NCBI GenBank assembly: GCA_964016885.1
Contig: OZ024751.1
Location: forward strand, 10,664,001 to 10,728,000
Source: Eledone cirrhosa
Taxonomy: Eukaryota
Direction of reading: 5' to 3'
DNA length: 64,000 bases
In this document: in pieces, positions 1 to 64,000 of the stretch
How the letters are laid out: each line of letters opens with the position of its first letter
How positions within the stretch are numbered: the first letter of the stretch is position 1
The notes under the pieces: model-generated
Told to the model about the DNA's origin: nothing
The model's database searches: none
What the model saw: the letters and a program-made list of their open reading frames with translations, nothing else
Translations under genes and position numbers: made by a program

Positions 1-106
1 TAGTGGGAGGTCATTTTCATACACTTACTCAAAATGACCTCCCACTACCTAATTTTTCTATATTTATATATGTATCTATCTCTATTTCCTCTCTCTCTAT
101 ATATAT

Positions 107-566
107 ATATATCTCTTTCTGTCTCTTTACATGAAGCTCTTCGCTTTATCTATTTTTCCATCTCTCTATTCTGTCCCATGCATTTCTTCTTTTTCTTTTT
201 CTTCTTTTTCTTCCTTTTCTTCGTTTTGTCTTTCTTTCTTTCTTATTTCCCTCTTTTCTCTCTCTCTTTCTTTTTCTCTCTGTATTTTCACTGCTAGAGT
301 AAACCTCTTCAAATGAAGTTGATGTTTATTACGGTATGTCGAATATATTTATCTATAAAACTGTTTATATTGTATTTTGTCTGATGAAGGCATAGCATAT
401 TGTTAATATGATATCCCCGAAATATATATAATGAAATAAATATGGTTTTATAAATATAGTTTTCCATTTATTTAATATTGTAAATATACTCCAAATATTT
501 GTCGAGTGCTTTTATATCAGTTATAAATATTTACTAGTTGTAACCCAACAATTTTAAATATAACTT

Positions 567-569
<3 letters not shown>
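107..569 (+). mobile_element. Short HHR-bearing non-coding element (family A)
   Basis: Homologous to 54939-55360 (-) and 44178-44395, and related to 33300-33510. Bounded by (TA)n. Confidence 0.75.
373..438 (+). ncRNA. Type I hammerhead ribozyme (minimal helix III)
   Basis: tattttgt CTGATGA aggcatagcatattgttaatatgatatcccc GAAA tatat ATA|atgaaata. Helix I is 8 bp including two G-U pairs. Confidence 0.75.
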
Positions 570-613
<44 letters not shown>

Positions 614-676
614 CTATATATACACATATATATATATATCTATACATATATATTTATACATATTTATATATATACA

Positions 677-707
<31 letters not shown>

Positions 708-708
708 A

Positions 709-744
<36 letters not shown>

Positions 745-783
745 GTATATATATATATGTGTATATATATATGTGTATATATT

Positions 784-820
<37 letters not shown>

Positions 821-873
821 ATATCTATGTATATATGTATATATATACATATATGTATATATACACATACATA

Positions 874-945
<72 letters not shown>

Positions 946-992
946 CATATATATATCCATGTATATATATACACATATATATATATATACAC

Positions 993-1032
<40 letters not shown>

Positions 1033-1549
1033 ATATACATATATATATATATATACACATATATATACATATATATATGGTGGCTGCCAACTCGTTTCCG
1101 AGTACGGCCACTACTTTATATCCATGTAGGAGAACTCCTACCGTTGCGCTGAACGAGTGTGACTTTTTAGTCCAGCCAGCGACTTGAAAACTCTGGTACA
1201 AACACTACACTTGTGACAATTATTGACACATAGTGCTGGGCCCTTGGTACCATGTGACGACAAGTGCAGAGAGATCTCCAGATATAAAGCAATGCCTGTG
1301 CCCTGAAGCTTTTATAGTGAGCAAAGGCACTGCAAAAAGCCAGTCCCACTCTCTTAACCAAGATGATATTTACCAAAAAGAAGAACAAGTCAACATCATT
1401 GGATACCATCAGAGTTGCAGGTGTTATATCAGAGTTTTACTTCTCCTAGAATTCTGCCTTGACAAAGGCTAAGGGGTCATCTCTCTATACATGTATATAT
1501 ATGTGTAAATACATACATATATATATGTATATATGTATATATATATGTA

Positions 1550-1626
<77 letters not shown>

Positions 1627-1787
1627 GTATATATATATGTATATGTATATATATATGTATATATATATGTATATATATATATGTATATATATATATGTCT
1701 ATATATATATATGTCTATATATATATATGTTTATATATATATACGTATATATATGTATATATATATGTATATTTTTATATACGTATA

Positions 1788-1836
<49 letters not shown>

Positions 1837-1845
1837 GTATATATG

Positions 1846-1907
<62 letters not shown>

Positions 1908-2067
1908 TATATATGTATATATATATATGTATATATACATATATATATGTATATATATATGTATATATACATATATATATGTTTATATATATATATGTAT
2001 ATATACATATATATATATGTATATATATATGTTTATATACATATATATATATATATGTATACATATA

Positions 2068-2098
<31 letters not shown>

Positions 2099-2268
2099 GT
2101 ATATATATATATGTATATATATATATATACATATATATATTCTTGTATATATATATATATATATATATATATACTTGTATATATATATGTATATATACAT
2201 ATATATATATATACATATATATATACATATATATACATATATATATATGTATATATATATATTTATAT
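570..2268. repeat. Imperfect (TA)n arrays (representative; others at 5155-6140, 6467-6840, 16944-17580, 18363-19585, 22475-23055, 50175-51585, 52280-53185, 55745-56282, 58044-59472)
   Basis: Direct reading. These are the source of the IY/YI-repeat ORFs. Confidence 0.97.
1078..1485. mobile_element. Interspersed repeat; longer inverted copy at 57435-58044 and distant relative at about 61290-61590
   Basis: Highly similar reverse-complement copies, both bounded by (TA)n. Class uncertain (possibly derived from an RTE-type LINE 5' region). Confidence 0.7.
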
Positions 2269-2269
2269 A

Positions 2270-5137
2270 ACTTTGAATAACTTTGAAATGTTTTGGCCAG
2301 TATTGGCCCAGGCCATGTCTAACTTAATAGCACCACCTGGCGAAGTCTTTCAATTCAGGATTTGGGCACCATGGCCCATTCGAGAAGAGAATTACTGTTT
2401 GCGGAGACATATCCGGGTGTGGGTGGTTTGTCCGGGATTACTTGGAGGAATTTGTCCAAAGACTTCTTGAATTTTGTGTGGTCAGTTTCTGTTTTGACGT
2501 GTCCTGGTGTGATGTTGAAGAGAGCAGGGCCGATTGAGGTGAAATAATTGTGCCGTATTGTTGTTATGAGTTGCGATTTAGATTTTTGAATGGGACGGAT
2601 AGCACGGGGCCCAAGCCTTGGGTGTATCTTGAAGGCGATGCCAACATCATTTGGGCAGTGATGATGGAACATTTTCCACATCATGCAGATAATATAACGC
2701 TCACGGCGACGTTGGAGTGAGTAAAGTTTCAGGTTTTCCAATCGACCCCAGTAGTCAAGGTCTGACATGCCATCTATCTTTTTCGTGATTGCCCTTTGAG
2801 GAGCTTCAAGTTTCATGATACTTTGTTTCGTGTGGGGAGACCACAGTGGACAACAGTATTCAAGGTGTGGTCGGGCGAAAGTAGAGAAGAGAAGGATAAT
2901 GGTGCGGGAATCTCTCGACTGGAAGGTTCTGAGGATCCAGGAACACATTCTGCGGGCCATGTCAACTTTGCTGCTTATATGCGTGGTCCAGCTTATGTTG
3001 CTGTCCACGGTTACTCCCAAGTCTCTGATGTTGTTTGATGCCACGAGAGTTTCCCCGGAGGGAAGGGAGTACGGGAGTTTCAGAGCATCCTCTTTTCCAA
3101 AGTGGATCAGTTCGAATTTGTCTTCGTTCAGTAACATGTTGTTCTTTTCTGCCCATTGGGTAACAGCCAGTAGGTCTGACTGAAGGCTTATCCGGTCATC
3201 CACGCCATTGATGACCTTTTGGAGCTTGGAATCATCAGCGAAAATTTTAATGTTGCTGTGTTTGATGATGTCAGTGATGTCATTAATATAGATGATGAAG
3301 AGAAGTGGGCCCAACACAGTGCCTTGTGGGACTCCACTACTGACTTTGGCTGGGCTTGATTTGACTCCCTCAACTACAACATGTTGGGTTCTGTTTGACA
3401 GGAAGCTCTTGATCCACTGCAGCAGCTTTCCAGTGACACCAATATTGGACAGCTTTCTCAGTAGAATGTTATGATCAACCCTGTCAAAGGCCTTGCTGAA
3501 ATCAAGGTAGATAACATCAGTGTTGGAACCCTCTCCCAAGGCTCTCAAAATGTCATCAAAGTGATGCAGTAGTTGCGTCAGGCAATCCCTTCCATTACGG
3601 AATCCATGCTGGTTGGAGTTCAGCATATTGTTACTCTCAAGGAAGTGGGTCATTCGCGATCTCACCACTCGCTCAAATACCTTAATGATATGAGAGGTGA
3701 GTGAGATTGGACGGTAATTCACGGCAAGGGATTTGTTTCCCTTTTTGAAAACTGGGACAACAGACTGGGATAGAAGGTTTTCTGGCACATATCCAGCATC
3801 CAGTGAGTTCCGCCACAGATTGGCAAGAGGAGAAGCAAGTTGGTGTTGACACGCCTTCAAGACACAAGCAGGGAACCTATCGGGACCTACTGCTGAATTA
3901 TGCTTGATTTCCTTTATTGCCGCCAAGACATCAGGGGCGCCAAACGTTATGTCCGATAAGGTGTAATGGGGAGTAACATCGCCGATACAGCCCAGATCGG
4001 CCATATCAGGATTGCTGAAAACAGAGCAGTATTGTTTCTGCAGTATCTCACCCATGGTTTTAGCATTGTCTTGAAGAGTGCCATTTTCATCAATTAGAGG
4101 GCCAACAGTAGAGCCAGTGATTTTGTGTTTTTTTGCAAATGAAAAGAACACTTTGGGATTGAGTTTGATCTTCTCAATGGCCCAGGCCTCTTCAGCTCTT
4201 CTCTGATTGTTGATGAGGGACATTATGTTGTTTTGGAGGTTATGTTTTTTAATCTCTAGTGATGAAATGGCAGTCAAGTTGATGTGTTGCTGCTGACAGT
4301 ATTTCAGATTGTTGATTTTTTTGTTCGTTCTCTTAATTTTTCTGATGAGCGTTTTTCTATTTCTAGGGATTCTGCTCTTAGATTTGTTTATAGTTCTTAA
4401 TGGGGTGTGTTTAGCACATATGTTTGTAACAGTGTCCACAAATGTCTGCCAGGACTTTTTGATGTTAGTGGGTGTATGAGTGTGCGTGAAGGACCAGTCG
4501 ACATGTGCAAGATCATGACTGATCGCTTCCCAGTTTGCATTGTGGAAATCCATAGCGTCAAACGGATGGACAGGAGAAATGACATTGGGTTTGTATATTG
4601 GACGGTGGAATCTCAGATCACAGAGAACCATGTCATGATCAGAGAGTAGAGTTTTCTCCACTGCAATATTGTGGATATTGTCAGTGTGATTGCTGAAAAT
4701 TAAGTCTAGGACGTTTTTGTGGCACCTCGTTGGTTTGAGCACTAGTTGGGATAGGAAGAAATCATCCATGAAGTCAAGAAGCGATTCCACAGCTTCCCTG
4801 TCAGAGGTTGAGGCAGAAGAACCTGGTGGCAGGGTGTTTGTGGACCAGTCAACTCCGGGGAGGTTGAAGTCCCCCATCATTAAGATGTTGTCAGGGTGAC
4901 ACTCTTGGATGAAACACTTTATGCTGTTGAGGCATTCCTTGAAGCATGGTACAGGCGTTTGGGGTGGCCTATAGAGCCCAACTACTAATAGGTTGTTGGT
5001 TTGACTGAATACAGTGACTGCCTCACAGTATCCATTAGTGAATATGTTCATAGCCTCTGTTGAGAAAGAATTATGGACATAAATGGCAGTTCCGCCCTTT
5101 CTTCTGCCAGCGCGATCAGCACGGATGGCTTTGAAAT
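2270..5137 (-). mobile_element. CR1/Jockey-group (APE-RT) LINE, 5'-truncated, inserted in a (TA)n array
   Basis: Contains the 898-aa ORF. Upstream in-frame sequence [20 protein letters not shown] is an APE motif, and the element breaks off at about 5137. The 3' end has a short tandem tail (TTCAAAGTTA x2 on the - strand). (TA)n lies on both sides. Confidence 0.9.
2355..5051 (-). CDS. LINE ORF2: C-terminal part of AP endonuclease plus reverse transcriptase, no internal stops
   Basis: APE motifs GLYRPP, MGDFN, LDLIF, SDH. RT motifs [39 protein letters not shown]-terminus [12 protein letters not shown]. Confidence 0.93.
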
Positions 5138-5165
5138 TTTTTTTTTTTTTCCACTTATATATATG

Positions 5166-5198
<33 letters not shown>

Positions 5199-5322
5199 TT
5201 ATTTATATATATATGTATATATATATATATGTATATATATATATGTATATATATACATATATATATATATGTATATATATACATATATATATATGTATAT
5301 ATATACATATATACATATATAT

Positions 5323-5375
<53 letters not shown>

Positions 5376-5400
5376 TACATATATATATATACATATATAC

Positions 5401-5465
<65 letters not shown>

Positions 5466-5494
5466 CATATATATGTATATATATACATATATAC

Positions 5495-5543
<49 letters not shown>

Positions 5544-5559
5544 CATATATATGTATATA

Positions 5560-5590
<31 letters not shown>

Positions 5591-5630
5591 GTATATATAT
5601 ATATATGTATATATGTATATATGTATATAT

Positions 5631-5731
<101 letters not shown>

Positions 5732-5744
5732 CATATATATATAC

Positions 5745-5849
<105 letters not shown>

Positions 5850-5874
5850 CATATATATATACATATATATATAC

Positions 5875-5905
<31 letters not shown>

Positions 5906-5925
5906 AATATATATATATGTACATA

Positions 5926-5959
<34 letters not shown>

Positions 5960-6037
5960 CATATGCATATATATATATACATATGCATATATATATATAT
6001 ATATGTATATATGTACATATATATATATATGTATATA

Positions 6038-6104
<67 letters not shown>

Positions 6105-6466
6105 ACATGCATATATATACATATATGTATACATGCATATATATTTACACATCCACACACATATCTCTACCTACAGAGATACACACACACACACGCAAAC
6201 GAATTGAGAATAAAAAGCAGAACAGCAAAAAGAAAGAAGAAAAAAAAAAAGGAGAAGAGCGAAATAGAAGAACGTTAATAACGAGCAGTATGGCGGTCAA
6301 GTTATTTTCATAAATTAAATTCCCATCTCTAGCGTAAAGTAGTTGTGTATTGGAGAGAATAGCTGCTTGAATAGGTGATGCCAGGCAGCATCAGATATGG
6401 TTTTGAAGTAGGTTTCTTAATACAATCAATATATTGGTAGAGAGAGTGTGTACGTGTGTGAGAGAA

Positions 6467-6569
<103 letters not shown>

Positions 6570-6631
6570 TATACACATATATATATATATACACACATAT
6601 ATATACACATATATATATATATATACATATA

Positions 6632-6695
<64 letters not shown>

Positions 6696-6715
6696 TATAT
6701 ATATACATATATATT

Positions 6716-6748
<33 letters not shown>

Positions 6749-6758
6749 TATGTATATA

Positions 6759-6841
<83 letters not shown>

Positions 6842-7274
6842 GGAGGGAGAGAGAGAAGGAGTAAAGTGAGGGGCAATGAAAGCGAGACAGTTTGGCGATG
6901 GACTGAGTTAGGGCTAGTGACACAGAGAGAAGTATTTCTATCTATTTATCTGTCTGTTTGTCTGTCTATCTTTCCTTTTCTCTTATTCTCTCTGTCACTC
7001 TGTCTTTCTCTTTATATAAATATTGTTGTTGTTGTTGTGTTTCTGAAGTTTCGTCATCTAAATGTGCATTCCCTCTTTTTCCCTATACATGTATACAGTA
7101 TACATTTATGTATATATAAAGATATATATATATATATATAATATATCATATATGATATATCTTTATTTATAACTATATAAATATATATCTTCATATAGTT
7201 ATATATATATAATGTGCGTGTGTGTATATATATATATATATACAGAGTGAGTGAGTGAGGGAGAGCGAGCGAGC

Positions 7275-7314
<40 letters not shown>

Positions 7315-8693
7315 TTTGTTAACTTGAGCAATACAACCAATAAGAAGAAGAATGACTGGATATGAACAACAACTGTTCCAAAGAGAAATGTTGTAGTGCC
7401 TGCTCGAGATAATGACGTCCAAGTGGTCGAGCATTCTATAGACACCTGTACTCTTAACAGGGTTCTCAGGGAGATTCAGCGTTATGGAATATATGGCAAG
7501 GTTGGCTCTATGAATTAGAATTACAACACATTAGTGGTAAGAATTTCTGAGGAGAGCTGGGCAGCAGAAGGTCTTCAAAGAAGAAACCCCAGCCACCCCT
7601 CAAGCGAGTGTTTCGGTGCCTAACTTCTTACCCTCTAAGGGGACCACACCGCATGTAGGTCTTGACTCCTGGGTGCCCTTTTGCTGACACTTAGCCATAT
7701 AGATATCGGTGACTAGTGTACTTAAACCGTATGGATATTTTGTTGAAAGGATCAAGCTGGAACTCCGCTCCATTGCCTTTGTTTTCAAACTGATATTTAA
7801 ACGCTTTCTTGAATTTGGGGAAATAACGCTGGTAGTCACAAGTGTACCAATATAATTGTATTGTCATAATCAACAACTGTAAACTAAATTACCAAATCAT
7901 GTGTAGCGAACCAACCAGGTCCGAACACAGAGAAACCAAACTCCCACTGTCACCGCCTCCATTCCTCCCACTGTCATCTACGTTGGTAGTCACGGTTTCG
8001 TTGAGACGTCAACAGTATTGCAGGCACCAACACTCCACCTACAACACATTCAGTGATACTTTCCTTGGCCTGTGTTAAAATACAAACACGGTGACTCTCA
8101 AGCGGTCCCTCACTGACGTTTGGATTTCCGAAGAGGTGTTTTTGTTTTACTCCATAGACATCTTTGTAGATTGTAAACGATGTCTCCGAATGTGGCTAAT
8201 TTGTGTTCCAGGGTGATCTTTCCTATGAATACATTATATTCAAGCTCAGTGGACTTGAGTCTCGTAAAATAAATTGTTTTGTTGAAAGGATAAAACGCGC
8301 AGCCGAAAACTGAACTCTTAACCATACCACCGGGAACCGAATACGTTAATCACTAAGACACACATATTTACTAACTAACAGAAACTGTAACAAGGAGGAG
8401 GAGGTGGAGGTGAAGGAGGAGGAGGAGAAGAAGAAGAAGAAGAAGAAGAAGAAGAAGAAGAAGAAGAAGAAGAAGAAGAACTGCTACTACAAAGACCGTT
8501 AATGAACCAGAGACGGTCTTATAATGTGCTTTCCCTTGGCTGCTAAAGACCAGCAGTGAAATTCATCACTTCTTAAATTCATAGCAAGGCTTTAAAAACA
8601 ATTATTTACAAGAACATTTCATTTTTGTTCAGTATACAACCATAGTCACGTACCAATCATGTTATGCCAGAGTATCGCTTGCTTTCATTAATC

Positions 8694-8879
8694 AGGTGAA
8701 TTGGCAGTATCGGTAGAGGGTCGGACGCCATGCTTTCCAGCATAGTTACGTCCCTTTACAATCTGAGTTCAAAAGCCGCCGAGGTTAACTTTGCCTTTCA
8801 TCCTTACGAGGTCGATAAAATAAAGTACCAGTAATGTACTGGGTAATTGCTGGCCTTGTGCCAAAAGTAGAAACAATTA
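8694..8879 (+). mobile_element. tRNA-derived SINE, family 1
   Basis: Box A TGGCAGTATCGG, box B GAGTTCAAA.C, core ttgcctttcatccttacggggtcgataaaataaagtaccag, tail gtagaaacaatt. Confidence 0.85.
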
Positions 8880-9138
8880 ATCAGAACTCGCGTGCTTTTG
8901 CTCTGTATGTAAATGAGCTTCGTCAGTGGAATCATAAATACTATAAGCTTTTAACTTATTTTTGTCTCAGCATCCAAGCGGAGTTAGCTCCCCTGAACAC
9001 GGTTAAAGAACCAGAAACGGTACTGTTAGTGTGCTCCCCCTTGGCTGCTAAAGACCAGTAGTGAAATTTGTCATAGAAAGTCTATAAAAGATGTTTACTT
9101 ACGTGAACATTTCGTATATGGTTCAATATACAACCCCA

Positions 9139-9207
<69 letters not shown>

Positions 9208-9312
9208 AGGAATAATAAAATAATTTTTCTGAAATTATAAAACTAATGGAGGAATACTTTTCTTTTCTATTTGGAGATAACTCCAGCACCTCACACATAC
9301 ACACATGTAGAT

Positions 9313-9343
<31 letters not shown>

Positions 9344-9542
9344 CCCACACACGCACACACAAACACACACATGTAAATACACATACACGTTGACACACAC
9401 ACACGTACATACACACACGCATGCATTCACACATACACATACAAAATCCCTCTTTCTCACATACACACATATATATATATATAATATATACGCATGATGT
9501 GTATATATAAGTATATAAATACATATATGTGTGTATATTATG

Positions 9543-9576
<34 letters not shown>

Positions 9577-9769
9577 CATAATATACACACATATATGTGT
9601 TTATATACTTATATATACACATCATGCGTATATATTATATATATATATATATATATTTATTAAAATAACATCGCGGCTTTCACCCTTAACGGGATCTTCT
9701 GAAAAATATATCGATATATCAGGGACGCACATATATACATCCACACACGTATACACACATACACGCACG

Positions 9770-9846
<77 letters not shown>

Positions 9847-10197
9847 TCCTCGATTTAAATGTACGAATAAATAAACATCTAGAGTTTTAATTATAAACAC
9901 GTCATTTTAATTAATTGTCACTCTTAATTAAAGATAAACATTTGAAATGTTACTGATTATACAGGGTATCTCAAAAATTAAGCAGATACCCTGAAATGTA
10001 TTCTTTTTAATTAAATCTTCAACATACATGACTTATACATGCATATATCTATGTTTTGTCTACATCTGTGTCTTCCATATTTCTTTACACCCTTTTCTAT
10101 ATAGATATATATATGTATTTCAAACGTATATATACTTACACACACATATATATACACGCATATACATATATATATATATACATATAAACACACACAA

Positions 10198-10268
<71 letters not shown>

Positions 10269-10468
10269 TAGAGATATAATTATGTGTGTCTGTGCGTACA
10301 TATATACATTTTTATATGCAAATATGTAGGTATATATATAGATACACATTGTTAAAATTTGGGAGGGCCATGCTGCCAATAAAAACACACGCACTTGTTG
10401 GTTTTAACTTCAATTTATTATAAGTTTCCGCTTGGTTGGTTCAATAACCGGAAGGTTGTATATATATA

Positions 10469-10515
10469 TTGTCAAAGCTCTTTCGTCACCCATTCAATGA
10501 CCTCCTCAGTGACAA
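10469..10515 (-). ncRNA. Type I hammerhead ribozyme
   Basis: ttgtca CTGAGGA ggtcattgaatgggtgac GAAA gag CTT|tgacaa. Lies in a pLTR homologous to the 24773 arm. Confidence 0.75.
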
Positions 10516-11106
10516 AGTTTTTATATTGTGTTTCTCCTTTGTACTGTCTTACACCATCTTGTTTTTGTGTGTTGTGTCATATATATATATATATATATAT
10601 ATATTAGGTAGGACTACTGGATTTCATATCCTGAATCAATGACTAACACAGACTGTATGGAACTATTGTATGAGTTGCACATGCTTGCTGATAAGTTTAA
10701 CAGCCCGGCTGCGTAAATGTCTGTATATATTACGTGATCTTCTGAACATTGAGGATCTATATCTGCATTTGTGAAGATATGTTTCACAGAAATGATATCG
10801 TCCAGGAGATGAGAATTTCACCTTTCTCTCTACCTAAACACCGCCACCGCAGCTGCTAAAACAAAATGTGTCACTCTGAACGGCTGATTGTAACTCCATT
10901 ACTGCAGTTCAGCAAATTCATTGAGTGAGCTAGACGCTGACCGGAGACCGTTGAAGTAATACCAGCGATCGATCTTGGTTAATTTTATATAGTGTATATA
11001 TATATAGGAGTCGATCGACTTTCGTCAAATCGGACCGAGGGAACAATGTTTCCGTTGGTCTTTCCAATTGCTAATACTATCTATCGGTCGCAACTCCAGG
11101 TAGAAG

Positions 11107-11352
<246 letters not shown>

Positions 11353-11357
11353 GTATG

Positions 11358-11434
<77 letters not shown>

Positions 11435-12296
11435 AAACACCACGGACGCTCTATCTCAGAATTATTTTTGAAAAGCATTAGAAATGCGCAACCGGTAAAA
11501 CTTAAAACCAATACTATTACTAATTTTCACTTATTCCTAATTAAACTATTTTTCACTGTGAACAATTTGTCATCATTTTCTTTTCCGTTTACCAATATAT
11601 ATATACCTATATATTTACATATATAAATATATAAATGTACACACACAGATACGCATAATTATATATATAAAATGTTGAATGAAACCGGTATAAATAAATA
11701 AATAAATGCTATTGTTAATTAATAAATAAATTAACTAATACCTTATACTTCACACAAAGTAAAATATTTTGTTTTAAACATTTTCTAACCCAGAAAATAA
11801 AAAAAATAAAGGAAAAGAATATATTTTTCTTCCTAATAGTCGTTTTTTCTCCCTATTTACACACACACTCACGCACGCACGCACCCCCCCCCACACACAC
11901 ACTCACACTCACACATACAGACACACACACATATATATATATATAAATCCCAAACTCAGAAATAAGAGCACCAATTGGTGTTGCTTTAAAAGCGTTTCCA
12001 GGCGCCAATATGGAAAATAAAATTCCGTATCCCTTGTATTCTGACCGAGTCTATTAAGCTAAAGAAACACTAGCCACAGATACCGTCTAAGTAAGATAGC
12101 TATACAGAACAGCTTGAAGGTAAACAATCTTTTTTTTTTTTTTTTGCAAACTATCGAAGCGCTGGGGGATTCTAAAGTGTAGGAAGACCAAATGCAGAGA
12201 ATAACGGTAGCCAGGGCTGGATTTAGACCTTGGGGGAACCGGGGCACTTCAGGTTTGGGAGGCCCCTTATACACAAACATTATAATACACAGCAAA

Positions 12297-12488
12297 TGGC
12301 GGTGGATTGGCAGTATCGGTAGAGGGTCGGACGCCATGCTTTGACGCATAGAGTTACGGCCCTTGCCATTCTGAGTTCAAATCCCGCCGAGGTTAACTTT
12401 GCCTTTCATCCTTATGGGGTCGATAAAATAAAGTACCAGTAATACACTGGGTTATTGCTGGCCTTGTGCCAAAAGTAGAAACAATTAT
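12297..12488 (+). mobile_element. SINE family 1
   Basis: Same A/B boxes and core. Confidence 0.85.
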
Positions 12489-13203
12489 AATACACAGCAA
12501 ACCCCCTAATTTTACATATCGAAGTTAGTTTGACACAAGTAATTAGAACTGAAAAGTTACACATCCAGGTATTAAATAAAAAAATTCTAACCATCTTCAA
12601 ACTAAAAAGCCCAGCTGAGGGCACAAATAAATTGCTATGGCCGTCGCTGGTGGGACCTGCACGGGGCCGGGGCAATTACTCTCTATGCCTCCCATTAAAT
12701 CCGGTCCTGACTCTAGCAATAATCCTTAAAAAATGACGTGAAATGCAAGCTCATAGGCCGACCAAGATCTCATGGAATGACCAAATGAGGTTTATTTTTC
12801 AACATATTCCCTGGAAAGAAACAATGCAGTTATTTATAAGAAGAGTTGAAATTAATACATGCAAGATTTGCCAGCTCTAGCATCACTGCTTCATAGACAG
12901 CCTATGAACTTTGCAGCCTACCTTCGTACACCTAAAGACGAGAAAAGAGTGGCCAGCCGCCAATACGTAGAATAGAGCTGGGTGATTTATATAATTCATG
13001 TGGGTACTGACATATAGAAAATTCTAAATTAATGGAAATTTACTTTTAAAAAATAAACATATATCCAAGCGGCATGTTTGTTTTACTTTATTCTCAAACA
13101 AAGGGAGATAATTTTGAGGCATGTAGAATATTGCATTCACGCTAAACATAGTTTTCATGATTGAGGAAATGATATTATGTTTGCTATTAGTAGAAGTGGT
13201 AGC

Positions 13204-13242
13204 TATGGACATGTTTGAGTCTTATTGGCCCTCGTCAGCATA
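13204..13242 (-). ncRNA. Degenerate hammerhead (G12 missing)
   Basis: tatg CTGACGA gggccaataagactc -AAA cat GTC|cata. Confidence 0.45.
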
Positions 13243-13535
13243 TAAATGCACACATATGAATGTACATATTCGTGCGTATACATACACAAGGTCACAATGC
13301 ATATAGACCTATAAAAGTCAGCAAATAGTTACAAATTGCATTTACATAAACACTTAGAACATAAAACATATACAACCATCCCTCTATCTATGTGCCAGCC
13401 TGTTTGTCTGTCTGTCTGTGTCTCTCCCTTTCTCCCCCACCCCTCTCTCTCTCTACATATATATATATATTATATATATATATATGTATATTATATATAT
13501 ATATGTATATTATATATATGTATATTATATATATA

Positions 13536-13700
13536 TACGAGGTGTGTCAGAAAAGTTCCAGGATTGATGTCACAAAATATTTATTTCAAACCCAAACTTC
13601 ACACTAAGAGTTTTCACCTTCAAAGTAATCCCCCTGGAGTTTAATGCACTTTTCCATCCTTTTCTGCCACACTTGCATGCACTCCTGGAAGTCGTCCAAA
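13536..13700 (+). mobile_element. Tc1/mariner-like terminal fragment
   Basis: TA|CGAGGTGTGTCAGAAAAGTTCC..caaagtaatcccc..aatgcactt resembles a mariner TIR. Another probable end lies at 12780-12928 (..ccttcgta). Confidence 0.5.
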
Positions 13701-15150
13701 GGGTAGCAAGGGCTGAGTGAGGGTATTACTCAGCATGATCAGAAACAATCAGAAAATACAAGAAAATAACAAAAAAATAATAAAATAGTGGCGGAAATAT
13801 AAATAACTTGGCTATCATAAATGGATTTGGTTGTGAGTTGTCCCTTCTATATATATCTATATATCCTACAGAAACTTGCACTGACTATAATAAACCCACC
13901 TATTATTATAACAATATATGCTCATTCTGCCATATGTGATTCTGGAAGCTGAATTTCCTGTGTGCACTTTTATCTGTGTGTGACTGGATTGCCATCACGA
14001 TTTGTATTTGCTGTGGTACAGTTCAATGCGGTGCGATACATCGGCTGAGCGCCAACTTGGACATACATTGAATTTCACCTGGAACGTTGGATTAAGTGAC
14101 CGAATATTTTCCATTTCCTCACATCAGTGCCGGCTGTATATGTGCCATACATTTCTTTAACTCGTCGTACCTTTTTTTTTTTTCTCTTATTTTATTTTTT
14201 GTTGTAGATTTTAGGTGTATATCCCAGACCGCCTATGGTGATAAATCCCCTGGCTATAGGTTTTGGAAAAATAGTGTTATCTCACTTGGAGTTCGGAGCT
14301 GGAACATATCGATGTGGTTCGTAGGGTGCGGATACGATAAGGAGAATCGACCTATTACAGGGCGATATATTTGGAGTACACCATCCCTCATATTGACTAT
14401 CATACATGTAAGGCTGCATTACTGCTAACCAGCAATTCTTTTCACAGACTCATGCTTGCAAACTCTCTTGATCTGCCTGTACACCCCCTTTTGCACTGCT
14501 TGTGCTTAGATGTATCCACGCTTTGCTTTGTCTTATATTTTTGGGGGAGTTTCCTGGCTTTTTGTTCATTAATTGTTTTGTATTTTTGTAGTTATCTCTT
14601 TTCTTATCCCTGTATTTTTGTACTTTTTTATTATTATTTTAGTTTTTTATTATTATTTTAGTTTTTTATTTTCTAGTATTTTCTGATTGTTTCTGATCCT
14701 GCTGAGTAATACCTCCACTCATCCCTTGCTACCCTCATCCCTTGCTAACCTCTTTATCATCTATTGCATATCACTGATAAATGTTTGGTGTAACTTTTAA
14801 TTTTTAATTTTTAATTTTTAATTTTTAATTTTTAAATTTTTAAGAAATTTTATGACATTATGTGCATCATGTATTATGTCTTTTTCCATATAGCGCTAGC
14901 CTCGAGACCCCCCTGCTGGTCATTTAACCTTGTTCGGGTGACGCAGCTCGATGGAGCATGCAACTACTGATATACTCATGTTTATAAGCTCTGAAGATTC
15001 CTGCCATGGTATATGGATGAAACACTGTTAGCTAATAAAACTATGTATCTCTAAGCACTCTTTGGTTATTCCTATAACTATAACGGCTCTGTAGTATACT
15101 AGTTATCCTACATTGAGCTAAAACCACACTGCCATACCAAGGGCAATATA
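13700..15150. mobile_element. HHR-bearing non-coding element with internal inverted segment
   Basis: 13700-13790 is the inverted complement of about 14630-14735. HHR at 14987. 15065-15120 resembles 16105-16150. Confidence 0.55.
14987..15033 (+). ncRNA. Type I hammerhead ribozyme
   Basis: agct CTGAAGA ttcctgccatggtatatggat GAAA cact GTT|agct. Confidence 0.65.
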
Positions 15151-15186
15151 TCTACATGTATAGGCATATTGATATATTTGTCAACG

Positions 15187-15220
<34 letters not shown>

Positions 15221-15319
15221 TATATATATATATATATATGTATATTATATATATATATATATATATGTATATTATATATATATATATATATGTATATTAT
15301 ATATATATATATATATATG

Positions 15320-15372
<53 letters not shown>

Positions 15373-15419
15373 ATGTATATTATATATATATATGTATATT
15401 ATAACGAAATATATATATA

Positions 15420-16275
15420 ATTATAACTTGGTTATATGCTGAACCATCGTGAATTATATGATAGACCCGTGTTCTATATATTGCGTCTCATGGATTATGT
15501 GAGTGGTGGTGTGAGCGAAGACAGTGGTACTGTTTTGCCTACGATATAATATGGTTTATAATATGTTTGAAATTTTGGATATTTTGGTTTTCCTCTACAT
15601 TCGGGACTGTATATCATACAGGTGTATGCGAATAAATGATTTAATAATTCAGCCCACATAATAATATCGATTGCCTGCTTCAACTGCCTGACCCTGCAAA
15701 TAACATTCTGACGCACTCTAATCCTGTATAAATAAGACACGCGTGCATGCTACACGTGAGATTGTTTCATACACTGACTACTCTAAACTTTCCTCTTGCT
15801 TTATCTTCATAGACTGCCAATGCTTCATTTTTATTTTCATTTTTATTTTTATTTTTATTTTTATTTTTATTTTTATTTTTATCCTTTAACCTTTATATGT
15901 AAATTGCCATGCTATATCATTTTGATGGATGTCATCCCACTGTGGATCAATATGTGCATAAGTTTTATATGTCTCTTGTGTTGAAAAGGAGGTCAAGTAT
16001 GTTATAGATCACTAAATAGTTGCTCCGAAGAATCCAAACCTCGGTTTGGAGGAAACAATTGTAAGCAAATATATGATTTAAACTGAACTTTGATTATTGT
16101 ATTCTCTATATAACTGCTCTGTAAAACAACCGATGTTATTACATTGAGCTATTTATCTTACTGGTAATAAGATAGTAATTAATGACTATCTTTCAATATT
16201 TAAGGTTTGTATAAAAAATATATTACCATAAAAGGTTTTATTACATACATAACCATAAATAGTATCCTTAATACT
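15420..16275 (+). mobile_element. HHR-bearing element homologous to 56282-56970
   Basis: Shared run ctatataactgctctgta..ttacattgagctatttatcttactggtaataag..aaccataaatagtatccttaatact. In the 56 kb copy, 56282-56350 and 56720-56790 are inverted. Confidence 0.65.
16020..16068 (+). ncRNA. Type I hammerhead, U4C core variant
   Basis: ttgct CCGAAGA atccaaacctcggtttggag GAAA caatt GTA|agcaa. Homologue at 56323-56370 (-). Confidence 0.7.
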
Positions 16276-16300
16276 ATATATATATATATATGTATATTAT

Positions 16301-16943
16301 ATACTAGCAGTAAAGCCCGGCGTTGCTCGGGGTCGCTCAGTAGCTGTGTTAAAGTTACAATGTTAAGTTTCTTTTTTGGCTTAAAGTCTGTCTGCACGAC
16401 TGTCTGTCTGCACGCCTAACGAAATTTACAGATACATATATTTTAAATAAACTTATATAATTTTTGCTTTTTTTTACGAAATATTTGCTTGTTTTACGTA
16501 GTCTTTAAATAGACTTGTTTTCAAGTAAAAATATTGTTTTAAAAGGCTTTTAAATGGAAATGAAGCAAAACGGAAGCTTAGTGTTCGAACTGATGAATTT
16601 TGCAGGTCAAAATTTTGCTGGCTCGACAACTGTTCGTGTATTGTGTTAATGTCATTTTAAACGCTGAGAAAGCCAGCGTAATTTTTTTAATTTTTGCACG
16701 CAGACGCTCAATGTAAACAGAACAAAGGGAAATAACTGATCACTTACGCTCAAAAATCGATACATTATATTCGATTTCGTCAGATAGGGCGGGTCAATTT
16801 GAAATATTTTTTTTCCGATGTCTTCGCTAGGGCTCAATGTACAAGTATAGCAATTTCGGTGCAATTCCGTGAGAGATTCTAAGAGGAGATGTGTGCCAAA
16901 AATCGATAGACAGACAGACAACCTCAGTTTTATATATATAGAT
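16301..16943 (+). mobile_element. Non-autonomous Helitron/Helentron-like (HINE-type) element
   Basis: Starts ACTAGCAGTAAAGCCCGGCGTTGCTCGGG (CTAG plus GC hairpin) and ends (GACA)n..TTTATATATATAGAT. Second copy at 49099. Confidence 0.7.
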
Positions 16944-17284
16944 ATATATATATATGTATATTATATATATATATATATGTATATTATATATATATATATG
17001 TATATTATATATATATATATGTATATTATATAATATATATGTATATTATATATATATATATGTATATTATATATATGTATATATATATATGTATATTATA
17101 TATATTATATATATATGTATATTATATATATGTATATTATATATATGTATATATATATATGTATATTATATATATGTATATATATATATGTATATTATAT
17201 ATATTATATATATATATGTATATTATATATATATTATATATATATGTATATTATATATATATGTATATTATATATATGTATATA

Positions 17285-17315
<31 letters not shown>

Positions 17316-17533
17316 ATATACATATATATATATATAGATACACAAGTATATGTATATTATATATATATACAAGTATATGTATATTATATATATGTATAGT
17401 ATATATATATACAAGTATATGTATATTATATATATCTATAGTATATATATACAAGTATATGTATATTATATATATGTATAGTATATATATATATATATAC
17501 AAGTTTATGTTAATTATATATATGTATATTATA

Positions 17534-17582
<49 letters not shown>

Positions 17583-17583
<1 letters not shown>

Positions 17584-18360
17584 ACTCTCGCTGTTCCCTT
17601 TATTTACGTGTCCCAACGACTTTCTTTAGCCGTTGTTCGCACCAACCGGAGGTATATGGTCTTTAAAGCGAAGTAATACCGAGGATGGTTGGAAGATCAC
17701 TGATGAAGGACCAACTTTATTCATATGTAACCCATTTGCAACCACGCAGCACGTTTATTCCCATATTTACACATACTTTCCCCCGCTGTGACCCGTCTAT
17801 TTCGTTCTTACGGCTTCCTCTTTCTCTGTATCTTTACCCTCTCTAACAGCCACTCTCTCTGTTAGCCACTTCCTCACCCTTCACTCACTCACTCTCTGTT
17901 ACTACCTATCCTCCTCCTCCTCCTTCTTCCTCTTTGACCTATGCGTAATTCTTTTCTTTCGCACGCTTGGTCAGGCCGGTTCCCCCTTTTTCTCTCTCTC
18001 GTCTACGATTTCACAGAACTTATGTTCACCGAATTCACGGACTAGATCCCTTCTTCCTCCCGTTAGACCTGTACGGAATTCCTTCCTTGCTCACATTTCA
18101 ACCAGGTTTGATGGTCTTTATTCTCTTTCGCTGGCGATTTCACCGAACGTATATTCATGGAAATTTGGGACTTGACTCGTTCTTCCTCATTTTTCGTTGC
18201 TTCACCATCTTTGTTTGTTTACACTCTCGCTGTCCCCTTTATTTACGTGTCCCAACGACTTTCTTTAGCCGTTGCTCGCACCAACCGGAGGTATATGGTC
18301 TTTAAAGCGAAGAAATCCCGAGGATGGTAGGAAGATCACTGATGAAGGACCAACTTTATT

Positions 18361-18361
<1 letters not shown>
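17583..18361 (+). repeat. Element with ~140-bp terminal direct repeats, inside (TA)n
   Basis: 17583-17722 approximately equals 18222-18361 (period 639 nt). Both repeats end CTGATGAAGGACCAACTTTATTC. Confidence 0.75.
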
Positions 18362-18416
<55 letters not shown>

Positions 18417-19131
18417 AGTATATATATATGTATATTATATATATATATATACAAGTATATGTAAATTATATATATATGTATATTATATATATATATATAT
18501 ATGCAAGTATATGTATATTATATATATACAAGTATATGTATATTATATATATACGTATATTATATATATATATACAAGTATATGTATATTATATATATAT
18601 ATACAAGTATATGTATATTTTATATATACAAGTATATGTAAATTATATATATTATATATATATATATACAAGTATATGTAAATTATATATATATGTATAT
18701 TATATATATATATATATAAAAGTATATGTATATTATATATATATATATATATACAAGTATATGTATATTATATATATATATATACAAGTATATGTATATT
18801 ATATATATATATATTATATATATATATACAAGTATATGTATATTATATATATATATACAAGTATAAGTATATTATATATATATATTATATATATATATAT
18901 ATATATACAAGTATATGTAAATTATATATATATGTATATTATATATATATATATATATATACAAGTATGTGTATATTATACATATATGTATATTATATAT
19001 ATATATGTACAAGTATATGTATATTATATATATACGTATATTATATATATATGTATATATATATACAAGTATATGTATATTATATATACACATATATTAT
19101 TATATATATATATAAACAAGTATATGTATAT

Positions 19132-19165
<34 letters not shown>

Positions 19166-19228
19166 ATACAAGTATATGTATATTATATATATATACAAAT
19201 ATATGTAAATTATATATATATGTATATT

Positions 19229-19277
<49 letters not shown>

Positions 19278-19821
19278 AGTATATGTATATTTTAAATATA
19301 TGTATATTATATATATATATACAAGTATATGTATATTATATATATACGTATATTATATATATATATGTCCAAGTATATGTATATTATATATATATATACA
19401 AGTATATGTAAATTATATATATTATATATATATACAAGTATATGTAAATTATATATATATGTATATTATATATATATATATATAAAAGTATATGTATATT
19501 ATATATATATGTATATTATATATATATATATACAAGTATATGTATATTATATATATATGTGTATTATATATATATATTATATATATTCATTACTTAAGCA
19601 AACAAGACCACAAATTTCACAAGGAAGATATTATTAAAAGATTGTCAACATATTTTAGTTTGATGTAAGGAAAGTAGAGAATAATAATAATAATATTAAT
19701 AATAATAATAATTATCATTATTATTAAATAAAGTACCAGTAATGCACTGGGTAATTGCTGGCCTTGTGCCTAACGTAGAAACAATTATTATTATTATTAT
19801 TATTATTATTGTTATTGTTAT

Positions 19822-22124
19822 TCCTTGAATCTCAGTCATTGATGTTGGTTAACTGGAAAGTCCGTTGGATTGAATATCAAGCCACTACCTGCAGCCTCAG
19901 ATATTCAGGACGTATCGGAGGGTTCTTGCCGTTCCAAGCAAGCATGCCTTTTGAAGCGTTCCAAAAAGCGTGAAGGGGCCGATTTTCTTTAACCATCCCT
20001 GGAAACCTTTGGAGATAGTCCCCAGTGCGCCTATGACAATCGGGATCACTTTGACTTCATGGCAGTTCCAAATCCTTTTCACCTCCCACTTTAGGTCCTG
20101 GTATCGGTTAATTTTCTCCCTCTCCTTCTCTTGCACTCTCGTGTCGAACGGGCAGGCCACATCCACAATCAGGCACGATCTTTTTTCTTTGTCCACAACC
20201 ACCAGGTCAGGTCTATTGTGTTCCAGTTTTTTGTCCGTCTGTATCCTAAAATCCCACAGCACCTTCACCTGACTGTTCTCCATCACCGCCTCTGGCCTAT
20301 GCTCATACCATTTCTCAGAATGTGGTAGATTGTTTACTTTGCACAGGTGCCAGTGGATCACCCTGCCCATCACATCGTGTCTCCAGCCCTTATAGTGGGT
20401 CTGGGCTAGGTGTTTACACTCGGACACAATGTGAGCCACAGTCTCCTCTCTTTCTCCACAGATCCTGCACAGTGGGCTAGCCTCCTCCTTGTAGATATGG
20501 TGCTTCAACCACTTCGTTTTGAGGGCCTGCTCCTGCGCAGCCATTAGCATTCCTTCTGTAGCCTTTTTGAGGTCTCCTCTTCTCAACCAGTTCCATGTCT
20601 GTGGATCTCTAAATTCAGTTTTCTCAAAGAAGGGATTTTCCCTTAAGGCTGCTCTTCCTCCTTGATGTTATTTCCTCCTTGGGTATCCCCTGGCCTACTG
20701 TCCCCTCCTTCAGTACAGCTCTGAGCATTGGCTCCTTACTATAGGTCACGTATTTGTATAGGTTGTTTTTCTCCATCTGAACACAGTCCTCTATGCTGAT
20801 AAGACCTCTTCCACCCTCAGATCTCCTTAGGTAGAGTCTATCGACATCACTCCTCTTGTGGAACATGTTGTAGATAGTCAATAGCTTCCTAGTCTTCCTA
20901 TCCATTTCTTTTTGTTCAGCAACATTCCATCTCAGAATTCCCGCACTGTACCTAATAATAGACACAGCTCGGGAATTTACTGCGCTTATGGCATTTCTGC
21001 TGTTCAGATGTGACTTCAATACGCTCCTTACTCTCCGAATGTATTCAGTTCTTAACAATTCCTTCATTTTTTTGTTCTTTATGCCATCAGCCTCCAGAAC
21101 GCCCAAATACTTGTATCCTTCCTCAGAGTCAATTTCCTTTATCATCTCACCTGTTGGTATCTGGATCCCGTTACTTCTGCTCAACCTACCCCTCCTCATC
21201 ACAATGACTCCACATTTACCAATACCAAACTGCATACATATATCACTGCTGAAAATACGGACAGTGTCAACAAGCACATCCAACTCCTTCTCACTTTTCC
21301 CGAAGAGCTTAAGATCGTCCATGAAGAGGAGGTGATTGATGGTAAGCTCTCCCCTTCCCAACTTGTATCCTGCTCTCACTTTTCGCAGCATAATGGTCAA
21401 GGGCATCAGGGCAAGGACAAACAACAGAGGGGACAGGCTATCTCCCTGGAAGATACCTCTCTTGATCTTCACGCTTCCCAAGGATACTCCAGTTGATGTC
21501 AACTCTGTCTCCCAGGACCCCATACTCCTGCCCAGCAACTGTCTGATGTTATCTGCCACCCTGAAGATCTCCAGGCTTTTGGTGATCCAGGAATGAGGCA
21601 CCATGTCAAATGCCTTTCTGTAGTCTATCCATCCCATGGCAAGATCAGTGTGTCTCCTCCTGCAATTCCCCATTACCATCTTATCAATAAGCAACTGGTC
21701 CTTTGTACCACGTGACTTCTTTCGGCATCCTTTCTGTTCGTCCGGCAACAAGTTGTTTGTGTGGAGGTGATGGTAGATTTCCTCAGACACAATGCTCGTC
21801 AACAGTTTCCACATTACGAGCAGACATGTGATAGGTCTATAGTTGGTAACATCATTACCCTTGATTCGGTCTTTCATTATCAGAACTGTGGTACCTTTTG
21901 TCAACCACTCTGGCACCTCACCCGACACCAAGCAGTCATTGAACATGGCCGTCAGCTTCGGGTGGAGGGATGTTAAATGTTTAATCCAATACCCCTGCAC
22001 ACCATCTGGGCCTGGTGATTTCCAGTTGGTTAGTTTTTTGGCTTGCCCCTTAAGAGTTTCAACTGTGATACTCAAATCAGTCTGTTGCTGTGCCTGCTCA
22101 CCGATCTCCCTCTGTACTGTCTCA
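19822..22124 (-). mobile_element. R4/Dong-clade non-LTR retrotransposon (RT + CCHC + restriction-like endonuclease), 5'-truncated, in (TAA)n
   Basis: ORFs 20624-22075 (KSPGPDG, NYRPITCL, GIFQGDSLSP, HLLFMDDLK) and 19897-20586 (CRICGEREETVAHIVSEC, RPDLVVVDK..IVDVACPFD) joined by one frameshift. (ATT)n tracts on both sides. Confidence 0.9.
19897..22075 (-). pseudogene. R4/Dong RT-RLE polyprotein with a frameshift near 20600
   Basis: Two consecutive ORFs in different frames with continuous domain order RT, zinc knuckle, RLE. Confidence 0.88.
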
Positions 22125-22197
<73 letters not shown>

Positions 22198-22564
22198 TCT
22201 ACTTTCCTTACATCAAACTAAAATATGTTGACAATCTTTTAATAATGTCTTCCTTGTGAAATTTGTGGTCTTGTTTTGCTTAACTAATGAATATTTCCAG
22301 CTCTGCGCACCTAACTTCTGCATGAACCCAGCCAACTAGCTGCTTTCCACTGCATATTGCACATTGAGCACATGCCTTTACGCTTTGGCTTCTAACTAAT
22401 TCACCAATCTCTCCTCTCATATCTCCTCTCCTATCTCAATCTCTCTCTTTAAGATTGGTTACTCTTGAACTGTGTATATTATATATATATATACAAGTAT
22501 ATGTATATTATATATATACGTATATTATATATATATATATACACGTATATGTATATTATATATC

Positions 22565-22623
<59 letters not shown>

Positions 22624-22792
22624 AGTATATGTATATTATATATATATGTATATTATATATATATATATATACAAGTATATATATATTATATATATATGTA
22701 TATTATATATATATACAAGTATATGTATATTATATATATATATGTATATTATATATATATATATACAAGTATATGTATATTATATATATACG

Positions 22793-22825
<33 letters not shown>

Positions 22826-22937
22826 CAAGTATATGTATATTATATATATATGTATATTATATATATATACAAGTATATGTGTATTATATATATATGTATA
22901 TTATATATATACAAGTATATGTAAATTATATATATGT

Positions 22938-22993
<56 letters not shown>

Positions 22994-23549
22994 AGTATAT
23001 GTAAATTATATATATGTATATTATATATATATATATATATATACAAGTATATGTTTCATATTTTGAATTAATATTCTAAAGATTCAGCCATGCTGGCTTT
23101 AAAAAAGAAATATATATCACCCCCCCCCCCACACACACATCCATATATATATATATATATATATACACATACATGATGTACCTATATATATAGATGGTAT
23201 AGAGCATTGCTCTACACGACTTTCTACAGGTTTCACACATTATGAGAAGGTCAACTGTATTTTCCACAATTTAACTGCCACCATAAAACTTAGAAATTCT
23301 AATATTCTATCTGAGTTCCTGTAAGGTTTCATACCAACAGATTTAATAGTTTGATAAGGAAGGTCGGTATTGTAGTAGCTGCAATGTCTAGTGATCACTT
23401 GTCTTTGTGCTCTTTTAGCGTTTTGTATTCTTTATTTTTTTAAAATGTCTGCCGCTCTATTTTGTGTATATGTTTGTGGCAGACATTTTGTGAGTGATAC
23501 TGTGTTTTCTCTACAATACTGTATCTGTTGTTGTGTGTCTTGTATTTGT

Positions 23550-24203
23550 ATATGATGGTAATTCTGATGGTGATGATGATGGTGATGGTGGTGGCGATGA
23601 TAATGATGATGCTGATGGTGATGGTAATTCTGATGGTGATGGTGATGGTGATGGTGGTGGCGATGATAATGATGATGCTGATGGTGATGGTAATTCTGAT
23701 GGCGATGGTGATGCTGGTGATGAAGTTTGTAATAAGCAGTGTTTTTCTCATTCTATTGCGTTTGTTAGATGTAATATTAATAACAGTGGCATCATCATCA
23801 TCATCATCAACGCCAACAGTGTCATAGACATCAACATCATCATCAACATCATCATCTCACACGTCAACATCATCATCGTCATTATCATCATCATCAACGC
23901 CAACAGTGTCATAGACATCAACATCATCATGGACAATATCAACAACGATATCATCAACAGCAACAACACCAACATCATCATCATCAACATCAACATTATC
24001 ATCATCATCATCAACATCAACAACGTCACCGTCATCAACAACACCAACAACACCAACAACATCAACACCAACAACAACATCAACAACAACATCAACACCA
24101 ACATCACCAACATCACCAACAACACCAACAACATCAACAACATCAACACCAACAACATCAACACCAACAACATCAACAACATCAACACCAACAACATCAA
24201 CAC

Positions 24204-24235
<32 letters not shown>

Positions 24236-24393
24236 TCAACAACACCAACAACATCAACAACATCAGCAACAACAATATCGACAGCAACAATAGCAACATC
24301 ACAAGCACTATCATCACCATCAACAACAACATCAACCATATCAACAACTTCTCCAACAACACCAGCACTATCATCACTACCAACATCATCATC

Positions 24394-24427
<34 letters not shown>

Positions 24428-24515
24428 TTGTCAACAAAACCAGTATTATCAACACCATCAACACCACCAACACCATCAACAACATTAACGACATCAACAA
24501 CATCAACGACATCTT
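23550..24515. repeat. Degenerate (GAT/GGT)n then (CAT/CAA)n triplet repeats
   Basis: Direct reading of the sequence. Confidence 0.9.
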
Positions 24516-24926
24516 CAGTAGTATTTACATTAGTAACGTGAACATAATATCCTGACTGAAAACATATATATGCTAAAATGTTTGTGTTGTCTTCCATCAA
24601 TTTTTAAGAATGAATATATTTTTATAACATATGTATGTATAATGTATGCACATACACATATAACCATGTATATATATTTATATAATTATCTATATATACA
24701 TATATAGATTATTGCGATGGCTTCTATGGTTTTAGTATTATAGCGAACTGAATCTTAATTATATATATATATATTGTTATGCTTTGGGAGGGGCATGTTG
24801 CCAATAAGAAACACACGCACCAGTTGCTTTCACTCCAATTTATTATAAGTTAAATTTATAAATTTAAGAATTTATAAATTTCCGGTTGGTTGGTTGGTTC
24901 CACAACCGGACGGTCGTTCATATATT

Positions 24927-24969
24927 GTCAAAGTTCTTTCGTCACACATTCTGTGACCTCTTCAGTGAC
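24927..24969 (-). ncRNA. Type I hammerhead in PLE pLTR
   Basis: gtca CTGAAGA ggtcacagaatgtgtgac GAAA gaa CTT|tgac. Confidence 0.75.
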
Positions 24970-25189
24970 TGGGGATTCTTTTCTTTGTTTTTGTGCCTCT
25001 CCATTGTTCTGTCCTACGCCATCTTGTTTTTGTGTGCGTTGTGTGTGTTGTGTGCTTAGTTTGCGCATGTGTTACATCCAGGTGTCTGTGTGTGTCTATA
25101 TTTGTTTATTTATTTGTTTATTTATTTGTTTATTTACATGTTACTGGCTGGTTGTTTGTTCTATGTGTGTGTGTGTTTTCATTTTGTCC

Positions 25190-25570
25190 TTAATTGTAAG
25201 TTGTGATGTTGCTATTCCATTCATGTTTTCTATTTAATTTTGGTTGGAGTTCATTTATGTTTATTGCCTCTGTGATTTGTCTAAACATTGCGTCTTTTCT
25301 GTGTGTAGATTCTATTTTTATTTCTATGTTCTTTAATTTACCCTTATGTTCTATTTTAGCATGTTGGTGGAGTACAGATGATTCTTTTCTATCTTGAAGC
25401 TCTCGCCAGTGTTCATTTATCCCTTCTCCTATACTACAAGCTGTTTCACCTATGTACACTATATTCTTATCTCTACATTGTCCTTCAGTACATCTTATGC
25501 TATATACTACATTTCTAGTTTTACATTAATATGGGGGCTTAGTTTACAGATTATACATTTCTTATCTATA
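25190..25570 (-). pseudogene. PLE GIY-YIG endonuclease fragment
   Basis: C..CKLSPHINCKTRNVVYSIRC..YIGET..INEH..SVLHQHAKIEH..RQITEAINI..PKLN, reconstructed from this segment and its duplicate at 25631-25750. Confidence 0.85.
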
Positions 25571-26084
25571 CATAAAGGTAAATTAGAGAACATAGAAATA
25601 AAAATAGAATCTACACACAGAAAAGACGCAATGTACACTATATTCTTATCTCTCCATTGTCCTTCAGTACATCTTATGCTATATACTACATTTCTAGTTT
25701 TACAGTTAATATGGGGGCTTAGTTTACAGATTATAAATTTCTTATCTATACATAAGGGTAAATTAGAGAACATAGAAATAAAAATAGAATCTACACACAG
25801 AAAAGACGCAATGTTTAGACAAATCACAGCAGCAAAAAACATAAATGAACTCCAACCAAAATTAAATAGAAAACATGAATGGAATAGCAACATCACAACT
25901 TACAATTAAGGACAAAATGAAAACACCCACACACATAGAACAAACAACCAACCAGTAACACGTAAATAAACAAATAAATAAACAAATATAAACACATGCG
26001 CAATCTAAGCACGCAACACACACAAAAACAAGATGGCGTAGGACAGAACAAAGGAGAGGCACAAAAACAAAGAAAAAATCCCCA

Positions 26085-26127
26085 GTCACTGAAGAGGTCA
26101 CAGAATGTGTGACGAAAGAACTTTGAC
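26085..26127 (+). ncRNA. Type I hammerhead in PLE pLTR (inverted arm)
   Basis: Same motif as 24927-24969 on the opposite strand, downstream of the GIY-YIG C-terminus. Confidence 0.75.
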
Positions 26128-26339
26128 AATATATGAACAACCGTCCGGTTGTGGAACCAACCAACCAACCGGAAATTTATAAATTGTTAAATTTATAAAT
26201 TTAACTTATAATAAATTGAAGTGAAAGCAACTGGTGCGTGTGTTTCTTATTGGCAACATGCCCCTCCCAAAGCATAACAATATCGGTTTCAACACACGTT
26301 TTCAGATAAAGAATCTTGTTAAACAAATTCAGAAACGAA

Positions 26340-26370
<31 letters not shown>

Positions 26371-26869
26371 GTGAAGAAAAGTGTGGACGTTAGAAAACTT
26401 TCTATACAGATCACGTTATATAAGAAAAACGATAAAACAGAGGTTGAGAAGTGCACCCGGTATATAAAGGATCTTTATAATGTACAAACATTGATTTTAA
26501 AAATGCCTGATTTTTCCGTTTTGGATTATCAAAACATTTGATATTAGGTTAAATTGTTTTTCCGTTAAATCTGCTGTATGCTGATTCTCGACCACATTTA
26601 ACCTAATAACAATAAATCCTTTATATATATACTAAGTGCGCTTGTCAACCCCCCTTTTTTGAAAATCATATCTATATAATATATCACAAGTAAGCCAAAA
26701 TCTCTATTTGTGAGGGATATAAGCTAGACCGACTATAAGCCGGTTTTACGCATACATTAATATATATATATAATATATATATATATATATTTATTAAAAT
26801 AACAGATTAAAGTTTAAGCAAAGAATCGCTGCTTTCACCCTTAACGGGATCTTCTGAAAGTAAAAGTTT

Positions 26870-26920
26870 AGTTTCAGAAGATCCCGTTAAGGGTGAAAGC
26901 AGCGATTCTTTGCTTAAACT
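26870..26920 (+). ncRNA. Hammerhead-fold motif with U4A core variant
   Basis: agttt CAGAAGA tcccgttaagggt GAAA gca gcgattctt tg CTT|aaact. All three helices pair. A mirror copy lies at 26811-26859 (-). Confidence 0.6.
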
Positions 26921-27027
26921 TTAATCTTTTATTTTAATAAATATTTGCTCTACGGTTCTTATATATTTGATATATATTTATCCTTATTGAGCCCTCTTTG
27001 GATTTTAGTCTTCAAATTTATTATTAT

Positions 27028-27088
<61 letters not shown>

Positions 27089-27353
27089 GAAATAAAAAAT
27101 CAAGTCATTAGAAATATACTTCACTGCTTTACGATCGTTTCTAGGTGATAATAATACTTCGTAACTATACTTCGTTATCGATCTATGTAAGGTTAGTTAC
27201 AAAATATCAGATAAGGAGAATATCATGACTCTGTTTTTCCTTTTAATGTTTTATTGTTTTCCGGGATTTATTTTAACCTACAACATTTTCAACATATGGA
27301 TTACATTGAGTTCTTCATGCAGAGTAGACCCCACAACTTACCGTGGATATCTC

Positions 27354-27413
<60 letters not shown>

Positions 27414-27532
27414 AAGGTTAAACAAGGTTCAATGAATAAATCAAAGAATGAGTTTTACAATAGATTGGAAGCACTCAACAGTTATAACTGAATCTTAACC
27501 ATCTACTATGTCAGGGTATGCCATGCATCATC

Positions 27533-27586
27533 TTATTTTATCTGACGAGGACGTACTGTTGAAGTTAACTCAGTACCTCTGAAATA
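27533..27586 (+). ncRNA. Hammerhead interrupted at helix III by a minisatellite
   Basis: tattttat CTGACGA ggacgtactgttgaagttaactcagtacctct GAAA ta, then the ACA-rich array. Intact homologue at 54780. Confidence 0.65.
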
Positions 27587-29330
27587 CATCAGTAACAGCA
27601 ACAAAAGCAACAACAATAACATCCGTAACAACAACAATAACAACAATAACAGCAGTAACAACAAAAGCAACAACAATAACATCAGTAACAACAACAATAA
27701 CATCAGTAACAACAACAAAAGCAACAACAATAACAGCAGTAACAACAACAATAATAGCAGTAACAACAACAAAAGCAACAACAATAACAGCAGCAACAAC
27801 AACAATAACAGCAGTAACAACAACAAAAGCAACAACAATAACAGCAGCAACAACAACAATAACAGCAGTAACAACAACAAAAGCAACAACAATAACAGCA
27901 GCAACAACAACAATAACAGCAGTAACAACAACAAAAGCAACAACAATAACAGCAGTAACAGCAACAATAACAGCAGTAACAACAACAAAAGCAACAACAA
28001 TAACAGCAGTAACAGCAACAATAACAGCAGTAACAACAACAAAAGCAACAACAATAACAGCAGCAACAACAACAATAACAGCAGTAACAACAACAAAAGC
28101 AACAACAATGACAGCAGCAACAACAACAATAACAGCAGTAACAACAACAAAAGAAACAACAATAACAGCAGTAACAGCAACAATAACAGCAGTAACAACA
28201 ACAAAAGCAACAACAATAACAGCAGTAACAGCAACAATAACAGCAGTAACAACAACAAAAGCAACAACAATAACATCAGTAACAGCAACAATAACAGCAG
28301 TAACAACAACAATAACAGCAGTAACAACAACAAAAGCAACAACAATAACAGCAGCAACAACAACAATAACAGCAGTAACAACAACAAAAGCAACAACAAT
28401 AACAGCAGCAACAACAACAATAACAGCAGTAACAACAACAAAAGCAACAACAATAACAGCAGTAACAGCAACAATAACAGCAGTAACAACAACAAAAGCA
28501 ACAACAATAACAGCAGCAACAACAACAATAACAGCAGTAACAACAACAAAAGCAACAACAATAACAGCAGTAACAACAACAATAACAGCAGTAACAACAA
28601 CAAAAGCAACAACAATAATAACAGCAACAACAACAATAACAGCAGTAACAACAACACAAGCAACAACAATAACAGCAGCAACAACAACAATAACAGCAGT
28701 AACAACAACAAAAGCAACAACAATAACAGCAGTAACAACAACAATAACAGCAGTAACAACAACAAAAGCAACAACAATAACAGCAGTAACAACAACAATA
28801 ACAGCAGTAACAACAACAAAAGCAACAACAATAACAGCAGCAACAACAACAATAACAGCAGTAACAACAACAAAAGCAACAACAATAACAGCAGCAACAA
28901 CAACAATAACAGCAGTAACAACAACAAATGCAACAACAATAACATCAGTAACAACAACAATAACAGCAGTAATAACAACAAAAGCAACAACAATAACATC
29001 AGTAACAGCAACAATAACAGCAGTAACAACAACAAAAGCAACAACAATAACAGCAGTAACAACAACAATAACAGCAGTAACAACAACAAAAGCAACAACA
29101 ATAACAGCAGCAACAACAACAATAACAGCAGCAACAACAACAATAACATCAGTAACAACAACAATAACAGCAGTAACAGCAACAAAAGCAACAACAATAA
29201 CAGCAGTAACAACAACAATAACATCAGTAACAGCAACAATAACAGCAGCAACAACAACAATAACATCAGTGACAACAACAAAAGCAACAACAATAACAAC
29301 AGCAACTGCAACAATAACAAAAGTAGTTCC
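27586..29330. repeat. NNA-triplet minisatellite (ACA/GCA/GTA/ATA/AAA) with ~57-bp higher-order unit
   Basis: Reads TITAVTTTKAT... on the + strand. Almost every triplet ends in A. Confidence 0.9.
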
Positions 29331-30114
29331 AACAATAAGATTCAAGCAAGTTTTTCTGTCCTTGATATTACAGCAGATGCTAGAGTTTCCCAGCAATTCT
29401 TCAATGAAGGGGCTGACATATTTTTTCAAGACTCTCTTATACTGGAGCGCAATAATAATACTGAAGGACCTTGTTGTCACCATCAACCACGATGACATCG
29501 TATAAGGGACACCTTCACTTAATTTCCTCTTCTTATAACATTAGCATCCTCATTCTTGTACTCCTTTTATATCCTCCTCCTGCTTTTTCTCTTCCGCTCC
29601 CCCTCCTCCTCCTTCTTCTTCTTCTCCACCCCTCCTCCTCTTTCTCCCCCTTCCTCCTCTTCGCCCTCCGCCCCCCTCCGTCCCCCTCACCCTCTTCTTC
29701 TTCTTCTTCTTCTTCTTCTTCTTCTTCTTCTTCTTCTTCTAATTATTAATTGTTATTGTTGTAATGGTTATTCTAATGTTTACTTGCTGTTGCTGCTGCT
29801 GTTGTTGTTGGTGTGGTTGCTGATGGTGTTGTTGTTGTTGTTGTTTATGCTGCTGGTCCTGTTTGTAAATCAGTGTTTTATCAACAACAAAACATGTACA
29901 TATCACTTATTTTAGAAGAGCAACCATCATTCAAGGAGAAAGAAAGAGAGAGAATGTGTGTGTGTGTGAGAGATAGATAGATGGATAGATAGATACATAG
30001 AGAGTGAGAGAGATGGGTGTTTTTAATTCTAAGGGTCAATGGAGTGTTATTAAATATAGAAAAATCTAACCCCTATTACTAACCTTTGTTATTTACGTAA
30101 ATACAATATACACG

Positions 30115-30449
30115 TACATGTGTGTGTGTGTGTATGTGAGTTTGAATCCTTAAAACTCGAGAAGTACTCAACCGACTTTTTTCAAACTTAACATGTGTGT
30201 TACTTATGTTTCAGGGAGTGATATGCACATAAAAATTCAACTTTTTGATCCCCTAGGGCCCGCATTAGGTGAAAACCTGCATTTTCCCTGCTTCATCGAG
30301 GAAAATCTAAAAGATTATCCAGCCATCAGAGTATTAGGTTTATTTTCTTTACATATTGTCCTGGCATGCAGTTTTTCCACGATTAGGTCTGCTGGCGGCT
30401 CGCGTTCCAAAATACCTTATCCCGTGCAACGCCGGATATCACTGCTAGT
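30115..30449 (-). mobile_element. Second Helitron-like non-autonomous family
   Basis: Ends cccgtgcaacgccgg..tcactgCTAGT (hairpin plus CTAG). Confidence 0.55.
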
Positions 30450-30473
30450 TATATATATATTTGTATATATATA

Positions 30474-30650
30474 TAATTGTTTCTACTTTTGGCACAAGGC
30501 CAGCAATTACCCAGTGCATTACTGGTACTTTATTTTATCGACCCCGTTAGGATGAAAGGCAAAGTCAACCTCGGCGGGATTTGAACTCAGATCGTAAAGA
30601 GACGTAACTATGCTGGAAAGCATGGCGTCCGACCCTCTACCGATACTGCC
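30474..30650 (-). mobile_element. SINE family 1
   Basis: Reverse complement of the family 1 sequence. Confidence 0.85.
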
Positions 30651-30931
30651 AAATAATTTTTATATATATATGTATATATATTTGTATATATATATATTTG
30701 TGTATATATATATATTTGTATATATATATATAATAAAAAATATATATGTATATATGTATATATATATAAATATATATATTTGTATATATATATATAATTA
30801 TATATATAATGAAATATATATATGTATGTATGTATATATATATAATATATATATATATAATATATATATATATAATATATATATATATAATATATATATA
30901 TATAATATATATATATATATATAATATATAT

Positions 30932-30995
<64 letters not shown>

Positions 30996-31585
30996 AGAGT
31001 ATTGAAGTTTGCTTGAAGCATTGTGGAATAATAAGATATATTTTCTCTAGGTCATAGATAATAACACGAGATAGAGTTACCTTGGGAGAGATTTAATTGT
31101 CCCTATATTTCGGATTCACATCCATCAACTGGGGTTTTTCCGGGAGGTGGTGAAGGTTATCTGTCGGATAGGAACGATACGTGTCCTCTACTGTTCGTTG
31201 TTTTCAATATGTTCGTTGTTTTGAATATTCAAAACAACCAACAGCAGAGGACACGTATCGGTCCTATCCGAGAGATACCCCCCCTCCCCCGGAAAACCCC
31301 CCAGTTGATGGATGTGAATCCGTAATATAGCGACAATTAAATCTCTCCCAAGGTAACTCTATCTCGTGTTATTATTTTTATTTTTTACGCTCTTTCCTAC
31401 GTTCTTCTACACACTATACATCTCATTCTACATTCACTTACATCTCTCTCTTCACCACTGGATCTTGTTACCCGGAGAATTACCCATCTCCATTGTTGAG
31501 GCTTCCAAAACGACCTAAAGAAAAAAAAATATATATATTATAAAAATATATGTGTATATGTACACAGATAAATCCACCAATTAAT

Positions 31586-31654
<69 letters not shown>

Positions 31655-32399
31655 ATATATAAGATCAAAAGATGGTTAAATGAGTTCCATGTATATTATT
31701 ATGCGCATTTCAAAAACAAATATCATTATTCAATAATATTTGTGTTTTCATCAGATAAAATAGGAAGACATGATATGAAGGTTAAAAATACTTGTAGATA
31801 GTGCAGTTTTAAATCAACATATGAAAAGTAGTTTTAGATTGATGTGTGATATTGTGGAAAATTTTTTTGAGGGGGGGGGGGGGGACGTTGGAAAGGATGA
31901 AAAAGAGGAGGAGATGAGAGTAAAAAGTGGAGGGGGAAGAGTATAATGAGGAAGGATTAGATAGGAGGAGAGATGGGTGATAGAGAAAGAGAGATAGCTT
32001 TTATAACTGAGAAAAATATATTGTTTTACATAGAGAGGTTGAAAAATCGTTGGAAGATAATGTATAAATTAAAAGAATTTGAAAATTAACTAAGAGAAAA
32101 ATAATGTAAAGTTAAGGTTTGTATATTGAAGGGTTTAATCATTATATATATATATATATATTAAAATATAAATATTAATAAAATAGATTTTCTTATCAAA
32201 AGAACATCTATTTTATTAATATTTATATTTTAATATTAATAACTCCGGAAAATTATTTTTTCGTAGAGAACTTCCAATCTACTGTAAAACTCATTCTTTG
32301 ACATAATCATTGAATATTGTTTAACACTTTAATATATATATATATATAAAATGAAATATATATATGTATATCTATATTTAAATGCATGTATGTATATAT

Positions 32400-32453
<54 letters not shown>

Positions 32454-32515
32454 TATGTACACGTACATACATATATGTATACCGACGTACGTTCAACAAT
32501 CTGGCAGGAAGGTAT

Positions 32516-32558
32516 ACGTTGCTGACGATAGCTAACAAGCTTGAAACTAGTACAGCGT
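32516..32558 (+). ncRNA. Minimal type I hammerhead ribozyme
   Basis: acgttg CTGACGA tagctaacaagctt GAAA cta GTA|cagcgt. Helix III is the palindrome ACTAGT. Confidence 0.8.
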
Positions 32559-32823
32559 TCCTTTGTCAGTGTTGAACAAACGAGCAACGGTGGCTGCTAG
32601 ACACTACGGCTTAATACGGGATGTTTGTTTACAAACACACCGAGCATTATAATAAATATTCGGTGAATCCATACGTGCATATATATATGTGTGCATGTAT
32701 GTATATATATATATATACATACTACTGTACGTCGGTATACATATATGTATGTACGTGTACATACTTATATTTAAGTAACAGCCGTGCTGGGAGTGGGAAA
32801 TGAAGTGTCGTTTCATTTTTTCC

Positions 32824-32889
<66 letters not shown>

Positions 32890-32934
32890 ATATTAAATAA
32901 TCTTCTTTGCTTTTTCTAGATTCTCTATTTTATT

Positions 32935-33261
32935 CTAGAGGCCTTTAAGGCACTCCTGGCCGACAAATTGGTTTATTTTGAATTTAATGTTTTGTATAAT
33001 AGAGATTACTTCATTTTGAAACTCGGCTAGTAGTTTGTGGCTAGGTGGATTCTTTTTAGATTTGAAGATAAGATGGAAGTTGTAACTGGATTTATTTATT
33101 TTGTCCTCCGATTTCTTTTTATCAAAATGGAAAGCACGCCATCTAAGTCTTCGTATAAAGGAGTCAGATTTCTCTATGAGTTGTTTTAGATATATTTTAT
33201 TTTTAGAGAAGAAGAAATGTTTAGAGAAGAAGAAACCGTAAAGAATTCCATTATTTTGCAA
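32935..33261 (-). pseudogene. Probable N-terminal region of a Penelope-like RT ORF
   Basis: YLKQLIEKSDSFIRRLRWRAFHF..FKSKKNPP..L.EF.N....I.NIKF resembles invertebrate PLE ORF N-termini (recalled pattern, not searched). It lies just downstream of an HHR-bearing pLTR on the same strand. Confidence 0.65.
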
Positions 33262-33299
33262 TCAGTTATAGTTTAAAGTGCTCAACATTAAAGGAGCTA

Positions 33300-33668
33300 T
33301 TTATAAGCAAAAGGGATATTCAATTTGTTGGTAATTCAAGAAATATAAATGTTTATAACTGATTCAGAGCACTCGACAGATTTTCTGGAGTATAATATTC
33401 AATGATATTAAATAAATGGAAACTATATTTATAAAACCATATTTATTTTATTATATATATTTCAAGGGTACCAAAACTGTGGTACGCTCTCATCAGATAA
33501 AATACAAAGGTTGTTTTATAAATTTTGACATAATCAAGAAAATTGGCATAACCAAGAAAATTGAATATCATTGAATACTATACCCCAGAAAACTTGTCGA
33601 GTGCTCTGAATCAGTTATAAACATTTATATTTGTTGAATTACCAACAATTTGAATATCCCTTTTGTTT
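33300..33668 (-). mobile_element. PLE pseudo-LTR with partial inverted copy
   Basis: 33300-33410 is the inverted complement of 33560-33668. HHR at 33444-33504. A further truncated copy lies at 60215-60420. Confidence 0.75.
33444..33504 (-). ncRNA. Type I hammerhead ribozyme
   Basis: tattttat CTGATGA gagcgtaccacagttttggtaccctt GAAA tatat ATA|ataaaata. Confidence 0.78.
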
Positions 33669-33681
33669 ATATATATATATC

Positions 33682-33947
33682 ACCTTGATCACCTTGACCG
33701 ACCAGTCTGTCGGGCGCCAATCGGCGCCGCTGGTCACAGCACGTCGTGCTGTTTTAGCATTAAGATAACGCCATCCCATTGGCTGGGCGGGCGGGCAGGC
33801 CGGTACTCATTTCTACAGCTGAGTAACTGGAGCAACGTGAAATAAAGTGTATTGCTCAAGGAAACAACACATCACCCGGTCCGAGAATTGAACTCACAAC
33901 CTTTCGATTCGAAGCCCAATGCTTTAACCACTAAGCCATGCGCCTTC
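33682..33947 (-). mobile_element. SINE family 2-related
   Basis: Same tRNA head and gagcaa.acactttatttcacgttgctccagtt core. Confidence 0.75.
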
Positions 33948-33967
33948 ACACACACACACACACACAG

Positions 33968-33999
<32 letters not shown>

Positions 34000-34189
34000 G
34001 CATTACACGCACGCAAACACACATATATATAGTTATGAAGGTGATGATGACTATGATGTTGATGATAATGAGGATGTTGATGCTGATGAGGACGATAACA
34101 TATCTACTTTAACCAAAATAAAGAAATCTATACAATCACAATATATTATTCTCATTATATTAAGTCCAGTTGTATTATAATATATTATA

Positions 34190-34378
34190 GGCAGTGGATT
34201 AGCAGTATCGGTAGAGGGTCGGACTCCATGCTTTGCAACATAGTTACGGCCCTTTACGGTCTGAGTTCAAATCCCGACGAGGTTAACTTTGCCTTTCATC
34301 CTTACGGGGTCGATAAAATAAAGTACCAGTAATGTACTGGGTAATTGCTGGCCTTGTGCCTAAAGTAGAAACAATTAT
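34190..34378 (+). mobile_element. SINE family 1 (3' fragments also at 35518-35592 and 19725-19790)
   Basis: Same sequence as other family 1 copies. Confidence 0.85.
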
Positions 34379-35462
34379 CCTCATTATATCTAAGACCAGT
34401 CATATTACAATACATTATCCTCATTATATCTAAGACCAGTCATATTACAATACATTATCCTCATTATATCTAAGACCAGTCATATTACAATACATTATCC
34501 TCATTATATTTAAGACCAGTCATATTACAATACATTATCCTCATTATATCTAAGACCAGTCATATTACAATACATTATCCTCATTATATTTAAGACCAGT
34601 CATATTACAATACATTATCCTCATTATTCTAAGACCAGTCATATTACAATACATTATCCTCATTATATCTAAGACCAGTCATATTACAATACATTATCCT
34701 CATTATATCTAAGACCAGTCATATTACAATACATTATCCTCATTATATCTAAGACCAGTCATATTACAATACATTATCCTCATTATATCTAAGACCAGTC
34801 ATATTACAATACATTATCCTCATTATATCTAAGACCAGTCATATTACAATACATTATCCTCATTATATCTAAGACCAGTCATATTACAATACATTATCCT
34901 CATTATATCTAAGACCAGTCATATTACAATACATTATCCTCATTATATCTAAGACCAGTCATATTACAATATATTATCCTCATTATATCTAAGACCAGTC
35001 ATATTACAATACATTATCCTCATTATATCTAAGACCAGTCATATTACAATACATTATCCTCATTATATTTAAGACCAGTCATATTACAATACATTATCCT
35101 CATTATATCTAAGACCAGTCATATTACAATTCATTATCCTCATTATATCTAAACCAGTCATATTACAATACATTATCCTCATTATATCTAAGACCAGTCA
35201 TATTACAATACATTATCCTCATTATATCTAAGACCAGTCATATTACAATACATTATCCTCATTATATCTAAGACCAGTCATATTACAATACATTATCCTC
35301 ATTATAATTAAGACCAGTCATATTACAATACATTATCCTCATTATATTTAAGACCAGTCATATTACAATACATTATCCTCATTATATCTAAGACCAGTCA
35401 TATTACAATATATTATCCTCATTATATCTAAGACCAGTCATATTACAATACATTATCCTCAT
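34374..35462. repeat. Minisatellite, 40-bp unit TTATCCTCATTATATCTAAGACCAGTCATATTACAATACA, about 27 copies
   Basis: Head-to-tail near-identical units with no spacers. Confidence 0.95.
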
Positions 35463-36478
35463 GTGAGGATTAAGAACAGCTATATCACACTATTATTCTC
35501 ATTATATCTAAGTTCAGTTACGGGGTCGATAAAATAAAGTACCAGTTATGTACTGGGTACTTGCTGGCCTTGTGCCAAAAGTAGAAACAGTTATATCTAA
35601 GTCCAGTTATATTACAATATATCATTCTCATTATAACTTAGTCCAGTTATTTCACAATATATTATTTTCATTATATTTTACTCCAGTAGGTAACAGTTAA
35701 TTCATTTCATTTTCAATCTCGAAAAACAAAATATTACGAAAAAAGAAAAAAATCATCAAAAACAAAAACAAAAACAAATAAAGAAAAAAAAATCAGAAAA
35801 AATAAAAACAAAGAAAAAAAATCACAAAAATCAAAAACAAGCAATAACAACAATAACAACCACTTAGAAATGTCTGGAAGATAAACGAATAATTTAGCTG
35901 TGTATGTATGTGTGTATGTGAGTGTGTGAGTGTTTATGTGTGTGAGTGTGCGTGTGTGTGCGTGTGTGTGCGTGTGGATGTTCGTCTGTGTGTGTGTCTC
36001 TGTCTGCGTCTGCATGTCGTCTGTGTGTGTGTGTGTGTGTGTCTCTCTGTCTCTGTCTGTGTGTGCATGTCGTCTGTGTGTGTGTGTGTGTGTGTATGTG
36101 TGCATGTCGTCTGTGTGTGTGTGTGTGTCTGTCTCTCTGTGTCTGTCTCTCTGGGTGTGTCTCTGTGTGTATGTGTGTGTGTATGTGTGTGTGTATGTGT
36201 GTGTCACTGTATTACTCTGTTTATCTCTGTAGAATTGTGTTTGTTTTATTTTTACAATTTCATTTATATAAATGAGGACGCCAGACTTTAGTTTGTTTAT
36301 ATTAGACGTGAGGCTGTCTGTCTGTCTGTCTCTCAAAGATAGTAGACGTCTTTCACATCGGCTCTTCGATTTTGAATCACTACTTGCGTGTATTATTTGA
36401 ATTTTGTCATTATTGTTGACTCCAACCCCTCGTCTGGGACTGTAGACGTAGAGTAAATATATTTTCGCCCCTTTTGGG

Positions 36479-38232
36479 GTGAGAATCTTTAATTTTAAAA
36501 TGTTTATCGATATCGTTGAAAACGAGGAAGCCATATTGCAAGCTAACGCCACGCCCACCAAAAAAAAAAGCGAGAAAGAGGGAACAACAATTCAAACTGT
36601 TGAACAACGCCTCCTCTCGAATGGAAAAAAGACTATTAATTCGACTGAAAACCCAAATTTTGAAAAAAATAACAGGGAAAAAATACCACAAAAGATGAAA
36701 CCAACAACATTGCAACAACAACCAACAATGAACGAAGCGAAAGCAACAAAGACATCAAAGTTTCTTTTGCCCAAACGGTCAGGAAAGCTATCGAATACAA
36801 GCCCATAGACATTACTAACGCTAAGCAGAACTTGCTAAATGCCAGAAAATACGTATCTTTTGGGGAGGATGGTTCTTTTACGATCAACTCCCCAGAAGAA
36901 GTTCGTCAACAGGTATATAGGAATACCATAACCTTCAGGACTATATCCAACGCAATAAGAAAGCCAGCTCAATTGACAGAAAGTCAAATTGAGCTGGTTC
37001 TGAAAGACATAAAAAAAGACATACTCTTTATTGAAAGCGGAAAGCTGTATGCCAGCATTATGGTCCGAATGAAGGACGAAAGGCTGGCTCAAAAATGCTC
37101 GGTGGCACCTATAGTGTTACCACAATACACCTTTTTCCTCACGTATAAAGGAAGAAGAACATAAATACTAAGAATGTGGAGCTCAACGCCAGAAGTAAAC
37201 ATCTGGTCCGTCCTGACAGGATTCACGGACCTAGAAAAGGACATCCTAATATCAGCAGGTGAGTCCACCAGTGGACTGTTCGGGGGGAAAAGTCTGGAGG
37301 TTCTCTTACAGATGACACCTGAGAGAATCGCCGGAATACCCGACCGAGTACTACTGGATGGTCGAACCTTTATTAATATTACGGTGGAAGGCAGGAGGCC
37401 CTCATGTTACCACTACGCTGGCAGAGGTCACCTGAGGACTGCCTGCCCTCTACTAACAACAAAAAAACCACTGCTACAAACACCACAACAACAACAAAAA
37501 CAACCAGCATCACCACCACAACAACAACAAAAACAACCAGCACCACCACCACAAAAACAACAAAATACACCACCATCACCACCACCACCACAACGCCAAC
37601 AAAAACCAACAACATCACCTCCAGCACCACCACCACAACAACAACAGCTCAAGAAAACAACCCAAAACACGGTCCCACCCAGCCCCTCCCCACAGAACAC
37701 AAATGCAAAAACACACGCAGTGCAAACACAACCTGGCAATATACCCCTCCCCTCCAATACGGAAGAGGAGCTCATATCCTCGGAAGACGAGGGGGCTCCC
37801 TTCCAAAAAGTCAAAAGGAAAAAACGTACACACACCACACAAACAAAAATAACTCCACTTGACAACACAACACAGACAACAAAACGCAAGCTCACTCAAG
37901 AACATCAAGCAAAAACAAACACAACACAAAAACTCTACACATACATAAAAAAAAACAATAAAAACTTAACAGAAAAAATAGACAACAACCCTTCGGTACA
38001 AACCGAAGGGCCGAATTTTGCAATGGCAATGGGACTCCCTAACCTGAAAATGGTGAAAGTCCCACTTGACATTTTCAAAACATTGAAAAACATTTACCCT
38101 GAGGACGTGGGGCCAGTCAACCGCGTCCTCCTGAAAGGTTTTCCCCTCCCCTCCTCAAACACCCACACAATTCCAAACACCCCAACCCCTCCACACACTA
38201 ATACCCCCTCCCAACCCCCCCATGGAAACTGA
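36479..38232 (+). pseudogene. Tx1-type ORF1 (gag-like) with degenerate zinc knuckle and Pro/Gln/Thr-rich linker
   Basis: Three consecutive ORFs. VEGRRPSCYHYAGRGHLRTACP is CX2CX4HX4C with one C->Y change. Basic FQKVKRKKR motif. Confidence 0.75.
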
Positions 38233-38286
38233 GCAGCCCGGACCCCGGGACGCAGAGAGGTAAGTGCCTCTTTCTTTACCACCAAC

Positions 38287-41200
38287 ATGGCTGTGTTAAG
38301 AGTAGGTTGTCTAAATGCGCGTGGCCTGGGCTCACCTTGGAAGCAAGCTAAACTTCTAAATGACCTCAGGTCACGATGTATAAATGTGATGGTTATTTGC
38401 GAGGCCCGGATCAGCAGCGTGCGACAACTAGCCCCCACCTTTGATGACTTTGAGATGCACGCATCTCTCTGTCAGCCCGGAGGTGGGGGTGGGATTGTCG
38501 TTCTGATGCAAAAACATCTGGGTCTCGCTACACAAACGGTACACTTTGACCCGGAGGGTCGACTCGTGGTTCTGGACCTTGGCAGTGGTGAAGGCGAAGC
38601 CTTTAGGCTTGTCGCCGTTTACGCCCCCTTTGGGGCAATGTGGTCGGACTTCTTCCATCGTCTGGAGACTTTTCTAGGGACGTCCCGCTCCTTGCTTTTA
38701 GTGGGGGACTGGAATGGTATCCTAGATGCACGTTGGGACTATGTAGGGGCATGTCCCGATAGAGGGGGGGGGGTGTAACAGCCTCAAGGGGTTAATCGGC
38801 CGATTTGACCTGGCCGATAGATATCGACTAGATTTTCCGACTGTGCCAACCTGGACTTGGTCAAATAATAGCGGTCAATCTAGATTGTACCTAGATAGGT
38901 TCTTAGTTAGAATTAAGGATAGTGACTTTTTAAGTTGTCCAGAAATGCTCATGGTGGGCTATTCATACCACAAGTTAGTGACCTGCGTAGTCCACCTTGA
39001 TAGAACGCATAGGCAGGGACCCGGTTACTGGAAGCTCAACTTGTCCTTACCGGCAAGTAGAGCGTACAGGGACCGGATTAGAACCTTAGTTAAGGAGCGG
39101 TTGACGGGCGCCATCGTCAACAGCAGGTGGTGGGGCTCTCTAAAAAGAGAGATTAGAGTAGTTTCAATAGGAGTTAGTAAGGAGTTAGCCTCAGATAGAA
39201 ATATGAAGGAAAGGGAGTTGGTAGTTAATGTTGAAGAGGCAATGAGAAGCGGCAACGTGGCCAGAGTGCAAGCGTCGAGAACGGCCTTGAGCCAGTTCTT
39301 CGACGCGAAACACGAAGGCTGCGTTGTCCGAAGCAAAATACGTGGTCTGGGAAACGAGGGGACCAAAGCTGTTAGCTGGGCCCGCGTGACAGAATACAAA
39401 AGAGGGATTAGATCCATTATCCGGTCTTTGTGAGACCAGGATGGACGGGTGATCCTTGAACCTAAGCAAATGTGCGAGGCCTTTCAAAGGGACTTTGCCC
39501 GATTGTTCGTGAGGGGCGGGGGGCCGGTTGGAGATGTGGATTTCAGTCCATACCTCGACGGCCTACCGCGTCTTTCGGACAAAGAGGTGAGGTCCTGTGA
39601 CGGGCCGATCTCAGCTGCTGAAATAGGGGACGTGCTGAGCCTATGCGGCAAACGCAAATCTCCAGGGCTCGATGGTCTGCCCTACGAACTATATATTAAT
39701 ATGCCGGACTTGTTCCCCGATCTCCTCGAGGCGATCTACTGCAACTGGCAACAGAACGGGAGAATTCCCTGTTCTGTGAGGAAGGACGAGAACAAGGGGG
39801 ATGACATTAGTAATATTAGGCCCATAACTCTGCTAAATGCAGAGTTAAAGATTTTGGCCAAGGTGTTAGCGAAGAGGTTGGCGCTTGTCGTGGGGGGGGG
39901 CTGGTGGGAGATGCGCAGACATGCGCTATCTCGTCCAGGTCCATCTACGACAACCTCCACCTCATGCGATACATCAGAGAGAGGGTTGGGAACGAATCCG
40001 GCTTTGGTGGGGCCCTGATAAATTTAGATCAGTCTAAAGCGTTCGATGGTTACCTGGATGCGGTGCTAGCGGCGGCTGGGATCGGACCCGTTTTCAGGGG
40101 CTGGATCACTGCCATGCACAGCAGCCGCATCTGCTCTAGAGTCAAGGTGAACGGCTACCTCTCGGAGCCGTTCGAAATCACCTGCTCCATCCGACAGGGG
40201 TGCCCTCTCTCCTCCCTTCTGTATTTATTGGCTCTCGAGCCACTACTGCGGAAGTTGGAGTTGTTGCAGGGCATCCCTTTGGAACCGGGATTGCGCAAAG
40301 CGGTGTCGGCCTACGCCGATGACGTAACAGTAATGGTGTCGACCACCGCGGAAATCAAGGCAATCGGCACCTTACTGGAGGAGTACGAAAAGTTGACAGG
40401 GGCTAAGCTGAACCGGGACAAGTCAGTCGCTTTGCAACTCGGCGAGTAGAGGGGCAAACCGATGTCGTCCGGCGGTATCGTCGGACGGTGGACGGAGGGC
40501 CCGGTAAAGTTGCTTGGGGTCTGGTTCGGACCGGACCTCCAGGTGGAGAAAAACTGGGGTGAGGTGACAAATAGAGTGTTTGCACTGACCCGGAGTGCAA
40601 ACTATCCCTGAAAGGTCGGGCGGAGGTGGCGAACGCTTACATAGCGTCCGTCATCTATTACCGCTTGACTGTCGTGCCTTGCCCGGGTGAGATCCTCGCC
40701 AAAATGGAGCGCGCACTCTTTCACTTCCTTTGGAAGAAGGGGTCTCCCCTGGTGAGGAGATCCATCTGCTGTCAACACCCTTTGAAAGGAGGGCTGGGGA
40801 TACCGTGGCTAAAAATGCGTAAACACGCATTAAGGCTACGGCACCTCCAGGTATTCCTCACCGGTCAACCGGTGTGGGCCCCGTTTGTGACGCGAGCCTT
40901 CCAGATGCTCGTCTCGCTCACCGAGCTGCAGTCCTGGGTGAAGCAAAGACCGAGAAAACTGGGCGACTGGCACACCGAGTGTGCCCAGGCGCTCACGGCT
41001 CTCTGACAGGCGGACCCGGCTATCGGTGGAGACTCCACCTCGTCATTCTATAGAGGGCTGGTGGTTAGCAGGTGCGACGACGCCCTCGGAGAAACCCTAG
41101 GCATGGAGTAGGACGAACTGGTCAGCCTATTCGGTAGGACTTTCGGCCCGGGACCTATAGACAACTTCCAGAAGTCCTTAGCCTGGCAGTGCTACCGAGG

Positions 41201-54938: not shown

Positions 54939-55357
54939 TGGAAAGTTATATTTAAATTGTTGGGTTAACAACGAGTAAATATTTATAACTGATATAAAAG
55001 CACTCAACAAGTATTTGGAGTATATTTATGATATTAAATAAATGGAAACTATATTTATAAAACCATATTTATTTCGTTATATATATTTCAGGGATATCAT
55101 ATTAACAATATGTTATGCCATCTTCAGACAAAATACAATATAAACAGTCTTATAAATAAATAGATACGACATACCTTTTAATCACCTTGCATTTGTGAGG
55201 TTGATTTGGCAGTAAAAAATATTGTGGACAGTTGTAAAAAGAAAGAGATAAAGAGAGAAAGAAAGAGAAACGAAGAAAAAGAAGAAATGTATGTGACTAA
55301 ATAGAGGGATATAGAAAGATAGATAAAGAGAAGAACTTCATGTAAAGAAACAGAGAG

Positions 55358-55360
<3 letters not shown>
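54939..55360 (-). mobile_element. Family A copy
   Basis: Reverse complement aligns by eye with 107-569. Confidence 0.75.
55070..55135 (-). ncRNA. Type I hammerhead ribozyme (family A)
   Basis: tattttgt CTGAAGA tggcataacatattgttaatatgatatccct GAAA tatat ATA|acgaaata. Confidence 0.7.
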
Positions 55361-55436
<76 letters not shown>

Positions 55437-55767
55437 TATATATATACATACACACACACACATATGTATTTATATACACACACACATATATGTATTTATA
55501 TGTATGTGTGTGTGTACATATATACTTGCATATCTTTTGTAATCTATTCCCAGTATTTCTCAAACAGATGTCACAAAAGCGTCGCCATGGCGCCGGCTGT
55601 TGTACTGACGGATATTGACCTGCCCCAGTTCACCACCACAACCTTTGACCTCTCACAATAACAAGGGACATGTGCACACTTCAACTTCATACACAACTAT
55701 ACTGACACACATGCACTCATATGCACATCAAATACATTATATGTCTATGTATATATGTATATATGTG

Positions 55768-55842
<75 letters not shown>

Positions 55843-55846
55843 ATAC

Positions 55847-55895
<49 letters not shown>

Positions 55896-55904
55896 CATAT
55901 ATAC

Positions 55905-56287
<383 letters not shown>

Positions 56288-56322
56288 TCACATGAATCAA
56301 AGTTCTGTTCAAACCATTTATT

Positions 56323-56370
56323 ACCTTACAATTGTTTCATCCAAACCGAGGTTTAGAGTCTTCGGAGCTT
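56323..56370 (-). ncRNA. Hammerhead, U4C variant (homologue of 16020)
   Basis: agct CCGAAGA ctctaaacctcggtttggat GAAA caatt GTA|aggt. Confidence 0.6.
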
Positions 56371-56965
56371 ATTTCAATGTTTGTTTACATACATGACCTC
56401 CTTTCCAACACAAGAGACATACAGATACATATATATACATATTGATGCAACGTGGGGTGACATTTATTATATAATTTCTGAATGGCAATTTAAATTCAAA
56501 AATTTAAATCATATTAAAACAGAATCAAAGCAAAATTTAATATACAACATCGGCAGTTAACGTAGATAATGCAAAAGGATAGTTTGTTAGTCAGTTGTAG
56601 TAGTTATTGCATGCAATAGTTACACGTGGGGCATGCACGTGTATCTTATTTATATATGATTATTGTGCGGCAAGGTGTTATATGCAATACAAGCACTTTA
56701 AGCGGGTAATCAAGAGTATTGGTTTGGATGAAACAATTGTAAGCTAATAAATGGTTTGAACAGAACTTTGGTTCATGTGAATTCTATATAACTGCTCTGT
56801 AGAACAACTGATGTTATTACATTGAGCTATTTATCTTACTGGTAATAAGGTAGTAATAAATTACTGTCTTTCACTGTTTAGGGTTTAAAATATATATAAC
56901 TATATATAAATATATATAACTATAAAAAGTTTTAGTATATACATAACCATAAATAGTATCCTTAA

Positions 56966-57008
<43 letters not shown>

Positions 57009-57014
57009 AGCATG

Positions 57015-57049
<35 letters not shown>

Positions 57050-57071
57050 GTATATATATAATATATATATG

Positions 57072-57142
<71 letters not shown>

Positions 57143-57286
57143 TATGTATATGGCTTTCCACAAAATACATATAGTTAGCACCCCATACACTAAATTGGGA
57201 TTATACTAACGTATAACCTACTGTTTGTAGAGTGAGATGGTTACAAGTCGGTGTTTAGCTTAAAGCTTTCTCTGTTATTGTATTAA

Positions 57287-57406
<120 letters not shown>

Positions 57407-57434
57407 GTATATATATGTATATATATATATATAT

Positions 57435-58041
57435 GGTCAGGTCACCAGTTGGTGCTACTGGTAACATGTATCCCAGTACAACCTGTCTCATGGTCGGGTC
57501 GTTGGCGACTAAACTGGCAACCCCACCAAGGTTTCTTGGTGAGGAGGGTGACTTTGGACATCCTGTAGGACTAAAAACAAAACCTGTCAAAGGGCAAAGG
57601 AGCTGTTAAGAGTCAATGGCCATCCAAAATCACCGGGAGAGATGACCCCTTAGCCTTTGTCAAGGCAGAATTCTAGGAGAAGGAAAACTCTGATATAACA
57701 CCTGCAACCCTGATGGTATTCAATGATGTTGACTTGTTCTTCTTTTTGGTAAATATTATCTTGGTTAAGAGAGTGGGACTGGCTTTGTGCAGTGCCTTTG
57801 CTCATTATAAAAGCTTCACGGCACAGGCATTGCTTTATATCTGGAGATCTCTCTGCACTTGTCGTCACATGGTACCATGGGCCCAGCACTATGTGTCAAT
57901 AGTTGTCACAGGTGTAGTGTTTGTACCAGAGTTTTCAAGTCGCTGGCTGGACTAAAATGTCACACTCGTTCAGCGCATCGGTAGGGGTTCTCCTACATGG
58001 ATATAAAGTAGTGGCCGTACTCGAAAACAAGTTGGCAGCCA

Positions 58042-58044
<3 letters not shown>
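57435..58044. mobile_element. Longer copy of the 1078-1485 repeat
   Basis: The translated frames in the ORF track nearly match those of 1078-1485 on the opposite strand. Confidence 0.7.
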
Positions 58045-58101
<57 letters not shown>

Positions 58102-58112
58102 AAATATATATG

Positions 58113-58217
<105 letters not shown>

Positions 58218-58218
58218 G

Positions 58219-58339
<121 letters not shown>

Positions 58340-58348
58340 GTATATATG

Positions 58349-58445
<97 letters not shown>

Positions 58446-58454
58446 GTATATATG

Positions 58455-58517
<63 letters not shown>

Positions 58518-58547
58518 GTATATATATATATGTATATATATATATAC

Positions 58548-58579
<32 letters not shown>

Positions 58580-58774
58580 GTATATATATATAGAAGCATG
58601 TATATAGGTATGTATATGCAAAAAAAATCAATGCATATATTTTTGAATGATGCATCTATGTATGTTTGTGTGTGTGTATATATGTATGTATTTGAATATG
58701 TATATATGTATATATATATATATTTATATGTATTTATCTCTATATATATGTAAGTATGTGTTTATATGTGTGTG

Positions 58775-58807
<33 letters not shown>

Positions 58808-59111
58808 GAAAAAGTATGACCCCGACGGCAGAGCTCAAGCCATTTCGACGGCTATTTCTAGTCCAGAAATAGCCGTCGAAACAACTTGAACTCTGCTGTC
58901 GGGGTCATACTTTTTCCCATTTCCCACTCTACTACCCTAAGTATTGAGTATTCTCGTGCGTTATGGTACATCTGGTTCCTTACCACAATTCCTTTGTTAT
59001 ATATATATATATATATACATTTACATATATATATATGTATATATATATGTATGTATATATATATACATATATGTATATAGTTATATATATATATGTATAT
59101 AGATATAGATA

Positions 59112-59165
<54 letters not shown>

Positions 59166-59193
59166 GATACATATATATGTATGTAGATACATA

Positions 59194-59276
<83 letters not shown>

Positions 59277-59381
59277 ATAGATATAGATATATATGTATAT
59301 AGATATAGATATATATGTATATAGATATAGATACATATGTATATAGATATAGATATATATATGTATATATATATATATATG

Positions 59382-59475
<94 letters not shown>

Positions 59476-59876
59476 AAAAGTTATGACCCCGACAGCAGAG
59501 CTCAAGCCGTTTCCACGGCTATTTCAGGACTATATATATATAATAATAATAATAAGGGTTGAAGGACCCACCATATTTATCAATGCCAGTACCGGTTGTA
59601 TCTCAGCGCACTCCATGGGCAATGTAAGATACATTCCCAGAGTTTACACAAAGTTATTTGCTTCAACACAACACACGTAAAACGGGTGCCTATAAGGTTC
59701 CCGGACTCGAATTTCTGCCGCACTAATGCAGCAGTAAGGTGCACTGTACCATCTGTCTGCATATATTATGCAACAATGTACAATCGGCTTATGCGGCTTC
59801 ATCAGCGGGTATCGCCTAATCAATAACCAATCGATAGACAGAATCCTAAGGCCAGCCTATGCCGGCCATGACTGTT

Positions 59877-59913
<37 letters not shown>

Positions 59914-60185
59914 TTTCAAAAATATATGATCAACACTACTGTGTTTTTTTTGCAAAATGACAATTGCCATTTTACGTCTGTAAGTATAGATTTAATATTT
60001 AATATTCTCTAGATCGATACAGACGGACTATATGTACTTGAATTAAGGTATTACTATCTGGCTAAAAAATTATTGTTATTTTGCAAAAAAACACAGTAGT
60101 GTTGATCATATATTTTTTAAAATTATAATGTAATGCTCAGAAGTATTTTCTTAGAGCTTAATATTTGTAACTGACTACTAAACTG

Positions 60186-60218
<33 letters not shown>

Positions 60219-61857
60219 CAGAAGGGAAATTCAATTTGTTAGTAATTCAACAAATATTAATGTTTATAACTGATTCAGAGCACTCGACAGATTTTCTGGA
60301 GTATTCAATGATATTAAATAAATGGAAACTATATTTATAAAACCATATTTATTCTATTATATATATTTCAAGGGTGCCAAGTGTGTTTTATAAATTTTGA
60401 CATAACCAAGGAAAATACCTTAACGGTTCAAGTTATCCTTGGATAGTGAGGGGATAAGAGAAGAAAAGTCAGATATTTCAAATTGTTAAGATGAGTATGC
60501 AAATGAATATGCAAATGAGGTTGAGGTAAAGGGCTGAAAAAAATCTTAGAACAGAATTATTTTCTTCTTGCAGACACCGCCAAAATTCCACGTTCAGAAC
60601 TATTTTTAATTTATAATATTCCTATACACCTTCAAAATGATCCTATCTTCTTTAAAAATTTAAATGTAAATCTTTTAATTTTTTTAAATATTTTTAATAT
60701 TTTTAATATTTTTAATATTTCTATTTTTTTAATATCTCTAATATTTCTAATATTTTTACCTTTTCACATTATTTTTTTTCAATATATATATTTAATATTT
60801 TTAATTCTGACATTACTTTTATAATGACACCCCTCTAAATATATTTTTTTAGATGTAGATTGATAATCTTTAATTGACATTCTGAAAATTTGGTTGGGGA
60901 GGAATGGTGGGAGCGGTGGGGGCGGAGGTGTGGGTTGGGGTGTTGGTGGTGGTGGTTGCGGTGTTGCTGGTTGGTTGTGGAAGGAATGGTGGTGGTGCTA
61001 GTGGTTGTGGTGTTGGATGGGGGAAGAAGTGGTTGTGGTGGTGGTGTTGGTGGAGCTGTGGACAGTTTATTGGGTTGGGGGAGGCGGTGGTATTGATTAC
61101 TGTGGTGATGATGGTGGTCGTGTTGGTGTTGGTGTTCGTAGTGGTGTTGGTTCTGATGTAGTACGAGGTCCAGTGTTTTAAACCCCCAAACAGTCACATC
61201 AACCCCCTTATTATCGTCAGAGAGTACCCCTAGACGTTGTTTACCCTAAACATATGTGTGCTGTTACAGCTTATATATCTGTCTATATGATGGCTGCCCC
61301 CTCGTTATCGAGTATGGTCATTGCACGATATACCATTATTAATAATTATTAATTAATTCTATTGTGCAATGCCTGTGCGGGAAGATATTTTTTAAAGTGA
61401 GGAAAGACTGTGCACTGAGCCAATCCCACTCTCTGAGCGACAGTAGCTATAACCCGAAAAGAAGAAAAGATCAACATCATCGGTAACTACTGAGCCACAT
61501 GTTTTATATCAGAGTTATCCCAGTTTCCTGAGTTGCCTTCTCCTAGAGGAATGCCCTGACAAAGGCTAGAGGTCCTTCACTCCCAGTGGTTTAACCACGT
61601 GATCACATACATACACACAACAAACACACTTACACACACACAAATCATATTTACAGACATACACACATACACACACTTACATACATACAAACACGCACAG
61701 TACCTATGGGTATATATATTTGCATATCTATATTTATATCTACTTACATACATTCACATACTATATATATTTATATATATACTTACGCACATACACATAT
61801 AAACATATATCTATATACATTACACTTATATACGTAGTATATACATATATATATATG

Positions 61858-61891
<34 letters not shown>

Positions 61892-62077
61892 AATTTAATA
61901 CAATAACAGAGATAGCTTAACGCTAAACTCCGACTGGTAACCATCTCACTCAACAAACATTAGGTTATATGTTAGTATAACCCAATTTAAGTGTTTGGGG
62001 TGCTAACTATATGTATTTTGTGGAAAGCCAGTTGTATTATTTTATGAGATATAATTAAAGTTAAAATATATCTCTCT

Positions 62078-62202
62078 TTCCAAACAATTGTTTCATTATA
62101 AGTTTTCTACAAGTTGGGAGAATGTTTCCAGTTTATGTAGAAGCCTAACATTTATTCATGTAAGAATATATTCAGGTGGGCACTTATAAATCTTCAGTGG
62201 AA
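62078..62202 (-). ncRNA. Type I hammerhead with extended helix II (copy 1)
   Basis: ttcca CTGAAGA tttataagt..(about 80 nt)..acttataat GAAA caatt GTT|tggaa. Confidence 0.7.
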
Positions 62203-63068
62203 GCCCATTAAACTTTGATATAAGAAAAAATTCTTACCGCAGTTAAAAATCGTGTCTGCTAAGCTGCTCCCTCACGCATCGAATGACCGCCAAATTTGAA
62301 ATACCAGCAGTCTTTTGACTGAGGAAGTTTAATAGCGTCACGAAGCGGGAAGGGGAGACAAGCACAATACACGAGAAAAGAAAAAAATAATATACACTCG
62401 GGTTAATTAGTTTTTTCAAAAACATTATCAATCCAACGTGTTAAGAACTCAATTGAAATTAAAAAAAATAAATGTATGCGTGTATTAATTACACACGCAT
62501 ATAGATATTTTCTTAGGCTAAAAACAGAAGTGATACCAGAATAACGAACCGCATCACATCACCGCAGCAAATACGAAAGGTTACGCTTTAAATGCAATTG
62601 GGAATGTAAATCTCTGGTCAAATTAAGAGTAAAATATTTAACACACGCGGGTTAATTAGTTATTTAAAACTATTATCAATTCCACGTGTTAAGAACTCAA
62701 TTAATTAAAAAAAATAAATGTATGCATGTAATTATTTACACACGCATATATATATTTTCTTAGGCTAAAAACAGAGAAGTGACAACCAAAAAACCTCCAT
62801 ATCTCACAACAGTAACAAATACGGAAAGTCACTTTTATAAGGTAGTTGGAAATAAATACCTCTGGCCAAATCAAGAGTAACATATTTAATACAATAACAG
62901 AGATAGCTTAACGCTAAACTCCGACTGGTAACCATCTCACTCAACAAACATTACGTTATATGTTAGTATAACCCAATTTAAGTGTTTGGGGTGCTAACTA
63001 TATGTATTTTGTGGAAAGCCAGTTGTATTATTTTATGAGATATAATTAAAGTTAAAATATATCTCTCT

Positions 63069-63193
63069 TTCCAAACAATTGTTTCATTATAAGTTTTCTA
63101 CAAGCTGGGAGAATGTTTCCAGTTTATGTAGAAACCTAACATATATTCATGTAAGAATATATTTAGGTGGGCACTTATAAATCTTCAGTGGAA
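63069..63193 (-). ncRNA. Type I hammerhead with extended helix II (copy 2)
   Basis: Near-identical to 62078-62202, offset 991 nt. Confidence 0.7.
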
Positions 63194-63945
63194 GCCCATT
63201 AAACTTTGATATAAGAAAAAATTCTTACCGCAGTTAAAAATCGTGTCTGCTAAGCTGCTCCCTCACGCATCGGATGCTTAGTAAAATCGAATCTTTGGCG
63301 GTGTGCAAGCAAATTCGACCTACTATATGAATGAGTTAGCAAAGCACTCGATAAGGTAGGTCCTTAGATTAATAACATACGTTTAAATAGCTTGACAAAT
63401 TGAACATTGTGGTAGGCAAAATCTAACACACAATACCAAAGTAACGAAAGAACTAACAGGTTGAGAAAAAATAGACCTGGACAAAGCAAATGTTATACGT
63501 TTAAAGTGTTTCTATGAATCCGAAATCAAATATCAGACTTACGTAACTGGCAAGCTCGTGGTATTCATGATCGAACAGAGGATTCAATTCATCAACAGGT
63601 TTTCGTTCTACCAAAGAACGGGGCGAGATGCTAAATGTTGCTGCTCGCAGCAGCGAATCGTATATTTAGTTGTCACGTGTTATTTCCAGAAAGGGAAATA
63701 ACCCCCGGTTTTTGGCGGGTCATTCAAAATGTTAGACAAAGGAAATATAATTTCCGCTAACTTTCAGAATAAGTTCTCGACCAGATGTTATTAAACAAAC
63801 ACAAATAATTAACCAATCAACAGAATTGTCTAATTAAATTAATTAGTTAATTATTATTATGTATATATATATATATATGTATATATACATAAACACATAC
63901 ACATATACTGTATATACACATACACATATATATATATGTATATGT

Positions 63946-63995
<50 letters not shown>

Positions 63996-64000
63996 GTATA

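Follow-up and report, generated by a model that had tools for sequence, protein, structure and literature searches.

A high-copy, non-coding repeat of Eledone cirrhosa with a predicted expanded type I hammerhead ribozyme: a likely Penelope-dependent relative of animal retrozymes

In a window of 64,000 nucleotides from Eledone cirrhosa (contig OZ024751.1, positions 10,664,001 to 10,728,000; all coordinates below are those of the window), we describe a non-coding repeat element of 1.4 kb that has many copies in the genome and whose near-identical ends each carry a predicted hammerhead ribozyme on the minus strand. As a probably non-autonomous element that depends on Penelope, it is comparable to the animal non-LTR retrozymes, with the addition of an expanded hammerhead. 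The more unusual point is this expanded hammerhead, rather than the possible circular RNA.

The two end repeats, R1 and R2, measure 393 nt each, differ at six positions (98.5% identity) and are offset by exactly 991 nt, with a 598-bp middle between them (Table 1). A (TA)n/(GA)n tract adjoins position 61892, directly beyond the 3' end of the element. The first-pass annotation had described direct repeats with a minus-strand hammerhead in each, a (TA)n boundary and a non-coding middle containing a diverged duplication of ~250 bp, and our analysis agrees with this description. The duplication pairs 62378-62645 with 62625-62893 at 79% identity (modules A and A'), and no coding capacity was found. 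In the circularised 991-mer, the longest ATG frame has 60 codons and the longest stop-to-stop frame 68, and the read-through frames of 61893-63842 gave no Pfam family at E<=1 in six of six frames. The decayed PLE reading frame that the annotation had named as a possible alternative identity for the middle was not detected by Pfam in any of the six frames. Each A module also contains a strong AT-rich hairpin (62461-62515 and 62707-62762), which drew weak chance matches to miRNA models; these hairpins are possibly promoter or protein-binding modules.

Table 1. Coordinates of the element, its predicted ribozymes and neighbouring repeats in the window
Feature	Positions	Strand	Remarks
R2, 5' copy of the 393-nt repeat	62884..63276	-	truncated second unit, pseudo-LTR; blastn and offset comparison
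R1, 3' copy of the 393-nt repeat	61893..62285	-	stops at the fixed 3' terminus of the family; blastn and offset comparison
Middle module A'	62625..62883	-	~250 bp; starts at the R2 3' boundary
Middle module A	62378..62633	-	~250 bp; 79% to A'
Unique middle segment X	62286..62377	-	R-linked in other family copies as well; a divergent X1 contig joins 63276 to 62313
(GA)n/(TA)n microsatellite	61859..61892	.	likely insertion target at the 3' end; sequence; similar tract at other copies
Predicted monomer	62083..63073	-	991 nt, cut site to cut site; 32% G+C
Predicted type I hammerhead 2 (in R2)	63069..63198	-	cut after 63074
Predicted type I hammerhead 1 (in R1)	62078..62207	-	register of hammerhead 2 shifted by -991; cut after 62083
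Hammerhead 2 stem I	63189-63193 with 63069-63073	-	5 bp
Hammerhead 2 core C3-A9	63182-63188	-	
Hammerhead 2 stem II	63173-63180 with 63087-63094	-	8 bp after U.U, opens into two hairpins
Hammerhead 2 G12	63085	-	
Hammerhead 2 stem III	63075-63082	-	palindromic
Hammerhead 2 possible extra helix	63194-63198 with 63168-63172	-	
Third family copy, 5'-truncated	57151..57301	+	covers the final 151 nt of R at 91% identity and runs into (TA)n; lacks ribozyme sequence
Flanking repeat family B, separate element	63272..63830	.	~63272 end adjoins (TA)n in other copies; 298 X8 reads
~185-bp repeat copies	8695-8879, 12301-12487, 30472-30652, 34194-34377, 42899-43050, 52677-52861		

Public sequencing data place this copy within a large family. 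Four of the ten runs listed (X1, X5, X7 and X8, the last consisting of RAD reads) were compared with 62286-63830 at 80% likeness, and matches were obtained for 3,322 of 17,142,217 contigs in X1 and for 5,736 of 12,467,656 reads in X8. The family is high-copy, without an exact number, as summed contig depth is read here as a sign of abundance only and not as a copy number. These thousands of contigs and reads also dispose of a single-copy local duplication, which the annotation itself had raised and which we regard as scarcely credible. Neither X5, whose 49 contigs agree with X1 in their majority alleles, nor X7, with only six partial matches, was counted as cross-species support. Most family reads are 90-95% like the present copy, whereas R1 and R2 differ by only 1.5% (6 of 393 positions); therefore, the insertion appears relatively young within its family, as the annotation had proposed.

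The copies have a common 3' end and a variable 5' side. At 62882, element sequence gives way to (TA)n in ten X1 contigs and one X5 contig, and the third copy in the window likewise ends in (TA)n. Five X1 contigs continue beyond 63276 into segment X. X1 depth drops toward the 5' side, from about 200,000 at 63014-63117 to 12,000 at 63222-63273. Since other copies run on past 63276, R2 is a truncated second unit and 63276 its truncation point, and R1 and R2 are pseudo-LTRs of a 5'-truncated partial tandem (a 1.4-mer) rather than LTRs. The head-to-tail junction between R and A' is suggested to recur in other copies by a row at 62881, where reads of the A/A' junction may also map. Joints that skip 247 bases (X5) or step backwards by 232 (X8) may reflect differences between copies in how many A modules they hold, and cross-mapping between A and A' could produce the same joints. 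Pile-ups of X8 read ends were found at 62487, 62624, 62975, 63047, 63077 and 63401, one of them beside a predicted cut site; all lie on AATT sites, and they were therefore attributed to the restriction cuts of the RAD library and rejected as not biological.

A different reading would take the paired repeats for genuine LTRs, and the element for an LTR retrozyme or one of TRIM type, given that repeats of 393 bp around a middle of ~600 bp have the sizes of plant LTR retrozymes (PMC6765202). This is hardly tenable. Inspection by eye of both orientations of the element revealed no PBS, PPT or TG..CA ends, the hammerhead is of type I and not type III, and the 5' boundary is not common to other copies. 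No 4-bp target-site duplication is evident at the flanks, which consist of (TA)n and another repeat.

The predicted hammerhead has the same order of parts in both repeats. Along the minus strand, a 5-bp stem I is followed by CUGAAGA, a 96-nt segment, GAAA, stem III, GUU and the stem I partner strand. The boxes CUGANGA, GAAA and UH follow the type I order, helices I, II and III are all represented, and every invariant letter is present; the key residues C3, G12 and H17 (U) are located at 63188, 63085 and 63074 in R2 and at 62197, 62094 and 62083 in R1. In both hammerheads, stem III comprises 2 bp with an AAUU loop and lies within a palindrome. Stem II is where the structure departs from the usual form: spanning 96 nt, it begins with a U.U mismatch, continues as an 8-bp helix and then opens into two hairpins, and the G10.1-C11.1 closing pair is replaced by the U.U. 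The intact core reported by the annotation stands with respect to the invariant letters, but the hammerhead is not canonical at the base of stem II, whose 96-nt extent had been missed. The cut-site positions bear out the annotated 991-nt monomer (62083-63073) and its junction GUU/UGGAA (the slash marks the cut). Because this junction is identical to genomic sequence within each repeat, junction reads alone cannot prove a circle.

Rfam at its gathering score returned no hammerhead in the whole 64-kb window, and at E<=10 over 61700-63500 it gave 18 matches, none of them to a ribozyme. This miss is expected given the 96-nt stem II, though the cause is not proven. A type I descriptor, written after the motif had been seen, was applied at three stringencies. 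Over the 64-kb window its strict form hit only the two sites in R1 and R2, and its relaxed form three, including a compact hammerhead at 32522. Dinucleotide shuffles yielded no hit (0 of 20,000 for R and 0 of 10,000 for the 991-nt unit), while CUGANGA alone occurred in 155 of 2,000 shuffles, as a check of the shuffler. The relaxed scan gave no match in the middle of the element or in the flanking repeat family B. A pattern scan of metagenomes (stem I and core boxes with an 85-110 nt spacer) returned six loci, which were rejected as chance because none of the six had the core-closing helix or blastn similarity to the element, and the viral contigs searched gave no matches.

The compact type I hammerhead (32506-32566, plus strand; C3 at 32522, GUA cut at 32552) is an observation in its own right. 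It has a U.U followed by a 4-bp stem II, a palindromic stem III and an interrupted stem I, and it sits in an island of ~190 nt flanked by TA-rich microsatellite tracts. It lacks similarity to R, has no second copy in the window and was missed by Rfam at the gathering score.

The letters of the hammerhead may be retained across the family. Among the 40 of 416 family differences listed, seven are in R, and none of the 40 affects the 11 invariant core positions or the 28 stem positions. One of them is N7, which is U in 80,889 of 90,690 of the X1 depth and in 575 of 731 X8 reads, giving CUGAUGA; another is the bulged insert base at 63140. With few rows of differences listed, this pattern is suggestive of conservation of the hammerhead core across copies. 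R1 and R2 also have alleles in common that differ from the family majority, such as A7.

Four of the six R1/R2 differences fall within the 96-nt insert (62095-62190 versus 63086-63181; binomial P about 0.035). All four R2 letters are Watson-Crick paired, whereas the R1 letters break three of these pairs and convert one to G.U, and two of the four R2 letters are private with respect to the family majority. These differences possibly arose by hairpin-templated mutation.

In folding predictions, the R2 insert reaches -27.7 kcal/mol (z = -6.4, with 0 of 200 shuffles equally stable) and the R1 insert has a z of -4.1. For R2, the plus-strand insert is predicted to be similarly stable (z -6.4), so that the strand is set by the core and not by folding. 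Large insertions in hammerhead loops have precedent in the discontinuous mouse Clec2 ribozyme and in engineered aptazymes. The U.U at the base of stem II likewise occurs in the compact hammerhead at 32522, and together with a 2-bp, tetraloop-closed helix III it is found in the active axolotl HHR_Amex2 (PMC7229834). In PLE hammerheads, G10.1-C11.1 is highly conserved, and those of metazoan PLEs have a helix II of 7-8 bp, a helix I of 4-5 bp and a palindromic helix III (PMC4209133).

One could also suppose that most of the insert is a small spliceosomal intron, running from a GT at 63174 to an AG at 63099-63098, whose splicing would leave a compact hammerhead and make cleavage splicing-dependent. 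The GT and a pyrimidine-rich AG are suitably placed, PLEs have pLTR introns, and in Drosophila virilis the end of a Penelope intron alters the ribozyme (PMC4209133). We nevertheless judge this very unlikely, as the sequence around the donor GT departs widely from the splice-site consensus and an intron would have no need of the two strong hairpins predicted for the insert (z -6.4).

The five bases just 5' of stem I can pair with a complementary five-base stretch of the stem II junction (-7.5 kcal/mol), and this 5-bp helix is a possible tertiary clamp in our model. A helix linking stems I and II is a known kind of tertiary contact (PMC10085705). In 200,000 trials with random flanks, a match to the stem II junction arose in 0.24% and a match anywhere in the insert in 31%, the test having been chosen post hoc; the same pairing of flank and junction is also part of an inactive predicted fold. 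In its fullest form, this view has stem II as a three-way junction of ~100 nt that a Watson-Crick pseudoknot holds against stem I, in an active ribozyme invisible to Rfam that yields an animal circular RNA of ~1 kb, a combination that we hold to be rather improbable.

The predicted folds of longer transcripts favour a pair of hammerheads over single ones. In 191-nt windows, the pairing probability of stem I is 0.0. In the 1,384-nt precursor, where tertiary contacts are not counted, the active dimer fold lies 10.6 kcal/mol and two active monomers 16.6 kcal/mol above the MFE, so that the dimeric fold is predicted to beat two monomers by 6 kcal/mol. The unconstrained MFE of this precursor contains both 8-bp stem II helices and a stem III duplex between the copies. 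Dimeric PLE hammerheads have reportedly been described by Lunse et al. For retrozyme dimers of Xenopus, one of nine cleaved in vitro and eight did not (bioRxiv 10.64898/2026.07.22.740005).

We considered whether the hammerhead might be a dead relic or a mere protein-binding structure, carried by a SINE-like passenger of PLEs or LINEs for which ribozyme chemistry is irrelevant. Both copies retain every invariant letter and all three helices, and the sole core difference listed is at the free N7. Moreover, no joint among those listed skips the insert, and the family seems to have been amplified with the long form. On the other side stand the non-canonical base of stem II, the large insert, the competing folds and the Rfam miss. 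The depth gradient and the third copy also suggest that truncation close to the ribozyme, or on its 3' side, is frequent among copies. Taken together, we find a relic doubtful.

The reading that we consider probable, if only just, is that copying is driven by a PLE and that the ribozyme is real but a circle is not obligatory. A tandem copy would be transcribed into an RNA longer than one unit. A PLE protein would nick (TA)n and begin reverse transcription within the RNA at a constant position, 190 nt downstream of the predicted cut, where the fixed 3' end of the family lies. It would then cross the cut site, proceed for 1.4 units and stop at 63276 over short microhomology, leaving the pair of pseudo-LTRs. 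The two hammerheads would associate through the palindromes of their stems III, and cleavage would take place in this dimeric form, probably at a low rate or assisted by protein. A 991-nt circle could arise, although the architecture does not need one. As the copies end 190 nt past the cut site and this copy crosses it, the RNA that was copied had probably either escaped cleavage or been religated. Templating 1.4 units across the cut site is beyond a cleaved linear monomer unless a jump occurs, but either a tandem transcript left uncleaved or a circle formed by religation could do so.

Several features of this scheme are known from PLEs. PLEs form partial tandems, are truncated on the 5' side and target (TA)n (PMC8557442), and the anole Poseidon PLE, the one PLE tested in vitro, has an internal start of reverse transcription downstream of its hammerhead and uses unprocessed RNA as the main substrate; its cleavage requires protein, no RNA-seq ends fall at the cut site and insertion does not need cleavage (PMC11167929). 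Candidate PLE partners exist in octopods, since 30 recently active Penelope families are described for Octopus vulgaris (PMC13282606).

A true circular-RNA retrozyme, with efficient cleavage and an accumulating 991-nt circle that is reverse-transcribed 1.4 times round, would produce the same anatomy: copying that sets out 190 nt beyond the cut site, passes over that site and extends through 1.4 units is what a circle yields. A circle-template model was put forward earlier for PLEs (PMC4209133). The common non-majority alleles of R1 and R2 (e.g. A7) are consistent with one template, animal non-LTR retrozymes accumulate circles in coral, mussel and axolotl (PMC7229834), and retrozyme families reach lengths of 972 bp (bioRxiv 10.64898/2026.07.22.740005). 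However, an uncleaved tandem transcript explains the anatomy as well, the circles tested measure only 170-400 nt (PMC7229834), the active fold is disfavoured in prediction, and the anole PLE lacks RNA-seq ends at its cut site and shows that cleavage can be unneeded (PMC11167929). We view an abundant 991-nt circle as the template as on balance unlikely.

On its 5' side the element abuts the separate, high-copy repeat family B, to which R2 is joined across a few common bases. The depth of family B drops away from its (TA)n end, and the region 63272-63830 showed no similarity to R, no hammerhead and no Pfam match. The present copy was probably inserted at the junction of family B and its TA tract. 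A PLE tail of 30-40 bp, which is optional in PLEs, was seen neither in the main copy nor in the third copy. No PLE protein was found in the stretches of the window scanned, and the read-through frames of 31600-33900 and 59480-61600 gave no Pfam match in 12 frames.

The window contains other mobile sequences. LINE reverse transcriptase/endonuclease ORFs are located at 2355-5198 (minus), 19897-22198 (minus) and 38233-40449 (plus); the first is an open frame of 946 aa whose top identity, among the 107 matches listed, is 57% to a protein of Argonauta hians. A SINE-like dispersed repeat of ~185 bp has six copies with 89-95% identity. A tRNA-like match at 33881-33938 (minus), with similar stretches at 11106-11222 and 48271-48377, is probably the head of a tRNA-derived SINE, and a tandem array with a period of ~80 bp occupies 34374-35687.

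The class of element is already known, and a 2026 preprint argues that animal retrozymes are non-autonomous PLE derivatives. What the present family adds, at high copy, is a natural hammerhead, predicted to be of type I, whose branched stem II spans 96 nt. Word searches of the open-access literature returned no octopus hammerhead element, no mention of this family and no natural stem II of this size, which does not prove absence; the supplements of the preprint or the repeat library of Octopus vulgaris may already contain the family. PLE surveys would also miss such a hammerhead, because their limits on the core spacer are 7-17 nt and, for half cores, 35-50 nt (PMC8557442). If a class of active expanded hammerheads exists, surveys of animal hammerheads would have undercounted it, descriptors limited to short core spacers being blind to it, and PLE clades regarded as 'HHR-less', such as the (TA)n-targeting half-core Naiads, would carry cryptic expanded ribozymes. 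The geometry of the element, with its 3' end 190 nt past the cut and 1.4 units in length, makes the role of PLE hammerheads testable as a choice between a circular and an uncleaved template, and the R1/R2 alleles provide a locus-specific marker for a religated junction.

Known systems share different portions of this architecture. Plant LTR retrozymes (PMC6765202, PMC7229834) resemble it in overall sizes and in having two ribozymes around a non-coding unit, but they possess a type III hammerhead, PBS, PPT, true LTRs and a 4-bp TSD, none of which is evident here. The Naiad PLEs flagged HHR_half_core (PMC8557442), including Naiad_Ovul of Octopus, are alike in their (TA)n target and in the unusual distance between the core halves; in them the halves lie 35-50 nt apart, in contrast to the 96 nt joined by a closed stem II here. 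Two Octopus Naiads have a (TA)n preference, one of which carries the half-core flag. The 12-nt stem III palindrome had no match in the supplement of that survey, and the 3' end of Naiad_Obim was dissimilar by eye.

Among PLEs with pLTR hammerheads (PMC4209133; PAc of Anolis, PMC11167929), the long helix II, short helix I and palindromic helix III are similar to ours, and PLEs including the non-autonomous MRC1 (PMC8557442) likewise have partial tandem pseudo-LTRs, 5' truncation and a microsatellite target, with a fixed 3' end downstream of the cut site. The present element shows a partial tandem pseudo-LTR, a fixed 3' end, 5' truncation and a (TA)n target, in keeping with a non-autonomous PLE. 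It differs from PLEs in having no ORF, no G10.1-C11.1 and no tail seen. The cut site and the 3' end are separated by 190 nt, as against about 85-92 nt in PAc (PMC11167929), and MRC1-type elements of Chlamys are mostly without hammerheads (PMC8557442).

The element also resembles the metazoan non-LTR retrozymes (PMC7229834; bioRxiv 10.64898/2026.07.22.740005), which are non-coding, low in G+C and carry one type I hammerhead per unit, arranged head to tail without PBS or PPT, and which have been proposed to be non-autonomous PLE derivatives. Li, Clavereau and Pollet (2026) report consensus sequences of up to 972 bp with pLTR homology (bioRxiv 10.64898/2026.07.22.740005), and HHR_Amex2 has the same U.U stem II base and 2-bp helix III (PMC7229834). 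The differences are a unit of 991 nt, longer than the tested circles and the largest consensus, a dispersed 1.4-mer at (TA)n instead of a full tandem array, and a branched stem II of 96 nt. The retrozyme label of the first-pass annotation does not extend to the plant LTR type, given the type I hammerhead and the lack of PBS and PPT. With two complete motifs 991 nt apart, 32% G+C, no ORF, multiple copies and a partial second unit, the label is reasonable in the animal, non-LTR sense.
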